Below, piece by piece: positions 1 through 64,000 of a stretch of DNA of 64,000 nucleotides. A model generated the notes under the pieces. That model did no database searches and was not told the origin of the DNA. It was given only the letters and a program-made list of their open reading frames with translations. This DNA comes from Promethearchaeati archaeon SRVP18_Atabeyarchaeia-1 (GTDB lineage Archaea; Asgardarchaeota; Atabeyarchaeia; Atabeyarchaeales; Atabeyarchaeaceae): assembly GCA_037308085.1 (NCBI GenBank), contig CP147779.1, positions 2,208,001 through 2,272,000 on the forward strand, read 5' to 3'. The position numbers and the translations under genes are program-made. The stretch's first letter is position 1. Each line of letters opens with the position of its first letter.

Positions 1-72
1 CAATGTCGGCAAGTTTTGTGGATTCATCCTTAGACCTAATCGCATCACGTAACCTTCTCATCATAGAAATCA
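1..72 (-). CDS. 5' end of a hypothetical gene running off the window edge
   Basis: Minus strand reads GGTG then ATG ATT TCT ATG ATG AGA... (MISMMRRLRDAIRSKDESTKLADI), open to position 1. Confidence 0.4.
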
Positions 73-308
73 TCACCTAATGAACTCTGTTTTGCACAAC
101 CATAGAGCATACTCTAAGGTGGCTAACCTGTAACCCCCGCTTCTGCTCTATAGAAATAGGGCAGAATGCGTATTTAAAAGTAAGGTTTATCGCAGAAAAC
201 GCACCTTCAGCCATAGATCACTGCAATAAACCCGTATTCTGCGTCTTTTCGTCACTGTGTCTTGTAGTTCCTGGCAATGTCCGCGCTTCGCTTCTTCTGT
301 GACCGTTT

Positions 309-1097
309 TCACTTGGTTTTCTCTGGCGCCTTAAATTTCCTGGTTATGTACTTCGCGGCGTAGCGGAGCAACTCATTTGAATTGAGGCACTGCTGTTGCA
401 GACTTACCGTGTACTCAGCCATCGTCTTTGGATCCAATTGATATGCCTTGTTCATCAGCGTCTTGGTATTCCTGACCGCGACCGGGCTGTTCTCGAGTAT
501 CTGGCGCATGAATTTATCAGCTTCATCAATCAGACTGCCGGCCGGCACAACTTTGTTGAGCAGGCCAATCTTCTCTCCTCTTTCCGCCGTGATCGATTCG
601 CCTGTAAAGGCGATTTCTTTTGCTATCCCAAGCCCCACGATTTTAGGAAGTTTCTGTGCGCCACCCACATCGGGTATTATGCCCAGGCTCACCTCAGGCA
701 AGGCAAGTTCGGCATCTTCTGACGCAATTCTGAAGTCGCATGCCAGAGCAAGTTCCAGTCCTATGCCTACGGCGAGCCTGTTAATAGCTGCAAGCGTGGG
801 CTTCTCCATGTCTTCCAGCACGCCGAAGGTCTCTTGAGCAAGCCGAATCATTCTTACAGGATCCTCGCTCTTCGAGGAAAACCATTCCTGAAAAGCCCTT
901 AGGTCGAGACCAGCAGAGAAGACTGAACCCGCCCCTGTGACTATGACACCCTGCAAGTCTGCGTCTCCGCGAACAGTCTCAAATGCCTGTTTCAGGTCCG
1001 CCGTAAGTTCTTGGTTGAAGGAGTTCCTCTTGTCCGCTCTATTCAGTACAATTCTCGCCAACTTGTCCTTCTTCTCAACCAAAACGAGGTTCCCCAT
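309..1097 (-). CDS. Enoyl-CoA hydratase/isomerase (crotonase family)
   Basis: Motifs LNRADKRNSF, FSAGLDL, GIGLELALACDFRIA, LPEVSLGIIPDVGG; start moved to ATG 1097 after a GGAGG. Confidence 0.92.
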   Translation of the reverse strand: MGNLVLVEKKDKLARIVLNRADKRNSFNQELTADLKQAFETVRGDADLQGVIVTGAGSVFSAGLDLRAFQEWFSSKSEDPVRMIRLAQETFGVLEDMEKPTLAAINRLAVGIGLELALACDFRIASEDAELALPEVSLGIIPDVGGAQKLPKIVGLGIAKEIAFTGESITAERGEKIGLLNKVVPAGSLIDEADKFMRQILENSPVAVRNTKTLMNKAYQLDPKTMAEYTVSLQQQCLNSNELLRYAAKYITRKFKAPEKTK

Positions 1098-1450
1098 ACC
1101 TTCGTTTCGCCCTCCTTCATTTTCAAACTGGAGAAATCTCTTGGAAGATCTCTGCTCAAGTCTGATCACCCTCTGGTTTTCAAACCTAATAAGGATTGGT
1201 CAGAGTTCCCAGAACACGTTGAATTTGTCAACATCATTAACGTCATTGACGCGGTTTCTGGCGCTCCCCAGTTTGACGGCACCTACTTGTCGCTGTGGTG
1301 GTGGAGGGTTAGCTCTATGCCTTCTAGCCCGAGACAAATAGGCAAGATGTATAAGCCTTCCAGAAGAATCATCCAATAACGTCTTGAAGTCATAGTAGTC
1401 GTCTGGCACGATGGTCAACCTCTTTTACATCTATTCTGCAGGTGATCGTG

Positions 1451-1933
1451 ATGGAACTGAAAGTCGTGAAGATAGAAACGCCGAAAGACTGCAACTTGCT
1501 TCTTGGGCAGTCGCACTTCATCAAGACTCTGGAAGATGTTCATGAGGCTATGGTGAACACCGCTCCAGGTGCGAAGTTTGGGGTTGCATTCTGTGAGTCA
1601 AGTGGTCCCTGCCTTATCCGCTCCTCGGGGACAGCCGACGAACTGAAGAAGTTCGCTACCGACACTGCGCTGAAGCTCGGATGCGGCCACTGCTTCTTGG
1701 TGGTGATGCGGGATATCTATCCCATCAATGTTCTCAACAGAATAAAAGACGTACCGGAGGTCTGCAACATCTTCTGCGCCACCTCAAATCCAGTGGAAGT
1801 GATCGTGGCCGAGACGGAGCAGGGTAGAGGTATTCTTGGCGTCGTCGATGGCTCCAAGCCTAAGGGCATAGAAACTGAAAAAGACATTAGGGAGAGAAAG
1901 GAGCTTCTCCGAAGAATCGGTTACAAATTCTAG
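1451..1933 (+). CDS. Adenosine-specific kinase / DUF355 family protein
   Basis: [60 protein letters not shown]. Confidence 0.88.
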
Positions 1934-1950
1934 GCTCCGGCTTCGAGCTG

Positions 1951-3165
1951 CTATCTTTTTTTCTTCTCCATCTCCATCTCTGGTTTCATAAGCAACTCTA
2001 TGATCGAGTCTTTGAGTTCGTCTACGCTTCCGAAATTAACCTCGGTGAGATCAGTGATCACGCTCTTTATCCTCTTTGCCTTCATTAATGCTACTGCAAC
2101 CACGAGGTATCCGCTCTCTTCGAGTTCCTTAGTTCCCTTCTTGTCTATGGCGAAAAGCTGATCCTGCAGTATCGCTATGTCCTCGGTTGATCCCAGTGCG
2201 ATGCGAAGCGCTGCCGCCATCATCAGATCATATGCGTATCTTCTATAGTCGACTTTGTGCACTTCACCCAATGTAAATAGTGGAGTATAGTTGATTATTG
2301 CCTCCGTAAATTCGTCCGCTGCTTTGACCATCGTTTCCCTTGCCACATTCGATCTTTGGTCTAGCCTTGACTGGCATGCAGCCGAGGCTAGGAGGTTCTG
2401 TCCTGCTCTGTGACTTAGCGTCGACTTAACGTCGACTGCAAGTGGCCCTTGCTGCACACTTACTGCCAAATCTGATAACTCGTCAATTGCCCTCTGGTAT
2501 ATTCTGGCTGCTTCCATGAACCTCTCCGAGGCGTTTCGTAGGTCGCCCGCTCTCGCAAATCTCAAGGCGTTGCCCTCGACTTCGAGAGGGTTGCTGCCTG
2601 TTGCCGCCATCACGCCTTTCATAAGAGCCTTATCTGATTCCCCGAGTTTTTTCGCGATCCTGAGAGCTTGCGAGGCTGCACCGTAGGAGGAGGCTATCAG
2701 GCCTCTCAGATTCTTATCTTGGGTTTTCTCGAGTGTTTCAGCCGCTGCTAGATAAAAGTCTCCTGCATCCAGAGTCAGCCCTTGGTTGTTCAGGAAGTTG
2801 GCCGAGACGAGGTAGAGGTTACCCGCCTCATACCATAGTCTGAGACCCTCGAATTTCCGCGCGCCTTCAAGGGTTGCCGCTTCAGCTCCAGCCAGTCCCA
2901 TGGTCTTGCCCATGAGGTCACCGTACTCGACATACGTGTCAAAGGACTCGCGGTACTTGCCTTGCTCGAAAAGATCTCTTGCTTTATCATGTGCTGCAAA
3001 AAGCTCCTGCTTTGCGGCGAGTCTACGTGCTTCGACCTCTTCAGAAGCGCTGCTAATCTCCCGTCGCCCCGGGGCTTCACCCTTTTCATCTCTGTTCTTA
3101 ATGTGCTTTGGCGGTTTTGGCAAGCTCAACCCACTCCTCGACAACCAAGAGGTAGGAAAACTCAT
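1951..3165 (-). CDS. Alpha-helical repeat protein, TPR/alpha-SNAP-like
   Basis: 404-aa ORF with recurring A-x-x-(Y/F)-x-x-A-A helices (AGNLYLVSAN, AGDFYLAAAE, ASSYGAASQ, ASERFMEAAR). Confidence 0.6.
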   Translation of the reverse strand: MSFPTSWLSRSGLSLPKPPKHIKNRDEKGEAPGRREISSASEEVEARRLAAKQELFAAHDKARDLFEQGKYRESFDTYVEYGDLMGKTMGLAGAEAATLEGARKFEGLRLWYEAGNLYLVSANFLNNQGLTLDAGDFYLAAAETLEKTQDKNLRGLIASSYGAASQALRIAKKLGESDKALMKGVMAATGSNPLEVEGNALRFARAGDLRNASERFMEAARIYQRAIDELSDLAVSVQQGPLAVDVKSTLSHRAGQNLLASAACQSRLDQRSNVARETMVKAADEFTEAIINYTPLFTLGEVHKVDYRRYAYDLMMAAALRIALGSTEDIAILQDQLFAIDKKGTKELEESGYLVVAVALMKAKRIKSVITDLTEVNFGSVDELKDSIIELLMKPEMEMEKKKR

Positions 3166-3188
3166 CAGAGATAAGTTTCTTTCGGCTC

Positions 3189-3893
3189 CTAATCGAGACT
3201 ACTGACGTGAGCCCTGCTTTCGGCATCTGAATTCCCATTGAAGCCTCGAAGAAGATATGACTCAACGTCTTCCTCTGAAAGTTCCAGGGAAACGCGCTCG
3301 GCAAGCTTTCGCGCTCGACTAAGAAGAATCGAGATGACACCAGAGAATCTTGGTGGAGACACTAGCTTTGCCGCGGCAAGTGAAGCTTTTTCAACATCCG
3401 AAAGATTGCAGGCGTGATTGATGATTATGTCCTTTGCCACCGCCACGCGAAAGCTCTCTTCATGCTTTAGGGCCATATCTTTGACCAATTCATTCAGGGA
3501 GCCTACGTTAGCGGTTAACTCGAGGGAACCCAGCAGGTCTGTGATGAAGCTTCTAATCATCTGATAGCTTGACCCACTCTTCCCGTCGTTTCTTCCTATC
3601 TCGTCGATGAGAGCGGGGTTCAGTGCTATTATTCCATCGTCAGCAAGGGAATCACAAGTCAGCACACTATCATCTTCCTTGGGCAGCCCTAGCTTTGCCT
3701 TGACGTACTTGATTGTTTCAATGTACTCTCTTCTGCTCACGATAATCCTCAAGTCGCGCAGAAGCTTGATCAGAGTGGACATCTCCCCCTCGTCGAAGAC
3801 TTCCCGTAACTCGTCAAGCGGGATGAACTGCTTCCTGCATGACGCATCATAAAGCATATAGACGATCGTGAAGGTTAGACCTTCTGCGCGCAA
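3189..3893 (-). CDS. Hypothetical protein, probably co-transcribed with the SNAP-like gene
   Basis: 234-aa ORF, GGAGG upstream of TTG, 23-nt gap to next gene. Confidence 0.75.
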   Translation of the reverse strand: MRAEGLTFTIVYMLYDASCRKQFIPLDELREVFDEGEMSTLIKLLRDLRIIVSRREYIETIKYVKAKLGLPKEDDSVLTCDSLADDGIIALNPALIDEIGRNDGKSGSSYQMIRSFITDLLGSLELTANVGSLNELVKDMALKHEESFRVAVAKDIIINHACNLSDVEKASLAAAKLVSPPRFSGVISILLSRARKLAERVSLELSEEDVESYLLRGFNGNSDAESRAHVSSLD

Positions 3894-4023
3894 GAGCTTT
3901 CCCTACCTCCAACGGAAAACTTGAGCTATTCTAATATCTGCTCACCCAACGCTTTAAATCTTTCTAAGAGGCGACTGAATTGTTGAGATCTTCGCAACGT
4001 AAATTGCAAGGACCGCCTAATCC

Positions 4024-4150
4024 TCAAACCCCCTTCATGCGAGGAAAACCACCAACACCAGCCCTTTCCAGTCCTTGAAGAGCCTCTCGCAAAATCGATA
4101 CCACAAGTTGGTTCAAGGACGAGTCTGATAAACCACGCACCTGTTCTTCC
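4024..4150 (-). pseudogene. Possible decayed tnpB (IS200/IS605 OrfB) fragment
   Basis: Translation ...VRGLSDSSLNQLVVSILREALQGLERAGVGGFPRMK resembles the TnpB N-terminal segment ending in GFPRFK. Confidence 0.35.
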
Positions 4151-4286
4151 GGAAATAAGCCGAGAGAAGAAGCCCGCAGATAAAGTCGCACTCCAATCAA
4201 TAGGCTTACGGCTTCAATCCCCAATCCTTAATAGGATTCCGTGGATAATACTCACTAAAGCTATTCATAAAGGGAGAAGATGGAAA

Positions 4287-4832
4287 ATGGCAGAAGCAGT
4301 TAAGCAGTTCTTTGTTGGATTCATACACCCACGAACATGGCTTGCAGCGATTATTGCACTTGTGGTAGCCGCAGTTGCAGGGTTGGCCTTAAGCGGGACG
4401 TTGATCGACACGCTGGGAGCCCTCTATGGATTGGGACCGGCCATCATAGATGGACTCAAGAGCGTGGCCTTCGGGACGTTCCTCACGATTCTCTTGGTCT
4501 GGGATTCGCTGGTTGCTGGCAGTGCTATACCATTGCTCATGGTAATCGTATCCGCGGTTGTGGCTGGACTCGTCTTCGGACTGATCTCGAAGAAGGAGAG
4601 AGTTGCATCCAAGAGCATCATCGGTGGTCTGAACATAGCCGTGATATACCTGGTGATCGTCGTCATTGTCTTCCTCGTCTGGTGGATTGGTTTCACAGGC
4701 ATCGGCCCACTCTACTCGGCCGTCATCGGACTCTTGGGAGCAATACCCATAGATATTCTCGTGACATTTCTCGTCGTCTGGTGGGTGTCAGCAATAGTAT
4801 CAATGATAGTACTATCCGCGAAGCATGCCTGA
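4287..4832 (+). CDS. Multi-pass membrane protein, paralog 1 of 3
   Basis: 181 aa, about 4-5 hydrophobic segments; shares QFFxGFIHPRTW, KKERVxSKSIIGG and PxDILVxFLxVWWVSA with 6159 and 7000. Confidence 0.9.
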   Translation: MAEAVKQFFVGFIHPRTWLAAIIALVVAAVAGLALSGTLIDTLGALYGLGPAIIDGLKSVAFGTFLTILLVWDSLVAGSAIPLLMVIVSAVVAGLVFGLISKKERVASKSIIGGLNIAVIYLVIVVIVFLVWWIGFTGIGPLYSAVIGLLGAIPIDILVTFLVVWWVSAIVSMIVLSAKHA

Positions 4833-4988
4833 GGCGACCGCTCAGCAGTGCGATCGTCACAAGCTAATCTCTCTTTTTTCATTTTTGACGGCAACCACTC
4901 CCCAAAGCATCTGGCAGAGATTCCCAAGAGTATGCTCAAGCGATAGATTGGAACATTACTGCTCCAACTTGTCTAACGTTTCCACAAA

Positions 4989-5085
4989 GTCAGTTACCCA
5001 CGGCTTGCTTGTGGGCTTGCAGCTCGGGGCTGTTTGGCGTGACCTTTCAAACCCCTCACACTGCCAAACGCGCCTACTGACGGAG
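4989..5085 (-). mobile_element. IS200/IS605-type end remnant
   Basis: Minus strand CAAGCCCACAAGCAAGCCGTGGGTAACTGAC resembles the common CAAGCCCACGGCTTTAGCCGTGGGTAGTTGAC end; adjacent hairpin GTTTGGC...GCCAAAC (5032-5069). Confidence 0.55.
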
Positions 5086-5182
5086 ATAGTAGGATATGCT
5101 TAAATAGTAGGCTGACTGGGTTTCTGCTGAAAATTATTCTCTTCGCAGATTTGAAAGACAATAGGAAGTGGGAGAGAGAAGC

Positions 5183-5566
5183 ATGCGAAGTGAATTGCAT
5201 AAAAAGTCTAAATTGAAGATCGGCTCCGTTGTCATCGATTGCATCAACTTCGACCAGATGTTGGCGTTTTGGCAGGAGGCGCTCCACTACATCACGAGAG
5301 CGCCAGCCAAGGACGGCTGGGTGGTTCTTCATGACCCTGCTGGAAGAAACACGAATGTGTCTTTGAATCAGGTTTCGGAGAAACTTATGGGCAGAAACTG
5401 GCTACACTTTGACCTCTATACCAACGACCAAGTGGGTGAAGTAGAACGCCTGCTCAAGATGGGAGCTAAACGTCATCCTCAAACCTATGAACCAGAGGAT
5501 GATTTCATCGTCCTTGAGGATCCAGATGGCAACCTTTTTTGCGTGGTCGACACAGCCAGGCGCTGA
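5183..5566 (+). CDS. VOC/glyoxalase-like domain protein
   Basis: IGSVVIDC...FWQEAL, NWLHFDL, EVERLLKMGA, VLEDPDGNLFCVV. Confidence 0.9.
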   Translation: MRSELHKKSKLKIGSVVIDCINFDQMLAFWQEALHYITRAPAKDGWVVLHDPAGRNTNVSLNQVSEKLMGRNWLHFDLYTNDQVGEVERLLKMGAKRHPQTYEPEDDFIVLEDPDGNLFCVVDTARR

Positions 5567-5699
5567 TATTCGATGTTGGGAGGCTCAGCGAGAAACCAGA
5601 GCTTAGTCTTAACCAAATCGCGGTAGAGAAATCTCATTCTGGCTCCGATGAGATATGTATGTAAAGGGGATTACGAGGTACCTACTAATTAAGGAAATA

Positions 5700-6006
5700 T
5701 CTGATGATACTGACGGAGGCGCTCCCTCCAGGAAACTGGCCCATCTTGTTGGGGTCCTGTTGTGGAGTTGGGCCCTGCTCTTGGCGCCGCCAAGGCTGCA
5801 GGGCACATCCCTCACGATCCCGAGGTACGTGGTGCAAGTCTTCCTGAGTATTCCTTTCTTCTTCCATGTTGGTTCCAGAAGGTTCAGGGACAGGCACTTC
5901 CTCATAGTATCCCCTAGGCATGTTAGGAGGCGCGGTGTTTAAGGCTCCCGACTGGCATGACGTTGCGATTCCTCCTACCCTGAAGGGCGTGGGCTTCCTC
6001 GCAACG
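5700..6006 (-). mobile_element. Internally deleted IS200/IS605 (tnpB) mini-element
   Basis: Hairpin 5961-6006 (CGTTGCGA...TCGCAACG enclosing minus-strand GGAAGCCCACGCCCTTCAGGGTAGGAGG); truncated ORF from 5905 MRKCLSLNLLEPTWKKKGILRKT...KSRAQLHNRT like a TnpB N-terminus; ends in a motif repeated at 24325. Confidence 0.6.
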
Positions 6007-6091
6007 AACATCGTGAAGCAGTTTGGCTGCGTCGCAGTCAAGTAGGCGAAGGGGTCAAGCGCAGAATGACTGGTTCGGTCGCAGATCCCAT

Positions 6092-6158
6092 CCCCAACGC
6101 TTAATAAGTTGTTGTTCACTATAATCACTAAAGTTATCAATATCGGAGAAGATGGAAA
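6092..6158 (+). promoter_or_regulatory. Repeated archaeal promoter/RBS cassette of the paralogs (also about 4219-4286 and 6933-6999)
   Basis: CCCCAAnnCTTAATA TATA-like box and GGAGAAGATG at equivalent spacing before all three copies. Confidence 0.6.
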
Positions 6159-6698
6159 ATGGCAGAAGCAGTTAAGCAGTTCTTTGTTGGATTCATACAC
6201 CCACGAACATGGCTCGCAGTGATCATAGCACTAGTCGTAGCAGCGGTTGTTGGTCTAGCAATCAGTGGCACGCTAATAGACACTTTGACAGGTTTGAGCC
6301 TCTCGCCAGCAATAATAGATCAGCTTAAGGCAATAGCCGCGGGACTCTTCTTTATACTTATCTTCCCAGTATCACTATTAGAGGCTGGGACCGCGATACC
6401 ACTTGTACTAGTCGTCGTCACAGGGTTAATTGCCGGGCTCATTTTCGGATTGCTTTCGAAGAAGGAAAGGGTTGGATCTAAGAGCATCATAGGCGGCTTG
6501 AACATGGCGCTCATTTACATGCTACTCGTCGTAGTCGTCCTCGTCATCTGGATCGTCGGAATCTCATCGGGAGTAGTCTGGGCCACAGTCATCGGCCTTC
6601 TGCAGTCCGCCCCAATTGACATTCTGGTAACCTTCCTTGTAGTCTGGTGGGTGTCAGCAATAGTATCAATGTTGGTTCTATCAGTGAAGCACGATTAG
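6159..6698 (+). CDS. Multi-pass membrane protein, paralog 2 of 3
   Basis: 179 aa; same conserved blocks as 4287..4832. Confidence 0.9.
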   Translation: MAEAVKQFFVGFIHPRTWLAVIIALVVAAVVGLAISGTLIDTLTGLSLSPAIIDQLKAIAAGLFFILIFPVSLLEAGTAIPLVLVVVTGLIAGLIFGLLSKKERVGSKSIIGGLNMALIYMLLVVVVLVIWIVGISSGVVWATVIGLLQSAPIDILVTFLVVWWVSAIVSMLVLSVKHD

Positions 6699-6729
6699 GC
6701 AACCGCATAGTGATTCAGTCACTGCAACC

Positions 6730-6745
6730 TAATCTCTCTTTTTTT
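6730..6745 (+). terminator. Oligo-T terminator after paralog 2 (equivalent CTAATCTCTCTTTTTT at 4864-4879 and a T-tract near 7617)
   Basis: CTAATCTCTCTTTTTT about 30 nt after the stop in copies 1 and 2. Confidence 0.55.
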
Positions 6746-6999
6746 ATTGCGGCAATAACCATGCTATAGCAGGGCGAGCAGAGTTCTTGCAAGGATCTCT
6801 TCGGTAAGAAGGCATCCGCAAGAGGAGATCTGGTAGCATATCACCTCTAGAAAGAAGAGCTCTTCCGCTGCCTTCCCATTGGTTAAGCGATGAGGCAAGT
6901 CGCATAGCAGGTAGCGCCTCTAAACCTTTTTTCCCCAACGCTTAATAAGATGTCATCATCAGTGATCAATGGGGTTACCCATCAAGGGAGAAGATGACA

Positions 7000-7572
7000 A
7001 TGGCAGAGGCAGCCAAGCAGTTCTTTCTTGGATTCATACACCCACGGACGTGGTTCGCAGCACTAATAGGTATCGTAGCTGCAGTTCTTACAGCGGTTGC
7101 CATGGGCGGAGCGCTGACTGACTTCTTTTCAACAATAATCAGTGGACTGGGTGGCGGATCATATTCCTCTGTCCTGAGCTACCTTAGTGGAGTCGGTTTC
7201 GGCGTGTTCCTTGCGATGCTATCAGTCTACTCAGCGGCAGGTGTGGGGAGCTTCCTACCCCTCCTGGTCCTGCTTGTCGGCTCAGTCGTCGCCGGGTTGA
7301 TTTTCGGTCTAACCGCGAAGAAGGAGAGAGTTGCATCCAAGAGCATCATAGGCGGTTTCAACCTGGGCATCATATACATAGCGCTGGTCGTGGTTGCATT
7401 CGTCTTCTGGGCAAACTGGAGCCTTAGCACCTTCGCTGGTTTCACAGCCCTCTATCATGCAGTGGTCACGTTTCTGCAGACAGTCCCCGTTGACATTCTT
7501 GTGTCTTTCCTCATAGTCTGGTGGGTTTCAGCAATGATGTCTATCATAGTCCTATCCCTGAAGCAAGATTAA
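7000..7572 (+). CDS. Multi-pass membrane protein, paralog 3 of 3
   Basis: About 190 aa; same conserved blocks; start 6994 or 7000. Confidence 0.9.
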   Translation: MAEAAKQFFLGFIHPRTWFAALIGIVAAVLTAVAMGGALTDFFSTIISGLGGGSYSSVLSYLSGVGFGVFLAMLSVYSAAGVGSFLPLLVLLVGSVVAGLIFGLTAKKERVASKSIIGGFNLGIIYIALVVVAFVFWANWSLSTFAGFTALYHAVVTFLQTVPVDILVSFLIVWWVSAMMSIIVLSLKQD

Positions 7573-7774
7573 CCAGCGCCCAGAAGCCGCAACCAGGCAA
7601 GCCTAACCTTCTTCTATTTTTTCGCGTGCCACAATAGAAGCTCGACTCCCGAACAGCGAACATGTGCCAAATTTCCAATCAATAAAGAGAATCTCTAATA
7701 AGCTAGACAGATTGCTAATTTATTGAATCGCAGAAATCGTGATCCCAGAGCCACACGCTTGGAGGAAACATGGG

Positions 7775-9091
7775 ATGCTTACCCAACTCAAAGACAGGCT
7801 TTTAGTCAAAACGGTCTTCGGGGACGTCAGTAGCCTAGAAGGCAGGGAGGTCACTGTTGCAGGTTGGGTCTATAACAAGAGGGCCCACGGCAATCTCCTA
7901 TTCATAGATCTTCGTGATGGAACGGGAATCATCCAAGTCAGTGCTCACAAGGACAAGGTGGCCAAGAAGGTCTTCGAGGATGTTGAGAAAGCCACCCGCG
8001 AGTCATCAGTCATCATAAAGGGGGTCGTGCGATCCGACAAGAGAGCGCCTGGTGGATGCGAGATTGGGCTTACAGACTTCCAGATTGTGGGCCTAGCTGA
8101 GGAGTGGCCTCTCCCCATAGATGCCGGCATCGACGTGCTTTTCGACAAGAGGCACCTCCACCTCAGGGGAGAAAAGCAGACGGCCATTATTAAGATCAGG
8201 GCCAGCGTCTTTGAAGCAATAAGAGAGTGGTTCAAGCAGGATGGTTGGATTGAAGTTCAACCACCAATGATCATCTCCGCTTCAGTTGAGGGAGGCTCAA
8301 CCCTCTTCAAGATGGACTACTTTGGGGAAGTCGCGTACCTGACGCAGAGTTCTCAGTTCTACCTTGAAGCAATGATACAAAGCATGGAGAGGGTGTACTG
8401 CCTCGCGCCAAGCTTTAGGGCAGAGAAGTCGAAGACCCCGAGGCACTTGGCGGAGTACTGGCATGCCGAAGCGGAGGCAGCATGGATGGAGCTGGATGAC
8501 ATATTGGGGGTCGAAGAGAGACTCGTTTCTCACGTCTGCCAGTTTGTGGCTGAAAAGCATGAAAAGGATCTTGGAAAGCTCGGAAGAGACCCTGCCGAGA
8601 TCGCTGATGTCAAAGCACCTTTTGAGCGCATATCGTACCGTGAGGCAATCGAGAGAATCAAGAAGAAGGGCGTTAAGATAGAATATGGAGACGACATGGG
8701 AGCCGACGAGGAACTTAGGCTCACTGAGGATCTGCTGAAACCGATGTTCGTCGTGGAGTATCCGCGGAGCCTGAAGCCCTTCTACCACTACCCGAAGCCA
8801 AGTGACCCCAGCATCGTAATGTGTGCGGACTGCGAAGCGCCTGAAGGCTATGGAGAGATAATTGGTGGGGGACAGAGAATACACGACAAGGACGCGTTGA
8901 TCCAGAGGATAGAAGAGGAGCACCTAAAGCCAGAGGACTATGAGTGGTACATCGACCTTAGAAGGTACGGGACCGTTCCACACAGCGGTTTCGGGCTCGG
9001 GGTCGACAGGCTCGTGAGGTGGATATGCAGGCTCGACCATATCAGAGCCTCGATACCCTTTCCAAGGTATCTTACCAGAAGGTACCCGTGA
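7775..9091 (+). CDS. asnS: Asparaginyl-tRNA synthetase
   Basis: OB-fold N-terminus (AGWV...FIDLRDGTGIIQ), YLTQSSQFYLE, SFRAEKSKTPRHLAEYW, EIIGGGQR, YGTVPHSGFGLG. Confidence 0.93.
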   Translation: MLTQLKDRLLVKTVFGDVSSLEGREVTVAGWVYNKRAHGNLLFIDLRDGTGIIQVSAHKDKVAKKVFEDVEKATRESSVIIKGVVRSDKRAPGGCEIGLTDFQIVGLAEEWPLPIDAGIDVLFDKRHLHLRGEKQTAIIKIRASVFEAIREWFKQDGWIEVQPPMIISASVEGGSTLFKMDYFGEVAYLTQSSQFYLEAMIQSMERVYCLAPSFRAEKSKTPRHLAEYWHAEAEAAWMELDDILGVEERLVSHVCQFVAEKHEKDLGKLGRDPAEIADVKAPFERISYREAIERIKKKGVKIEYGDDMGADEELRLTEDLLKPMFVVEYPRSLKPFYHYPKPSDPSIVMCADCEAPEGYGEIIGGGQRIHDKDALIQRIEEEHLKPEDYEWYIDLRRYGTVPHSGFGLGVDRLVRWICRLDHIRASIPFPRYLTRRYP

Positions 9092-9316
9092 GGCCCCAGC
9101 ACGGCGAACACGGCTACCGGGGACCTCATAATTCTCAATTTCCTACCTCTTTCCGCCGACCTTCAAGCGCGCCACCAAGACGGGTCACACCCCATTCAAG
9201 TAGTTGCCCTTGGCCTCCGAAACATGAAACCTCGCACCAGCATTCTCCAGTGCTCATGGTCAACGGATAACATTATAAGCCGTTCCAAAAATAAGTGAGA
9301 CCAATGCGGAGGTGCC

Positions 9317-10729
9317 ATGATATTGGGCCGCTCAACTGTGTCTTCTAGCAAGCACAATGCTAATGATGCTTCCAAGTTCAGCTATCGCGGGGAAGCACTG
9401 AGAGTCCTAGACTCAGCCAGTGCCGCCGAGGGTGACCTAGTCAGATTAACCACCAAGGAAGGCTCGATCTTCGAGGGTGTGCTAATGCCTCGGCAGGGAA
9501 TCTCAAGCGAGGAGAGTCACATCGTCATCAAACTAAAGAGCGGTTACAACGCAGGGGTCAGCGTCATGGAAGGGGTCAGCCTCGTCGTCTTGAAGAAGGG
9601 CTCCGGTGAGGGAGCAGGAGACGAGCGAGTAGCCACCTTGGGAGCGCCTATGCGAGTAGTCAGGGGTTTGCCTACTGTAAGCCTCTTGAGCACGGGCGGA
9701 ACGATTGCGAGCAAGGTGGATTACAGGAGCGGGGCGGTCAGCCCAGCGCTATCTGCCCAAGATCTCTACGATGTTGTCCCTGAGCTCGGCGATGTGACCA
9801 ACGTTCGCGCGGAGATTCTCTGCAATATTCTCAGTGAGAACATGACCTCTGAGAAATGGTCTATGATTGCCGACGCGATCGGTAAGCGGATCATCGAAGG
9901 CGGTCTGGATGGAGTCATAGTGGCTCATGGAACTGACACGATGCACTACACTGCAGCAGCCCTCAGCTTTGCATTACGCGGACTGCCCATTCCTGTAGTT
10001 TTGGTCGGCTCACAAAGGTCCTCGGACCGACCATCATCTGACGCCGCGATGAATCTCCTGAATTCCGCGGTGGTGGCAGGCGGCGGACCTTTTGCGGAAG
10101 TCGTCATTTGCATGCACGGGGAGATGGGCGATACATATAGCCTATGTCATCGCGGAACGAAAGTCAGGAAGATGCATACGAGCAGACGTGACGCGTTCAG
10201 GTCAGTGGGTATCAATCCGCTCGCTAAGGTGCAGGAACGGAAAGTCCAGATGCTCGTTAAGGAGTTCGTTCCACGCGATCCCAAGAGAGAGCTGGCTGTT
10301 GAAGCAAGGTTTGACGAGAAAGTCGGTCTCGTTAAGACGTTTCCGGGTATCTCAGCCGATCTAATCGACTTTTTTGTTGACAAGGGTTACCATGGTTTGA
10401 TCTTGGAGGGCACTGGTCTGGGGCACGTTCCCGAAACCGTGTACGCACCCATGAAACGTGCGATCGAGGAAGGCATCACCGTTGTAATGACCAGTCAATG
10501 CATCTCCGGTAGGATAAACATGAATGTCTACAGTACAGGGCGAGAACTCTTGGCCATGGGAGTGGTTCCCGGTGAAGACATGCTACCCGAGACTGCTCTT
10601 GTCAAGTTGATGTGGCTTCTGGGGAGAGGCGAACCCCCTGAAAAGATACGCGAGTTGATTGGAACCAATATTTCCGGCGAGATCAACCGTGTTTTGTCAA
10701 CGAAAAGTTCAACCCCCGAAATTATATAG
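9317..10729 (+). CDS. gatD: Glu-tRNA(Gln) amidotransferase subunit D
   Basis: KLKSGYNAG, STGGTIASKVDY, HGTDTMHY, GSQRSSDRPSSDA, KVRKMHTSRRDAF. Confidence 0.96.
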   Translation: MILGRSTVSSSKHNANDASKFSYRGEALRVLDSASAAEGDLVRLTTKEGSIFEGVLMPRQGISSEESHIVIKLKSGYNAGVSVMEGVSLVVLKKGSGEGAGDERVATLGAPMRVVRGLPTVSLLSTGGTIASKVDYRSGAVSPALSAQDLYDVVPELGDVTNVRAEILCNILSENMTSEKWSMIADAIGKRIIEGGLDGVIVAHGTDTMHYTAAALSFALRGLPIPVVLVGSQRSSDRPSSDAAMNLLNSAVVAGGGPFAEVVICMHGEMGDTYSLCHRGTKVRKMHTSRRDAFRSVGINPLAKVQERKVQMLVKEFVPRDPKRELAVEARFDEKVGLVKTFPGISADLIDFFVDKGYHGLILEGTGLGHVPETVYAPMKRAIEEGITVVMTSQCISGRINMNVYSTGRELLAMGVVPGEDMLPETALVKLMWLLGRGEPPEKIRELIGTNISGEINRVLSTKSSTPEII

Positions 10730-10811
10730 TATTGAGAACCATTACCGAGAACAGGGAGAACGTAGAGATACGCCCAGCCTCATGAGACTTTGATTTGAGG
10801 AGCTGATCCAG

Positions 10812-12760
10812 ATGGCTATTGATCACATGAAAACAGGAACAACCGTTGGCCTTGAGCTGCATCAGCAGCTTAACACCAGAGAGAAGCTTTTCTGCAGCTG
10901 TCCAACGGTTATCCGAGAAGATGAGCCTGACGTCAAGTTTAGGCGGCGGCTTCGCCCGACGCAGAGCGAACTTGGTCAGGTTGATGAAGCCGCGCTTTTC
11001 GAGTTCCATAAGGGCAAGGTCTTCGTTTACGAGATGTACAGTGAGGGGACTTGCTTACTTGAGGCAGACAGCAACTCCCGCTCGCATTATCGCGAGTTGT
11101 TGGCCTAGATGAGGAGCCCCCTCATCCTCTTAACCAGGAAGCGCTCGATGTAGCGCTGCAGATGACCTTGCTTCTGAACTCGACCCCAGTTGACGAGATT
11201 CACGTCATGAGGAAGATCGTCATTGATGGGTCGAACACCACGGGTTTTCAGAGGACAGCATTGATCTCTCTCGGTGGATACATAGAGTTCGACGGTAAGA
11301 GAATTCACATTCAGTCGATCTCACTTGAGGAGGATGCCGCAAGAAAGATCAGTGAGGCACCAGGAGAGGTCGTGTACAGGCTTGACAGGCAGGGCATACC
11401 CCTCGTGGAGATAGCCACCGCCCCTGAGATTCACAGCCCCGAAGAGGCTGAGAACATAGCCTACAGGATCGGCCAGCTTCTCCGCGCCACAGGCAAGGTG
11501 AAGCGCGGCCTTGGAACAATAAGGCAAGACGTCAACGTGTCGGTCAAGGATGGAGCGCTCGTCGAGACCAAGGGCGTCCAAGAGCTTGGACTCCTTAGCA
11601 GAGTAGTCGAACTCGAGGTTCAGCGACAGATCAGCCTCATACAAATCAGGGACGAACTCAAGAAGAGGGGAGCCAGAAAGGAAGACATCAAGGGAGATGC
11701 AACCGATGTCTCACAGGTTCTCAAGGATTCCAAGAGCAAAGTCCTGAGGAAAGCGCTGGATCAGAAGGGAGCCGTCTTAGCAACTGTATTGCCCAAGTTT
11801 GCAGGGCTGGTTGGAAAGGAGATTCAGCCAGGTAGGCGCCTAGGTACAGAGATGTCGGAGAGAGCAATCTTCAGAGGCGGAGTAGGCGGCATATTCCACT
11901 CAGACGAATTGCCAGCATACGGCATCACCGAGGAAGAGTTGCAGAAAGTGAGAGAGAAGCTGCGCTCTGCCAAGGACGATTGCGTCATCCTAGTTGCAGA
12001 CAGACCCGAGAAAGCGAAGGACGCGATTGAGGCTGTAGCTGAAAGAGCCAGAGAGGCGATTCAGCGAGTGCCAGAGGAAACTAGGGGGGCGCGGCCCGAC
12101 GGCACAAGCCAATACAGCAGACCCAGACCTGGGTCTGCAAGAATGTACCCCGAGACAGACATACCTGTGGTCCAAGTGACCCCTGACAGGATCAAGAAGA
12201 TAATGGAGGCTCTACCCGAAAGGCCTGAGAAGAAACTCGAGCGATTCATGAAGCAGTACAAGCTGAGCAAGGAACTTGCGGAGGCGATGGTCAGGTCATA
12301 CAACCTCGACCTCTTCGAGAGCATTGTGAATAAGATCAGAGTCTCACCAGTACTCGCTGCCACAACACTGGAGAATACTTGGAGATACTTAAGAAGAGAG
12401 GGCATACCTGTCGAGAACATAGGCGACGAGAGGGTTGAGGAAGTCTTCAGACAGCTGGGTTCTGGCAAGGTTGCTAAAGAGGCCATCCCCGAAATGCTAG
12501 CATTCCTCGCCAGAAACCAATCCCTGACAGTAGCTGAGGCAACTGAGCAGCTTGACATCAAGGGCGTCTCGCAGGAAGAGCTAGATCGCGTCGTCGACGC
12601 GATAATAAAGAAGAATCTGGCTCTGGTCAGGGAGAAAAGAATGGATGCGCTCAAACCCCTAATGGGAGACGTCATGAAACAACTTCGCGGCAAAGCCGAC
12701 GGAAAGAAAGTAAACGACACCCTCAAAAGGAAACTTGAAGAAGAAATAGGACGTATCTGA
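10812..12760 (+). CDS. gatE: Glu-tRNA(Gln) amidotransferase subunit E, two exons: join(10812..11067,11109..12760), 635 aa
   Basis: Exon 1 has GLELHQQL-KLFC and RRLRPTQSELG; exon 2 has EEPPH, MRKIVIDGSNTTGFQRT, LEEDAAR, RGLGTIRQDVNVS and RPGSARMYPETDIP; removing 41 nt restores CLLEADEEPPH. Confidence 0.95.
11068..11108 (+). other. 41-nt bulge-helix-bulge (BHB) intron in gatE mRNA
   Basis: Central helix AGGC(11062-65)/GCCT(11103-06), bulges AGA(11066-68) and AGA(11107-09), 9-bp intron stem CAGCAACTC/GAGTTGTTG, exon-exon stem CTTG/TGAG and TGAGGGG/CCCCTCA. Confidence 0.88.
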
Positions 12761-12936
12761 GCTACCGACCCATCGAAGGACGCAGGCTTGGTGGACCATG
12801 GGCAAAACGTCTGTTAGGATCCTCGCAAACAAAGCCTTCGAAGACGAGAAACTACTATCGGAATCGCTCGTCGGAATTCTATCCAATAAACAATCAACGA
12901 GGCCAGCGGCAGAGAACTCGACACATCCCGAACCAT

Positions 12937-15811
12937 CTTTCCAAACTGCTAGATCGATCTCAAACCGTTCTAGTAGCCAGGTGCTGTGTGATTGCCTGGA
13001 ATTTCTTTCCAAACTACTAGGTCAATCTCAAACTCATCTATAGCGAGCAGCTTCTCTGCTATCTTAGCCTGCTTTCCAAACTACTAGGTCAATCTCAAAC
13101 GAAGCTGTAGGCCTCATTCTCCCCGTACACTATAGTGCTTTCCAAACTACTAGGTCAATCTCAAACCTGGTATTTAGCCTCCAAGTCCTTAACGATGTGA
13201 ACATCTTTCCAAACTACTAGGTCAATCTCAAACTGGTAGGACAAGGGCCTTCTCTCCCTTAATCTTGCTAGCTTTCCAAACTACTAGGTCAATCTCAAAC
13301 TCTGTAGGCCTATGATTGTCTTCTCAAAGTCACCTGCTTTCCAAACTACTAGGTCAATCTCAAACAGTGGACCACGCCTCATAGATCTCAGGAATAACCC
13401 TCTTTCCAAACTACTAGGTCAATCTCAAACACGCTTATCCGATAAGGTTCTATGAAACAAAAATCTACTTTCCAAACTACTAGGTCAATCTCAAACCGCC
13501 AGTAATCTCGAACGGGACAGGAGTGCTAACCTGGCTTTCCAAACTACTAGGTCAATCTCAAACTCAAGTGGAACTGGGACAACGAAGACAACCACAACCT
13601 ACCTTTCCAAACTACTAGGTCAATCTCAAACGGGAGTTCTCACTTTCATGGGGGAGGGTGGGACTTCACTTTCCAAACTACTAGGTCAATCTCAAACCTG
13701 CACGCCGAGAGTTGCAGTATTCACAGCCTGTACACTTTCCAAACTACTAGGTCAATCTCAAACCTGCCACAGCCCTATGCTGGGGAGGTAGTACTTGGTC
13801 TTTCCAAACTACTAGGTCAATCTCAAACAGGTTTCTCCACATATTGCTCGGCATCGAGGATGTCATCTTTCCAAACTACTAGGTCAATCTCAAACTGTCA
13901 ACGGAGACAGTCGGTGTCCCCGTGACCCAGTCTTTCCAAACTACTAGGTCAATCTCAAACGTTCACAAGATTCAGGCGATAACCCTTTAAGTTGCTGACT
14001 TTCCAAACTACTAGGTCAATCTCAAACTCGCTAGCTCCGCCGTCTCCACCTCCAGTTGAGCGTCTTTCCAAACTACTAGGTCAATCTCAAACCGTTCATG
14101 CTGTGTACGACTGTTCGATTGACAAGTATCTTTCCAAACTACTAGGTCAATCTCAAACTCGCTAGCTCCGCCGTCTCCACCTCCAGTTGAGCGTCTTTCC
14201 AAACTACTAGGTCAATCTCAAACGTTCGATCTCCTTGCAGAACCTTGAGACGTTATCACCTTTCCAAACTACTAGGTCAATCTCAAACTTAGTTGCGTGG
14301 ATCCGTTCCTGCAACCAAAGAGGCTTTCCAAACTACTAGGTCAATCTCAAACAGAAGAAGAATGAATGCCGGGTAGTGTTAGCTCTTGACTTTCCAAACT
14401 ACTAGGTCAATCTCAAACTTTGCAGAGTCCTTGCAGCCGGAATGCTTGGTACTCCTTTCCAAACTACTAGGTCAATCTCAAACTTGTTTCGGGGTTCTCC
14501 GGTATTGGTAACAAGAAGGCCTTTCCAAACTACTAGGTCAATCTCAAACGAGCATCATCTACTATATACCAAAGGTAGTTAAAGAGCTTTCCAAACTACT
14601 AGGTCAATCTCAAACGTACTACACTGGGATCTCGGCGCTGACCGGCATCTCGCCTTTCCAAACTACTAGGTCAATCTCAAACGGGCACGTTCTTTTTGCT
14701 CTGCGTTATGCGGCTACCTTTCCAAACTACTAGGTCAATCTCAAACTTTGTTCAAATGGTAGTGACGCTTTATAGGTTTATTTCCTTTCCAAACTACTAG
14801 GTCAATCTCAAACTTTATGCTGGTCGATTGCATTCCCGCCTTTGATACATCTTTCCAAACTACTAGGTCAATCTCAAACCTGCGAAGGAAGGAAGTATGT
14901 GATTTCAACATCAAGAAACTTTCCAAACTACTAGGTCAATCTCAAACTGTACTCCACACTCACCCTCATATTAATTGTATCCTCCTTTCCAAACTACTAG
15001 GTCAATCTCAAACTAGGATCTTCTCTATTTCCTGGAGCTTCTCAGCGATCTTTCCAAACTACTAGGTCAATCTCAAACGTTGTCTTCCCCCCAAAGCTAA
15101 TCAGCCTCCTTCCTGCTTTCCAAACTACTAGGTCAATCTCAAACTAATAATGCGGGTCGGTAATCTTATGATACCATTCTTCTTTCCAAACTACTAGGTC
15201 AATCTCAAACTCTGTGTCTCTCTTCCATTTGGCAGCGTACTTAGATCTACTTTCCAAACTACTAGGTCAATCTCAAACAGGAACTCGGCTGGCAATTCGA
15301 TACGAAGGTATCCGCTTTCCAAACTACTAGGTCAATCTCAAACCATAGGTACTCGTATCGTAATTGTATAGGTAGACGGTCTTTCCAAACTACTAGGTCA
15401 ATCTCAAACCCATAGCCGCTGACGAAACTTATGTTTCCCGAGTCGAGCTTTCCAAACTACTAGGTCAATCTCAAACGTGGTAGGAGACGATGAAATGAGT
15501 GATTTGCACCTAACGCTTTCCAAACTACTAGGTCAATCTCAAACGAATAGGACGATGAATGCGGCTGCGCCGACCGTGATATACTTTCCAAACTACTAGG
15601 TCAATCTCAAACGAGATGAAGCAAGTCTCAGGAATCTACAGACGGGAATCTTTCCAAACTACTAGGTCAATCTCAAACCCGTATTTCGTGTTTTCTATCA
15701 GTTGTTACTTATCGACTTTCCAAACTACTAGGTCAATCTCAAACGATACGACCATCAGTATCATAGTATTTCCCAATAGCCTCTTTCCAAACTACTAGGT
15801 CAATCTCAAAC
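12937..15811 (-). CRISPR. CRISPR array: 44 repeats / 43 spacers (manual count); repeat GTTTGAGATTGACCTAGTAGTTTGGAAAG (29 nt, minus strand)
   Basis: Exact repeats about every 66 nt; degenerate trailer repeat at 12937-12965; ...GAAAG 3' end; leader on the cas2 side. Confidence 0.98.
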
Positions 15812-15919
15812 CGAGCTTATTATGGCTGGTTTTGCCCAGAGATGTTCGTATAATGGTTTGCTTTGGTGTGCGGTTCAGTCAACCCGTGATAATGTTGTGT
15901 GCTTATAAAGGCTGACTAG
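15812..15919 (-). promoter_or_regulatory. CRISPR leader
   Basis: Non-coding gap between cas2 stop and first repeat, with a TATA-like CTTTATAAG on the minus strand (about 15902-15910). Confidence 0.75.
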
Positions 15920-16183
15920 TCATAGCACGTTTTCTATTGGGTTCTTTTCTATGCCGATAACGTCGAGTTCGAGGTTCTTTTTGCTTGGGAGTTTGTATAC
16001 TAGTACTGAGTCTGCGTTCTCGTCGATTAGTTCTTTGAGTCTTGCTTTTACTTGTTCGAGTTGCGACAGTGATAGGTTTCCTTCAAACACTGAGTTTTGT
16101 CTCCAGTAGAGGTATGTCTTCAGGAACTTGTTCACTTTGTTTAAGCGTTCCACGTTGATGTCGTAGACTATTACTACGTACGT
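15920..16183 (-). CDS. cas2: Cas2 (conserved N-terminus begins at an ACG codon)
   Basis: ACG-YVVIVYDINVER...WRQNSVFEG...DSVLVY; 87 aa. Confidence 0.9.
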   Translation of the reverse strand, partial: TYVVIVYDINVERLNKVNKFLKTYLYWRQNSVFEGNLSLSQLEQVKARLKELIDENADSVLVYKLPSKKNLELDVIGIEKNPIENVL

Positions 16184-16186
16184 TTT

Positions 16187-17158
16187 CTACCACCACATTT
16201 TGAAGCTGTTGTACTTCTTGTCGCCAAGTATGTGTTTTATTAGTTTGTAGCATTCGAGTCGGATCAGGTATTTGTATGAGACTTTTCTGTTGAGGTCTGG
16301 GTGGTTGAGTGTTGTGCTGAGTTTCTCTTGGTATTCTTTGAGGAAGAGTTTCTTTCCCTTGTCTTTGAGTAGCACCCCTATTTCTCTGTCGAAGTCTTCG
16401 TCTGTGAGCATTTTATTGTTTACGAGTGTGAAGATGACTCGCTCCACTATCACTGGCTTGAAGATGTCTGCGAAGTCGAGGGCGAGAGAGAATCTTCGCT
16501 CGGAGGGCTCATGAAGATAGCTTATTGAGGGGTGGAGGTACGTGTTGTATATTTCGGAGAGGGCGGTCGAGTAGAGGAGGGAGTTGCCGAAGGAAATGAG
16601 GGAATTCATTTCACTTGTTGGCGGGCGGATTTCTCTCTCCTTCATCTCGAAGGTGTTGATGATTTCTCCGAAGCTCTGGTAGTAGGCGGCCCATATTCTG
16701 CCTTCGGCGCTCATCACGGTCGGAATGTCGCCGAGTATGGACTCCTTCTCTATTGCTTCGATGAATGGGTCTACGTCTTTTTTCCTCTTCCTATAGTATT
16801 TCAGCGTTTGGAGCACGTTGTGCTTCACTCCTTCTACGATCTCGCGGGCTATGTCTGCTCTTTTGCCAGCGTCTAGGTAGTGTTCTGCTTGTTTGACGAC
16901 TACTAGTCCCGAGTTGAGCTGTATTCTTGGGTAGAGCGAGCCTTCGTAGTAGCCGTATTTGTTGAAGAAGTGCGTGGGAACGCCCATTTTCATCAGTAGT
17001 GAGGAAGCGCCTGAACGTAGGGACACTTTGCCGTAGCAGTAGATCTCGCTTATGTTCTCTATGGGGAGCGCTTTCTTTCCTTCCTTGTTCATGAAGTAGA
17101 GCGTGTTCCCACTTCTGATTAGGATTCCTTCCGAAGTTATGTAGAGTGGTTCTTTCAT
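16187..17158 (-). CDS. cas1: Cas1, type I-B
   Basis: HFFNKYGYYEGS, MNSLISFGNSLLY, SYLHEPSERRFSLALDFADIFKP, C-terminal FKMWW. Confidence 0.97.
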   Translation of the reverse strand: MKEPLYITSEGILIRSGNTLYFMNKEGKKALPIENISEIYCYGKVSLRSGASSLLMKMGVPTHFFNKYGYYEGSLYPRIQLNSGLVVVKQAEHYLDAGKRADIAREIVEGVKHNVLQTLKYYRKRKKDVDPFIEAIEKESILGDIPTVMSAEGRIWAAYYQSFGEIINTFEMKEREIRPPTSEMNSLISFGNSLLYSTALSEIYNTYLHPSISYLHEPSERRFSLALDFADIFKPVIVERVIFTLVNNKMLTDEDFDREIGVLLKDKGKKLFLKEYQEKLSTTLNHPDLNRKVSYKYLIRLECYKLIKHILGDKKYNSFKMWW

Positions 17159-17161
17159 TTC

Positions 17162-17650
17162 TCACACCACGCATAAGGCATAGTAGGAGCACCTTTTGCA
17201 GTAGCGTTTGGTCTCTGCTTTCGGGGGGTTTGGGTTCTGCGCAATCTTGGGGATCTCTTCAAGTATTACCTGTATTTCGTTCTCAATTTGCGGAGTGAGA
17301 GTGAGTTCTTCCCGCTTCTTCTCTCTTGGATAGACTATCTCACCTTTCAGCGGTCTTCCAAGTTTCTTCGTGTACCACAGATAGTAGTAGAGCTGCCACC
17401 TCGCCGGCTCTCTAAGTCGGCTGGACTTCTTGACCTCGAAGATCTTTATGTCGCCTTCTCTTCGGACGAAGTCGAATACTACTTCTCCAAGAGTGATGTT
17501 CTTCCTCTCCCTGGAAAAGCTCTTCTCGTGAATCAACCGCCCTATCGAGATATTCTCGTCATCATAGTTCATGTTAATCTGATGGGCGAAAAACCAGAGT
17601 TCGCGTTTGCAGGCTTGGTAATACTGAACCATCACGCCTGTGATATTCAT
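17162..17650 (-). CDS. cas4: Cas4 nuclease
   Basis: YYQACKRELWFF, GRLIHE, EVKKS, QLYYYL, C-terminal CKRCSYYALC Fe-S cysteines. Confidence 0.95.
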   Translation of the reverse strand: MNITGVMVQYYQACKRELWFFAHQINMNYDDENISIGRLIHEKSFSRERKNITLGEVVFDFVRREGDIKIFEVKKSSRLREPARWQLYYYLWYTKKLGRPLKGEIVYPREKKREELTLTPQIENEIQVILEEIPKIAQNPNPPKAETKRYCKRCSYYALCVV

Positions 17651-17775
17651 GGGTTTAGTTTCAAGAAACTCATTGGAAGACAGACCGGACTTCAGCCACG
17701 TCACCCCGCTAGATGAGCTTTAACCGCATCTCATACCATGGTTTCCTGGAGGCTTAGATGGAAGATGATACTTGG

Positions 17776-20040
17776 TTATAGTATCAATGCCTCCTTTTTC
17801 CTTGGCAGTATACCGACTTCATGGCTGTAATCGGCTTCGACGAAGCTCATACCAAACTTTTCGCGCAGATCAAGGTCTTTTCTCTCGATTTCTTTGATTG
17901 TGTATATTGGTAGCTCTATGACGTGAGCTAGAACTTTCGCCCTCGCGTCGTTTTTGCACTTGTCGGATAGCTGCCTCCAGTTATCGAGTATGCTTTTCAT
18001 TTCTCCGTAGATCTGATCGTTTTCTCCCGTCGGTATGACTGGTAGTGATATGAATTTATCATCCCTCGTTTTCAAGAGGTCTTCTCCGAAAGAACTTCTG
18101 TGAATCTTGTCTTTGAAATCAGATAATGGTCTTAGCTGCAGGTACTTGTCATACGTTGTTCTGATTTTTTCATAGTATTCGTTATTCACTTTGAGAAAAT
18201 CAAGCTCTGATCTAGGGTTGAAGCCGTTAAGTACATCAAGGGTTGCTTTCATTTGATCCTCGGTGTATGGAAGCGGCTTCTCTGTTCTGAATACTTGTAC
18301 CTCACAGATTTCCTTCTCAGCCTTTCTGTTTACCCTGCCGCACCTCTGGACAAGAGCATCAAACGGCGCTATCTCTGTGAACATTACGTCAAAATCGATG
18401 TCCAGAGAAACTTCTATGATCTGCGTCGAGACCAGCAGGAAGGGCCTGTTCTTGAATTCATCCTTCTTCAGAGTCTCAAGGGCTTCCGTTTTCTTCCTCT
18501 TGTCTTCGTAGGAGAACCGTCCGTGCGTCAAAAGGATCTCGGTATCTTGATGGAACCTTCCTCTCTCCTTTAAGAGTGAGTACATAGCCTTCGCTCTATC
18601 TACTGTGTTCAGAACGACAAGAGCCTTCTTCTTATTTTCTTTAACCGCCCTTATTATTTCATCGATGTAACTTGAGTCATATTTCTCATTGTCAACCTTC
18701 TTTATCAGGAAATCATCTCTCAAACTAATTCTTACCCTTTTCTTGTCGCTGTATCTTTGGTCAACCAGGTTAGAAGGTAGAATCTCTGTCGCCCCGATTC
18801 TCTTCTTCAATTCGTCTTCTATTAGCGTTGGGAGTGTTGCTGACATGACTAATATTCTAGTATTGTGGTAGTTCTTGAGATATTCGAGGGCATCGAGAAT
18901 CAGAGCGAGTGTGTACGGTGAGTAGCTATGAATCTCGTCCACGATTAGGTAAGAGTTGTTCAGAGATACCTCAAGCAACGGATAGTGCCGGTAGTTCATT
19001 AATGCAAGCAAGATCCGATCTATCGTTGTTACTACCACTCTGTTAATATTGTATTCGTGGTAGCTCTTCTTGTCAAGTTGTTCTTCGTCATACAAGCTTA
19101 AGTAAAGCAGATGATGTGAGAATGAAACATTGCCTTTGCCAAAGTAGCGATCTTCAAACCTGTGTCTCATAGACTCAACCGTTGTTACCGTTGGTAGTGT
19201 GTAGATGACCTTGTTTATGCCACTCAACTTCGACAGGAGCGCTGTCTCGGTTTTCCCGTCGCCGGTTGGTAGCCTCAGGAACCCGCAATTGAAGGTTCGG
19301 CTCCTAACATGATCCTGGTAATCGTAGAGTCTCCATCCCTTGGCTTTGACATAGTTCTCTACACTTCTCCGCACGTAAGTCGGGTCCGTAATGAGTACCT
19401 TCTCAACATCTAATTCTCCACTCGCCACCCAATCTGACAGTCTAACCACGCCGTTAAAAAGTGAGTAAAGATACCGGTGGTGTGGCTTGTCCGAGAGATA
19501 GTCGTAGGACTCAGCCATGAGGTCGTAAGCGTTTTCGAAGTTCCCGTTTACCACCTCGTATCCAGGGGAGTCGTACCTTACGCGGCTATACAGGTCTCCA
19601 TGGTAATCCGAGTGATGGGTTGCAATGGATAAGAGACTCAATCTGGTTAGAAGCTCTTTCGCATTCTCTCCCAACTGCGGACAGTTCCGAGCTATGAACG
19701 AGTCGATGACCTTCTTTGCCAAGGGTAAGGAGAAAAGTGCATGCGGACATAAGGAAGGTCTATTCCAATTATTCCTCTTATCAGTTTGAAAACGTTCATC
19801 AAGCTTCCCCAGATCATGCAGATACGCATGCAAAACCATGAAACTTGTCAACATATCTTTGTCCACTGAGATCTTTCGTAGAAAGTCAAGAACGTTGCTT
19901 GCGACAAAAACTCGCTGCACGATTTTTTCCGATGCTTGCCCAACTTCTTGAAGGTGTTCGTATAGGTTCTTGTCTTCCTTTCCTGCAACTGATTTCAGTG
20001 CCTTGATAAATTCCTCAGAAAAGATAGACTGCATCTCCAT
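17776..20040 (-). CDS. cas3: Cas3 HD nuclease-helicase
   Basis: LHDLGK, THH, PTGDGKTE, DEIH, MSAT, STQIIEVSLDIDFD, QRCGRVNR. Confidence 0.96.
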   Translation of the reverse strand: MEMQSIFSEEFIKALKSVAGKEDKNLYEHLQEVGQASEKIVQRVFVASNVLDFLRKISVDKDMLTSFMVLHAYLHDLGKLDERFQTDKRNNWNRPSLCPHALFSLPLAKKVIDSFIARNCPQLGENAKELLTRLSLLSIATHHSDYHGDLYSRVRYDSPGYEVVNGNFENAYDLMAESYDYLSDKPHHRYLYSLFNGVVRLSDWVASGELDVEKVLITDPTYVRRSVENYVKAKGWRLYDYQDHVRSRTFNCGFLRLPTGDGKTETALLSKLSGINKVIYTLPTVTTVESMRHRFEDRYFGKGNVSFSHHLLYLSLYDEEQLDKKSYHEYNINRVVVTTIDRILLALMNYRHYPLLEVSLNNSYLIVDEIHSYSPYTLALILDALEYLKNYHNTRILVMSATLPTLIEDELKKRIGATEILPSNLVDQRYSDKKRVRISLRDDFLIKKVDNEKYDSSYIDEIIRAVKENKKKALVVLNTVDRAKAMYSLLKERGRFHQDTEILLTHGRFSYEDKRKKTEALETLKKDEFKNRPFLLVSTQIIEVSLDIDFDVMFTEIAPFDALVQRCGRVNRKAEKEICEVQVFRTEKPLPYTEDQMKATLDVLNGFNPRSELDFLKVNNEYYEKIRTTYDKYLQLRPLSDFKDKIHRSSFGEDLLKTRDDKFISLPVIPTGENDQIYGEMKSILDNWRQLSDKCKNDARAKVLAHVIELPIYTIKEIERKDLDLREKFGMSFVEADYSHEVGILPRKKEALIL

Positions 20041-20716
20041 CAAAATCAAACACGCCCTTCTTGATAGGCTTTTTCAGTCGCAGTTCCACTCCAGAGTAGT
20101 AGAAAACGTTCAAGGGGACAAACCGTCTACTTCTGCCTTTGCCCACAAAATCTACTGGGATCTTTGTTTCTCTAGGTGGAAGAAAATCATCTTTTATTCT
20201 AGAAAATGTAGAATGGTATTCATTGTAAATATCCGAAGGAAGAATGCAGTTCAGCTTCTCCGCGGGCTTTTCCTTTATCTCCAGAAGCGTGACGAAATTC
20301 GGGTTAGTATGGGTTGGGTAAAACAGGTTCTCGGAGTCGCCCAGTGTCAGGACAAATTTCGGATCGCGTATTGCGTCGTGGGCTTCTTTCACCATATTAT
20401 CATCTTTCGAAGAAAGAAAAACTTTGTAGACGGGCATGTACACCATGTTCTTGGTTATCGGGTATCTTGGTGCCTCCTTGCTTTTGTATATTGCCGCCGT
20501 TTCGGTGAGAACCTCTCCGTGATTCTCGATGATTAATCCGTACCTGAAGTTCTTGATGTTCTCTAGAAACTCGTCTTCATTCCAACCTATTGCTGCGCCG
20601 ATCATGCCGATGACCGTGGTTTTGGGCGGGAACAGATATGTGTCCATCAGCAGCGAATTGTAGGGTATTCTGAAGAACGAGAATATCCCAGTCAGTCTCA
20701 GAGTGAGCCCAAGCAT
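20015..20716 (-). CDS. cas5: Cas5
   Basis: FRIPY...TYLFPPKTTVIGMIGAAIG, LTLGDSE; position in operon. Confidence 0.92.
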   Translation of the reverse strand: MLGLTLRLTGIFSFFRIPYNSLLMDTYLFPPKTTVIGMIGAAIGWNEDEFLENIKNFRYGLIIENHGEVLTETAAIYKSKEAPRYPITKNMVYMPVYKVFLSSKDDNMVKEAHDAIRDPKFVLTLGDSENLFYPTHTNPNFVTLLEIKEKPAEKLNCILPSDIYNEYHSTFSRIKDDFLPPRETKIPVDFVGKGRSRRFVPLNVFYYSGVELRLKKPIKKGVFDFDGDAVYLF

Positions 20717-20725
20717 AAAGACCGC

Positions 20726-21649
20726 CTACAATACCTTCTCTCTCATCAGATTGTCCTTCAATTCCTTGAGAGAAACTACTGTTATCTTCTTGCTGCCAAG
20801 TGCCTCAATCTCTTTTAGATTCTCGAATTTCTCCTTAAGCACCCCAATGTAAGCCTTGTTGATGTACTCATCGAAGGTTGAGAGCACTTCCTTGAGCAAC
20901 GCAGTATTCATGACGTATTTTTCGTCCTTGTACTCTTGCTTGATTCTGAAGTTGTCTCCCACGACCGGGATTTTCCTGTTGAGTAACACAACTACAACGG
21001 CTTCTGGATACGCTTTGGTGAAGAACCTCGACAGATGTCCTCCACCGTAATACGTGAGTATAGCAGTGAATAGGGCTTTTATTCTGCTTTCTCTATGGTC
21101 ATTCTCTATTGACGCTGGTTTTTCGACTTCACCTTTTATGAAGTTGCCCACTCTGTCCACTTCGATGAAGAAGTTTCCACGCATGATGTTAGTAGCGATT
21201 TCTGTTTCGTGTATGTTGTGTTGCTCTTCCCCGGAGGGGTCGTATCTTACACCAAAATCTCTATCCTCCTGGTATGGGAAGATAGAGATCATTCCGTTGG
21301 TTCTTACGGGGGCGGTCCTTTTCCACGTGACTTTGCCTGCTAACATGTAACCAAACAGGTCATCATCGACGTATTTTACGGGGTCACCAGCCGAAACCAG
21401 AACTTGCCCCTCGCCACGCTCTCCCTTCAGCTTTGTTATAGGGGAGATGCTTTCGTCGCCCAGAATCTCCCTTACCATCTGCTTCAACTGAAACTTTAGG
21501 GATTGTCCTGATACGCGGACGTATTCTTTCATGTCCACAGGATCTCGAACCTTTTTCAGGACACTGATAACTCCTTCTGTGCCATTAGAGTTCAGGTTTG
21601 CCCCTTCCACTCTCGTCAATGTCACAATCTCTATTCCTTTGTTTGCCAT
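20726..21649 (-). CDS. cas7: Cas7 (Cst2/DevR-like)
   Basis: ANLNSNG...LKK, YVRVSGQSLKF, DDDLFGYM, KRTAPV. Confidence 0.92.
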   Translation of the reverse strand: MANKGIEIVTLTRVEGANLNSNGTEGVISVLKKVRDPVDMKEYVRVSGQSLKFQLKQMVREILGDESISPITKLKGERGEGQVLVSAGDPVKYVDDDLFGYMLAGKVTWKRTAPVRTNGMISIFPYQEDRDFGVRYDPSGEEQHNIHETEIATNIMRGNFFIEVDRVGNFIKGEVEKPASIENDHRESRIKALFTAILTYYGGGHLSRFFTKAYPEAVVVVLLNRKIPVVGDNFRIKQEYKDEKYVMNTALLKEVLSTFDEYINKAYIGVLKEKFENLKEIEALGSKKITVVSLKELKDNLMREKVL

Positions 21650-21650
21650 T

Positions 21651-22985
21651 CTACTTACCTCCATGAATCGCACTTAACATTCCGTTTAGTAGTATTGCCT
21701 TGGCTTCCCTCCAACTTTTCTCACTTTCGTTTATTGCCCTCAAGTCCATGCTGATCTTCAGCTTCGCCTGTAACTCGACTAAGCTGCTGTAAAACTGCTC
21801 CAAACCTCTCGCCCTGAAAACTTCCCATACAAAGTTATCGAGGTTTGTCCCCTTCATCTTGCTGCCAAGCACGTAGCCAAGCTTATTTATCCGGTCAAAC
21901 ATCTCTTTCTCCAAACCAAATACCTCCATGAAGCTTGTAACAAAATAGAGATAGTTATATGGAACCACGATTCTTTCCTTGTGCTTTATCCTCTCCATTA
22001 TGATTTCGTTCAATGTTACAAAGTCAATCTTACCGTCCAGGAGTCCTTTCGCAAACTCCTCCCTTAGACGGCAGCTTTCAGCAAAGTCCCCCTTGTTCGC
22101 CATCAAGTTATCAAAGAATCCAGAGAAAACCAAATTCTCCGGGGTCTTTTTCATTGGTCTCTTCTTCTCATCCATTTTTTGCCAGTTTCCAACGCCTTCT
22201 TTTATCAGCCTCACGAAAAACTCAGTAAACTTGTCCAGTGAATTCCCTTCTACATACTTTTGATGGTATATTTGTTTGGAGCCTATTGCCAAGACCAATT
22301 GCACGTTGCCTATTGTGTCTTCAAGATCTTTTATCAGCTTTTTTTCGTATAAGATCCTCACAAACTCGAAAAGTGTCACAAGGATAGTTTCGTAGGGGTG
22401 GGCGGTTGGGATATTAAATTTCCTGATTTTGTTGAAGTTGCTTGGATCTCGCAGATCCGATGCTTTGAACCATGTGTTTATCTTCCAGAGATGTTCGAGA
22501 TCATAAGAGTCAAAGAAAAACATTAGTCTCCCTTTTTTATATAGATAAGCCATTGCCGAGAAAAGAGTGAATCCGCACTTCTTGCAAAGGCTTAGTCTCG
22601 CTTCCTCTGGTGTGATTGAATCGATTTTACGCTCGAAAGGGAACACATAGATTCTATTTGGAAAGACATCTTCTTCTTTTCCGCAGTATGAACACTGCCC
22701 GCGTTTCGTATTGAAGAAGGAAGCGCCAAGGATCTCACCATATCGAATGCTCCTTCCAGAAACCTCAAAGTATTTCTTCATGGCTTTCAGCATGTCTTTC
22801 TCAGTCGAACCAACGTTGCTGCTTCCAACCAGTTCTTCCACTGGCTTCCTGAAATTCTTTCTTATGAACTCGTCGGTCACGTCAATGACTCTGAGGACTT
22901 CGCCGATCGAAGAGAAGTCTTCTCTTCTCTCCTTCTCCATCTCCGCCAGAAACAGCTTTCCGTTGCGATAGTATTCGTCGAGCAC
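21651..22985 (-). CDS. cas8: Cas8 large subunit with Zn-finger (CxxC...CxxC)
   Basis: CSYCG...LCKKCG and a helical C-terminus; immediately upstream of cas7. Confidence 0.8.
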   Translation of the reverse strand: MLDEYYRNGKLFLAEMEKERREDFSSIGEVLRVIDVTDEFIRKNFRKPVEELVGSSNVGSTEKDMLKAMKKYFEVSGRSIRYGEILGASFFNTKRGQCSYCGKEEDVFPNRIYVFPFERKIDSITPEEARLSLCKKCGFTLFSAMAYLYKKGRLMFFFDSYDLEHLWKINTWFKASDLRDPSNFNKIRKFNIPTAHPYETILVTLFEFVRILYEKKLIKDLEDTIGNVQLVLAIGSKQIYHQKYVEGNSLDKFTEFFVRLIKEGVGNWQKMDEKKRPMKKTPENLVFSGFFDNLMANKGDFAESCRLREEFAKGLLDGKIDFVTLNEIIMERIKHKERIVVPYNYLYFVTSFMEVFGLEKEMFDRINKLGYVLGSKMKGTNLDNFVWEVFRARGLEQFYSSLVELQAKLKISMDLRAINESEKSWREAKAILLNGMLSAIHGGK

Positions 22986-23158
22986 AACCCTCTCCTCACT
23001 ATTACTTATATCTTGATCATATAAATGATCACCGTTGGGCGCGTTCGGGATTCTGCTGGGCTACTGGGGCCACATGAAGCCGCGCAGAATCATCATCGAT
23101 AACATGTTGGTGAAGTGCTTGTCAGTACACTTTGCGCCCGTAGGGACGTTGTGGGTGG

Positions 23159-23866
23159 TTATCTTAAGGGGTTTATGAAGCCGAAGCCTAGGCTGTTTTT
23201 CTCTCCGAGTCCGCAGTCCATTATGAACTCATAGAATTTCCTGTTCTCGACTGTGTCGATGCCGTATTTTTCAAGAAGTTTCCAGACGCTCCCTATTATT
23301 ATGAACTCTTTGTCTCCTCTCTTTGCTCGTACTGAGACTTCCTTTCTGAATACTAGTCTGTCGAAGATGTTTCCGGTCAGGTCGTAGTTTTCCATGTAGA
23401 AGGCGTTATACTTTTTTATGGCGTTCTCCTTGATGCGCTGTAGGAAGAAGCTGAGGTCACTGTTTCGCTCAAAAGAATAGTATCGGTTTTGGCGGTTATC
23501 TTCGTAAATGGTTATGGGGCTTGCAGAGATGAATCGACTGCTCAACTCGGGTCGAACTACTTTATGCCTAGCTTCAATATCGTGGTCGCCAAGCTTGAAC
23601 CTTCGCTCCGCTCTAAGAGTCTTCGTCATCGATTCTATTAGGTATTCATTAGGGGAGGAAATCAGGACGTTCTTTTCCTGTCCCACTCTAAAGTCGCCGA
23701 TTGGAAAGATGTCTGAGAAACAGAAGAACTTGAACCTGGGTAGATTATGGTATTCGTCAACATCTTCCTCTCTGATAAGAGAATAAACGAGCCCCTGAAC
23801 AGTATGCTTATTAATCGAGTCATAGGAGAAATCATCCACGGGTGAAAAGGTGAGTAGTATACGCAT
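23159..23866 (-). CDS. cas6: Cas6 endoribonuclease
   Basis: FKFFCFS, ISSP, C-terminal GLGEKNSLGFG. Confidence 0.96.
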   Translation of the reverse strand: MRILLTFSPVDDFSYDSINKHTVQGLVYSLIREEDVDEYHNLPRFKFFCFSDIFPIGDFRVGQEKNVLISSPNEYLIESMTKTLRAERRFKLGDHDIEARHKVVRPELSSRFISASPITIYEDNRQNRYYSFERNSDLSFFLQRIKENAIKKYNAFYMENYDLTGNIFDRLVFRKEVSVRAKRGDKEFIIIGSVWKLLEKYGIDTVENRKFYEFIMDCGLGEKNSLGFGFINPLR

Positions 23867-24313
23867 GGGTACGAATTCATGATGCTTTTATTTTAAACTT
23901 GTGCAGGTTCCGTCAGCTTGCTGTGGGATGAGATTGGTGACATTACCCAGTATACCGAGTATCAGAAGCCCCCTGCCTACCAGAGGATTATCGCCACAAT
24001 TCCCCTAGGGTAAAAACAGTTTATTAGATCCCACGAAGACTTAGCAGAACCCGATGGCATTCAGAATTTCATAACTCATCACAGTGACGCTCAAGAACGG
24101 GCAAGATCAACATTATTAGATCTGGCGATCATGAGCCATTGCTTGGATCGTTCCTACGCTTTGGACCAGAACTGAACACAACTCGGCTTATGTGAATCAT
24201 CCGAAGCAATGGATGATTAGAACTCGGCATGAGAAGACATATCAGGTCCCATTGGGCGTGCATGAGTAAACTGGAGGAGTCAGAAACGAAGACTGCCTAC
24301 TGACACACAGCAA

Positions 24314-24480
24314 TTGTCAGCACGTACTGACGGAGGCGTTCCCCCAAGAAACTGGCTCATTTTGGGGGGTCTCGATGTGTCTTGTCATTGGGCCGTCCTG
24401 AGGGTGATGTTGAGTCTCGCAGCAAACGCCGTGAAGATACGGTCACTCAACGTCGGGCAGGTGGTGTTCATGCAGCGAGT
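24314..24480 (-). mobile_element. Decayed tnpB 3' end plus downstream non-coding motif
   Basis: Minus strand NTTCPTLSDRIFT...RLNI resembles TnpB C-terminal TSxxC...LSDRxFxC...NAAxNI; followed by a motif 33/37 identical to 5708-5744. Confidence 0.45.
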
Positions 24481-24634
24481 GAGCCAACTCTCAGAAATGC
24501 TGTTCGTGGAGAGGAAGTACTTCGACACTTTCAAGAAGCTCTGCGCAATTGCTATAACCTTGGAGCAGCGCCAGTTGTCTGACGATAGGAAGGTGTATCT
24601 CGAGTAGCTACTACCTGAGATGCTGCGATAGGAG

Positions 24635-25855
24635 GTGCCGTCAGATTTGCCTATCCGTGGAAGTCTCCCCAAGGTAGTCTCGTCGGTTGAGAACGCGACC
24701 ATAGTCACGTTGGGCGGACTAATTGAGGGTGGCTCCATAATCATCAGGGATGGAAGGATAGCAGAGATCCTGAGGAGAGACTCTGCGTCCACTGAGCAAC
24801 GAGGATCTGCCAACAGGATTGATGCCAGAGACAAGATTGTGGTTCCCGGCATGATTGACATCCACACGCACGGGGTCCAAGGAGGCTCGGCCCTCGATTC
24901 CAAAGCCGAGTCAATCAGGAAGATGTGCAAGCACTTTCCAAGTCACGGGGTCACGGGGTTTCTGCCAACCACCTGTGCCGAACCCAGGGATGTACTTGTT
25001 GAAACTGCAAGATCAGTTGCAGAGATCATCCGTGAAGGAGCGCCTGCGAGCGGCGCACAAGTGCTGGGATTGAACCTTGAGGGGCCATTCATAAGCAAGG
25101 TCAAGCCTGGGGCACAACCCCCCAGTTTCATCAGAGATCCAAGCTTCGAGGAATTCGAGGAAATCTGCGAAGCATCCGGGGAAAACGTCAAGTTAATAAC
25201 TGTTGCACCAGAGCTGAAGGGTTCTCTTGAATTCATCAGGAGGGCAAGAGCAAAGGGCGTTGTCATCGCCGCGGGGCACAGCAACGCCACGTACGACGAG
25301 ATGATTGCAGGGATCGGTGCGGGCATAACGCATGCTTCCCATACGTACAACGCTATGAGAGAGTTCAAGCACCGCGATCCAGGGATGCTCGCCGCCATAC
25401 TCACGAATGACGAGGTAACGGCCGAGCTGATAGCGGACAACGTTCATGTTCACGAGGGAGCTATGAAGCTCCTCATCAAAGCCAAAGGCGTGGGCAGAAT
25501 TGTTGCAGTGTCAGACAGCATGCCACTTGCAGGAATGCCGGATGGAGAATATGATCTAATGGGGTTCAAGATTAAGATGAAGAACCAAGTACTCACTCTG
25601 CCCGGAGGGCAGTTAGCAGGCAGCGGAACCACGCTTGAGAAGTCGATGAGAGTCATGACGGTGAATCTAGGGATTCCGCTGTCCGACGCTGTGTTGATGA
25701 CCGCTACAAACCCAGCCCGAATTATCGGGATAGGCGGGAGCAAGGGAAGCATCGAAGAAGGAAAGGACGCTGACCTCGCGATCCTAAACAAGGAAGATCT
25801 TTCAGTCCACGCGACTATCATAAAAGGGCAAGTCGCCTACCAAAGGAGCTACTAG
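24635..25855 (+). CDS. nagA: N-acetylglucosamine-6-phosphate deacetylase
   Basis: PGMIDIHTHG, LEGPF, GHSNAT, HTYNAM, IADNVH, LAGS, NPAR. Confidence 0.93.
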   Translation: MPSDLPIRGSLPKVVSSVENATIVTLGGLIEGGSIIIRDGRIAEILRRDSASTEQRGSANRIDARDKIVVPGMIDIHTHGVQGGSALDSKAESIRKMCKHFPSHGVTGFLPTTCAEPRDVLVETARSVAEIIREGAPASGAQVLGLNLEGPFISKVKPGAQPPSFIRDPSFEEFEEICEASGENVKLITVAPELKGSLEFIRRARAKGVVIAAGHSNATYDEMIAGIGAGITHASHTYNAMREFKHRDPGMLAAILTNDEVTAELIADNVHVHEGAMKLLIKAKGVGRIVAVSDSMPLAGMPDGEYDLMGFKIKMKNQVLTLPGGQLAGSGTTLEKSMRVMTVNLGIPLSDAVLMTATNPARIIGIGGSKGSIEEGKDADLAILNKEDLSVHATIIKGQVAYQRSY

Positions 25856-26106
25856 AGAGAAAGTTGCGGAGACTAAGACCTGATTGGGCAGGAAAACTGG
25901 CCTTGTCTCCCCGAGAGAGAGTCTAGGAAGGCTCATGATGGCTTTCCGACGAGAATCTACCTCAGGGCTTTCCAAGACCCATGACCCGGAAAAAGGTCCC
26001 GACATCACGTGGCGCGCGTTTTCTTCATGCAGATTCACAAAAGAATTAATATTCGATCCGTCTCAGAATCATGCGGTAACTGTCAGCTCTAGGAGATGGA
26101 CTAGCC

Positions 26107-26805
26107 TTGACACCCAACAGCAAAAACAAAAATAGGAAACTTGGCAAGCAAAGGATCAAGGTCAGTGAGAATGGCCCCTACCTTGTATCCGGTGGAATTC
26201 CCCTGTTCACACTGACAATCTGCACGGATGCCACAGGGGATCCCAGTGGATGGCGCGTCGGTAAGAAATATCCCTTGCTAGAGAGCTATTCCCTTTGTCG
26301 CTGTGGGCAGTCAAGGAACAAACCCTTCTGCGATGGAACACACGCCAAGATCAATTTTAACGGCACCGAGACAGCCAGCCGAGAGTTCTATATCAAACAA
26401 GCCGAAAGGATGAATGGACCCGACATAGAATTGACTGACAATAGGAGCCTATGCTCCCGCGTTCGATTCTGCCATAGGGCGGGTGGAATCTGGAATCTCA
26501 TTCCGGAATCTGGGAACAGTAAGGCAAGAGCGATGGCTATCAAAGAAGCGGCATGCTGCGCATCTGGCCGGCTGGTCGTTTGGGACAAGAAGACTGGGAA
26601 GCAGATTGAGCCGAGGTTTCAAAAGTCAATAGCACTGGTTGAAGGACCGCAGGAAGGCGCAAGTGGCCCAATCTGGGTGCGTGGCGGAATCCCGATTGAA
26701 TCTGCCGACGGCAGCACCTACGAAATCCGTAACCGCGTTACCCTCTGCCGCTGCGGCAAATCCTCAAACAAGCCCTTGTGCGACGGGAGCCACGTCTCAA
26801 AATGA
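26107..26805 (+). CDS. CDGSH-type iron-sulfur protein (two CDGSH domains around a central Fe-S domain)
   Basis: LCRCGQSRNKPFCDGTH and LCRCGKSSNKPLCDGSH. Confidence 0.92.
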   Translation: MTPNSKNKNRKLGKQRIKVSENGPYLVSGGIPLFTLTICTDATGDPSGWRVGKKYPLLESYSLCRCGQSRNKPFCDGTHAKINFNGTETASREFYIKQAERMNGPDIELTDNRSLCSRVRFCHRAGGIWNLIPESGNSKARAMAIKEAACCASGRLVVWDKKTGKQIEPRFQKSIALVEGPQEGASGPIWVRGGIPIESADGSTYEIRNRVTLCRCGKSSNKPLCDGSHVSK

Positions 26806-27007
26806 CCCGACACAATGCCGGGTCAGAGTCTACTGTTCTGCTGTAGAGATTCGGTGCGTTTCTGGAAGGAGTTTGGATCTGGGAAACCTTGGGGTTCCTG
26901 TCTCGCCATCTCGACACGAGATATATGCGGCTTTTCGATTGAACAAGCAAGACTTAAAGCTGAACATGGAGGAATATTCCTAGTAACGCTGAATCGTCGT
27001 TGATAAA

Positions 27008-28630
27008 TTGGGGGATTTCCATTTGTGTCCAAATGAAGACGGAACCCAACTTAACGTGAAGAATGGGAATCCTGTATTGGATGGGATACTCAACGGCGAA
27101 CTACCAGCAGCCTCGACGATAGCCCTCATAGGAGCCCCAGGCACCGGCACGAGCATTATGACTACGCAGTATGTAGTCAACGCGCTCAAGAAAGGTAAAA
27201 GAGTCATCTACTCACTGCTCGACTACGTGCCTGGTCTCGCCGAAAAGTACTTTAAGTCATTTGGGTTCAATGCCCAACTATTTCTGGCTGACAAGAGACT
27301 TCAGATGATCGATGGGTACGAGTTCTTTCTCCGTTCGATGGGAATAGCCACCATGGCAGACATTCAGAACCTCAGAACGATAGAACTTAAAGAGATCTCT
27401 CAACGTCTTCAGACTGGTCTAATGAGTCTGATCCGAGATAACGAGAAAGAGCCCTCTTCGGTCGTAATAGATTCATTCACATCTCTGTCTCCGTTCGTCG
27501 ACGTTCACTCTATTTACGAGATATTGGCCGAAGGCTTCGCGATGATCAGGAGGGGAGGACATCCGGCCCTATTGGTGGCGCATGAAGGGGTGCTCGAAAG
27601 CAACTTCGTGCAAGCCCTCACCCGCTTCGTTGATGGGGTAATTAGGCTCAAGATGCAATGGTCTGCTCGTGGTCTTACTAGGGGGCTCTTCATCGAGAAG
27701 TTGCGCCGCACGAATGTCGAGACGCCGTATGTGGATTTCACGATAAGCGACCAGGGGATAAGTCTCCATTACGGGGGCGTTCAGACGAGTGCAGGAACCT
27801 CTCGTAGTCTCACACATGTTCAGACTTCACAAGCGGCAATTCCTTCACCATCGAAGTACGACAGGATCTCAACTGGAATAGCGGCGTTGGACCCTATTCT
27901 CGAGGGAGGCTTCCCAAGAGGTACATTCATTTGCGCTGTTGGAGATGTGGGGACTGGTACTTCGACCTTTTGCACACAATTCGCATGGTCGAGACTCTTG
28001 GCGGGAGGAAAGGTCGCCTACTACTGTGTCGATGAGCCCCCAGACATGGTGATCAACCAGTTTCGGAGTTACGGGTGGGATATTGGACCCTACGTAGACA
28101 GCAAGGATATCGTCTTGTCTGATGTTTACAACCTATTTAGGACCGGGCGCCAAGCTTCGCTTAGGGGAGCAGATGAAGCTGATGCCACCAGGAAACTCAT
28201 AAGCGAATTCATGAAAGCCGAGATTGCAAAAGTGGAATCTAGCCCTCCCAGAGATTCACCTCTGGTTGCCGTCGTGGATTCCTTTACGACCATGGCGCCC
28301 TACCTGGATCTGAAGACCGCATATGTTCTTGCCCGCATCGTCGCAGATAATGCCAGGGCATCAGATGAGACATATTTGACAGTTGTTCGGTCTGGCGCCT
28401 TCGAAGCCAACCTCCTCTATGCGTGCCTTGGGACGGCCGATGGGATAATCACGCTGGATAGCGGCTGGGAAAGAGAGAAGTCCAACCCCCCTGCGGGGAG
28501 GAGACTGGTGCGCAGAATGAGAATCGACAAAATGGCTTTCACTTCCACGCCCTCACAAGCAGCCGAGTACGAAATCACATCCAAAGGTATCCAACTTATT
28601 TCAACCAGCCATCCTCAGAACCAAAGGTGA
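27008..28630 (+). CDS. Double-domain KaiC/RAD55-like RecA-fold protein with degenerate Walker A motifs
   Basis: LDGILNG..GAPGTGTS..VVIDS..DGVIRL and STGIAALDPILEGGFP..GDVGTGTS..VVDS..ADGII. Confidence 0.88.
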   Translation: MGDFHLCPNEDGTQLNVKNGNPVLDGILNGELPAASTIALIGAPGTGTSIMTTQYVVNALKKGKRVIYSLLDYVPGLAEKYFKSFGFNAQLFLADKRLQMIDGYEFFLRSMGIATMADIQNLRTIELKEISQRLQTGLMSLIRDNEKEPSSVVIDSFTSLSPFVDVHSIYEILAEGFAMIRRGGHPALLVAHEGVLESNFVQALTRFVDGVIRLKMQWSARGLTRGLFIEKLRRTNVETPYVDFTISDQGISLHYGGVQTSAGTSRSLTHVQTSQAAIPSPSKYDRISTGIAALDPILEGGFPRGTFICAVGDVGTGTSTFCTQFAWSRLLAGGKVAYYCVDEPPDMVINQFRSYGWDIGPYVDSKDIVLSDVYNLFRTGRQASLRGADEADATRKLISEFMKAEIAKVESSPPRDSPLVAVVDSFTTMAPYLDLKTAYVLARIVADNARASDETYLTVVRSGAFEANLLYACLGTADGIITLDSGWEREKSNPPAGRRLVRRMRIDKMAFTSTPSQAAEYEITSKGIQLISTSHPQNQR

Positions 28631-28698
28631 AGAACCATGTGAGGGGAGGATCGTGGGCTCGCACCCCGCGACGTTCTGCTTCGGAAACCGGGGTAGGA

Positions 28699-28914
28699 CT
28701 ACATACGTAGCGCCCTCCTGAGATCAGACACGAAGGCCTCTTCGTTTTCCATGATTCTCTTTTTGACCTCCCGCCATGTAGCCGGGCAGTTCTTGTATTT
28801 CACACCCACTACGCTGTGGATCGCTTTGTCGAGATCATGCTTGTTCTCAGCTGTGACTGTTACTTGGGCCTTCCTGAATACCTCCTGGAGATGCCTAAAA
28901 TAGCAAGTCAACAA
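28699..28914 (-). CDS. Small hypothetical protein
   Basis: 71 aa, GGTGA RBS, TCYFRH...YKNCPATWREVKKR. Confidence 0.7.
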   Translation of the reverse strand: MLTCYFRHLQEVFRKAQVTVTAENKHDLDKAIHSVVGVKYKNCPATWREVKKRIMENEEAFVSDLRRALRM

Positions 28915-29326
28915 TTATCACCTAGATTCCTGCGCCTACTCTTGTGTAGCTAACGCCGGCCAGAGATAAAGGCTTATGGAATTCAAGGCCCACCATATTG
29001 CATCCTCGCATCCGGCAGGTGATCGGAAGCCTTCGCCTCAGAATGCTAACATGTGGCTTAAAGTGTCTGTTCTAGTAAGACCTAGACTGGACGACTCTAG
29101 CGTCGGTCCGTCTCAAGTGAAGACTGCGAGAACCGTGACACAGTCAATAAGAATCATTGAGGCTAGAAAGATCGCCCTTAAGGTCCTCTCAATGGATTTA
29201 GCTGCAAATGTGAGAGTATTCTCGAAGACATTCCGAAGTGCAACGTCGTAGCATACGGAGAAACTACTTAAGGAAGAGGTCGACGTACCTACGTCATGTA
29301 AGGAAGGCAGGGAGCTGCAGACCCGG

Positions 29327-30136
29327 TTGAAGATACAAATAAGGGATCTTCAAGGGGACCTTATCTTAGACCATCTTGCGGTTTGTAGAAATGAGCAGTT
29401 GAGCGGTATCTCGTCCTATGAAGAGGGCTTCGTGAGAAAAAGCAGATGGCTAGGAAGCATGTTGAAAAGAACCAGATTCCTTTCTAAGCTCGCGTACATT
29501 GATCGGGCACCTCTGGGAATGATCCAATTCTATCCTGAGAACCTTATCCCTTTTCTGAGAGAGAAGCGAGATGATGTGCTACGGCTTGATTGCATCTACG
29601 TTACGAGGGAACTCCAAGGTAAGAGGATCGGAAGGGCATTATTGAAGGCCATGATTAGTGAGGCGAGGGAAACCGGGATCTTCAGTCGGGTAGAAACCTC
29701 TACCTTTGATGCAAACAGCGGGTATCCTCAACCAGAATTTCTCAGGGAGTCTGGATTCACTAGAGTCCCGGGCGGGAACGAAATGGAACTTCAGTATTTC
29801 TTGACGAGAAACAGCGGCAGCCCAATACGGAAAACTGGATTTGCCGCCAAGAACAAACCCGAGCGGGTTGAGGGGGAGAAGGGCGCCAAGCTCTTCTATG
29901 AGCCGCGCTGTCCGCTTTCTGCGTACTTCAACGAATCGATAACCAAATTGATGCATGAGGTCGAGCCCTCCATAGAAACAGAGGAGGTGGATATTTGGTC
30001 CAGCCCCGATGCTGCGCTGCAAAGGGGGGTCGATCAACATACCGTCTACTTGGACGGCGTACCCATCAAGGAGTTCTTCATGAACAAGGAGCCCTTTAGA
30101 AACGAAATCACGAGAGTTCTTCGTAAATGCGTGTAG
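29327..30136 (+). CDS. GNAT N-acetyltransferase with C-terminal thioredoxin-like/YoaP-like domain
   Basis: GMIQFYP, LDCIYV..QGKRIGRALL, C-terminal RCP. Confidence 0.8.
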   Translation: MKIQIRDLQGDLILDHLAVCRNEQLSGISSYEEGFVRKSRWLGSMLKRTRFLSKLAYIDRAPLGMIQFYPENLIPFLREKRDDVLRLDCIYVTRELQGKRIGRALLKAMISEARETGIFSRVETSTFDANSGYPQPEFLRESGFTRVPGGNEMELQYFLTRNSGSPIRKTGFAAKNKPERVEGEKGAKLFYEPRCPLSAYFNESITKLMHEVEPSIETEEVDIWSSPDAALQRGVDQHTVYLDGVPIKEFFMNKEPFRNEITRVLRKCV

Positions 30137-30399
30137 GTTAAGAACACGCCAGCGTGGCCAGCGTCTTTCACAAGATCTCTTTCCGCAAGGGAAGATTCGT
30201 CCCTTCCAACTAATTGGCGGAACGCAGTCCGTGAAATTCGCAATGAGGAGCCTCGCCCGCATAGTCAAGATAAGATTCTATTTATAGCCACTGAAACATT
30301 CCATTCAGTAATGCACTTAAACGGTAACCCCATCTATTTGCTTAGGGTCGAATGATCTCTTAGGCATCTTTGCTCCGGCGAAGTGGAGGAAGGTAGTTA

Positions 30400-31431
30400 A
30401 TGGTTCTGTACGACCTGTACGTAATATACAACCAAGGTGGGCGTTGCATACACCACTACAAGTTCGGTGGACTTAACGTGAACAGCGAACTCGTAGGGTC
30501 GTTCTTGGATGCGCTCTCCACCTTCGCCATGGAGACGATTCCTTCGAAGGGTCAGATGCGCTTAGTGGACAGGGGAAATGTGAAGATTCTTTTTGAGCAA
30601 GGCAAGTTTGTTACCCTTGCGCTGTTTGCATCTGACGACTCACCTGAGACGCGCGGACCGCTCTCCATGTTCCTTTCAAGGATCGAGGCGAACTACGCGG
30701 ATGTTCTCAGAGAGTGGGATGGAAGCCTCAACGCTTTTGATGGCCTAGATGGTCTCATCAAATCAATATTCAAGAGGGAGAGAGTGTCCCAAGAGACGAT
30801 CCCTGAGGAACTGATCCCGAAGCCTATGCCTCTTTCTGAAGCAACAGGTTCGAAGATGAAGGCCAAAGATGCGCTTTCCGTAATAAGAACAGCTGTAAGG
30901 GACAACATTTCGGGGGTTCTCTCCATCACCTTCAATCCAAACAGGATTGAGCCGATCGGATACGTCAGCATCCTCAGGGGGAAAGGATACGCTGCCGTCT
31001 ATACGAAACCCGGCAGCAAGATTAGAAGAGGCAACGACGCAGCGAGGCACATCATTTTTGACAGTGTCACGCTGCCAGCTTGGATAAGATTCAGGACTGC
31101 CCAGAACGGCGAAATCGACACTGACATCGATCGCACAATTAATCGAATTGATGCGCCTTTGAACAAGATCATGTTGGATACCCTCCTGCTTCGCCACTAC
31201 TACGACGAGATAAAGACCATGAAACCCAAGGCGAAGCAAGTCTTCACCTCGGATGAGAGGCACCACGTGCTTGGGAAGTTTGGAGACGCCGGCGCCAATG
31301 TTCTTAGGACAAGTCAGGGAAGAGTCACGCTGGAGCAACTGGCAGTTCTGCACTCGTTATCGCCCTTGGAGGTTACCGAGATCCTCTTGTGGGCGGCCGA
31401 AAACGGGCTTATAGACATGGTGAAGAACTAA
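30400..31431 (+). CDS. Longin-domain protein with central DUF2226-like region and C-terminal winged HTH
   Basis: LYVIYNQGGRCI...LVGSFLDALSTFAME...KILFEQGKFVTLALF; C-terminal TLEQLA..LSPLEVTEILLWAAENGLI. Confidence 0.72.
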   Translation: MVLYDLYVIYNQGGRCIHHYKFGGLNVNSELVGSFLDALSTFAMETIPSKGQMRLVDRGNVKILFEQGKFVTLALFASDDSPETRGPLSMFLSRIEANYADVLREWDGSLNAFDGLDGLIKSIFKRERVSQETIPEELIPKPMPLSEATGSKMKAKDALSVIRTAVRDNISGVLSITFNPNRIEPIGYVSILRGKGYAAVYTKPGSKIRRGNDAARHIIFDSVTLPAWIRFRTAQNGEIDTDIDRTINRIDAPLNKIMLDTLLLRHYYDEIKTMKPKAKQVFTSDERHHVLGKFGDAGANVLRTSQGRVTLEQLAVLHSLSPLEVTEILLWAAENGLIDMVKN

Positions 31432-31465
31432 TATACGTGGACGGAGAGAGATATCGCGTCTTCAA

Positions 31466-32122
31466 ATGAGCCATGGGGTGTGGCCTGAACACCAATCGTC
31501 TAGTAGGTGGATTCGAGAAGTGCCTGGAGACAAGATAAGAGACATCAGAACCGCGACTCTTTCGTCCGTGATCCTTGGATTGTACCTATCAGTTCCTTCG
31601 GAGGAATATGAGTCGCTCATCAACACGATTGGCGACATGTCGGGAACTATCATCAACATGCTACTTCTCGACAGCAAACTGATGAGTGGGCACTATCCAT
31701 CGGTTCCAGAAGCTCTGGGGGCGACATTGAAGGCGCTTGGTGATCTGCTTGGAGCGAGGACGGCCAAGATCAAATTCACGAGAGGAAGGGAAGCGGAGAT
31801 TGCCATAGTTGACTGCCCAATCTGTGAAGCTTCTACAACTCTTTCGATTTCCCCCGAGAAGCCTATCTGCAAGATGCTGGGCATGCTTATAAGGAAGGTA
31901 ACCGTCGGCTACCTGCAGAAGCTCGGAATAGAGACCGACATTGAAATAGAGGAAACTGAATGCAAAGCCAAGGGTGCGCACGCCTGTGTTTTCAAGCTGG
32001 TATGGAGAGGCGAGCAAGTAGTCCACACAAAGTATGTCGAATGGGAGGAACAGAGAGCTGAGGAGGAATGCAGGGCGCGCCTCGACTCAATTGTAATAAG
32101 ATCGGGGTTGAGAACCCTCTAG
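31466..32122 (+). CDS. V4R-domain protein
   Basis: DCPIC...ICKMLG...ETECKAKGAHACVF. Confidence 0.8.
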   Translation: MSHGVWPEHQSSSRWIREVPGDKIRDIRTATLSSVILGLYLSVPSEEYESLINTIGDMSGTIINMLLLDSKLMSGHYPSVPEALGATLKALGDLLGARTAKIKFTRGREAEIAIVDCPICEASTTLSISPEKPICKMLGMLIRKVTVGYLQKLGIETDIEIEETECKAKGAHACVFKLVWRGEQVVHTKYVEWEEQRAEEECRARLDSIVIRSGLRTL

Positions 32123-32178
32123 CGTACAAGCATGATGAACACGCGGGCAAAACGGGGAGAACACAGAGATGATGCCTG

Positions 32179-34389
32179 ATGTCTGATCAGAGTCCGGAGG
32201 TCAAGGACAAAGTCGCTCGACAGGGCGAAGAAGAGAAGCAGACCGGTCTGACGCTTCGCACCGTGCTTCTCACTTTCGTCTTCAGCATATTCTTTTCTGT
32301 CGCCACGATCTACACGCTCGTAGTTCTCAGCTTCGCGATGGGCGTTGTGGGGGTAGTCTCAGTTGTTATTGCTTCGAGCGCATCAATATGGGGAGCCAGC
32401 GCTTCAACCAAAAACAGGGTGAAACCGGTCAGCGCACATGAACTAGTGGGAATGAGTTGGCTCTCCAGTGCTTTCGCCCAATCGATGGGAACCACCATAC
32501 TGATTGGCGGGGTGCTCTTGATGCGTTACATTTTGCCATCTTCAGCGTTCTCATCTTGGCAGCGGTGGTGGTTTGCGCCAGCTCAAAGCGACCTCGGTAA
32601 TGTTGTCGCTTGGCTACCGACCATACTCTTCTGGATGTTTGTTGTCTTCCTAGTTCGGCTTGCGGTAATCGGCATAGGCCTAAGGTTCAAGCGCCGTTAC
32701 ATCGACTCGGACGAGTTGCCTTTTCCCGTTGCTGAAGGACAGGCAGATGTGATAAAGGAGTTAACCGTCCAGAACGAACCACCAACATCCAGCCTCAGAT
32801 ACTTCATCGCAGGTGCGTTGTTCGCTTTCATCTTCACACTAACTGTCGAGCACGACTGGAATTACCCTCTTCTCACGCCACTAATAGCAACAGCCATCGG
32901 AATCTCACTCCTTGTAGGCGCGATGAACAGTGCATTTCCCTGGAGGGTTGGGAGGAGGCTGCCAAGAGGATTGAACAAGGCCGCATATTACTTCGCGTAC
33001 TTCTTCCTGTCAATTGGAGCTCTTGGCCTCATTTCCTGTATATATGCGCCTGCGGGATCATTCTTGTATTATCTTCGCTTCGGATTTCCCGCGATTGCCA
33101 ATCCAAGTTACGCCGAGAGATTCATTGATCTTTCCGTCTTGATTCCTCAGCTTGGCGGGCTAGGGTTCGGGATATCGATATCGTTACTTCTTTTCATTAT
33201 TGGGTACCTGATACCTCTCGATTCATCATCTGGAATATTGGCTGGATCACTGACGGCTTTCGTCTTGGTTCCCTTGGGACTATTCGGATTAACGGGCTCA
33301 ATTGACGCGACCCTGCTCACAAGCATCGACTCCTCGTTGATTCTGGCAGCTCTGCTATGCGCAGCGGTAGTAGGTTCAGCTGTCATAATCGCAAGGACAA
33401 TAATTACAAATCGGGAGGGCGCGAAGCTCGTAATTCTTCAAGGAATGAAGGCACTCTACACCCCAGGCGAGGGAAGGAAGACCAAGACTAGGGGAAAAGT
33501 TTTCCAGACACTCAGCACGAACGCCTGGGCTCAATATCTTCTTATATGGATTCCCACGGCGCTTCTGGCCCTCATAGCGATAATAATAGTGGGATTAGAG
33601 CCTGGCGCGCCATCCTATCTCATAGTCATAATTCTTCTCTTCGCGTTTGTGATGACGCCCCTAGCAACGACACTTGGAACATGGGTATCCAGCAGAACAA
33701 CCCGAATGTCTTCGCAAACCCCGGTTCCCTTCCTGTACGAAGCCGTATTGTCTGGGATCGGGACTAGAGACTTTTCGCCCTACGCCTTCGGGGCGCCAGT
33801 GGTCTGGCAGGCTCCGGGCCTCTTGAGCCAGCTCAGGGTAGCTCGGCTGACCAAGACCGAGTCTAGAGTGGTCTACTGGGCTGATATCATAGGGTTTCCA
33901 CTCCTCGGTGTGTTAGTGAGTTTCTTGGTCTGTATTTGGGTGTTCTCAGTCATCGGTATCCCAGGCGCATCCCTTACCCCTCCAGGCGGATCAGGGTCGA
34001 CTGCGCTTGGCCAATGGAACTTTGCTCCGATCTGGAATGCGCTCTACACACTAGTCGTTTGGCTTGCTCAAGGCGGAGGAGCTTTCCCGTATCAGCCCAT
34101 CGCGGTACCCGTCTTCCTAGTGGCGATTATAGTGTTTGCAGTTTGGACGACGCTACACGGCTTGAGGAGAGTACCCTTAGCTTCGACCGCGGGAATAGCG
34201 ATCGGTTTTGCGCTACTACCATACATGGCGATCACGATTTTTCTCGGAGCCCTCGCAGCAACAATAGTAAAAAGAGCAAAAGGGGTCGAATGGTTCGCAA
34301 GGTACGGAATAACTCTGGGTGCTGGTGTCTACGCTGGAGCAAGCATAACCATCTTCCTCATCGTCGTCATTGCACCGCTAATACCCTGA
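32179..34389 (+). CDS. OPT-family oligopeptide transporter-like membrane protein
   Basis: GLTLR N-terminus, YIDSDELPFP motif, many TM segments. Confidence 0.75.
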   Translation: MSDQSPEVKDKVARQGEEEKQTGLTLRTVLLTFVFSIFFSVATIYTLVVLSFAMGVVGVVSVVIASSASIWGASASTKNRVKPVSAHELVGMSWLSSAFAQSMGTTILIGGVLLMRYILPSSAFSSWQRWWFAPAQSDLGNVVAWLPTILFWMFVVFLVRLAVIGIGLRFKRRYIDSDELPFPVAEGQADVIKELTVQNEPPTSSLRYFIAGALFAFIFTLTVEHDWNYPLLTPLIATAIGISLLVGAMNSAFPWRVGRRLPRGLNKAAYYFAYFFLSIGALGLISCIYAPAGSFLYYLRFGFPAIANPSYAERFIDLSVLIPQLGGLGFGISISLLLFIIGYLIPLDSSSGILAGSLTAFVLVPLGLFGLTGSIDATLLTSIDSSLILAALLCAAVVGSAVIIARTIITNREGAKLVILQGMKALYTPGEGRKTKTRGKVFQTLSTNAWAQYLLIWIPTALLALIAIIIVGLEPGAPSYLIVIILLFAFVMTPLATTLGTWVSSRTTRMSSQTPVPFLYEAVLSGIGTRDFSPYAFGAPVVWQAPGLLSQLRVARLTKTESRVVYWADIIGFPLLGVLVSFLVCIWVFSVIGIPGASLTPPGGSGSTALGQWNFAPIWNALYTLVVWLAQGGGAFPYQPIAVPVFLVAIIVFAVWTTLHGLRRVPLASTAGIAIGFALLPYMAITIFLGALAATIVKRAKGVEWFARYGITLGAGVYAGASITIFLIVVIAPLIP

Positions 34390-34673
34390 CTACAACCTGC
34401 AAAGCTTCTCTCAGACCCCTTCCAAGGATGGGTTTCCCGTCGGCCGTTCATCCAAGCATTACACCTTTTTGGGTGATTTGGAACTTCACTCCACACCAAC
34501 AGATCTGACCATGGGGCTCCAAGATCAATCCTACGAGGAAGTTCCGGAGCGGGCAGACACCTTAGCTCTCCAGAATTTCCAGAGAAATGCGCACACAATG
34601 GGATACAGCTGGTCTTTCCACGAAAGAATAATAATGTGTAAACGTTTAACATATGACTGTTAAATGCTGACTT

Positions 34674-35276
34674 ATGGGATCCCCAACAATGAAACAAAGA
34701 TCTAGAGCCTCTGAGTCGGGAGATGCCGTCAGATCAATAGGGTTCAGGATCTGGTTCGTTGAGAAAGGCAGGAACCTGCTGGGCAAGGGCGGGGCTGAGA
34801 TACTAGAGAGCATGTCTGAGACTCATTCCATTTCGAAGGCGGCAAAGCAACTTGGGCGGTCCTACAGACAAGTCTGGGGTCAGATAAACGAAATAGAGGA
34901 AAGCCTAGGACAACCTCTTATTACTAGGTTCAAAGGAGGGGCAAGAGGGGGAGGAGGAGCTGAGCTTACCCCAGCTGGATTAGCTCTATTAAAGGAATAC
35001 CGCAGGGTAACCGAGTACGTCAACGGAATACTAAAAGACGAATACTTCTGGGAGGCATGTGGATTGAAGTTAAGCGCCAGAAACAAGCTGAGTGGAAAGA
35101 TAATCTCAGTTGAGAAGAATGGAGTCGTCGCCAGTATAAAAATAAGGGTGATGGAACCCGCCACCATAACTTCCGTTATTACGAGCGAAGCTGCAGACGA
35201 CCTTGACCTGAAAGAAGGGGATGACGTAGAAGCAATAGTCAAGGCGACTGAAGTACTGATATCAAAGGAAGACTAG
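34674..35276 (+). CDS. ModE-like regulator (wHTH + TOBE)
   Basis: SISKAAKQLGRSYRQVW, GGARGGGAELT, LSARNKLSGKI, ITSVIT, AIVKATEV. Confidence 0.9.
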   Translation: MGSPTMKQRSRASESGDAVRSIGFRIWFVEKGRNLLGKGGAEILESMSETHSISKAAKQLGRSYRQVWGQINEIEESLGQPLITRFKGGARGGGGAELTPAGLALLKEYRRVTEYVNGILKDEYFWEACGLKLSARNKLSGKIISVEKNGVVASIKIRVMEPATITSVITSEAADDLDLKEGDDVEAIVKATEVLISKED

Positions 35277-35287
35277 GATGCGAACTG

Positions 35288-35710
35288 TCACCGTTTCTCC
35301 CTCTTGCCCATATTCCTTAGGAATTCGATGGTTTCAGCCAAGCTCCTACATAATCCCGCCAATGGCGCTTCCAGCATCAAGTTGACTGGCTCAAATTCTG
35401 AGAAAACGCGGTGATCAGTCTTTAGCCCGAGAATCTGCTTTCCAAGTGCATGAGCGAACCCCATCTCGAACGCAACCCCAGTATCAACATCCAACCCGTC
35501 AAGTACCGCGACGACAAGGTCACTCCTTCTCAGGGCTTCGAGATCTTCCTCAAGGATCTCTCTCTTTTCACTGAGCAACCTTCTCCCGATGAATTTGTGC
35601 TCCTGAGCTAGCCATACATCAAATCCTTCTCCTCTAAGCAATTCCGCGGCTTTCTGATTGAAGTCACGTTCTGCTTCGTTGAAAAGTGGTGCTGCGAAAA
35701 AAACACGCAT
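35288..35710 (-). CDS. Nucleoside 2-deoxyribosyltransferase family
   Basis: VFFAAPLF, DLEAL, DTGVAFEMGFAHALGK, NLML. Confidence 0.88.
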   Translation of the reverse strand: MRVFFAAPLFNEAERDFNQKAAELLRGEGFDVWLAQEHKFIGRRLLSEKREILEEDLEALRRSDLVVAVLDGLDVDTGVAFEMGFAHALGKQILGLKTDHRVFSEFEPVNLMLEAPLAGLCRSLAETIEFLRNMGKREKR

Positions 35711-35922
35711 CCCTTTGCAGCCTCCAGTAGACATGCCCTCGTGTGTTCTTCTCTCGGTGGGGCAGGGGACCCAACACTGTTAAGTACTGGAAGAAAGGAT
35801 AGAAACAAGGATAAACTCTTTGCGCTTCAATTGCTTCCCCACCTCGAATTCCAAATCCAGATACCATTCTCTCAACCTTATCGTCCCGGACAAGACATTT
35901 TTGCGGGAGGACCAGTTCAAAG

Positions 35923-36498
35923 ATGACTGCCAAGAGAGACCCAGCCCCGTTCGACAATCGGAAAGGCATTAAGATCAAACCGTTCTCAGTAGGAGACCTT
36001 CCCAGAGTAATGGAAATAGAACGGAGAGCCTTCCCTGACGCGTGGGATGAGAGCTGGTTTCTCTATTTCTACCAGACAAATCCAAGCGGGTTTATGGTTG
36101 CAGTCGACGGCAAGAACAATGTAATCGGGTATGCGATAGTCAACGTTGAGTCTGATGCAGAAGATGCGTGGTTCTTCATGGAGGGCAGACGACTCCCTCC
36201 TCAGAGAGGACATCTTCTCAACATAGCAGTCGACGAGGACCGGCGAAGCCAAGGAGTGGGATCCATCCTGCTCAAAGCGGCTGATGACTATGTATCGGGC
36301 ATGGGAGTGAATGAAATCTTCCTCGAGGTTCAGACGACTAACTCTAACGCAAGAAGATTTTATGCGAATCGGGGATACAAGGAAACAGGAAAAATCCTGA
36401 GAGACTACTACCCCAGAGGGGGAGATGCAGTAATAATGAAGAAGAGGCTCGGCAAGTCCAGAAGAAGCGAATCAGAAACGAGAGGCAACGCTTCTTAA
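35923..36498 (+). CDS. RimI/Ard1-like N-terminal acetyltransferase
   Basis: GHLLNIAV..RRSQGVG, LEV..N..A..FY, YYPRGGDA. Confidence 0.85.
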   Translation: MTAKRDPAPFDNRKGIKIKPFSVGDLPRVMEIERRAFPDAWDESWFLYFYQTNPSGFMVAVDGKNNVIGYAIVNVESDAEDAWFFMEGRRLPPQRGHLLNIAVDEDRRSQGVGSILLKAADDYVSGMGVNEIFLEVQTTNSNARRFYANRGYKETGKILRDYYPRGGDAVIMKKRLGKSRRSESETRGNAS

Positions 36499-36531
36499 TT
36501 GGCATATTCATTCTGGCTCTCGGGATATTAG

Positions 36532-37365
36532 GTGTTTGACTTGGACCTTCTTCTTATCCCATTATCTCTGCTGCTAGTCCTTGTCGCCGTTGGTCTTTGT
36601 GCTGGGTTGATTACGGGGGTGATGGGTAGCAGTGGAGTTTTTGTTGTAGTTCCTATGCTTACTTTGTTCTTAGGGTTCCCCGTACACTTGGCCATAGGAA
36701 CAAGTCTCTTTGTTGATGTTGTCGCATCACTTGTGACCTCGATTACTTATTATCAGCATGGCCGTTTGGACATGTCTCGAGGCGTGTGGATGGCAGGCGC
36801 TGCGGTCATCGGTGCACTGCTTGGTAGCTCATTCGCCGCCTCTACAGCGGAAGTCGGGTTGAACTGGATATTCGGGGTCTTCCTGATTCTGAATGGCTTG
36901 TACATCCTGAGGACAGGGATGAAGCAGATTACTGACAGAATGTCGAGCATAGCGAACCGGCGACTGCTTGGCGGGGAGGACCCTTCTGCGAGGAGAAAGA
37001 AAGCAATAGGCGTGTCGGTTCTTCTTGGACTCGGGATTGGGATGATTAGTGGTTTCGTCGGCGCAGGCGGAGGAATAATGTTCTTGCTTGTACTGCTTCT
37101 CGTGCTGGGCTATGAGCTTCATGCTGCCATCGGAACCTCAACCCTGATAATGGCCAGCACTGCAGCCTCTGGGAGTTTCGGCTACTATCTTCATGGCAAC
37201 CTCGACCTCGCTGTGGCACTCATTATAAGCATAGGAACACTGATTTCGAGTCGAATCGGGGCGGCAGCAGCCAACAAGCTGGGAGAGAACACTCTGGGGA
37301 GGATAATCGCGCTGATCTTAGTCATGCTTGGAGCTGTCATGCTTCTGGACTCTCTACCACCGTGA
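36532..37365 (+). CDS. TauE/SafE sulfite exporter family
   Basis: Two repeats GxGG/SSG...AIGTS. Confidence 0.88.
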   Translation: MFDLDLLLIPLSLLLVLVAVGLCAGLITGVMGSSGVFVVVPMLTLFLGFPVHLAIGTSLFVDVVASLVTSITYYQHGRLDMSRGVWMAGAAVIGALLGSSFAASTAEVGLNWIFGVFLILNGLYILRTGMKQITDRMSSIANRRLLGGEDPSARRKKAIGVSVLLGLGIGMISGFVGAGGGIMFLLVLLLVLGYELHAAIGTSTLIMASTAASGSFGYYLHGNLDLAVALIISIGTLISSRIGAAAANKLGENTLGRIIALILVMLGAVMLLDSLPP

Positions 37366-37457
37366 TCCCTGGCAACAACATGAGACAGATTCCCCTTCCT
37401 TCCGTATTGCTGGCACGAAGTCAGACTAGGAGAAACCTGTCTGAGGGGCGAACCGCG

Positions 37458-37988
37458 CTACGGTAGCCTCAGATATCGGCATTCCTCTCTCAACTCTCTG
37501 GAAACAATGCAAGCCCCACACCAGAGGCCTATGGTCTCGAAGAGCAAAGCCTTATCAGGGTTCTCCAAGTCTGCATTCGGTCTTTCCCCGTACCTCTTCC
37601 TAATCAACTTGCAGACATATGAGCCAACCTGCCTAGCAACATCCCGTGAGGAGAATAGCCCCCTTAGCCCCCGGCGATTCACCTTTACACAGAACGACTC
37701 GCCCTCCTCGATTTCTTCGGCGAGAACCGCGGCGTCCTTCTTGAACAGCTGAACGACTTCTCCTTCCAGCAGATGAAATGATCTTTCCACAGGGATGAAC
37801 CTCGATAGGCAACACGGAGATCTCTTGCCCAACTCCACCAGGAATCTCTCTAGATCGCTAATGTCTCCTCTGATTACATCCTTGAAATCTGTTTCCCAGA
37901 AGATGCCCAGGCCCGCGAGTTCTTGCATCAATTCCCTAGACTTGTCGCAAAGAGCAGTCAACACGACCTCCGTCTCAATCACCTCCAA
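37458..37988 (-). CDS. THUMP domain protein
   Basis: SFCVKVNRRG...VG...ADLENPDK..E.IG; exact start uncertain. Confidence 0.82.
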   Translation of the reverse strand: MEVIETEVVLTALCDKSRELMQELAGLGIFWETDFKDVIRGDISDLERFLVELGKRSPCCLSRFIPVERSFHLLEGEVVQLFKKDAAVLAEEIEEGESFCVKVNRRGLRGLFSSRDVARQVGSYVCKLIRKRYGERPNADLENPDKALLFETIGLWCGACIVSRELREECRYLRLP

Positions 37989-38348
37989 AGCTAGTTATTA
38001 GGGCCGTCAGGCCGGTTGTCGTACTTGGGCCCGCAAACACCCGCACAAATCAGAGTGGCATCAACAGGATTTTAGATTTTCTGGGATCTTCATGTAAATT
38101 TCCTATCAATTGATTCAAATCGTTAGACCAGATGCGCAACAGGCACCAAAATCAAGAGGTTATTTAGAAAAGGGTGAGCGTCATGCACTATGTCCCGCTA
38201 AGACGACTTTCCTATAGCCGTTTCCAGTCTCAGCGCCGCCAAATCGGGGCGAAAGTACCCGACATGGGTGGGAGGTTTCGCCCGGCAGACCAACGTAAGG
38301 AACATAAGCTGAAGTTCCCGCTTCGATTACGGGGAAGGGGCGTAAAGA

Positions 38349-39074
38349 ATGGCGCAATCAGGAGGAGGGCCTGCTCAGGCTCAACGATACCTTCTGCGAC
38401 GTTCTAGGCTAGGCGCCGCCATACTGGTGCTAGTAGCAGCGTCTGTCATGCTCCTGGTATCAGGGGTTGCCCTTGTGCAGTACCGAGCTATCGATGGCAA
38501 AATCCTTTACGATTCCCATGAATGGACTGATTTGCCGCCGAATCCGCTGCAATACGTGCCGCAGATGTTCACTCCTTACCACATAACCCGCTCTGGGGGA
38601 GAGGCGTTCAGCCTTAATCTCACAATTATCTACGATTGGTTGCCTCCGGGCATTGTCAACTTTATCCACGTAGATTACCACGGATGGGTAATAGAGATGC
38701 CACCGCCGGACAATAAGGTTGATCATGGGACGGCTGAATTCGTCTATCTCGGCTACACCTTTCATACTGGGGCAGTGAGCTACGCGGTGTATGACGCGAG
38801 TGGCAGTCCCATTGAAACGGGTTACCGCAACACAACGGTAACTGGGTCCTGTACTGGTTACCAGTGTTTTGAGGCGAGCGGAGCCGGAGTCAATCTTGTC
38901 ACAGCCAGAAACGTGGGTCAATCCCAAGCCAACGCAACCATTTACGTTGGACGCACGGAAGTCTATTGGAGCAAACCCTCCATTACAGCGGGCGCTACAC
39001 TTGCCGTCTCCGCACTCTTTGATCTGGAAATAGTCGCGGTGCTAGTGGCCTTTCTGAGCCGGAAGCCCGATTAA
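38349..39074 (+). CDS. Membrane-anchored protein with extracellular beta-rich (possibly GOLD-like) domain
   Basis: N- and C-terminal TM helices; VYDASG...F.A.GAG...N pattern. Confidence 0.6.
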   Translation: MAQSGGGPAQAQRYLLRRSRLGAAILVLVAASVMLLVSGVALVQYRAIDGKILYDSHEWTDLPPNPLQYVPQMFTPYHITRSGGEAFSLNLTIIYDWLPPGIVNFIHVDYHGWVIEMPPPDNKVDHGTAEFVYLGYTFHTGAVSYAVYDASGSPIETGYRNTTVTGSCTGYQCFEASGAGVNLVTARNVGQSQANATIYVGRTEVYWSKPSITAGATLAVSALFDLEIVAVLVAFLSRKPD

Positions 39075-39493
39075 GTATGTTTAAGAACACTAGCGTTCGG
39101 GGCACGATTATCTTTCTTCACACAATTTGAAAGAATTCATTTTTGCCGCTTCAATCACAATGGTTAGAAACCAGTTACTCAGATCATGCGTGCAGTAGGC
39201 GGATTTCGCCTCAGTCGGATCCTTTTTTGCGAACTTCGTATGATAGCTTTAGCGCCTCTTAGGGGACAGGACCGGAGCCTCGAAAGATTTTTAATCGTAC
39301 CAAGGTATATGATGGCAGTCACAGCGAATAACAGCTATTCACGGTCGTGGAGAGGGATTCCTGCGTGGCTGCCGGAGAAAACTGGAGGTAGTATAGAGTA
39401 TAGATCCCGATTGCAGCTTGGATAGGAATCCGATTCTCATGGCTTTGGGATGTGAAGGAAATGGGTCTGTTCAACAGCAAGAATGGTGACACC

Positions 39494-41101
39494 ATGTCAC
39501 TCGCCGAGGACGGCGGGAAATCCATTGTGCTCACCGCCTCTGAGGTCGAGATGAGCGACTTCAACCTGAACCTAGTGGCAGCGTTCGCGGGGAGTTTTCC
39601 GCTTGGATTTGTCCCTCGGCGCTTGATCAGGAGAGCACTCTATCCGGCAAACCCGTACAATGAGGATGGTACGGCGAAGCTGGCGCCATATGGACTGAGG
39701 AAAGTTGAAGCCATTCTGGTGAAGGAGTTTGGAAAAGAGAATGTGGCCACGGTCCACCCACGCAACTTGGCGAGGTTCGTGGGACCAAGGACCAAGGTAG
39801 TTGGCATATCGGCGATGGATTCACTTGGCCATGCCTTTGTCAGCCGAACCTACACAAGTATCCTGGGTCTGGGCGGGAAGCCGCTCAACAGGATAGAGTT
39901 CGAGAAGATACTATCCGATCCCGCTATAATGAAGTATAAGCCCAGAGTTATCTTAGGCGGAGCGGGTGCTTGGCAAGTGCCTGAGCTGCATATGCAGGAT
40001 GCCCTTGGTATAGACACGGTTGTGATAGGTCAAGCAGAAAGGACGGTCGCCAAGATCTTCAGGGAGGCAGTCAACGGGGAGAAACTACCTAAGGTAATCA
40101 CGTCTGACCCCTCGAGACTGGAAGACGTTCCAATCATAGAGAACCCTGCCTTGTACGGCGCATCAGAGATAACGCGTGGCTGTGGCAGGAATTGCGCCTT
40201 CTGCTCACCCACAATGCGGCGATTGGTTTCTTTCCCATTGGAGCATATTCTAAAAGAGGTCAGGTTGAACGCAAGGAGAGGTACGCGCGCAATCTTTCTT
40301 CAGACTGACGACGTGTTTCTCTACAGGAAAAAGGACAACTTCCATCCTAATAGAGAAGCCCTTGTCAAGCTGGTTGAGAGCGTGGCGAGAATAGAGGGCG
40401 TGGAGTTCATCCAGTTTCCCCATGCATCGTTCGCCCCGGTTTGCTGCGATCCGAGACTTATAGAGGAAATAGCGCCTACAATTGTCGAGAAATCATTGTG
40501 GCACTGGAATGGAAAGCACATGGCATCATTCGAAATGGGGTTCGAGACAGGCAGTGTTCGCTTGATGAGGAAGTACATGGCTGGGAAGATGTTGCCCTTT
40601 AAGCCGGAGCAATGGCATGACGTTGTCACCGAAGCGGTTGGTATTCTCGACGACAATGACATCTGTCCACTTGCGACACTTGTCATCGGACTGCCAGGAG
40701 AACAGGAAGAAGATACCAACGCTACTCTTGAGTTGATCGGCAAGCTAAAGAACAACAGGGTTATGTGGGCTCCGATATTCTTCACTTCAGAGGAAGAGTC
40801 GCTCCTCAGGAAACGGAAACACATGTCTCTTAGGAGCCTGACTGATCTGCAGTGGGAAGTCCTTTCGACGTGCTGGCGCAGTAACTTCGACACTTGGAAG
40901 AAACAGTTGAACCCAATAATCTCGCTGCTAAGCTTTCTCGCGTTTCCCTATTACAGGCTCAAGCATGGCAGAGGCGTCTTCCGGCCAATGATGAAGTTCG
41001 CGGGACTTGATCTCCTGATGCGCAGAGGGCAGGAATCCAGGCGCGCACCACGGTACGATGTGCCCTGCTATTCGCGCAAAGAGCTGACTGTAGAGGCATA
41101 G
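39494..41101 (+). CDS. Radical SAM protein (B12-binding-like N-terminus)
   Basis: APYGLRKVEA, EITRGCGRNCAFC; start uncertain (39452-39494). Confidence 0.88.
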   Translation: MSLAEDGGKSIVLTASEVEMSDFNLNLVAAFAGSFPLGFVPRRLIRRALYPANPYNEDGTAKLAPYGLRKVEAILVKEFGKENVATVHPRNLARFVGPRTKVVGISAMDSLGHAFVSRTYTSILGLGGKPLNRIEFEKILSDPAIMKYKPRVILGGAGAWQVPELHMQDALGIDTVVIGQAERTVAKIFREAVNGEKLPKVITSDPSRLEDVPIIENPALYGASEITRGCGRNCAFCSPTMRRLVSFPLEHILKEVRLNARRGTRAIFLQTDDVFLYRKKDNFHPNREALVKLVESVARIEGVEFIQFPHASFAPVCCDPRLIEEIAPTIVEKSLWHWNGKHMASFEMGFETGSVRLMRKYMAGKMLPFKPEQWHDVVTEAVGILDDNDICPLATLVIGLPGEQEEDTNATLELIGKLKNNRVMWAPIFFTSEEESLLRKRKHMSLRSLTDLQWEVLSTCWRSNFDTWKKQLNPIISLLSFLAFPYYRLKHGRGVFRPMMKFAGLDLLMRRGQESRRAPRYDVPCYSRKELTVEA

Positions 41102-41154
41102 TCTAGACACCCAAGGAAAGCTGTTGAGGGCTGATTCCACAGAAAGGGAACATA

Positions 41155-42531
41155 TCACCAAGCTTGCTCTTGCAGATCCGCTGGTAGACGTCTACTTCCC
41201 GGCGCGCCTAACGCTACTTCTCTTGCTCGTCCACGCGGAAGGAGAGCTACCCCCACTAGCAGACTGATGAAAAGTAAGACTCCTGAAAAGGCGAACATTG
41301 TACCCTGACCGTACAACTCGACAATGAACCCGGCGGCAATTGAACCGATCGAACTACCAAGAATCGTGAGAGTGTTGAAGAATCCAGAAGCGTTGCCTTT
41401 AACTTCTTTCGGAACGAGATCCAAGACTAGTGCTGAGAGGGGTGTCTGGGCAACAGCCACTCCAAGAAGCCCCAAGATGATGATGGGCGGGAGAAGGGAA
41501 GCCGACGCAAACGGAACAGCAAGAAACCACGGAACCGCCCAAGCAAGACCCGCGACGATAGGCCTTCTCCTTCCTTGGCGGTCAGACCATACGCCCGAAC
41601 CAAGCGCACCAACAAAGAAGATTATGATTCCTGGAATAAAGAAGACTAGCGCTTGATCTAGACTGAGACCGAGCTCTTCCTGCAGGAAAATAGGCGCGAA
41701 TGCGAAGAACGATCCCATTGTAAAACTCGTTGTCATTGCAATCATGCAGGTCTCGAAGAATCCCCTTGCCCTAAAGAACTTCGGCTTAGGAGGATCTTGG
41801 CTAATTGAGGCAACCGTCCAGCGATCCTCGGGTGATCGGCTAGGGAGGTTTAGAGATTCCATTGCGCCAGTTCTCGGAAAATTGATTTTGGCCGCGTTGG
41901 CGGCTCCGGTATCTGCAATCTTGGAGGGCAGAGTTTCTCTCAGGGACGCAACTAATACAAGCGCGGCCAAGAATCCCAAGGTTGAGGCAATGAAGAAGGG
42001 TAGTTGAAGACCGAATACTGCTGCTACTACTCCTCCTACGGGTATCCCAACTATTGTTCCTATCATATAGACTATTGAGAACCAGGCCATTGCAGTGCCC
42101 CTGTGTTCACTTGGGAAGATATCACCTAAACACGCTTGGATGACTGAGACCACCGCACCTGTGGCCTGTATGGCCCGAAATAGGATGAACTCATATATGT
42201 TCTGGGACAAGCCGACCAGCAACGCCCCAGAAGCGTAGATGAAACCCGAGACTATCAGGATACCACGTCTTCCAATTCTATCGGACAGCCTGCCGAGTGG
42301 GATCTGCGTCGAAGCTTGAACTAACCCAAAAACACCTATGGCTATCCCTATTAGTATGGGTGCATTTGCCAAGTTTCCCGCCATTTGAGGCGAGTCTAGG
42401 TAGTATGGCATGCTGAGCGAGTAGAAGTTCATTCCTAGATTCCGGACGAGTTCGCTTAGGAGAAGGCTGAAAACTGTCACCTTGAAGCGGCGATCACTCA
42501 GTAGGGCTTGCATTGACGGGACATCCAACAA
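41155..42531 (-). CDS. MFS transporter
   Basis: GRLSDRIGRR and WSDRQGRR motif A, about 12 TM. Confidence 0.92.
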   Translation of the reverse strand: MLDVPSMQALLSDRRFKVTVFSLLLSELVRNLGMNFYSLSMPYYLDSPQMAGNLANAPILIGIAIGVFGLVQASTQIPLGRLSDRIGRRGILIVSGFIYASGALLVGLSQNIYEFILFRAIQATGAVVSVIQACLGDIFPSEHRGTAMAWFSIVYMIGTIVGIPVGGVVAAVFGLQLPFFIASTLGFLAALVLVASLRETLPSKIADTGAANAAKINFPRTGAMESLNLPSRSPEDRWTVASISQDPPKPKFFRARGFFETCMIAMTTSFTMGSFFAFAPIFLQEELGLSLDQALVFFIPGIIIFFVGALGSGVWSDRQGRRRPIVAGLAWAVPWFLAVPFASASLLPPIIILGLLGVAVAQTPLSALVLDLVPKEVKGNASGFFNTLTILGSSIGSIAAGFIVELYGQGTMFAFSGVLLFISLLVGVALLPRGRAREVALGAPGSRRLPADLQEQAW

Positions 42532-42870
42532 GGTGCTTAACAGCTAAGTTTCATTATTCCCCCCCTAAAAGGATTAAGCTGTCACTCACTTTGTCAACAG
42601 GGAATCCTGAAAAGCCGCAACGTAGTGAACCCATCACCCACATCCCCCTCTATTTCGTCGGGGGCTCATTACCGTCCTCCACACCCAAAGCATTAATAAC
42701 AGCTATCATGATGCAGTGAGATCATCCAACATTACCAATGTAAAAAGGTCTCCTTCAGATACGTTTCAGCGAACTCTTCGGATCGGCGATTTTCATAAGG
42801 ATAGCCCATAATGTGGATAGATATATCTTCAAGTTGTTATTATAACGTAATTCAAAGAAGGTGACAAGAA

Positions 42871-43371
42871 ATGCCAGGCGAAGAAGAAGAAGATGAGAGA
42901 GAAAACAAGAAGAACAGATTTGCCAAATTGAGTGAGCTTGATAGGACTGGCGACAAGGCGAAATACCTCGAAACTGACAGCGAAGAAGTGATAATTGGTG
43001 GAGCGGGATCAACCGGGGCGGCGGGAGACATACCACGCGAAGCTCATGATCTTCCAGGGATAGGTAAACAGCGACAGAGGACCCCTCGTGAAACTGAGAA
43101 GCCATCGGAACACTCTGACAAGCCCGCACTTTACGCGAGCGTGGCCTTGGCGGCCGTAAGTCTGGCTCTCGCCGCGTATTCTATTCTGACATTCTACGCA
43201 ATTGGACCCTTTAGCTCGCCTCTGTACCCAATTTCCTCAAATGGCTTGCTCTTCCTGTTTGCAGTTGCGGTTATTCTTGCGGCGTTGTTTATCTACATAG
43301 CTATTTCGAAAGTCCGTGAGATGAGACTTCACAGATACCTAGAGGGGCGGAAACAGAGAAAGAGGGCTTAG
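42871..43371 (+). CDS. Hypothetical membrane protein (charged N-terminus, 2 TM)
   Basis: 166-aa ORF, TATA-like sequence upstream, T-tract downstream. Confidence 0.7.
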   Translation: MPGEEEEDERENKKNRFAKLSELDRTGDKAKYLETDSEEVIIGGAGSTGAAGDIPREAHDLPGIGKQRQRTPRETEKPSEHSDKPALYASVALAAVSLALAAYSILTFYAIGPFSSPLYPISSNGLLFLFAVAVILAALFIYIAISKVREMRLHRYLEGRKQRKRA

Positions 43372-43546
43372 GTCCACTCGGCTCGTTTCTTCCATTACAA
43401 CTCTTTTTTCTTGGGTGTGAGCGCTGCTCGCCACATTTCTGTCGGCTATCAAACATCAACCTTAAGAACGATGAGGATTAACCGTACAACCTCAGATGTT
43501 CAAGGTTGTGCACATTTATGAGCGAACCTGAAACCAGCCGTTTCTC

Positions 43547-44233
43547 CTAGTTCCTTAGGTTCAGCTCCTTAAACTTGGCCTCAGTTGCCTCTCTAGCTTC
43601 TCTGAACTGAGGAGCATTTAGCACGCCAATTGCGTCTGCAAAGATCTCTTCAAACTCGTTCTCTGCCACGCAGGACCTCGGTGGCTCCACGTTGGTGTAT
43701 CCCATATAATCCTCGTAGATCCTCAGTAAGGCACGAATGACTTTTGATGCCTCTTCTCTTGTGAACCTCATGTACATCTCCATGTGACTCTGCCGAACGT
43801 TCCTCACATGGAGAACCACTAGGAAGCGATTAATGCCAATATTAAAGACTTCGAAAAAGTCCAAGCAGAAAGAGTATGTTGGATCATAAGCATCTTCACC
43901 TGCAGAGAGGCTAAACATCAAGAACGGTACGCTCAAGTTGTCCACGAAGTCCTCGCTCTGGATAAGAATCTCGCTCATCCGTCCATATTCACCCATGAAC
44001 CTCTCCTCAAGCCGAAGATCCCGTCTGAAGTCTTCGAGAGCCTTTCTACGATCTTCAAGCGAGCATCTTTCAAGGTGTTCGAAGACGTTTATGAATTCCT
44101 CATCTGGCTCGGCATCGAAGAACTCTACCTTCCTGTCTATGAATAGCCTCGAGAACAGTAGCTGAAGCCTTGGATCTTCCACGGCACTCGCTTCCGCCTC
44201 AGTCATGAACTCCGAGGTAGCTTTTTCGGCCAT
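43547..44233 (-). CDS. Hypothetical acidic protein
   Basis: 228-aa ORF. Confidence 0.72.
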   Translation of the reverse strand: MAEKATSEFMTEAEASAVEDPRLQLLFSRLFIDRKVEFFDAEPDEEFINVFEHLERCSLEDRRKALEDFRRDLRLEERFMGEYGRMSEILIQSEDFVDNLSVPFLMFSLSAGEDAYDPTYSFCLDFFEVFNIGINRFLVVLHVRNVRQSHMEMYMRFTREEASKVIRALLRIYEDYMGYTNVEPPRSCVAENEFEEIFADAIGVLNAPQFREAREATEAKFKELNLRN

Positions 44234-44809
44234 TTTGCTCTGTCAACTCTCTTTCCGTTTCTCCTAAGGGAAATTGGAGAAAGTCAGCCAGACGATGCTG
44301 ACAACGCCGAGAGACGCCATCATTCATCGCACAGAGGATTGGAGGGGGTTCCTTCTCAGTCGGCCTGTTTCCCCAATGTGGTGGTCAACTTACGTTACCG
44401 TCTCTTCAACAGACGAGTTTCATCAGACTGATACCGCAATGGCTATTGCGATTATCCCAACATTAGACGCGCATTCTGACCTTTCACCCAATTATTCAAT
44501 TTCCAACATATATTAAAGTAACCCAATCTTTGCGGTTATCGCACGATTCCATTGCGATGAAGGATCCAAGTTGAGGGTAGTGCCGAGAACCATCTCTCGC
44601 TGTCGCGAAAAGGCCCGATACCATCCAACCACACCAAAACATGCTATATTAAGCCCCAGAAAAGCAAATTCGCGCCAAAGGAGCCACTGACACGCAAAGG
44701 TTCTTATTTGCAGAACCAGTCCGAAGGCTCTCATGAACCGTAAGTGAGATACGGTGGGATGTGCGACCGACAAGTATAACCCGGCGCGACCCAGCGAACT
44801 CGACTTTTT

Positions 44810-45709
44810 CTACGACTTCCTTAGAAAGTCCAGCAAATATGCATTTACTGGGTCAGGTGCTTCCTGTTGTACCCAGTGCCCACAGTTTTCGATGTACCTT
44901 ATCTCATACGGTCCTTCAACATACTTCTCCATTCCCAATGTCAATGACTTGTCGAGCGCCGCGTCGTCTTCGCCCCAAATGACGAGAGTCGGGCACCTCA
45001 CTCTCGGGGATCTTCTCGCTAGCGCTTCCTGTTGTTCTTTCGGCATCGACAGTATCTGTGCGGGGTTCATATTTGCTCGGTAGTAGTTTATTGACGCTGT
45101 AAGCGCTCCAGGTTTCGACCATGCCTCGACGTACTTTTGCACGTCCTCATCGGTGAATGCTTGCTTGTTGACCGCAGAGCCTACTACCATTCTTTTTAGG
45201 AATTGGTAGTTGTTGAGACTCAGAACCTTTTCAGGGGCCTCTGGGAGCTGGAAGAAGAAGATGTACCAGCTTTTCTGCAGTTGCCGAAATCTCATGGAGA
45301 GAAAAGCATCAACTAGCGCGAGTGGGTGAGGGCAGTTCAGGATAACGAGCTTCTTCACGTATTCCGGAGCCGTCATAGCAAGGTTCCACGCTACTGCGCC
45401 GCCCCAATCATGTCCCACCACGATCGCCTTGCCTTCTCCCATCCCTTCAATGAGGCTCTTAACATCCTGCGTTAGGGCTGATGTCGAGTAGCTAGCAACC
45501 CCTACTGGCTTGTCAGATTGATTGTATCCACGCATGTCTGGAGCTACGACTCTGAAATACTTCGATAACGCAGGGATCTGGTGTCGCCATGAATACCAGA
45601 ACTCTGGAAACCCATGAAGCAACAGTACTAGTTCGCCAGCACCGCTCATCACATAATGAATCTTTACAGCATTTGCAGTGGCGAATAAGTGATTCCATTC
45701 TTCTCTAAT
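44810..45709 (-). CDS. Alpha/beta hydrolase, epoxide hydrolase-like
   Basis: LHGFPE, DMRGY, GHDWGG, GHWVQQE; family-like sequence extends upstream to an ATT at 45709. Confidence 0.92.
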   Translation of the reverse strand: MREEWNHLFATANAVKIHYVMSGAGELVLLLHGFPEFWYSWRHQIPALSKYFRVVAPDMRGYNQSDKPVGVASYSTSALTQDVKSLIEGMGEGKAIVVGHDWGGAVAWNLAMTAPEYVKKLVILNCPHPLALVDAFLSMRFRQLQKSWYIFFFQLPEAPEKVLSLNNYQFLKRMVVGSAVNKQAFTDEDVQKYVEAWSKPGALTASINYYRANMNPAQILSMPKEQQEALARRSPRVRCPTLVIWGEDDAALDKSLTLGMEKYVEGPYEIRYIENCGHWVQQEAPDPVNAYLLDFLRKS

Positions 45710-46258
45710 AGCCTATCTCCTCCACAATTCAGATCCGTCGCAACTCCAACCATGTCTCGATACCTTCATCTCCTGCATTCATCCTAATCTGCCTTTTGAC
45801 CACGCATTCGGAGCAATTGGATTCTGCTTTCTGATAGTTGGGAGGAATTGGATAAAGAGATGTAATTGTTATGATAACTGATTAAGTAAATTCTGGCAGC
45901 CACGGACGGAGGCGTTCTCCCCGGGGAACCTGATCCAAATTCAAGGTTCCATTATCCTCCTTCGAAATTCCCTGATCCCGAATCCAATCTGGAGTATTCG
46001 TAATGATTCGCATCGCTCGTCCGATAAGCTGCTCCGACGTCAGCGTTTCGTGCGGTTCTTCTTGTGCCAAGTGTTCGAGTTTTTTAGAAATCGCTCCAAA
46101 GTTTCAGGTTTTTGTTACGAATCTCACAACGCCGAGAATAGGTATTTATGGAAAGGTAGAAGCTAGTCACTGAGTAGCTAGCCTTCAGATCAATTTCAGT
46201 TTTGCCTGCAATCATTATGAGGGCTTCGATCCTTCCCGGCCAGATATGAATCAGGTCA

Positions 46259-47383
46259 GTGGAAGTGGGGGTAGAGTCGGATATGCTCAAGGGTCTACGC
46301 GTGATCTGGCAGAGTGTCTCAAAATTCCATATCGTGCTGTTTGCACTTCTTTGTGTGACATCGCTTCTCTTGTTGACAGACTTGCCTTGGATCAGCAAAC
46401 CTTTGATTATTTCTGCACTCGTTGGCGGAACAATCTATTTCCTGGGGCTTGCCTTCCTAGCGCTGGTACCGCCACTATGGAGAGCTCTGGCATACATACT
46501 GCGGTTTTCCGGCGTGAAGCTCGCACTTTTTGCCGCCACATTTCTCTTCACATACCTATTCCTATATCCCTCCTTCATCTTGATAGAGGTCATCGTGGCG
46601 ATTGGTTCTCTTGCCTGGCTAGTCAATCTCTCCATCATGGCATGTGTCCTGCCCTACTCTATGTCGACAAGGCTCTCGCATCACAGTCCGCGACCCTTAG
46701 GCTGGTTCTTCTTCATATGCATGGGGCTAGTGAACGCAGTGGTCTACTTGGGGATTTCACGGATTCCAATTCTCCAACCCTTTCTCTATGCCTATGTGCT
46801 GGGTTGGCTTACTCCTTGTGTCTTGATATCCCTCGCAAAGTATCGCGATCGACGGGTTTTTGCGGGCTATATGCTTGTCGCGTTATTTTACTCGCTCTAC
46901 CCAGTCGCATACCGTTTGTACTCATTATCAAGCCAAGTCTTTGTGTTACAGGGCGGGTCAGTTTCCCTCCCCTCGAGCCTTCCGATCGAAGAAGCCCTGA
47001 CGGTTTTGATGTTCTGCTGGGCACTAAACACCGTGGGGCGCTTGGCCAATAGTGAATACAAGCTATTCAAAGAGGGAAAAGAGAAGCTTGAGAACAAGCT
47101 GACAAGCCCGCTGCGGATACTGAGAAGAGAGAAAGGAAAAGACGAACAGCAGGAGGCTTACGCTGTCGCAGCAACTCTGTTTGAGGAGTTCAAAAAAGAG
47201 GAGCTTGCGGTCAATCCAGTATTCGTCTTTGGGCTACTATTCTCCGCACTTGCGTACTTCGTCTTCAAGCATGGATATACAATGGTCAATGTGCCCGGCT
47301 ATATTGAGCCGGGAGTAGCATTAGTGCTAAGCCTTGCGGCTACCGTTCCCCTACTCTTCTACATGATGATAAAAAAGAGGTGA
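46259..47383 (+). CDS. Hypothetical multi-pass membrane protein
   Basis: 374 aa, about 10 hydrophobic segments. Confidence 0.75.
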   Translation: MEVGVESDMLKGLRVIWQSVSKFHIVLFALLCVTSLLLLTDLPWISKPLIISALVGGTIYFLGLAFLALVPPLWRALAYILRFSGVKLALFAATFLFTYLFLYPSFILIEVIVAIGSLAWLVNLSIMACVLPYSMSTRLSHHSPRPLGWFFFICMGLVNAVVYLGISRIPILQPFLYAYVLGWLTPCVLISLAKYRDRRVFAGYMLVALFYSLYPVAYRLYSLSSQVFVLQGGSVSLPSSLPIEEALTVLMFCWALNTVGRLANSEYKLFKEGKEKLENKLTSPLRILRREKGKDEQQEAYAVAATLFEEFKKEELAVNPVFVFGLLFSALAYFVFKHGYTMVNVPGYIEPGVALVLSLAATVPLLFYMMIKKR

Positions 47384-47494
47384 GCTTCAAACCCTTGATC
47401 TTTGGACGGAACTGGTACGAAGGGTCATGAGGCCACAAAGCAGCAATAATCCCCCGCTATTCATGGGTCGGTGTGTCAATCTTCCCTCTTTGGA

Positions 47495-48511
47495 CTATTT
47501 TACTTTCAGCCTGTTGAGCTTGTCAATTGCTTGTTCTGCTTCACTCATAGTTCGTTCTATCAGTTCTTTGACAGTGGGGATGTCTCTCACTCTTCCCGCG
47601 CACATTCCGCAAAGCATGATGCCTTTGCTTATGTCACCGTCTTTCTCGGCTAGGGGCCATCTGGGTAGCTCCCACGAGTGTATCCTGTCCTCTGAAGTTC
47701 CTTTTGCGACGAGAGCCTTCTGTTCGGTCACGTATTCATTTACGAGGTGTCGAGCAGGTCCAAACATGCCCAGGATTACCTCCGTGTCAGTTTCCCTGGC
47801 CTCCATGATTCTCTTCTTGTAGTTCTCGTGGAACTCGCATTCCTTCGTGTTTATGAACCTAGTTCCCATCTGTATCCCTTGTGCGCCCATTGCTAGGGCT
47901 GCTGCCAGCCCTCGCCCATCGGCGAATCCTCCTGCTGCAATCACAGGTATCTTAACCGAGTCGACTACTGCCGGAACTAGCACATTTGTGTGAACTGGTG
48001 TGGGGGAGACGTGTCCACCTGCCTCGTAGCCCGAGGCGATCACAGCGTCGCATCCAACCGCCTCGGCTTTTTTGGCGTGACGAACGGTTGGGACTACGTG
48101 TAGGACCTTCAAGCCCGCTTCTTTGAATTTCTTTGTGAAGAGGGTTGGATCACCGGCAGAGGTTATCACTGCCTTGAGTCTTCTTCTGACTTCTGGGTCG
48201 TTTCGAACTTGATCTACGACCATGTCCGCCAGCTTGTATGCGTCGAGCATGAGCTGGAGCTTGGCTACTCTGATGTTGAGGGCAAAGTTGCCTTTCGTGC
48301 CTTTCTTGACAATTTGAATGTCCTGCTTCATCTTGGTGACTGAATCGGTTGCCGTGTCCTTCGGCTCGAGTATTCCAGCGTGGCTGATTGTTCCCAGTCC
48401 TCCAGCCTCTGAAACGGCGATGGCAAGCTTGGTGGTCACGAAGGGACCCATGGGGGCTTGCAGTATAGGATACCTGATTCCAAAAAGGTCGCAGATTCCT
48501 GTTTTTATCAT
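47495..48511 (-). CDS. Nitronate monooxygenase / FabK-like flavoprotein
   Basis: YPILQAPM, VSEAGGLG, EAGGH, PVIAAGG, GIQMGTRF. Confidence 0.9.
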   Translation of the reverse strand: MIKTGICDLFGIRYPILQAPMGPFVTTKLAIAVSEAGGLGTISHAGILEPKDTATDSVTKMKQDIQIVKKGTKGNFALNIRVAKLQLMLDAYKLADMVVDQVRNDPEVRRRLKAVITSAGDPTLFTKKFKEAGLKVLHVVPTVRHAKKAEAVGCDAVIASGYEAGGHVSPTPVHTNVLVPAVVDSVKIPVIAAGGFADGRGLAAALAMGAQGIQMGTRFINTKECEFHENYKKRIMEARETDTEVILGMFGPARHLVNEYVTEQKALVAKGTSEDRIHSWELPRWPLAEKDGDISKGIMLCGMCAGRVRDIPTVKELIERTMSEAEQAIDKLNRLKVK

Positions 48512-48741
48512 TGTCCATTTGACGCCTCCTTTGACATGTTACTAGAGGTTTACCATGATGGATAATTCTCGCCATTCTTCCCTAAGACCGTTACGACTTG
48601 AGCAACTTTAGATGTATATAAGGATCCGCAAAAAAGGCACACAGAAAAATGGTAGCCATCCAGATCGTTAGGTTCTGCCCTGCTCGTGGGCATTAGCAGG
48701 AAAAAAAGGAAGAGGGCTGATGGAGGTTCTCTGATAGCCCC

Positions 48742-49164
48742 TCAAATGAAGAGAATTTGGTACCCCGCAGTCTGTTCCATCAAGGTGGCGGCGCCCACGA
48801 TGTCGTCTACAATCGGATCGAGGGTCTCCTTCTTCAAACCCAGCATTTCGACGGTTGTCGAGCAACCGTAGACCTTCACGTCGCCGCTCTGCTTTGCTTT
48901 CTTGAGCATGTCATACCACGATGGTGCCTTCATCTTCTGCATTCCGCTGATCATTTTTGGCACCATGTCCTCGAATTCCTTCGTGAACCTTGGTTTGTCC
49001 TTTATGCCACCCTTCATGATGGAAGCGAGTGCAAATCCAGTGAAGAACACTCTTACGGGTACGCCCATGGCTGCCGCAGTCGAACTCAGCACGCCCACTG
49101 GGAGCAGCTTGTCAGCCTGGCCAGAACAAGAGATTATCGCAAGGCCACCTTTATTCTCGCTCAT
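48742..49164 (-). CDS. DsrE/DsrF-like sulfur-relay protein
   Basis: AAAMG..V.VFFT, VKVYGCS, IVGAAT, LFI. Confidence 0.85.
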   Translation of the reverse strand: MSENKGGLAIISCSGQADKLLPVGVLSSTAAAMGVPVRVFFTGFALASIMKGGIKDKPRFTKEFEDMVPKMISGMQKMKAPSWYDMLKKAKQSGDVKVYGCSTTVEMLGLKKETLDPIVDDIVGAATLMEQTAGYQILFI

Positions 49165-49184
49165 TTTCTTCTGCCTCGATTTCC

Positions 49185-49217
49185 TATTCAAGTATTCGAA
49201 TATTTGATTATTAGAAT
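49185..49217. promoter_or_regulatory. Candidate ArsR-family operator (TATTC-N8-GAATA plus adjacent ATTT-N8-GAAT)
   Basis: Inverted repeats between the divergent dsrE-like and arsR genes. Confidence 0.5.
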
Positions 49218-49383
49218 ACTCGCATGGTTATATATAATGTTTTTGGAATTACCCGTTAGAGTGGCGCGCCAAGCGCTGATCCCTCGAAACGGGGTGCGCT
49301 GGACCCTTAGCCGCCCGAGACCAATAAACATAATAGCAAACAGTTCCGCGGTGTATACAAATAGGTCACGGGGTGCTGCAAGA

Positions 49384-49677
49384 ATGAGTGAGGTATGCAA
49401 CCTACAAGCAGAGCTCTGTAAAGTAATAGCCAACCCCAAGCGGATAAGAATGATCAACCTACTCAAAGATGGAGAAAAATCGGTGCTCGAAATAGCAAAA
49501 GGACTCGGCATAAGCCAATCCAATGCTTCGCAGCACCTTACTATCATGAGGGCAAAAGGAGTCGTACTTACCAGGGCAAGCGGGAGGGAAATCTATTACA
49601 GACTCGCCATACCAGAGGTCGCCCGTGCCTGCGACCTTGTCGCTACAGCCCTGAGACGTATGAGAGAGACAAAATGA
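49384..49677 (+). CDS. ArsR/SmtB family regulator
   Basis: LCKVIANPKRIRMI...SQSNASQHL...GREIYYRL...ACD. Confidence 0.9.
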   Translation: MSEVCNLQAELCKVIANPKRIRMINLLKDGEKSVLEIAKGLGISQSNASQHLTIMRAKGVVLTRASGREIYYRLAIPEVARACDLVATALRRMRETK

Positions 49678-49912
49678 AGTTTTGTTGGCCCACGGCTGAA
49701 CGGGAAACGCATAATGCGAATGACCATCTCGGCTAGTCTCTTTCAGTTGTTTTGCAAGTTCTTTTCGTTGTTTACGGGACTTTATCGATTCAGAGGAGAA
49801 GGAACACTTAGATAAACTCTTAAATTTCTCGGAACGTAAGGAAAAGATAGGAGAATCCAAGAATAATCAAGAATAAGATCACTGCGCGAAAGAGGGGTGT
49901 GTCGTAAGAATA

Positions 49913-51262
49913 ATGGTAGACGAAGAAGTACCGAAGATCGTTACTCCTATCCCAGGTCCCAACGCCAGGAAAGTAATTGATGCTGACACGAAGTACCTCG
50001 TAAAGTCCACGAAGACTGGTCCAGTTGTAGCGAAGCGTGCCTACGGAGCTGTGGTTGAGGATGTTGATGGAAACAAGCTGCTCGACTTCACTGTAGGCAT
50101 ATCAGTCTGCAATATTGGATACTGCCACCCTAAGGTCACTGAGGCGATAAAGGCACAGGCCGAGAAGTTGGTCCACTATGCCGGCCAGGACTACTACTAC
50201 GAAGAGCAGGTCAACTTGGCGAAGAAGCTCACTGAAATAACGCCAGGCAATTTCCAGAAGCAAGTGTTCCTCTCCAACTCCGGAACTGAGAGCAATGAGG
50301 CTGCTATCAAACTCTGCAAGTTCCACCAGAAGCGCCACCAGTTCATCTCATTCATCGGAGCATTCCACGGCAGATCAATCGGCTCCGTGTCCCTGACTGC
50401 CTCGAAGCCGAACCACAAGGAAGGCTTTTTCCCCATGATGCCCGGAGTTAGCCATGTTCCTTACGCTTACTGTTACAGGTGCGCCTACAAGATGACGTAC
50501 CCGCAGTGTGGACTCTGGTGCGCTAAATACATAGAAGAGGTTCTGTTCAACAGCTACCTACCACCGACAGAAGTTGCTGCAGTCTTCGCCGAACCGATTC
50601 AGGGCGAAGGAGGCTACGTGGTCCCACCTAGTGACTGGTACAAGGAAATCAAGCGAATATGCGAGAAGAACGGAATACTGTTCGTAGACGACGAAGTTCA
50701 GGCTGGAATGGGGCGAACAGGGAAATGGTTCTGCACTGAGCACTATGGAGTGGTTCCAGACATCTTGACAACGTCCAAAGCGATTGCATCCGGAATACCG
50801 CTCGGTGCCACGGTGGTCAGAGCTGACATAGCCGACTGGAAAGAGGGATCTCATAGTAACACCTTTGGGGGAAACACGTTGGCATGTGTCGCCGCCGTGG
50901 CGACGATAAAGGTTATTGAGACCGAGAAGCTGCTTGATAACGCCACGAAGATGGGCGAGAAGGCGATGCGAAGACTCAACGAGATGAAAGAGAAGTACGA
51001 GATTATCGGCGACGTGAGAGGAAAAGGACTAATGATTGGCGTGGAGTTCGTTAAGGACAAGAAGACCAAGGAAAGATACTTCGAAGCGCATGATGCTATA
51101 CCGGATATTGCCATGAAGAAGGGGCTCGTCCTCTTGCCATGCGGCAAGAACGGGGTTCGCATAATTCCTCCGCTTAACATTGACGAGAAGCTACTCGAGA
51201 AGGGACTCATGATCTTCGAGGACACCGTGAAGGAGTTCTCAAAGCAGGCGCCCAAGAAGTAG
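49913..51262 (+). CDS. Class III PLP aminotransferase (acetylornithine/4-aminobutyrate type)
   Basis: NSGTESNEAA, FHGRS, EPIQGEGG, DEVQAGMGRTG, SKAIASG, NTFGGN. Confidence 0.93.
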   Translation: MVDEEVPKIVTPIPGPNARKVIDADTKYLVKSTKTGPVVAKRAYGAVVEDVDGNKLLDFTVGISVCNIGYCHPKVTEAIKAQAEKLVHYAGQDYYYEEQVNLAKKLTEITPGNFQKQVFLSNSGTESNEAAIKLCKFHQKRHQFISFIGAFHGRSIGSVSLTASKPNHKEGFFPMMPGVSHVPYAYCYRCAYKMTYPQCGLWCAKYIEEVLFNSYLPPTEVAAVFAEPIQGEGGYVVPPSDWYKEIKRICEKNGILFVDDEVQAGMGRTGKWFCTEHYGVVPDILTTSKAIASGIPLGATVVRADIADWKEGSHSNTFGGNTLACVAAVATIKVIETEKLLDNATKMGEKAMRRLNEMKEKYEIIGDVRGKGLMIGVEFVKDKKTKERYFEAHDAIPDIAMKKGLVLLPCGKNGVRIIPPLNIDEKLLEKGLMIFEDTVKEFSKQAPKK

Positions 51263-51384
51263 GTCTGGATCTTGTGGGCCCTATCTAGGCTACTTCTCCC
51301 TCTATTTTTCGGAAGCGATAGTTATTTTTCTCCAGATGTCGCTACCGATACACCGTCCGCAAGGAATAGGGGTGCATATACGCC

Positions 51385-52047
51385 GTGCAAGAGGGCACTA
51401 AGAGGTTGTACTGGGAGGATCCTTACAGGAGGAGTTTTGAGGCTCAAATCATCTCGAACGTGGGGAGGGAGGTTGTGCTCAGCCAGACCTGTTTCTATCC
51501 TAGGGGTGGAGGTCAGGTCAGCGACAGTGGCATAATAGAGTCAGCGAGAGTCACTGACGTAGTAGATCGGAAAGATGGAACGATCGCCCACATCTTGGAG
51601 AGCTCTCTGCAAGCCAGGACGGGGGATATAGTTAGGGGGGAAATAGACTGGGAGAAGCGCTATAGCACTATGAAGCTGCATTCAGCCTCGCACCTTCTCT
51701 ACTATGTTATGCAGGAAGTCTTCGGAGTTGAAGCCACACCCGCGTCGTCGGGGCTAGTGGACGAGAAGAAGGATAGAACTGACTACCTCTTCAGCACATC
51801 ACTCGACCAAGAGAAACTGAAGGAAGCTGAGAGAAGGGTCAACAACATCATTAAGGAAGCGCGCGAGGTTAGAACTTGGAACGATCCGAGCCGAGATGGA
51901 AAAAGAATGTGGGAACTGAAGCCCTACCCAGTCATGATGTGCGGGGGAACACATGTGAGAAATACAATGGAGATAGGCGAGGTATCAGTAACGCGAGGAA
52001 AGAAGCCCGGGCGCGGAAAGGAGAGAATTGAGATAACTCTAATGTAG
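51385..52047 (+). CDS. alaX: AlaX alanyl-tRNA editing protein
   Basis: FYPRGGGQVSD, HSASH, CGGTH. Confidence 0.9.
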   Translation: MQEGTKRLYWEDPYRRSFEAQIISNVGREVVLSQTCFYPRGGGQVSDSGIIESARVTDVVDRKDGTIAHILESSLQARTGDIVRGEIDWEKRYSTMKLHSASHLLYYVMQEVFGVEATPASSGLVDEKKDRTDYLFSTSLDQEKLKEAERRVNNIIKEAREVRTWNDPSRDGKRMWELKPYPVMMCGGTHVRNTMEIGEVSVTRGKKPGRGKERIEITLM

Positions 52048-52084
52048 TGGCAAAGAAGGTCTACAGGGAGATCTGATACGCGTC

Positions 52085-52951
52085 TCAGAATCGTTCTATC
52101 CAGCTCTGCTTACCGCCGTTGCCAGAGTACCCGAAGAATCGCTCAGCAACTAGGCGTGTAGTCTCGGGTTCAATAATCTTGTCGTTGAGCTTGCTTGGCG
52201 AGAGAGACGACGCGTTGCTAAATATGGTCAGGATCTTGGCCTTTGCGTAGTCGATTTGGCCCTGTTCGATTCTGCGCGCCAGCTCTTTGGAAAATTCTGT
52301 TGACTCAGTTCCGAGGACACTGGAATTGACCATATCGACAATCGCGCCCAGCTGCCCACCGTCCATTTCGGATTCTACTTCTCCGATCAGGCTCAAGGGC
52401 AGTCCCACTAGGTTTCCTTCTTCGTGAACCGAGTTGCACCACAGAGTCAAACCAAAGCATCCTCGAAAGTCTCGCGGAATGAGGTTAGTCATGAATGCGA
52501 TCATGTTCCTTACTTGCCAGTCTTCGCCTACAACCATGACCTTCTTTCCCCCCACGAGCGATTGTAGGGCTGAATCGAATTTCCCTGGAATCCGCACGCG
52601 GGGAACAGCAAACGGTCCTGGCTCGTCTTCGTATTCGCGCACAAAGTCGCCGTCCAAGCCATCCTTGACAGACTCCCTAAGAAGCCCTTCATATTGGAAG
52701 AGGTCAACATCTCTCCTATCAGTAAAGATAAAGGCGCAACCGAAGCCTGAGTCGACTGACATCTTGTAGTAGGAGACCGCCGTGCCCGTTTCTCCAACCG
52801 GAAACGACTTCAAGACTTCGTCGGGTGGGAGCCCCAAAGGCAGAGACTTGAGTGAGAGCAGTTTCTTGATATGAGGAGAAAGAACACCATTACTAGCTAT
52901 GATTTCTACGCCGCTCTTGCGATTGAATGACAGGAAGGTTCTTATCATCAT
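52085..52951 (-). CDS. Hypothetical protein, DENN-like
   Basis: ALQSLVGGKKVMVVGE..V..MIAFMTNLIP resembles the cDENN core; N-terminal longin-like alpha/beta pattern. Confidence 0.5.
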   Translation of the reverse strand: MMIRTFLSFNRKSGVEIIASNGVLSPHIKKLLSLKSLPLGLPPDEVLKSFPVGETGTAVSYYKMSVDSGFGCAFIFTDRRDVDLFQYEGLLRESVKDGLDGDFVREYEDEPGPFAVPRVRIPGKFDSALQSLVGGKKVMVVGEDWQVRNMIAFMTNLIPRDFRGCFGLTLWCNSVHEEGNLVGLPLSLIGEVESEMDGGQLGAIVDMVNSSVLGTESTEFSKELARRIEQGQIDYAKAKILTIFSNASSLSPSKLNDKIIEPETTRLVAERFFGYSGNGGKQSWIERF

Positions 52952-53012
52952 AGCCTGCCCACCCCCGAAATGATCGCCCCTGTCTACTGTAGAGATCTGG
53001 TCCCCTCACGTT

Positions 53013-53768
53013 TCACTTTGCAGTCTTTGGCATTATGCCCAATCTGACTTGAAGCCATACCGGCATGCTGAAACCGACATAGAACACGACCAGCGATGGG
53101 ATTGCCACAAATGGCACCTCAAATATGCCGAGGAAAACCCAGAACTCCGGCGACAAGCCAAGGATGTAGAACTGCCCCCCTTGTACAAGAAGTGTAGACA
53201 CCGACTCCGCAATGATCCACAGTGACAGCGGAATTCCTATCAGCCTCGCCCTAACCTTATGAAAGAGCTTAGTGCTTTTCCTGCCACTCATCAGCATGCT
53301 TGCTGATATGATGAGGGCTATCAGAGGAGTCAAAGCAGCGGCGAAAAGAGCCTCAGTGTTCCATACCAGTGGCCACCCGGGAATAACCTGGTACCCATAG
53401 TAGAAGCCAGACACCTCCGCGAGGACCCACCACGCAGCCACGCCAATCTTAGCTGGTATGGCGTACTTGCCTCTAGTCCTGCTGAGGTTCAGCGCGAAGA
53501 GAGTCAACAGAGCAACACATGTAAAAGCTGAAATCAGCCGACCGAACATGTATACTGGCGCTACTGCAAAGAGCAAACCGAACACTTTGCAGGCGTAGTA
53601 TGCCGTGCCAATCGCAAAGAATCCCACAAAATAGAACGTCAGTCTCTCATTCATAAGCTTCCTAAGCTTCACAACCGAGTAGACTGTCAGAACTGACGAA
53701 AGTATCAGGACAGGGATACTGACTTCAAATTCAAGGAGATCGAATTCAGTGCCAAAAGGCAATCCCAC
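53013..53768 (-). CDS. Seven-transmembrane protein
   Basis: 251 aa, seven hydrophobic segments by eye, C-terminal YVGFSMPVWL. Confidence 0.75.
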   Translation of the reverse strand: MGLPFGTEFDLLEFEVSIPVLILSSVLTVYSVVKLRKLMNERLTFYFVGFFAIGTAYYACKVFGLLFAVAPVYMFGRLISAFTCVALLTLFALNLSRTRGKYAIPAKIGVAAWWVLAEVSGFYYGYQVIPGWPLVWNTEALFAAALTPLIALIISASMLMSGRKSTKLFHKVRARLIGIPLSLWIIAESVSTLLVQGGQFYILGLSPEFWVFLGIFEVPFVAIPSLVVFYVGFSMPVWLQVRLGIMPKTAK

Positions 53769-53792
53769 TCCACACCCCCAAGCTAAGGCTTC

Positions 53793-54383
53793 TCACTTCT
53801 GCTCCCGCACCTTGTCAACGAGGTATTCGAAGGCCTCTTTGAGTCCATCACCGTACATTCCGCTGGTTTTGACCACGTGCACGCTGTGCCCCTTCAACAG
53901 ATTGTCGACTCCATAACTCTCAAGAATCTCCTCCTCGGTCATTGGGTTCTTGTCCCGCAAGTCCTGCTTATTCGCCATTACCAGGACTGGAATTCCGTCA
54001 TTTAACAGACTTACTGCATATTCGAAGATCTTCCTGTTCTCTGCAATGTTGGCGCGGTCAGTTGCGTCCACCACGAAGATGACTCCTCCAGGGGACTGTC
54101 TGACCCCAAGTTCCCAGAATACCTGGCGGTATACTTGTTGGCCTCCGACGTCGCATGCTATGAAGTTCCATCCCTCAAACTCAAAGTTCTCGAAGTCGAT
54201 CCCGTGTGTTGGTCTGATCTGCATTTGATGCCCGTCTTCCAAGACAACCTTTCCGCTTGCGGGAGGTTGTCCCGTTTTCATGTAATAGAGCATTGTTGTC
54301 TTTCCGGCCCCACCGGGACCCAACAGGCATATTTTGATCCTCTTCTTCGATCGAAACAGGTTCTTGACCCACCCCGGCGGCAT
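53793..54383 (-). CDS. Arf-like small GTPase
   Basis: G1 GPGGAGKTT, G2 PT.G, G3 DVGGQ, G4 NKQD, G5 TSG; N-terminal amphipathic WVKNLF. Confidence 0.92.
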   Translation of the reverse strand: MPPGWVKNLFRSKKRIKICLLGPGGAGKTTMLYYMKTGQPPASGKVVLEDGHQMQIRPTHGIDFENFEFEGWNFIACDVGGQQVYRQVFWELGVRQSPGGVIFVVDATDRANIAENRKIFEYAVSLLNDGIPVLVMANKQDLRDKNPMTEEEILESYGVDNLLKGHSVHVVKTSGMYGDGLKEAFEYLVDKVREQK

Positions 54384-54671
54384 CGACTACCACCTCTTGC
54401 TGATTTCACATGACTCTTATCACTGCTTTTATCCTTGTGGAAAACTCGGCACAAAAGTCAGCCGAAGCTACGATATTCGCAAGCAGTCAAGACCATGCTG
54501 ATGAGTTAGAGGACGAAAGTCTTGTAGGGAACAAAATCTGCAATCAGCTTCGCTATCGTCAGGTTTGACTTCTCTCTCGCCCGAGTCGGCTATACTGGCA
54601 AAGATGTTGCCCATGAAGGTGAGCCAAATACCAATGCCGCTAGCCCCAACCAGAAAAGACACGGATCTCGC

Positions 54672-56087
54672 TCACAGCGGCGGTCTCTTGTTCTGCCACG
54701 GGTGAACTTTTTCGTAAGCTCTCGATGCTTTGAGCACACCCATGTCATCGTAGCGGTTTCCTATGATCTGCAGCCCAACCGGGAGACCCTTTGACGTGAA
54801 GCCTATTGGTATCGAGGCCGCAGGCTGGCCTGTGAAGTTGAATGGGTAGGTGAAAGGCATCCAAGCTATGGGTCCAACTCCTTTTCCAGCGATCTTGCTT
54901 GGCGTACCTGCTGCGTTTGGCTGGATCTCGAAGGCAGCGACCGCTGTGACCGGCGTTAGAAGGAGGTTGTACTGCTCGAAGATCTTCCTCATTCTCTTCC
55001 AGAGTTCCTCTCTCTTGTACTCTATTCTAATGATGTCCCTTGCCTTCAAGCCCGGCTCGAGAGCTAGAAAGCTGGAGTAGTAGGGGTACAGAACCTTTTT
55101 CCATTCTTCAAGGCGCTTGTCAATCGTAGCGACTGTTCTAGCAACGGTCAGGTTTATCAGATCGTTCTCCATATTTGGCAGATCCGGCTTTATCTCAGTC
55201 ACCTTGCAGTCAAGCATTTCGAAGGAGAAGGCGGCTTTCCTCGTAAGGTTCTCGATATCCACATCGACCGCTGCGTACCCAAGGCTGGGGGTGTAGGCTA
55301 TGTTCGCCCGATCTATTCCCTTGTCGATGTTCTCCAGGTAGCGTTCCCCTGTAGCTGGCAAAGAGAATCTGTCCCTCTCATCAGGACCAGCTATGATGTC
55401 AAGCGTCGCGGCTGCGTCGGACACAGCCCTAGTTATTGGCCCATCACAGCTGAGGGTTTCCCACATGGAGAGGCTTGGATAGTCTGGAACGCGTCCAAAG
55501 GAGGGCTTTATGCCGTAGACGCCGCAGAAATTTGCGGGTATCCTTATTGAGCCTCCTCCGTCACTTCCAGAAGCTATGGGTCCGAAGCCAGAGGCTACGG
55601 CTGCGGCTGCTCCTCCGCTTGAGCCACCTGTCGTTCTGGACTTGTCCCAAGGGTTGCGTGCCGCCCCAAATACTTGGTTATCCGTGTAGGCGATGAGACC
55701 GAATTCTGGTACGTTCGTTTTTCCTATTATAACCGCGCCAGCTTTTCTTAGCCTCTCAACTATGACTGCATCTTCTTCTGGAACATAATTCTCGTACAGC
55801 TTGGAGCCGAAGGTCGTGCGAATACCCTTGGTATAGACTAGGTCCTTGATCGTGATCGGAACCCCGGTTAATGGACCTACTTTCTTGCCATCCTTGATAT
55901 CCTTGGCGGCTTTTCTTGCAGAAGCCATCGCGCCCGCTTCCGTGAGAGTTACGATGGCATTAAGCTCGGGGTTATATCGCTTGACCCTTGAAAGGATTTC
56001 TTCAAGAACATCAACGGGCGACAGCTCACCTTTCGCATAAGCCTGGCTGAGTTCTATCGCGCTCATCCAACAAGTTTCTTTAACCAA
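54672..56087 (-). CDS. Amidase signature family protein
   Basis: GVPITIKD, GKTNVPEF, GGSSGGAAA, GSDGGGSIRIPA. Confidence 0.93.
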   Translation of the reverse strand: MVKETCWMSAIELSQAYAKGELSPVDVLEEILSRVKRYNPELNAIVTLTEAGAMASARKAAKDIKDGKKVGPLTGVPITIKDLVYTKGIRTTFGSKLYENYVPEEDAVIVERLRKAGAVIIGKTNVPEFGLIAYTDNQVFGAARNPWDKSRTTGGSSGGAAAAVASGFGPIASGSDGGGSIRIPANFCGVYGIKPSFGRVPDYPSLSMWETLSCDGPITRAVSDAAATLDIIAGPDERDRFSLPATGERYLENIDKGIDRANIAYTPSLGYAAVDVDIENLTRKAAFSFEMLDCKVTEIKPDLPNMENDLINLTVARTVATIDKRLEEWKKVLYPYYSSFLALEPGLKARDIIRIEYKREELWKRMRKIFEQYNLLLTPVTAVAAFEIQPNAAGTPSKIAGKGVGPIAWMPFTYPFNFTGQPAASIPIGFTSKGLPVGLQIIGNRYDDMGVLKASRAYEKVHPWQNKRPPL

Positions 56088-56283
56088 TATGAAATGTACC
56101 CTCCTCCAGGTTTCCTGGATCCTGCATCATTCTCGGGATCTAGACCGCCTAGAGCGCAACATGTGGTCATGCCACCGTTCGGCTACGTCTCTCTTTCAAT
56201 CCTATTAACGTTTTCTGTTCTGCTAACATCGAAGGTGACGACTTCGCTTGTCTGCGTTGCCTGCGCGAGGTGTCGGGATGAGC

Positions 56284-57639
56284 TCAGCTTCGCCCAGTTT
56301 TGTCTGCAGCAGCTCTCCTGTACTTGGTTAGCATCTCACCCGTGATTCCGTTTCTCTCAATTATCTCTTTGTACAGGTATGCGCTTGGTCTAGGCTTCCG
56401 CTCTAGTGTCCTGTAGTCAACTTCGACGATGCCGAACCTCTTATCGTATCCCGAGTCCCACTCAAAGTTATCAAGGAGTGACCAATAGAAGTATGCTTGC
56501 ACGTTTGCTCCTTCCCGTATTGCGCGGTGAACTTGTTCAAGGTGTAGGACTATAGACATACTTCTTCTCGCGTCGTCCTTTACGGCAACGCCATTTTCGG
56601 TAACATAAATCGGCAAGTTATAGCCCGTCAGCCACTTGATGATTTGATAGATTCCTTCCGGGTAGATCTCATAGCCCATGTCTGTTATGCCAAGTGAGTC
56701 CTTGCGCGTGAGCGGCTTGTCCTCTTGGAGCACTTCTCTTGCACCAGCCCTCACCAGCATCCGCGAATAGTAGTTGAATCCAATGAAGTCCAAGGCGCCC
56801 TTCACTGCATCGATCAGTTCTCCGCTGCCAATGGGAGGGTTTATCTTTCCTGTCTTTAGGGCGTCAAGGAAAGACGCGTTGTAGAACTGGTGGAGGAAAC
56901 CTGCTTCATCTCGGTCCTTCTGTGATTTCTCATTGTATGGCTGGAAGCATTCTGTGTCTTTTACGGTTCCGACCTTGGGCGCGCCTTCTGCCTTGTTTCT
57001 GCCCAGAGCGTCGTGGATTGTGTGGTAAGCATTTGCGTGTCCCAGCAACATATTGCGGAGCACAGCCTGATACTTGGAGAGGTCGCTCTCGCAGGGTGGG
57101 AACTTCCCGAGCATATATGAGGCTGCCGCGTATGCCGTAGGCTCATTTATCGGGCCCCATAGGTCAACAAGGTCGCCAAGTTCGCGAACCAGGTACGCTG
57201 TGTAACGCGTGAAGTGGTCTACTGACCTCGCGTTAACCCAAGCGCCCTCTTTCTCCATCCACACAGGGTTTGTGAAGTGATGTAGTGTTACGAAGGGTTC
57301 CATTCCGCGTTTCCTTATCGCCATTATCACCTTGCGGTAGTGTTCCACTTCCTTCTTATTCCAATCGCCTTCCCGAGGCTCTATTCGGCTCCACTCGATG
57401 GAGAAGCGGAAGACCTTGTGTCCAAGTTTCCTAGCCAGATCGATGTCCTCCTCGTAGAGGTGGTAGAAGTCGTCGGCTTTTCCGCAGACCGATCCATCCT
57501 TAATGTGTCCACCTTCCTGCTCCCATACTGACCACTGATTAGTGTTTCCACCCTCCGCCTGGTAAGCTGAGATTGCAGAGCCCCACAGGAAGCCCTTTGG
57601 GAACTCAAGGAGTGATTTCCCCGCGGACTTGGTAGTCAT
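56284..57639 (-). CDS. Glycoside hydrolase family 1 (beta-glucosidase)
   Basis: FLWGSAISAYQAEG, RFSIEWSRI, INEP, VTENG, DNFEW. Confidence 0.95.
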   Translation of the reverse strand: MTTKSAGKSLLEFPKGFLWGSAISAYQAEGGNTNQWSVWEQEGGHIKDGSVCGKADDFYHLYEEDIDLARKLGHKVFRFSIEWSRIEPREGDWNKKEVEHYRKVIMAIRKRGMEPFVTLHHFTNPVWMEKEGAWVNARSVDHFTRYTAYLVRELGDLVDLWGPINEPTAYAAASYMLGKFPPCESDLSKYQAVLRNMLLGHANAYHTIHDALGRNKAEGAPKVGTVKDTECFQPYNEKSQKDRDEAGFLHQFYNASFLDALKTGKINPPIGSGELIDAVKGALDFIGFNYYSRMLVRAGAREVLQEDKPLTRKDSLGITDMGYEIYPEGIYQIIKWLTGYNLPIYVTENGVAVKDDARRSMSIVLHLEQVHRAIREGANVQAYFYWSLLDNFEWDSGYDKRFGIVEVDYRTLERKPRPSAYLYKEIIERNGITGEMLTKYRRAAADKTGRS

Positions 57640-57796
57640 ATGCCATTATACACCTCCCATACGCGGAATATTTCTCGACAGAAACCATGAAATGCATGTA
57701 CGATCCTCTTTGTGTTTTCCCTCAAACCTTCAAAACTTGAATCCTTGGGGAATATAATCTTTGTCATCTGCGAGTCGGTGGCAGGTGCTACGAATT

Positions 57797-58807
57797 ATGC
57801 GGGACTGGAAGTCTACCCTGAAAGCAGATCCAACTGGCTGGCTGTTGGAGGAGGACAACCCTTCAGTACGCTACTCTGCTTTAACTGATATTCTGGAGAG
57901 GGGTGAGTACGGCGACGAAGTTAGGAAGGCGAGAGCCGCGATAATGGAAATCGGCTTGGTTCCTAAGATACTGGCAAGCCAGAAGAAGGAGGGATACTGG
58001 GGAAGACCCGAGGACTTCTACATTAGATCAAAATACAAGGGGACAGTCTGGAACCTGATACTCTTGGCGGAACTCGGGGCAGGCGGAGGCGATAACCGCA
58101 TCAAGAATACCTGTGAGTTCATTCTCGAGAACTCTCAGGATCGTGAGAGTGGAGGTTTCTCGTACATCCGTGCCAAAGGAGGAGAAGGAGGAGCGCACAG
58201 TGGAGTGATTCCCTGCTTAACTGCAAACATGGTTTGGAGCCTGATAAGATTCGGCTATCTTGAGGATTCACGGGTTAAGCGTGGGATCGAATGGATCGTT
58301 AAGTACCAGAGATTTGACGATGGGGTGGAGGAATCCCCTCAGGGTTGGCCCTATGATAATAGGGACAAGTGTTGGGGTACACATACTTGCCACATGGGTG
58401 TGGTGAAGGCTCTGAAGGCGTTCTCCGAGATCCCCGCAGATGAGAGATCTACTGGAGTGAAGACTACCATTCAAAGGGGATCTGAGTACATGTTGGGGCA
58501 TCGCATATACAGGAGAAGCCACGATCCCGCAAAAGTCTCCAAGCCCGAGTGGCTGAAGTTCGGCTTTCCCCTGATGTGGAACACAGACGCGCTGGAGATC
58601 CTAGAAATACTAGGGAGGCTAGGTTACAAGGACAGCCGAATGCAGGACGCAGTCGATTTGGTCATGTCGAAGCAGGATGAGCTAGGCAAATGGAAGTTGG
58701 ATGCGACCTTCACAGGTCGCTATCGAGTAAGCATCGAGCAGGTTGGAAAACCCAGCAAGTGGATCACCTTGAACGCTCTCAAAGCACTAAAATTGTTCTA
58801 CAGCTAG
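57797..58807 (+). CDS. Prenyltransferase/squalene-cyclase-like alpha-barrel protein
   Basis: WLLE..NPSVRY, Q..(D/E)G.W repeats, KPSKWITL. Confidence 0.7.
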   Translation: MRDWKSTLKADPTGWLLEEDNPSVRYSALTDILERGEYGDEVRKARAAIMEIGLVPKILASQKKEGYWGRPEDFYIRSKYKGTVWNLILLAELGAGGGDNRIKNTCEFILENSQDRESGGFSYIRAKGGEGGAHSGVIPCLTANMVWSLIRFGYLEDSRVKRGIEWIVKYQRFDDGVEESPQGWPYDNRDKCWGTHTCHMGVVKALKAFSEIPADERSTGVKTTIQRGSEYMLGHRIYRRSHDPAKVSKPEWLKFGFPLMWNTDALEILEILGRLGYKDSRMQDAVDLVMSKQDELGKWKLDATFTGRYRVSIEQVGKPSKWITLNALKALKLFYS

Positions 58808-58906
58808 CACTGTTTTTCCGAGAGTCTTTGTTCAATGGATCTCACTAGCGTTAGCACGCGCGCTACAAAAAGGTAAAATCGGCAGAAAGCGAAAGCGATA
58901 GTTACC

Positions 58907-59641
58907 TCAGTCAATGCTCGTGTTTTCGTACCGATTGTGGTAGGTGAATTCTTCCACATCGCGTCGTACTCTCAGGTATTCAGCTGGTGTAGAAACAGGG
59001 TACCCAAGGCGGACAGTAAAGGCAATATTCATGTATTCAGGAATGCTAAGAATCCGCTTCACTTCTTTCGCTACAGGATGCGCACTGAAGACGCTCAGTA
59101 TCTGAAGGCTGATCCCTAGGAGCTGCGCCATGAGCCACATGTTCTCCATAACACAACCAAGGCTAATAAAACCCAGAACATCCCCTTCCGAAGCAGGCGC
59201 TCTTTTCCTCGAATCACAGATCACAACCAGAAGCACCGGACTACCACCAATCGTTTGGACTAGGGGCCGAGGCGTGCTTTCGCGGGCTATCTCCTCCATC
59301 TTGGCAGGGTCTCTCCAGGCTGGCGGAAACATGGTGCCGAGGATTCCGACCTTCTTCTTAAGTAGCTCCTCTTGCGAGAACGAGAGCTGCTCGTAGTTCT
59401 CGCGCAGGAACTCTACAGATATACGAGATTTAATGTTCCCCAACTTCTCCAGAACCTCCTTATCATCAACGACAAGGATCTCGAAGTTTTGCATGTTGTG
59501 AGCTGTGGGCGCCCACCTACTTGCCTCTAGAATCTGCCTCAGATCCTTTTCGGAGACCGGTCGACGCGGATCAAAGGGAACTCTTGCAGACTGCCTTTGC
59601 TGGATAAGCTTCAGGATTTCACTCTCGCTCATGGCGGCCAT
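58907..59641 (-). CDS. Nitroreductase family protein
   Basis: RQSAR, WAPTAHNMQ, ENMWLMA..LG, LGYP. Confidence 0.9.
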   Translation of the reverse strand: MAAMSESEILKLIQQRQSARVPFDPRRPVSEKDLRQILEASRWAPTAHNMQNFEILVVDDKEVLEKLGNIKSRISVEFLRENYEQLSFSQEELLKKKVGILGTMFPPAWRDPAKMEEIARESTPRPLVQTIGGSPVLLVVICDSRKRAPASEGDVLGFISLGCVMENMWLMAQLLGISLQILSVFSAHPVAKEVKRILSIPEYMNIAFTVRLGYPVSTPAEYLRVRRDVEEFTYHNRYENTSID

Positions 59642-59907
59642 CTCCTCACTTTAGCGCGCTCTATGCTACCACGAACTAATGTGGGTTAGTCGGATTAAGT
59701 CTTTTCCAGGTTCTTTTCACTTGCACGCTGCAGCATCTAGGACGAGCAAGGGGGGAAATATGGGCTGCGGAAGGAGGGGTTTGGAAGGAAACATTATTAT
59801 GGCTCAAATTAGCATTTGACTTTCACTCGGCAAAAACTTGGTCAATGCGGATCACTGCACAATCGTAGAACCAACTTGTTTCCCTAGCTTGTTCGGGGGC
59901 GTGGACG

Positions 59908-61368
59908 TTGGAGAAGATTCCTAGCATCAGCGACGAGAGAAAGAAGAAGTACGATGAGATGATAGGGAAAGGCATGAGAGTACCCTACTCCTTCGAAGTT
60001 TCTAACACGATTGAAAGCATCATCAGCAAGTTCAGCAGTCTTGGCGAAGGAGTTGAGACTAGCCAGCTAGTATCCGTAGCTGGCATGGTCATTGCGCTCA
60101 GAGTTCATGGAAAACTCACTTTCATGGACATACGAGACATCACTGGCAGGATCCAAATCAACTTCAGGGTCAACGAGCTTGGCGAGGATGGGTACAGGGA
60201 GGCTCAGCTCTTCGACACGGGAGACTTTATCGGGGTCAAAGGGCACGTTATGAAAACTCACAAGGGAGAGCTGTCGGTGCTTGCTCACGAGTATGTGCTA
60301 CTCGCCAAATGCCTGATGCCTCTACCAGGTCCCCGCGACGAACTGACAGTTGAAAAGAAGTACAGGCAGCGCTACTTGGATCTGAAGCTCAACCCAGATA
60401 CGAGGCAGAGGCTAATTACGAGGGGCAGAATAGTTGCGGCCATGAGGGGTTTTCTTGACTCCCAGGGATTCATTGAGGTTGAGACGCCCATACTCCAGCC
60501 AGTCTATGGCGGTGCAGCTGCCAAGCCCTTTGTATCTCACTCAAACGCGCTGGATCAGAACTTGTACCTGAGCATTTCGCCGGAGCTCTACTTGAAGCGC
60601 TTCATTGTTGGCGGCATGGAGAAGGTCTACACAATCGCTAGGAACTTTAGAAATGAGGATATTGATGTGACCCATTACCCGGAGTTCACGATGATGGAGT
60701 GTTACCAAGCATACACGGACTACAATGGAATGATGCGGCTCACGGAGAACATGTTCGCCCATGTCGCCCAGAAGGCGGTCGGAAGAACGAAGGTCACCTA
60801 CCAAGGAAATGAGATAGAGCTGTCACCACCGTGGACAAGGATGACGATGGAAGAATCGGTCAAGAAGATAGCTGGAATTGAAGTCCCCGAAGACGAGGGC
60901 AGCCTGAAGAAACTCGTTGAGAAGCATCAGCTTGAACTTAAGCATAGGCTAATCAGACCCAACGTAGTGAGTGCCATATTCGAGAAACTTGTCCAGCCCA
61001 AACTCATTCAACCAACATTCATAATGGATCACCCCGTGGACATCTCACCTCTCACTAGGAAACACAGGAGTAAGGCTGGATGGGTTGAACGCTTCGAACC
61101 CTTCATTCTTGGCGTGGAGATGGGCAATGCATACTCGGAGCTTAACGACCCGTTTGAGCAGAGAGAAAGATTCCTGCAACAGGTCGAGGAGAGAAGGAAA
61201 GGCGACGAGGAAGCGCACCCAATGGATGAGGACTTCGTGCTGTCTCTCATGTACGGGTTCCCGCCCACGGGTGGACTCGGAGTTGGAATTGACAGAGTCG
61301 TCATGCTGCTAACAGATTCACCGTCGATCCGGGATGTAATAATGTTCCCGCTGATGAAACGAGTATAA
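59908..61368 (+). CDS. lysS: Lysyl-tRNA synthetase, class II
   Basis: YRQRYLDL, GGAAAKPF, SPELYLKR, RNFRNE, NAYSELNDP, PPTGGLGVGIDR. Confidence 0.96.
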   Translation: MEKIPSISDERKKKYDEMIGKGMRVPYSFEVSNTIESIISKFSSLGEGVETSQLVSVAGMVIALRVHGKLTFMDIRDITGRIQINFRVNELGEDGYREAQLFDTGDFIGVKGHVMKTHKGELSVLAHEYVLLAKCLMPLPGPRDELTVEKKYRQRYLDLKLNPDTRQRLITRGRIVAAMRGFLDSQGFIEVETPILQPVYGGAAAKPFVSHSNALDQNLYLSISPELYLKRFIVGGMEKVYTIARNFRNEDIDVTHYPEFTMMECYQAYTDYNGMMRLTENMFAHVAQKAVGRTKVTYQGNEIELSPPWTRMTMEESVKKIAGIEVPEDEGSLKKLVEKHQLELKHRLIRPNVVSAIFEKLVQPKLIQPTFIMDHPVDISPLTRKHRSKAGWVERFEPFILGVEMGNAYSELNDPFEQRERFLQQVEERRKGDEEAHPMDEDFVLSLMYGFPPTGGLGVGIDRVVMLLTDSPSIRDVIMFPLMKRV

Positions 61369-61685
61369 AAGGAACCCTGACGGCAAAGAAAACATGCTAG
61401 AGCCCCTCTTAGTACGCAGAAAGATCAAGCAGAGCGCCTCACCTCAAGCTCGTGCAGGGCCCCATTGATTCTCCCGGCGCATCCGATCGCACGGAGAGAA
61501 AATGATAACTTCTCTTAATAGCTCCGACCACAGAAAAGGGAGATGCCACTTTAGAAAGAGAATACGTGACGGTAACGGGAAACCTGGGCTTCGCAACTAT
61601 TCTCTAAGGTGGCTGCCTACAACGCGGCTAAGGCAAAAAAGGGAAAGAAGACCTCAGCCCAGAAGAAAATTCCTCTGAATGCGCC

Positions 61686-62879
61686 CTACTTCTTCTTCAG
61701 GGTTGCCTGGCTGATGCGTGCATTCTTCTTGATGTTAACATATATTCCTATTGGCACTGCGACAATGCCTAAGCATATCACGACGAGACCATAGAGTATC
61801 CCAAGAATATAGATCAGAATCAATGCCATGACGATTGTGGAGAGAATTGAGTAGGTGAGACTCTGATAGATCATCAATACCACAGAGCTGAAGAGCAGCA
61901 ATATGAATAGATCGAGATTGGCGACTGCGAATGAGACCATGCTCGTCAGTAGAATTGCAATGCCTATCGTCTTAATTGGATCGCCGGCCCTGATTTCCAA
62001 GCTCCTCTTTGCGGCGTACCTTGTTACTCCGAGGATCGCGAAAAGCCCTCCAGTAATAATGAACACTAGTCCCACCACAATGTATGGAGCTGTTATGTTG
62101 ACGACAATGAATAATGTGCCGATCACGATGGTGTAGATTGAAATCAAGATTCGCCTGAATGTTGGCGTGCCTTTGACGAGACCTGCAAGATACTCCTTCT
62201 GTTTGACATACACCCCCAGCAGGATAGAGGCTGACCCCACCAGCGCTAAGAGAAGCGTGTAGGCAGGGGCGTATCGGAACTGCGTGTAGAATATGAGAAC
62301 TGCAATTGCAGCCACGACAGTATCGAAGATGTGCGACCGGTATAAGTAGATCATCGCCGAGCATAGTAGCAGCGTTGCAACCAGCAGGGTATCTCCAAAA
62401 ACTGCCACAATTACACTTGTCATGAAGACCGACATACCGACCGTGATTACCGGGTCCTGTTTCTTGAAGCCGAGATCCCTTGTTATATAGTACTTTCGCA
62501 CAGCGAATGCGGCAAGACCCAACCCGAAGACAACAAGCGGCACAGCTGCTATCAGCGAACTGGGGTCAACCGATACTAGCGTGAGGCTCAGTATGATGAG
62601 AAAAGCCACGCTCAGCAGTGTCCGCATCGGCGAAGCCCTCACGATCCAGCGAACGAAGAAGCCCCCCGCGCCCAGAAGGGCAACCTCTGCCAGGACCGGC
62701 GCAAACATCACGGCAACGAACTTGTCAGAGCTGAACTTTCCAGACACAGATGCAAGAACGAGCCAAGCAACAAGCGCCAGAATGAAGAAAATCTTGACCC
62801 ACTTGCCAAAGAAGGCCTCAACGGATGCCGCCTTCTCAGTACCGCCCTTCGGAGTTTTTCCCGCTGACCTTGAGAGCAC
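61686..62879 (-). CDS. Hypothetical multi-pass membrane protein with internal repeat
   Basis: 397 aa; DPVITVG / DPIKTIG repeat units. Confidence 0.72.
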   Translation of the reverse strand: MLSRSAGKTPKGGTEKAASVEAFFGKWVKIFFILALVAWLVLASVSGKFSSDKFVAVMFAPVLAEVALLGAGGFFVRWIVRASPMRTLLSVAFLIILSLTLVSVDPSSLIAAVPLVVFGLGLAAFAVRKYYITRDLGFKKQDPVITVGMSVFMTSVIVAVFGDTLLVATLLLCSAMIYLYRSHIFDTVVAAIAVLIFYTQFRYAPAYTLLLALVGSASILLGVYVKQKEYLAGLVKGTPTFRRILISIYTIVIGTLFIVVNITAPYIVVGLVFIITGGLFAILGVTRYAAKRSLEIRAGDPIKTIGIAILLTSMVSFAVANLDLFILLLFSSVVLMIYQSLTYSILSTIVMALILIYILGILYGLVVICLGIVAVPIGIYVNIKKNARISQATLKKK

Positions 62880-63214
62880 TGCTTCCTCGCTCCTATAAAG
62901 ACAATGCGTGGTTCAGAGAAACCACTCTTCCTAAGCCCTGTATTTGCATGGACCCTGATATCTTGAGATTATTCTCCCCCAGACAACTAATAAAGATTTC
63001 TGTCAAGTGGTTTCCCTTGATCGATTGCCTCGTGCGCTTTTCAGCGAATGAACTGCCCAGACGCAATGCTTGTCGCACAGGAGTCTGTTGCACCTTTTCT
63101 CCACAGGATTGTGGTAGGATAAGGTGGGAGGAGTTGCGCGCAAAGATCGATTCTCGAGATTCCTTTTGATCCTCAAATCTCAAGGCGCCAACACCGAGTT
63201 GAGGCAGCTTCCTC

Positions 63215-64000
63215 TCAGAGCATTGCCGCCAATGCGATATATATGATTAGGGGTATTAGACCAAGCCCAATAGCTAGCGGAAGACCTGCGATTTGCCCAG
63301 ATTCCCCTGCGCGCCACGATCCGACGAAGAATCCGAGCACAACTAGAAACAGGGAAGCAAGAGATGCAACAAGCCCAAAGTTGGCGAAGCAATTGGCGAT
63401 TAGCATCGAGTAGCTCAGTAGATCCGCCAGGCCAATCGCCCAGTTCCGTCCCGCGTAAGACAGTTTCATAATCACCAGCTGGTCATAATCTTCAAGAGTC
63501 TTCTTCGTTTTCTCCACCGTATGCCTTCGCATCAACAGAGCGTCAAGCGCAGCCATCAGCAACAGTACAAAGAGCAGTGCAAGAGGAGGTATAAGTGCGC
63601 CCGCGAAGGCACCAAGTACACCGCTGCAGACCGCGAACATTGCATTTCTAACTCTCCTCGAGAGGACATCGAATATCGCCATCACCCCGAGGAATGAAGC
63701 AACGTAAGCAACAAGGCTTACGATTACGAAGATCGCTGACGACGAAGCACCATACATATTGAGGAAAAACTTCACGTACAGCAGTATCGTCATAATTGCA
63801 GAGAAGATGAAGATGGACACGGCAACCCTAACGCCCACGGTTATCGAACCTTTCAAAACAACGTAAAAGACCACAACGGCTATCACGAGACCTAATCCGA
63901 CAACCAGGAGATTGGGGATGAACTGCTGACCTGGATTGAAGGGGCCCATCGACACAGTGGAAGCAAGTTGCATCACAGCTGCGAGAAACGCCATGACGAG
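63215..64000 (-). CDS. Presenilin/signal-peptide-peptidase-like membrane protein (possibly 5'-truncated by the window edge)
   Basis: ALDA, IGLADL (GxGD position) and AGLP (PAL position) in presenilin-like order. Confidence 0.65.
   Translation of the reverse strand, partial: LVMAFLAAVMQLASTVSMGPFNPGQQFIPNLLVVGLGLVIAVVVFYVVLKGSITVGVRVAVSIFIFSAIMTILLYVKFFLNMYGASSSAIFVIVSLVAYVASFLGVMAIFDVLSRRVRNAMFAVCSGVLGAFAGALIPPLALLFVLLLMAALDALLMRRHTVEKTKKTLEDYDQLVIMKLSYAGRNWAIGLADLLSYSMLIANCFANFGLVASLASLFLVVLGFFVGSWRAGESGQIAGLPLAIGLGLIPLIIYIALAAML

What the first reader, a model, noticed from the sequence alone, without database searches (positions are those of the whole stretch)
11043..11124. Canonical bulge-helix-bulge intron inside the gatE coding sequence: candidate pre-mRNA splicing of a core translation gene
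Seen in sequence: gatE is split into two frames by 41 extra nt inside CLLEA-DEEPPH, and the insert carries an in-frame TAG (11106-08). The region folds into a strict 3-4-3 BHB: exon-exon stem (CTTG/TGAG, extended by TGAGGGG/CCCCTCA), central helix AGGC/GCCT, two AGA bulges on opposite strands, and a 9-bp intron stem CAGCAACTC/GAGTTGTTG. Established knowledge: the archaeal tRNA splicing endonuclease EndA cuts after the 2nd nt of each bulge. Here that removes 11068-11108 and joins GAG GCA G|AT GAG GAG = E-A-D-E-E, giving an intact 635-aa GatE. GatDE is the archaeal route to Gln-tRNA(Gln), so a dead gene is unlikely. BHB introns in archaeal mRNA are rare; the classic case is crenarchaeal cbf5. 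Inference: this lineage splices mRNA with EndA and a ligase, and other annotated frameshifted genes in the genome may be introns too. I cannot verify whether a gatE intron has been reported.
Basis: partly seen in the sequence, partly recalled or inferred. Interest (0 to 1): 0.95.

Follow-up and report, generated by a model that had tools for sequence, protein, structure and literature searches.

The report
tRNA-type intron inside Asgard gatE
The only gene for GatE, which this wetland Asgard archaeon needs to make glutamine-charged tRNA, is interrupted by a 41-base intron of the kind normally cut out of archaeal tRNAs; similar introns sit in gatE throughout two Asgard classes, whereas the papers found here report such splicing for only one archaeal protein gene (cbf5).

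Summary
gatE (window 10812-12760) is broken by 41 nt (11068-11108) that fold as a strict hBHBh' motif. Cutting after the second base of each AGA bulge restores a 635-aa GatE, with the junction on the conserved DEEPP motif.

This is the genome's only GatB/GatE-family gene and no GlnRS was found. Both exons are under purifying selection.

The same-site intron is present in 3 of 3 species genomes of this class (Atabeyarchaeia, by inference). A second BHB intron lies 5 nt downstream in gatE in 11 of 11 genomes of another Asgard class and in one further lineage. It shows strong compensatory covariation (7 of 12 pairs, 97.5% of cells paired).

The genome encodes two EndA paralogues and one RtcB. I also confirmed BHB introns in ahcY and a RuBisCO-like gene.

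No RNA evidence could be obtained, so excision is inferred.

The scan found this before on other DNA: the 41-nt gatE intron in the sister genome (e1-5461420) and an ahcY intron in this genome (e1-4831445). Published work on these genomes reports tRNA introns only.

Verdict: a real tRNA-type mRNA intron, a new member of the cbf5 kind.

The parts
9317..10729 (+). gatD (470 aa), intact upstream partner gene of the GatDE amidotransferase
   Evidence: Pfam Asparaginase, Asparaginase_C, GatD_N
10812..11067 (+). gatE exon 1: 85 codons plus the first base (G) of the Asp codon
   Evidence: Pfam GatB_N profile positions 2-30; tblastn to intact GatE residues 1-86
11041..11048 (+). distal exon-exon helix, 5' strand (GUGAGGGG), pairs with 11118-11125
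   Evidence: MFE and centroid folds; kept in the three-species consensus with one G-C to A-U compensation
11058..11061 (+). outer helix h, 5' strand (CTTG), pairs with 11110-11113
   Evidence: BHB scan: outer = 4 pairs, two of them G.U
11062..11065 (+). central 4-bp helix H, 5' strand (AGGC, exon)
11066..11068 (+). 5' bulge AGA; predicted cut between 11067 and 11068
   Evidence: the cut position follows the BHB rule (established knowledge)
11068..11108 (+). 41-nt BHB intron; carries the in-frame TAG at 11106-11108; single copy in the genome
   Evidence: no other copy by blastn-short
11069..11077 (+). inner helix h', 5' strand (CAGCAACTC)
11094..11102 (+). inner helix h', 3' strand (GAGTTGTTG)
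11103..11106 (+). central helix H, 3' strand (GCCT, intron)
11107..11109 (+). 3' bulge AGA; predicted cut between 11108 and 11109
   Evidence: the MFE pairs two of these bases instead
11110..11113 (+). outer helix h, 3' strand (TGAG, exon 2)
11109..12760 (+). gatE exon 2 (last two bases of the Asp codon, 549 codons, stop)
   Evidence: Pfam GatB_N 45-276, GAD, GatB_Yqey; aligns to P. abyssi GatE 1ZQ1 residues 89-630, E 2.5e-168

Best explanation
A 41-nt bulge-helix-bulge (hBHBh') intron interrupts the gatE pre-mRNA. The transcript folds so that exon bases (AGGC) pair with the 3' end of the intron (GCCU), and this presents two 3-nt AGA bulges on opposite strands. The tRNA-splicing endonuclease cuts after the second base of each bulge; this genome has two EndA paralogues, consistent with the broad-specificity (alpha-beta)2 type. 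RtcB then joins the exons, and probably circularises the intron. The result is an mRNA for a 635-aa GatE. Shown here: the motif, exact restoration of frame and homology, conservation and covariation in relatives, purifying selection on both exons, and presence of the enzyme genes. Inferred: cleavage and ligation in the cell, and which enzymes carry them out.
For: (1) Strict BHB at the exact register that restores a 635-aa ORF. The exon 2 translation starts at residue 89 (D of DEEPP) of solved P. abyssi GatE. Pfam GatB_N continues from exon 1 into exon 2.
(2) The gene is needed. It is the only GatB/GatE-family gene in a complete 2.81-Mb genome, and the only Glu/Gln-RS-like gene scores 292 bits against the 425.8-bit glnS cut-off.
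(3) The same-site intron is in 3 of 3 genomes of the family: 41, 41 and 35 nt. Helices and bulges are kept while the loops are unalignable, and synonymous sites are saturated (pS 0.78) with pN 0.15 in both exons.
(4) A BHB intron 5 nt downstream (D-E|T-P-P) is in 11 of 11 genomes of another class and in G108. Lengths are 29, 30, 31, 35 and 51 nt, and each either carries in-frame stop codons or shifts the frame. On 11 sequences 97.5% of cells pair, 7 of 12 pairs have compensatory changes, 0 of 500 shuffles reach this, and slid registers give 12-53%. One covarying pair links the third base of an exon Asp codon to an intron base.
(5) Two EndA paralogues are present, one closest to the crenarchaeal chains 3P1Z_B, 3AJV_B and 2CV8, plus one RtcB.
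(6) The insert is genomic. It is in three independent assemblies, and a further DNA run covers both halves of it.
(7) Other genes of this genome are split the same way. ahcY (34 nt) and a RuBisCO-like gene (28 nt) show Pfam profile continuity across the junction, 254 to 256 for RuBisCO_large.
Against: No spliced transcript, circular intron or peptide has been seen. The outer helix next to the 3' bulge is weak (two G.U pairs), and thermodynamic folding prefers to pair two bases of the 3' bulge. In the same-genus relative the central helix has an A.C mismatch. At site 1 only three sequences exist, so covariation there is thin: 2 compensated pairs, both in exon-exon helices. BHB-like motifs that join open frames are as common as a mirror-image decoy genome-wide, so the motif alone proves nothing; the case rests on position, homology and conservation.
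Confidence: 0.88

Rival explanations
1. gatE is a split gene. The 98-aa N-terminal ORF (10812-11108) and a C-terminal protein started at ATG 11162 are made separately and assemble without covalent joining.
For: Both ORFs exist. Split genes are known in some archaea (my knowledge, e.g. Nanoarchaeum).
Against: No ATG, GTG or TTG lies in the exon 2 frame before 11162. The C-terminal piece would therefore lack 18 residues that include the DEEPP stretch, whose two prolines are invariant in my alignment. This reading does not explain the conserved BHB, the covariation, or the in-frame 30-nt inserts with stop codons in the other class.
Confidence: 0.04
2. Translational bypassing (T4 gene 60 type): the ribosome takes off at GAC 11067-11069 and lands at GAU 11108-11110, skipping 41 nt.
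For: Take-off and landing codons are both Asp in this genome and in G002, and a hairpin lies between them.
Against: No stop codon follows the take-off codon (AGC does). In G001 the landing codon would be AAC, which does not match GAC. At the second site, take-off GAA has no matching landing codon. The 3-4-3 geometry and the covariation of the central helix are not needed for bypassing.
Confidence: 0.02
3. Decaying pseudogene: a 41-nt insertion killed gatE.
For: The unspliced frame is broken.
Against: It is the sole GatB/E-family gene and no GlnRS was found. The insert has been retained in three species whose synonymous sites are saturated, while pN stays at 0.15 in both exons and no other lesion exists.
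Confidence: 0.02
4. Assembly or sequencing artefact.
For: None specific. Contigs of one DNA run break inside the insert at 11078-11080.
Against: Five DNA runs hold 75-100% of the sampled words of the stretch. Two other species assemblies carry an insert at the same site. The paper describes the genome it calls Atabeyarchaeia-1 (this genome by inference) as curated and checked with long reads (PMC11291895).
Confidence: 0.01

Closest known systems
cbf5 pre-mRNA BHB intron of Crenarchaeota (Watanabe 2002; Yoshinari 2006; Yokobori 2009, PMC2738675)
   Same: [quoted passage not shown] It is removed by the tRNA-splicing endonuclease in hosts with hetero-oligomeric EndA, and it has been gained and lost among lineages.
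   Different: Different gene (gatE), a different phylum (Asgard, by inference from the records' titles and PMC11291895), and two insertion sites 5 nt apart in two classes. In this genome the TruB_N part of cbf5 lies in one open frame. Here several protein genes of one genome carry such introns.
Non-canonical BHB introns of archaeal tRNA genes, abundant in these same genomes (PMC11291895; preprint 10.64898/2026.10.13.758758)
   Same: The same 3-4-3 motif and the same predicted enzymes. gatE introns occur in the two classes that the preprint names as tRNA-intron-rich. The assignment of my classes to those names is an inference.
   Different: The host RNA is an mRNA, so the exon half of the motif must be built from codons. 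Splicing also competes with coupled translation. Those papers describe tRNA introns only.
HAC1/XBP1 unconventional mRNA splicing (IRE1 plus RtcB or Trl1) in eukaryotes
   Same: Spliceosome-free excision of a short mRNA intron at structured sites, ligation by RtcB in animals, and a frame change that determines the protein made.
   Different: The nuclease is different (IRE1 cutting stem-loops rather than EndA cutting a BHB), and the eukaryotic splicing is regulated by stress. No regulation is shown here.
Earlier notes of this scan: e1-5461420 (gatE 41-nt intron in the sister genome) and e1-4831445 (ahcY intron in this genome)
   Same: The same phenomenon, and for gatE the orthologous intron.
   Different: This report adds the second site in another class, the covariation test, the selection test, the enzyme inventory and the negative motif-first census.

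Membership tests
Archaeal EndA-dependent BHB intron | [quoted passage not shown] | tested here: met
   AGGC/GCCT with AGA bulges at 11066-11068 and 11107-11109. The MFE fold gives the helix and the 5' bulge but pairs two bases of the 3' bulge.
Archaeal EndA-dependent BHB intron | Flanking helices h (exon-exon) and h' (intron) of the strict hBHBh' form | tested here: met
   Inner helix 9 bp; outer helix 4 pairs (2 G.U) plus further exon-exon helices.
Archaeal EndA-dependent BHB intron | Cutting at the canonical bulge positions yields a functional product | tested here: met
   635-aa ORF; the junction falls on DEEPP of solved GatE 1ZQ1.
Archaeal EndA-dependent BHB intron | Structure conserved in relatives with compensatory change | tested here: met
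   Site 2: 7 of 12 pairs compensated, 97.5% paired, 0 of 500 shuffles. Site 1: helices kept in 3 of 3 genomes with little covariation.
Archaeal EndA-dependent BHB intron | Host encodes the splicing endonuclease and an RtcB ligase | tested here: met
   Two PF01974 genes and one PF01139 gene.
Archaeal EndA-dependent BHB intron | Excision seen in RNA (spliced junction, circular intron) | not testable with these tools
   No RNA run listed holds the locus.
cbf5-type pre-mRNA intron | Located in the cbf5 gene at the crenarchaeal site | tested here: not met
   The host gene is gatE. In this genome the TruB_N region of cbf5 lies in one 291-aa open frame.
Programmed translational bypass (T4 gene 60 type) | Matched take-off and landing codons, conserved, with a stop codon after take-off | tested here: not met
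   Matched in G000 and G002 only, not in G001 or at site 2; no stop follows take-off.

The most novel reading that the evidence does not exclude
mRNA splicing by the tRNA endonuclease is an old, class-wide trait of at least two Asgard classes that reaches core genes. gatE would then have acquired such introns twice independently within 5 nt, at a purine-rich GAY-GAR 'proto-splice' site. This would point to a targeted or strongly filtered way of intron arrival. It might also make GatE output depend on the same EndA and RtcB capacity that matures the heavily interrupted tRNAs on which GatDE acts.
Probability: 0.3. Interest if true: 0.9.

Novelty: new member of a known kind. Interest (0 to 1): 0.78.

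Why it matters
In the papers found here, archaeal protein-gene splicing rests on one gene, cbf5, in Crenarchaeota. [quoted passage not shown] Together with the other split genes in this genome, it means that genes in pieces and enzyme-based mRNA splicing are routine in these lineages.

Practically, gene callers truncate or split such genes, which biases completeness and metabolic inferences. It also gives a concrete, conserved substrate for testing Asgard EndA specificity, and for asking how splicing coexists with coupled transcription and translation.

Tried and rejected
RNA evidence: no RNA holder was listed for the locus. Laying two metatranscriptome contig sets and one Nanopore RNA run gave no cover. 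This says nothing about expression.

Motif-first census: I scanned the whole genome for BHB motifs and kept those that join open frames. I tried this with and without a codon-usage filter, and at several stringencies and length limits. The counts equalled those of a mirror-image decoy motif (1,414 against 1,453; 7 against 8 at gatE-like stringency and length <=60). Such a census cannot count true mRNA introns, so a homology-first census is needed.

Rfam and ARAGORN: no hits in the window.

Mobile-element idea: the intron has no second copy in the genome.

Translational bypass, split gene, pseudogene and artefact: see the rival explanations.

EndoQ candidate: I found a 54-nt BHB that joins 53 and 410 codons, but neither exon matched Pfam, so it stays unconfirmed.

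The assignment to Jordiarchaeia (Freyrarchaeaceae and Jordiarchaeaceae) is an inference. It rests on a 3.6-Mb single-contig member matching the published 3.58-Mbp Freyarchaeia genome, and on a class made of exactly two families.

Phylum survey: most rows were not listed, so I did not check every one of the 400 genomes for in-frame inserts.

Full report
**Observation.** The window lies at 2,208,001-2,272,000 of a complete 2,808,651-bp genome with 49.6% G+C. gatD (9317-10729) is followed by gatE. The gatE frame runs from ATG 10812 to TAG 11106-11108, and resumes in another frame with DEEPPHPLNQE up to 12760. Pfam places GatB_N positions 2-30 in the first piece and 45-276 in the second, together with the GAD and GatB_Yqey domains.

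Removing 11068-11108 gives a 635-codon ORF without stops. The first residue of the exon 2 translation aligns with residue 89, the D of DEEPP, in the solved P. abyssi GatE 1ZQ1 (E 2.5e-168).

The unconstrained MFE fold recovers the central helix, the 5' bulge, the 9-bp inner helix and long exon-exon helices. It pairs two bases of the 3' bulge. Because AGA flanks both cut sites, four cut registers would give the same mRNA.

**Is it chance?** BHB-like motifs are common. Motifs with 4 Watson-Crick central pairs, at least 6 inner pairs and at least 2 outer pairs occur 1,249 times on the two strands, and a mirror-image decoy occurs 1,228 times. That is about 1.7e-6 per position-and-length pair. The gatE motif is stronger than this and sits at the one register that restores both frame and homology. 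The motif alone would be worthless as evidence; the coincidence with the junction is not.

**Is the gene needed?** The genome holds no other GatB/GatE-family gene. Its single Glu/Gln-tRNA synthetase-like gene scores 292 bits against the 425.8-bit glnS cut-off. GatDE is therefore the only visible route to Gln-tRNA(Gln).

**Organism.** The sister genome G002 is the record titled Candidatus Atabeyarchaeum deiterrae isolate SRVP18_Atabeyarchaeia-2. The paper that describes these genomes gives 2.81 Mbp for Atabeyarchaeia-1 (PMC11291895). I infer that the window comes from Atabeyarchaeia-1, a wetland-soil Asgard archaeon.

That paper reports that 92-95% of the tRNA genes carry introns, and says nothing of protein genes. 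A preprint of October 2026 on Asgard tRNA introns is also limited to tRNAs. My searches found no report of a gatE intron, or of BHB introns in Asgard protein genes.

**Relatives, site 1.** All three species genomes of the family carry an insert at the same position: 41 nt in G000, 41 nt in G002 and 35 nt in G001. No other family of the same class turned up among the relatives. The central helix, the bulges and the inner helix are kept, while the loops cannot be aligned. G001 has an A.C mismatch in the central helix and an AAA 3' bulge.

Synonymous sites between the three species are saturated (pS about 0.78), whereas pN is about 0.15 in exon 1 and in exon 2. The gene has therefore stayed functional with the insert in place.

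Of the 80 best GatE loci from other species genomes, mostly Bathyarchaeia and other Thermoproteota, 77 are open upstream of DEEPP. The exceptions are the two Atabeyarchaeia and one contig end.

**Relatives, site 2.** Another Asgard class consists of two families, f7 and f18. I infer it to be Jordiarchaeia, with Jordiarchaeaceae and Freyrarchaeaceae. All 11 of its genomes have gatE interrupted 5 nt further downstream, between the Glu and Thr codons of D-E-T-P-P.

- Each insert is a BHB: central helix GAYG with CRTY, AAA bulges, and an inner helix of 6-11 bp.
- Lengths are 29, 30, 31 and 35 nt. The 30-nt inserts are in frame but carry stop codons; the others shift the frame.
- Removal restores the ORF in every case.
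- One genome of a further family (G108) has a 51-nt BHB intron at the same place.

On the 11-sequence alignment, 97.5% of cells form pairs and 7 of 12 pairs show changes on both sides. No shuffle out of 500 reaches these values, and sliding the partner strand drops pairing to 12-53%. One covarying pair links the third base of the exon Asp codon (GAC or GAU) to an intron base. That is what a structure spanning exon and intron predicts.

The site 1 and site 2 introns share no evident sequence, so two gains look more likely than one intron that slid by 5 nt. This is an inference.

**Machinery.** The genome has two EndA-family genes. One (209 aa) is closest to the crenarchaeal chains 3P1Z_B, 3AJV_B and 2CV8 (E 5e-46). 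The other (241 aa) is divergent. There is also one RtcB.

This fits the (alpha-beta)2 architecture reported for Asgard archaea (PMC5829648; preprint). That chain B of 3P1Z is the catalytic subunit is from my memory. The site-2 motifs have no outer helix directly next to the 3' bulge, so they would need such a broad-specificity enzyme.

**Other genes of this genome.** I followed leads from earlier notes of this scan.
- ahcY has a 34-nt BHB intron at genome 488226-488259. The AdoHcyase profile continues into the 68-codon second exon.
- A RuBisCO-like gene has a 28-nt BHB intron at 2712459-2712486 on the minus strand. The RuBisCO_large profile runs to position 254 before the intron and from 256 after it.

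An unbiased count failed, because motif-first scans give as many hits for a decoy as for the real motif.

**What is missing.** Five DNA runs hold 75-100% of the sampled words of the stretch, and contigs of an independent DNA run cover both halves of the intron. No RNA run holds the locus. Excision is therefore inferred from sequence, conservation and covariation.

**Rivals.**
- A split gene making two polypeptides would lose the invariant prolines of DEEPP, because the exon 2 frame has no start codon before 11162.
- Gene-60-type bypassing fits only two of the three site-1 genomes and none at site 2.
- A pseudogene is contradicted by the selection data and by the gene being the sole copy.
- An artefact is contradicted by three independent assemblies and several DNA runs.

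**Verdict.** This is a genuine tRNA-type intron in an indispensable protein-coding gene (confidence 0.88). Mechanistically it belongs with the crenarchaeal cbf5 intron. It is new in its gene, its lineage and its class-wide conservation, and it is one of several such introns in this genome. The scan had already noted the orthologous intron in the sister genome (e1-5461420) and the ahcY intron in this genome (e1-4831445).

Noticed in passing
window 12937 to about 15750: A large CRISPR array lies about 180 nt downstream of gatE. It has a 29-nt repeat (CTTTCCAAACTACTAGGTCAATCTCAAAC), about 44 copies and start-to-start spacing of 64-68 nt. One spacer is duplicated (13999 and 14130). The first two repeats (12937, and one near 13005) are degenerate.
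   Followed up: partly
L033-L037, L045-L050, L061 (gatE of 12 other Asgard genomes): A second gatE BHB intron site lies 5 nt downstream of the Atabeyarchaeia site. It is present in 11 of 11 genomes of a two-family class and in G108. The introns of the two families share the 5' core C-K-T-R-Y-ATGTAG and look homologous to each other.
   Followed up: yes
G109, G113, G042, G120 (L057-L065): Genomes of families f23 and f19 carry two full-length gatE-like genes at 44-53% identity to the query, i.e. a gatE paralogue. Neither copy is interrupted at the DEEPP site.
   Followed up: no
Neither exon matched any Pfam family, so it is unconfirmed.
   Followed up: partly
window 11078-11080: Logan contigs of DNA run X4 end and restart inside the intron with a 3-nt overlap, so no single contig of that run bridges it. 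This could reflect low depth (3-5x) or a graph branch, possibly strain variation in the loop.
   Followed up: no
L147 (DATKLC010000154.1): A contig labelled Candidatus Krumholzibacteriaceae bacterium encodes a GatE 57% identical to the archaeal query. This is either a mis-binned archaeal contig or a bacterial GatDE.
   Followed up: no
window 7739-9091 and whole genome: A class II Asp/Asn-tRNA synthetase gene sits just upstream of gatD, and the genome has no GatB. The organism therefore seems to use GatDE for Gln only, and needs a direct route or another enzyme for Asn.
   Followed up: no
genome 383841-384134 (L162, L163): In the cbf5 homologue, the gene that carries the classic crenarchaeal mRNA intron, the TruB_N region lies in one 291-aa open frame. 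The profile match has a gap between positions 53 and 72.
   Followed up: no

Follow-up and report, generated by a model that had tools for sequence, protein, structure and literature searches.

Within the window analysed here, a 64,000-nucleotide stretch of DNA from a wetland-sediment Asgard archaeon, three genes follow one another on the minus strand (Table 1). They encode an Arf-family small GTPase, a predicted seven-helix membrane (7TM) protein and a protein predicted to combine a longin and a DENN domain, which together amount to only 735 residues. The initial annotation had described three co-oriented genes separated by gaps of 24 and 61 nt, and the open reading frames confirm this layout. 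The trio is flanked by an amidase gene and an AlaX-like gene. The sequencing runs listed as containing this DNA comprise seven DNA runs, from two studies of wetland and freshwater sediment, and no RNA run.

On a reading of the sequence, a putative TATA-like element, ATAAAA, is located at 54427-54432, about 47 nt before the ATG of the GTPase gene, and a Shine-Dalgarno-like GAGGTGGT at 54389-54396 stands 5 nt before the same ATG. The two intergenic spacers are short and GC-rich, and a Shine-Dalgarno-like motif precedes each of the three genes, while no TATA-like box could be read within either spacer. For the membrane protein gene, a TTG at 53762 offers an alternative start and would give a product of 249 aa. 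Taken together, the GTPase, 7TM and DENN genes most likely constitute a single candidate operon.

Table 1. Genes and putative signals of the trio (positions within the window)
Feature	Position	Strand	Remarks
Arf-family small GTPase gene	53793..54383	-	196 aa; first gene of the trio
Predicted seven-helix membrane protein gene	53013..53768	-	251 aa, GTG start; middle gene
Predicted longin-DENN protein gene	52085..52951	-	288 aa, ATG start; third gene
Putative promoter and 5' leader of the trio	54384..54440	-	Inferred from sequence reading
24-nt spacer between GTPase and 7TM genes	53769..53792	-	Shine-Dalgarno-like GGGGGTG at 53773-53779, 4 nt before GTG
61-nt spacer between 7TM and DENN genes	52952..53012	-	Shine-Dalgarno-like GGGGGTG at 52960-52966, 8 nt before ATG

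The three proteins

The product of the first gene matches the Pfam Arf model (PF00025) with 97.1 bits against a cut-off of 22.3 (E 1.1e-27), over profile positions 5-173 of 174, and among solved structures it is closest to Arf1 (E 1.5e-19) and to the Asgard Arf GTPases 8oun and 8oul. The intact G1-G5 motifs noted earlier, with Arf-type DVGGQ and NKQD, are indeed present. G1 (GPGGAGKT), G2 (T59), G3 (DVGGQ, with the catalytic Gln) and G4 (NKQD) are invariant across 12 GTPases of the cassette, and G5 reads TSG in the window protein and SAK in its orthologues. Compared with these orthologues, switch I of the window GTPase carries an 11-residue insertion, and no arginine of their own is conserved in switch I of the cassette GTPases. 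An N-terminal amphipathic helix had also been proposed. A short hydrophobic-then-basic stretch is present, and the W/L/F-then-basic pattern is conserved (consensus MSWLxRLFxRK), but its helical moment is moderate (0.76, a value reached by 5% of shuffles) and is weaker still in several orthologues. Gly2 is absent, the N-terminus reading MPPG.

The window GTPase is about 40% identical to the cassette GTPases of other lineages, with which it forms a clade of support 95/95, and it is the sole member of this subfamily in its genome (155 bits vs 47.7 for the next paralogue). None of the approximately 26 small-GTPase paralogues in the genome groups with the cassette GTPases. A G-alpha profile reaches only 27.5 bits against a cut-off of 48.8, and this within the P-loop region only.

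The middle gene had been read as encoding a stand-alone seven-helix protein with a basic loop between helices 5 and 6 and no kinase domain, and the family-averaged hydropathy, with exactly seven hydrophobic segments, bears this out; no kinase domain was found in the protein. Since the mean K/R content per sequence alternates from loop to loop (0.8, 4.1, 1.0, 5.2, 0.7, 4.6, 0.6 and 5.5), an N-out/C-in topology is predicted for the family, and the loops of the window protein follow the same pattern on its hydropathy plot. The loop that joins helices 5 and 6 on the cytoplasmic side, GRKSTKLFHKVRAR, is basic and is one of the two best-conserved elements of the family. The C-terminal motif is FYVGFSMPVWLQVRLGIMP, corresponding to the family pattern P-x-W...R-x-G-x-x-P. 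The conserved residues face the cytoplasm, while the outward-facing parts differ between lineages. No polar or pocket residues are conserved within the helices or outer loops of the family, nor was any conserved ligand-binding feature found in the protein.

By sequence, the window membrane protein has no match in Pfam or NCBIfam, and neither this protein nor 10 family members match a recognised 7TM receptor family. Its similarity to the cassette-linked 7TM family is weak (14-18% identity; hhalign E 5.3e-5, probability 67%, residues 157-250). When the family profile was run against the 6290 ORFs of the genome, the window protein was the only match, with an E-value of 0.0035; a whole-genome search with the profile at E 0.001 missed it. 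A word-indexed search of 5.8 billion proteins returned only the query itself. The ESM Atlas model, of middling confidence (pTM 0.66), resembles clusters bearing HisKA_7TM, with TM-scores of 0.69-0.75, and clusters of the eukaryotic GPR180 are also among its predicted fold likenesses.

For the third protein no sequence-family match could be detected in Pfam at E up to 1. The 21 members of its family share no Pfam family, and their profile finds nothing meaningful among the PDB sequences. Since none of the Pfam DENN models gives a match, the protein is assigned to DENN on its predicted structure. Based on a 21-sequence alignment, with 20 relatives collected by an exhaustive HMMER search, AlphaFold gave a model with pLDDT 89.7 and pTM 0.89. 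Foldseek matched this model to DENND1A/B (E 1.4e-8), then to DENND10, FLCN, FNIP2, C9orf72 and SMCR8, with a probability of 1.00 for the whole-length eukaryotic DENN matches. VIA-align gave Z 12.6 over 259 residues for DENND10 and Z 12.1 over 262 for DENND1A, as well as Z 9.1 for a Lokiarchaeal longin domain (residues 1-114) and Z 9.4, rmsd 3.2, for the folliculin DENN domain (residues 115-284). In the model, a longin domain of strand-strand-helix-strand-strand-strand-helix order occupies approximately residues 1-114, and an alpha/beta DENN core with a helical tail approximately residues 115-284. The cDENN-like core claimed in the initial annotation is therefore correct as to the DENN fold and too narrow as to its extent, for the model presents a compact longin-DENN module with a tripartite fold.

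Five residues of this family (R11, P38, G40, G142 and P159) are each at least 90% conserved among 28 sequences. R11, kept in 27 of them, sits in the loop that leads into longin strand 2, where the family pattern is R-x-x-G-[A/V/P]; Pro is rare at the last position, and the window protein has G14-V15. No arginine is conserved in the family between longin strands 4 and 5, and the window turn there reads VDSGFG. The closest homologues (P0002, P0004 and P0005) are 39-48% identical. The word-indexed search of 5.8 billion proteins with the DENN query yielded the query itself and one relative only.

Linkage and mobility of the trio

In other Asgard genomes, a DENN-family gene adjoins a 7TM-family gene in 14 of the 24 loci examined. 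An Arf-like GTPase, matching that of the window with E-values of 1e-30 to 1e-40, occurs in the same cluster in 11 of these 14 loci, and contig ends interrupt the cluster in the remaining three. Besides the family of the window, five GTDB families are represented among these loci. Denoting the GTPase, DENN and 7TM genes by G, D and T, the orders found elsewhere are G-D-T, D-T-G and T-D-G, and the window adds a fourth, G-T-D. The cassette genes frequently overlap by a few bases in other lineages. With profiles built from other lineages only, these three adjacent genes are the best or sole matches in the 2.8-Mb genome. Thus, the linkage of the GTPase, 7TM and DENN genes is conserved across Asgard families. 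Partners are missing at ten DENN-family and nine 7TM-family loci, so that linkage is not obligatory for either family. Other lineages have a fourth and a fifth gene family next to the trio; a search of this genome yielded neither. Searches for related loci among genome contigs and metagenome contigs gave no match. The single-protein searches (40 relatives each) returned no true relative for the DENN protein and three chance-level fragments only, with E 0.01-0.07, for the 7TM protein.

At the corresponding site in a genome of the same genus (G001) and in one of the same family (G002), both flanking genes are kept and a 174-aa gene takes the place of the trio, of which no remnants were found. 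The trio was therefore gained or lost as a block, and since it was not found in these two closest genomes it is dispensable for the lineage. Recent horizontal transfer was considered, and no signature of it was seen: the GC and GC3 contents of the trio do not differ from those of the flanking genes. Around the trio we found no integrase, transposase or significant flanking repeats. A 12-nt direct repeat flanking the trio was considered as an insertion scar and dismissed, because, on our own estimate, chance alone would produce about nine such 11-of-12 matches within 2.9 kb.

Could the three genes then merely lie side by side with no shared function, or make up an accessory mobile element, for instance a defence system? 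The absence of the trio from the two nearest genomes and the great rarity of close homologues in the word-indexed search could be taken in this sense. However, the linkage has been kept in five other families despite rearrangement, the trio has no match among the PADLOC defence families, and its base composition and surroundings are as described above. We therefore regard this explanation as very improbable.

A candidate membrane-docked GTPase switch

Since the DENN fold of the third protein (by Foldseek and VIA-align), the seven helices at the family level and the linkage in other families all held when they were checked, a unit of GTPase, regulator and membrane protein is well supported. This much stands of the earlier proposal of a receptor-GTPase-GEF unit analogous to GPCR-G protein coupling. 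The likeness to GPCRs is no more than a possible analogy. The 196-aa Arf-type GTPase lacks the G-alpha helical domain, and no G-beta or G-gamma gene occurs within the operon.

We consider it probable that the three genes make up one operon and that this operon encodes an Asgard small-GTPase switch docked at the membrane. In this reading, the seven-helix protein would reside in the membrane with its N-terminus outside, and its basic loop after helix 5, together with the C-terminal tail, would provide a cytoplasmic docking surface; the cytoplasmic location of the conserved residues fits such a docking face. The longin-DENN protein would bind the Arf-type GTPase and set its nucleotide state, while the GTPase would alternate between a cytosolic and a membrane-bound form by means of its N-terminal stretch and hand its state to effectors. 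Contact among the three proteins and control of the GTPase by the DENN protein are candidate features that we infer; a three-chain prediction of the DENN, GTPase and 7TM proteins from our own alignments scored 0.19 against a mark of 0.32, which speaks neither for nor against such contact.

As for the role of the DENN protein, the solved complexes matched by fold (3tw8, 6ekk, 7mge and 6nzd) contain DENN or longin-DENN regulators of Rab, Arf and Rag GTPases. Both directions of regulation are represented: DENND1 is a DENN-fold GEF for Rab35, while C9orf72-SMCR8 and Avl9 are GAPs acting on Arf, and FLCN-FNIP is a GAP acting on Rag. We tentatively put a GEF first and a GAP second, each short of an even chance, and an adaptor or effector role last.

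If the DENN protein were a GEF, the operon might encode a receptor-coupled system, in which the 7TM protein would sense an external or membrane signal and shift its conformation, and the DENN protein would load GTP onto the Arf-type GTPase in a GPCR-like manner. GPCRs contact G proteins at the loop between helices 5 and 6, which is among the best-conserved elements here, and the seven helices with N-out/C-in topology agree with such a role. So does the variation of the outward parts by lineage, as in diversifying sensors. The ESM Atlas model points in the same direction through its predicted likeness to GPR180 and to HisKA_7TM, a sensor domain (PMC5847659), and DENND1-type DENN modules are GEFs (3tw8, 6ekk). 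On the other hand, a sensor would be one without conserved polar or pocket residues in its helices or outer loops and without a match to any Pfam 7TM family, the confidence of the Atlas model is limited, and for monomeric DENN proteins that act on Arf GTPases a GAP rather than a GEF role has been reported (preprint 10.64898/2026.01.05.697756). We consider this system unlikely. If true, the coupling of a 7TM protein to a Ras-superfamily G protein would have its first prokaryotic example here.

An off-switch module, in which the DENN protein is a GAP for the Arf-type GTPase with R11 as the catalytic arginine, and the 7TM protein only recruits this GAP to the membrane, is possible but rather doubtful. 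Such recruitment has a eukaryotic parallel in PQLC2, a protein of the lysosomal membrane that brings in the C9orf72 complex. The catalytic Gln of DVGGQ is retained in the GTPase, whose switch I shows no conserved arginine, and the GAP subunits FLCN, FNIP2, SMCR8 and C9orf72 appear among the proteins matched by fold. In addition, the nearly invariant R11 lies at the position of the GP motif, which marks GAP-type longins in the loop preceding longin strand 2 (PMC12290439, section 2.4). However, the GP dipeptide itself is not conserved in the family, and the arginine finger of Avl9-type DENN GAPs is located between strands 4 and 5 (preprint 10.64898/2026.01.05.697756), where the family conserves no Arg. 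Moreover, the best full-length matches are DENND10 and DENND1A, the latter a GEF.

Related systems and meaning for Asgard archaea

Asgard DENN proteins and Arf-like GTPases have already been published, whereas no published description of their link to a 7TM protein was found in the literature. The closest precedent for the membrane-docked switch is an Asgard operon in which genes for a LAMTOR1-like Roadblock protein and a Rab-like GTPase accompany one for a DENN-domain protein (Liu et al., preprint 10.1101/2020.10.19.343400). In both Asgard clusters a DENN-fold protein is combined with a small GTPase, and a role as GTPase regulator module has been proposed for both. They differ in that the operon described here consists of three genes with no Roadblock (LAMTOR1-like) gene beside them, its GTPase is Arf-type instead of Rab-like, its third member is a 7TM protein, and its DENN protein is a minimal one of 288 aa that is missed by the Pfam DENN models.

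Among eukaryotic proteins, DENND1A/B and DENND10 match the predicted longin, alpha/beta DENN core and helical tail over the whole length. Unlike these modules, to which it is only 8-12% identical, the window protein is about 90 residues shorter and has an Arf rather than a Rab GTPase as its neighbour; DENND1A/B form GEF complexes with Rab35 (6ekk, 3tw8). With the longin-DENN GAPs it shares an Arf-family GTPase as partner at a membrane, here a candidate partner by gene linkage, and a conserved longin arginine. However, C9orf72-SMCR8 on Arf1 (7mge) and FLCN-FNIP2 on RagC (6nzd) are GAP heterodimers of two longin-DENN proteins, while a single longin-DENN gene is present here. Avl9 is a monomeric DENN GAP (preprint 10.64898/2026.01.05.697756); in the window protein the conserved arginine lies between strands 1 and 2 instead of 4 and 5, and the GP dipeptide is not kept.

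The GTPase resembles the described ArfR and AArf proteins (preprint 10.1101/2024.02.28.582541; PMC11914678) in its Arf-type motifs and its similarity to 8oun and 8oul, and differs from them in its subfamily, whose defining feature is the linkage of its genes with those for 7TM and DENN proteins. Outside the archaea, the actinobacterial conservons CvnA-D are likewise operons of a membrane protein, a small Ras-superfamily GTPase and a longin-type regulator. Conservons, composed of a membrane sensor, a Ras-superfamily GTPase and a Roadblock/longin-type regulator, have long been likened to G-protein-coupled signalling (PMC13621833, PMC13343842). However, their histidine-kinase-like sensor, MglA/Ras-like GTPase, Roadblock regulator and separate GEF-like protein all have no counterpart here. 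Similarly, the 7TM protein shares seven helices and a similar predicted fold with HisKA_7TM (PF16927), but it lacks the Pfam match and any kinase, GGDEF or HD output domain, and is linked to a GTPase instead.

Asgard Arf GTPases can bind membranes and respond to eukaryotic regulators, and the authors of that work report that native ones are still to be found (PMC11914678, Discussion). The trio names candidate native partners for these archaeal Arf proteins, and its three small proteins are a concrete and testable candidate set for one Arf subfamily. To the cassettes of other lineages, the window adds a minimal three-gene form, a fourth gene order, and a lineage whose two closest searched genomes lack the cassette, with evidence for block-wise gain or loss. 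It is conceivable, although unlikely, that a dedicated Asgard 7TM receptor controls an Arf-family GTPase via a minimal DENN protein, in a self-contained, horizontally movable unit that would be an archaeal precursor of the membrane protein-DENN-Arf/Rag axes found at eukaryotic endomembranes. More generally, if the three proteins work together, the pairing of DENN and Arf proteins at a membrane would predate the eukaryotes, which would bear on the origin of endomembrane signalling.

Layout of the trio

Does the window contain a true GTPase-7TM-DENN module? The trio described in the initial annotation is confirmed, as a real and conserved module. Its three co-oriented genes, separated by spacers of 24 and 61 nt, are indeed present as minus-strand ORFs (see the table). 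A Shine-Dalgarno-like motif precedes every start codon (GAGGTGGT, GGGGGTG and GGGGGTG), both spacers are rich in GC, no TATA-like box can be read in either, and an ATAAAA box is seen about 47 nt 5' of the first ATG. A co-oriented amidase gene is located 288 nt upstream, and a convergent AlaX-like gene lies downstream. As read from the sequence, this layout fits a single operon. Much of the amidase-GTPase spacer is occupied by a 64-aa ORF, which is probably no real gene. The genome is one contig of 2.81 Mb, and metagenomes of wetland and freshwater sediment in two studies contain DNA near-identical to the operon stretch. Three results point to the Asgard phylum (Promethearchaeota in the NCBI taxonomy): the Candidatus Hodarchaeota name given at source to a DENN-family homologue, the Promethearchaeota origin of the nearest ESM Atlas clusters, and the occurrence of these gene families in other genomes of the window's phylum.

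Coordinates of the trio and of associated features (window positions; L-numbers denote loci in other genomes)
Feature	Position	Strand	Remark
GTPase gene	53793-54383	minus	196 aa ORF
7TM (middle) gene	53013-53768	minus	251 aa ORF
DENN (third) gene	52085-52951	minus	288 aa ORF
Spacer ORF	54468-54662	minus	64 aa; probably no real gene
Direct repeat, first copy	52045-52056		TAGTGGCAAAGA
Direct repeat, second copy	54593-54604		TACTGGCAAAGA
Fourth gene (A8)	L037:6514-7563, L038:5130-6218, L036:2516-3568, L047:2859-3950, L009:1797-2691		~350 aa
Neighbour gene (A9)	L043:10595-11422, L053:3398-4159, L088:4322-5077, L048:5349-5740		250-275 aa
7TM gene beside GTPase, no DENN gene	L089:1196-2746, L093:618-2120, L096:1-2175
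Replacement gene, same-genus genome (G001)	L103:2947-3471		174 aa
Replacement gene, same-family genome (G002)	L104:865-1458		197 aa as called

Linkage among genomes and history of the locus

The DENN-family profile matches 59 of 400 genomes from the phylum and the 7TM-family profile matches 23 of 400, the GTDB families of the latter being largely those of the former. Conservation of the trio, which the initial annotation had left to be checked, was examined at 24 DENN-family loci from genomes other than the window's (23 stretches, one with two DENN-family genes). At 14 of them, the DENN gene lies directly beside a 7TM-family gene, and at 11 of these 14 the cluster also contains an Arf-like GTPase closely related to that of the window; at the remaining three, a contig end cuts the cluster short. 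The cassettes were found in five GTDB families in addition to that of the window, with the gene orders G-D-T, D-T-G and T-D-G (G, GTPase; T, 7TM; D, DENN), versus G-T-D in the window. Since the set is kept through rearrangement, selection on the linkage is argued for. Partners are absent at 10 DENN-family loci and 9 7TM-family loci. Three further 7TM genes are located beside a cassette-subfamily GTPase with no DENN gene (as immediate neighbours in L089 and L093, with one gene between in L096), a hint that the 7TM protein and the GTPase may be functionally linked as a pair.

Some other neighbours were also observed. In three Asgard families, the trio is followed by a fourth conserved gene (A8), in the order T-D-G plus fourth gene in L037 and L038; its product has no Pfam match, and in a comparison with PDB sequences the C-terminal half is weakly like Arf/Arl GTPases (E 0.03-0.45). 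In two other Asgard families, the gene after the 7TM gene is another conserved one (A9); its product has conserved His residues and, in its N-terminal part, a CxxC. Neither was found in the window's genome. One DENN-family branch (L040, L045, L052, L054 and L055) has no 7TM or GTPase neighbour, and the gene next to it usually codes for some 370-380 aa, family unassigned.

Profiles built from other lineages only were run on the 6290 ORFs (≥80 aa) of the window's genome. The GTPase profile gave 155 bits for the window GTPase and 47.7 for the next paralogue, the DENN profile matched the third gene only (E 2e-20), and the middle gene (E 0.0035) was the sole match of the 7TM profile at E up to 1. 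By our own estimate, the probability that three independent profiles converge by chance on the same 2.3 kb within a 2.8-Mb genome is below one in a million.

In the same-genus and same-family genomes, the AlaX-like gene and the amidase gene are retained with 70-74% nucleotide identity, and no trio remnants were found between these two genes; at this site there is a 174-aa gene in about 640 bp, compared with the 2.6-kb trio in the window. Consequently, the trio was gained, or lost, as a single block, and a single gain is more parsimonious than two losses. However, GC and GC3 of the trio are unremarkable, and no mobility gene was found at it. An 11-of-12 direct repeat lies on both sides of the trio, close to the limits of the segment absent in the relatives; as a sign of insertion it is at chance level, about nine such matches being expected in this stretch (own estimate). 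The replacement gene is conserved and helical-repeat-like, with only weak paralogues and no orthologue in the window's genome.

The three proteins

The window GTPase matches Pfam Arf with 97.1 bits (cut-off 22.3), and among solved structures eukaryotic Arf1 (E 1.5e-19) and the Asgard Arf GTPases are its best matches. The sequence contains the G1 motif GPGGAGKT, the threonine of G2, DVGGQ including its catalytic glutamine, and NKQD, in agreement with the Arf-type assignment made earlier, and these elements are invariant across 12 related GTPases. Compared with its orthologues, the protein carries 11 extra residues inserted in switch I. In a maximum-likelihood tree, it forms one clade with every cassette GTPase and the second copies near them (support 95/95), and all 10 paralogues sampled from the window's genome fall outside this clade. 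That genome has about 26 ORFs matching the small-GTPase profile (E up to 1e-3), which is many paralogues for an archaeal genome of 2.8 Mb. As for the N-terminal amphipathic helix of the initial annotation, a short stretch, hydrophobic then basic, is conserved (consensus MSWLxRLFxRK; window PGWVKNLFRSKKR), but the helical moment is moderate and only weakly above shuffles, so an amphipathic helix is plausible and no firmer.

The 7TM protein has no family match in Pfam or NCBIfam and no homologue in a word-indexed search. The 7TM proteins adjoining DENN genes in other Asgard genomes form a single family, and the window protein aligns with its profile over residues 157-250 (E 5.3e-5, probability 67%). 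Two motifs are common to both: helix 5 is immediately followed by [A/S][S/T]KLxxKxRxxL, and the C-terminus carries FYxxFxxPxWxxxRxGxxP. Therefore, homology is likely, although weak in the N-terminal half. Seven helices were expected, and the family-averaged hydropathy displays exactly seven segments. The successive loops carry on average 0.8, 4.1, 1.0, 5.2, 0.7, 4.6, 0.6 and 5.5 K/R per sequence, a clean positive-inside pattern that would place the N-terminus outside and the C-terminus inside. All conserved residues are on the cytoplasmic side, and no conserved polar residues were seen in helices or outer loops. The ESM Atlas model (pTM 0.66) has as structural neighbours, all with TM-scores of 0.69-0.75, stand-alone Promethearchaeota proteins of 237-253 aa, bacterial HisKA_7TM sensor-domain proteins and eukaryotic GPR180.

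The third protein also lacks a Pfam or NCBIfam match. A word-indexed search gave one relative (48% identity) and an exhaustive HMMER search gave 20 related proteins of about 300 aa, with which an AlphaFold model was built (pLDDT 89.7, pTM 0.89); one homologue is annotated at source as a Candidatus Hodarchaeota protein. In Foldseek against the PDB, DENND1A and DENND1B with Rab35 are the top matches (E 1.4e-8, probability 1.00), followed by DENND10, folliculin, FNIP2, C9orf72 and SMCR8. A second, independent all-against-representatives alignment gave DENND10 (Z 12.6, 259 residues) and DENND1A (Z 12.1, 262 residues); the folliculin DENN domain aligns with residues 115-284 (Z 9.4, rmsd 3.2), and residues 1-114 resemble longin domains, including a Lokiarchaeote longin (Z 9.1). 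Based on these matches, the modelled product is a compact longin + DENN module, which exceeds the cDENN-like core noted initially.

Proposed regulation and relation to known systems

DENN proteins in Asgard archaea have already been published, including an operon of a Roadblock protein, a Rab-like GTPase and a DENN protein (Liu et al., preprint 10.1101/2020.10.19.343400). Asgard Arf-type GTPases have also been published, whose native regulators remain unidentified according to Zhu et al. (PMC11914678). In the actinobacterial conservon, a Ras-like GTPase is joined with a membrane sensor kinase and a regulator of the Roadblock type (PMC13621833, PMC13343842). The trio is a variant related to the known operons of a small GTPase with a longin/DENN regulator; no description of a 7TM-Arf-DENN cassette was found in the literature searched, which does not prove absence.

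The third protein may be a GEF, as hypothesized, and its best full-length fold matches include the Rab35 GEF DENND1. Alternatively, it may be a GAP, since the DENN proteins directed at Arf are GAPs, that is, C9orf72-SMCR8 (7mge) and Avl9 (preprint 10.64898/2026.01.05.697756). Moreover, Arg11, kept in 27 of 28 DENN-family sequences, is located in the loop leading into longin strand 2, which is the position of the GP motif in GAP-type longins (PMC12290439). However, the family has no conserved arginine between longin strands 4 and 5, which speaks against a GAP of the Avl9 type. A GPCR-like mechanism likewise stays a hypothesis. The best-supported reading of the trio is a membrane-docked GTPase switch, in which the 7TM protein would present its conserved cytoplasmic face, the DENN protein would regulate the Arf-type GTPase, and the GTPase would signal onward to effectors.
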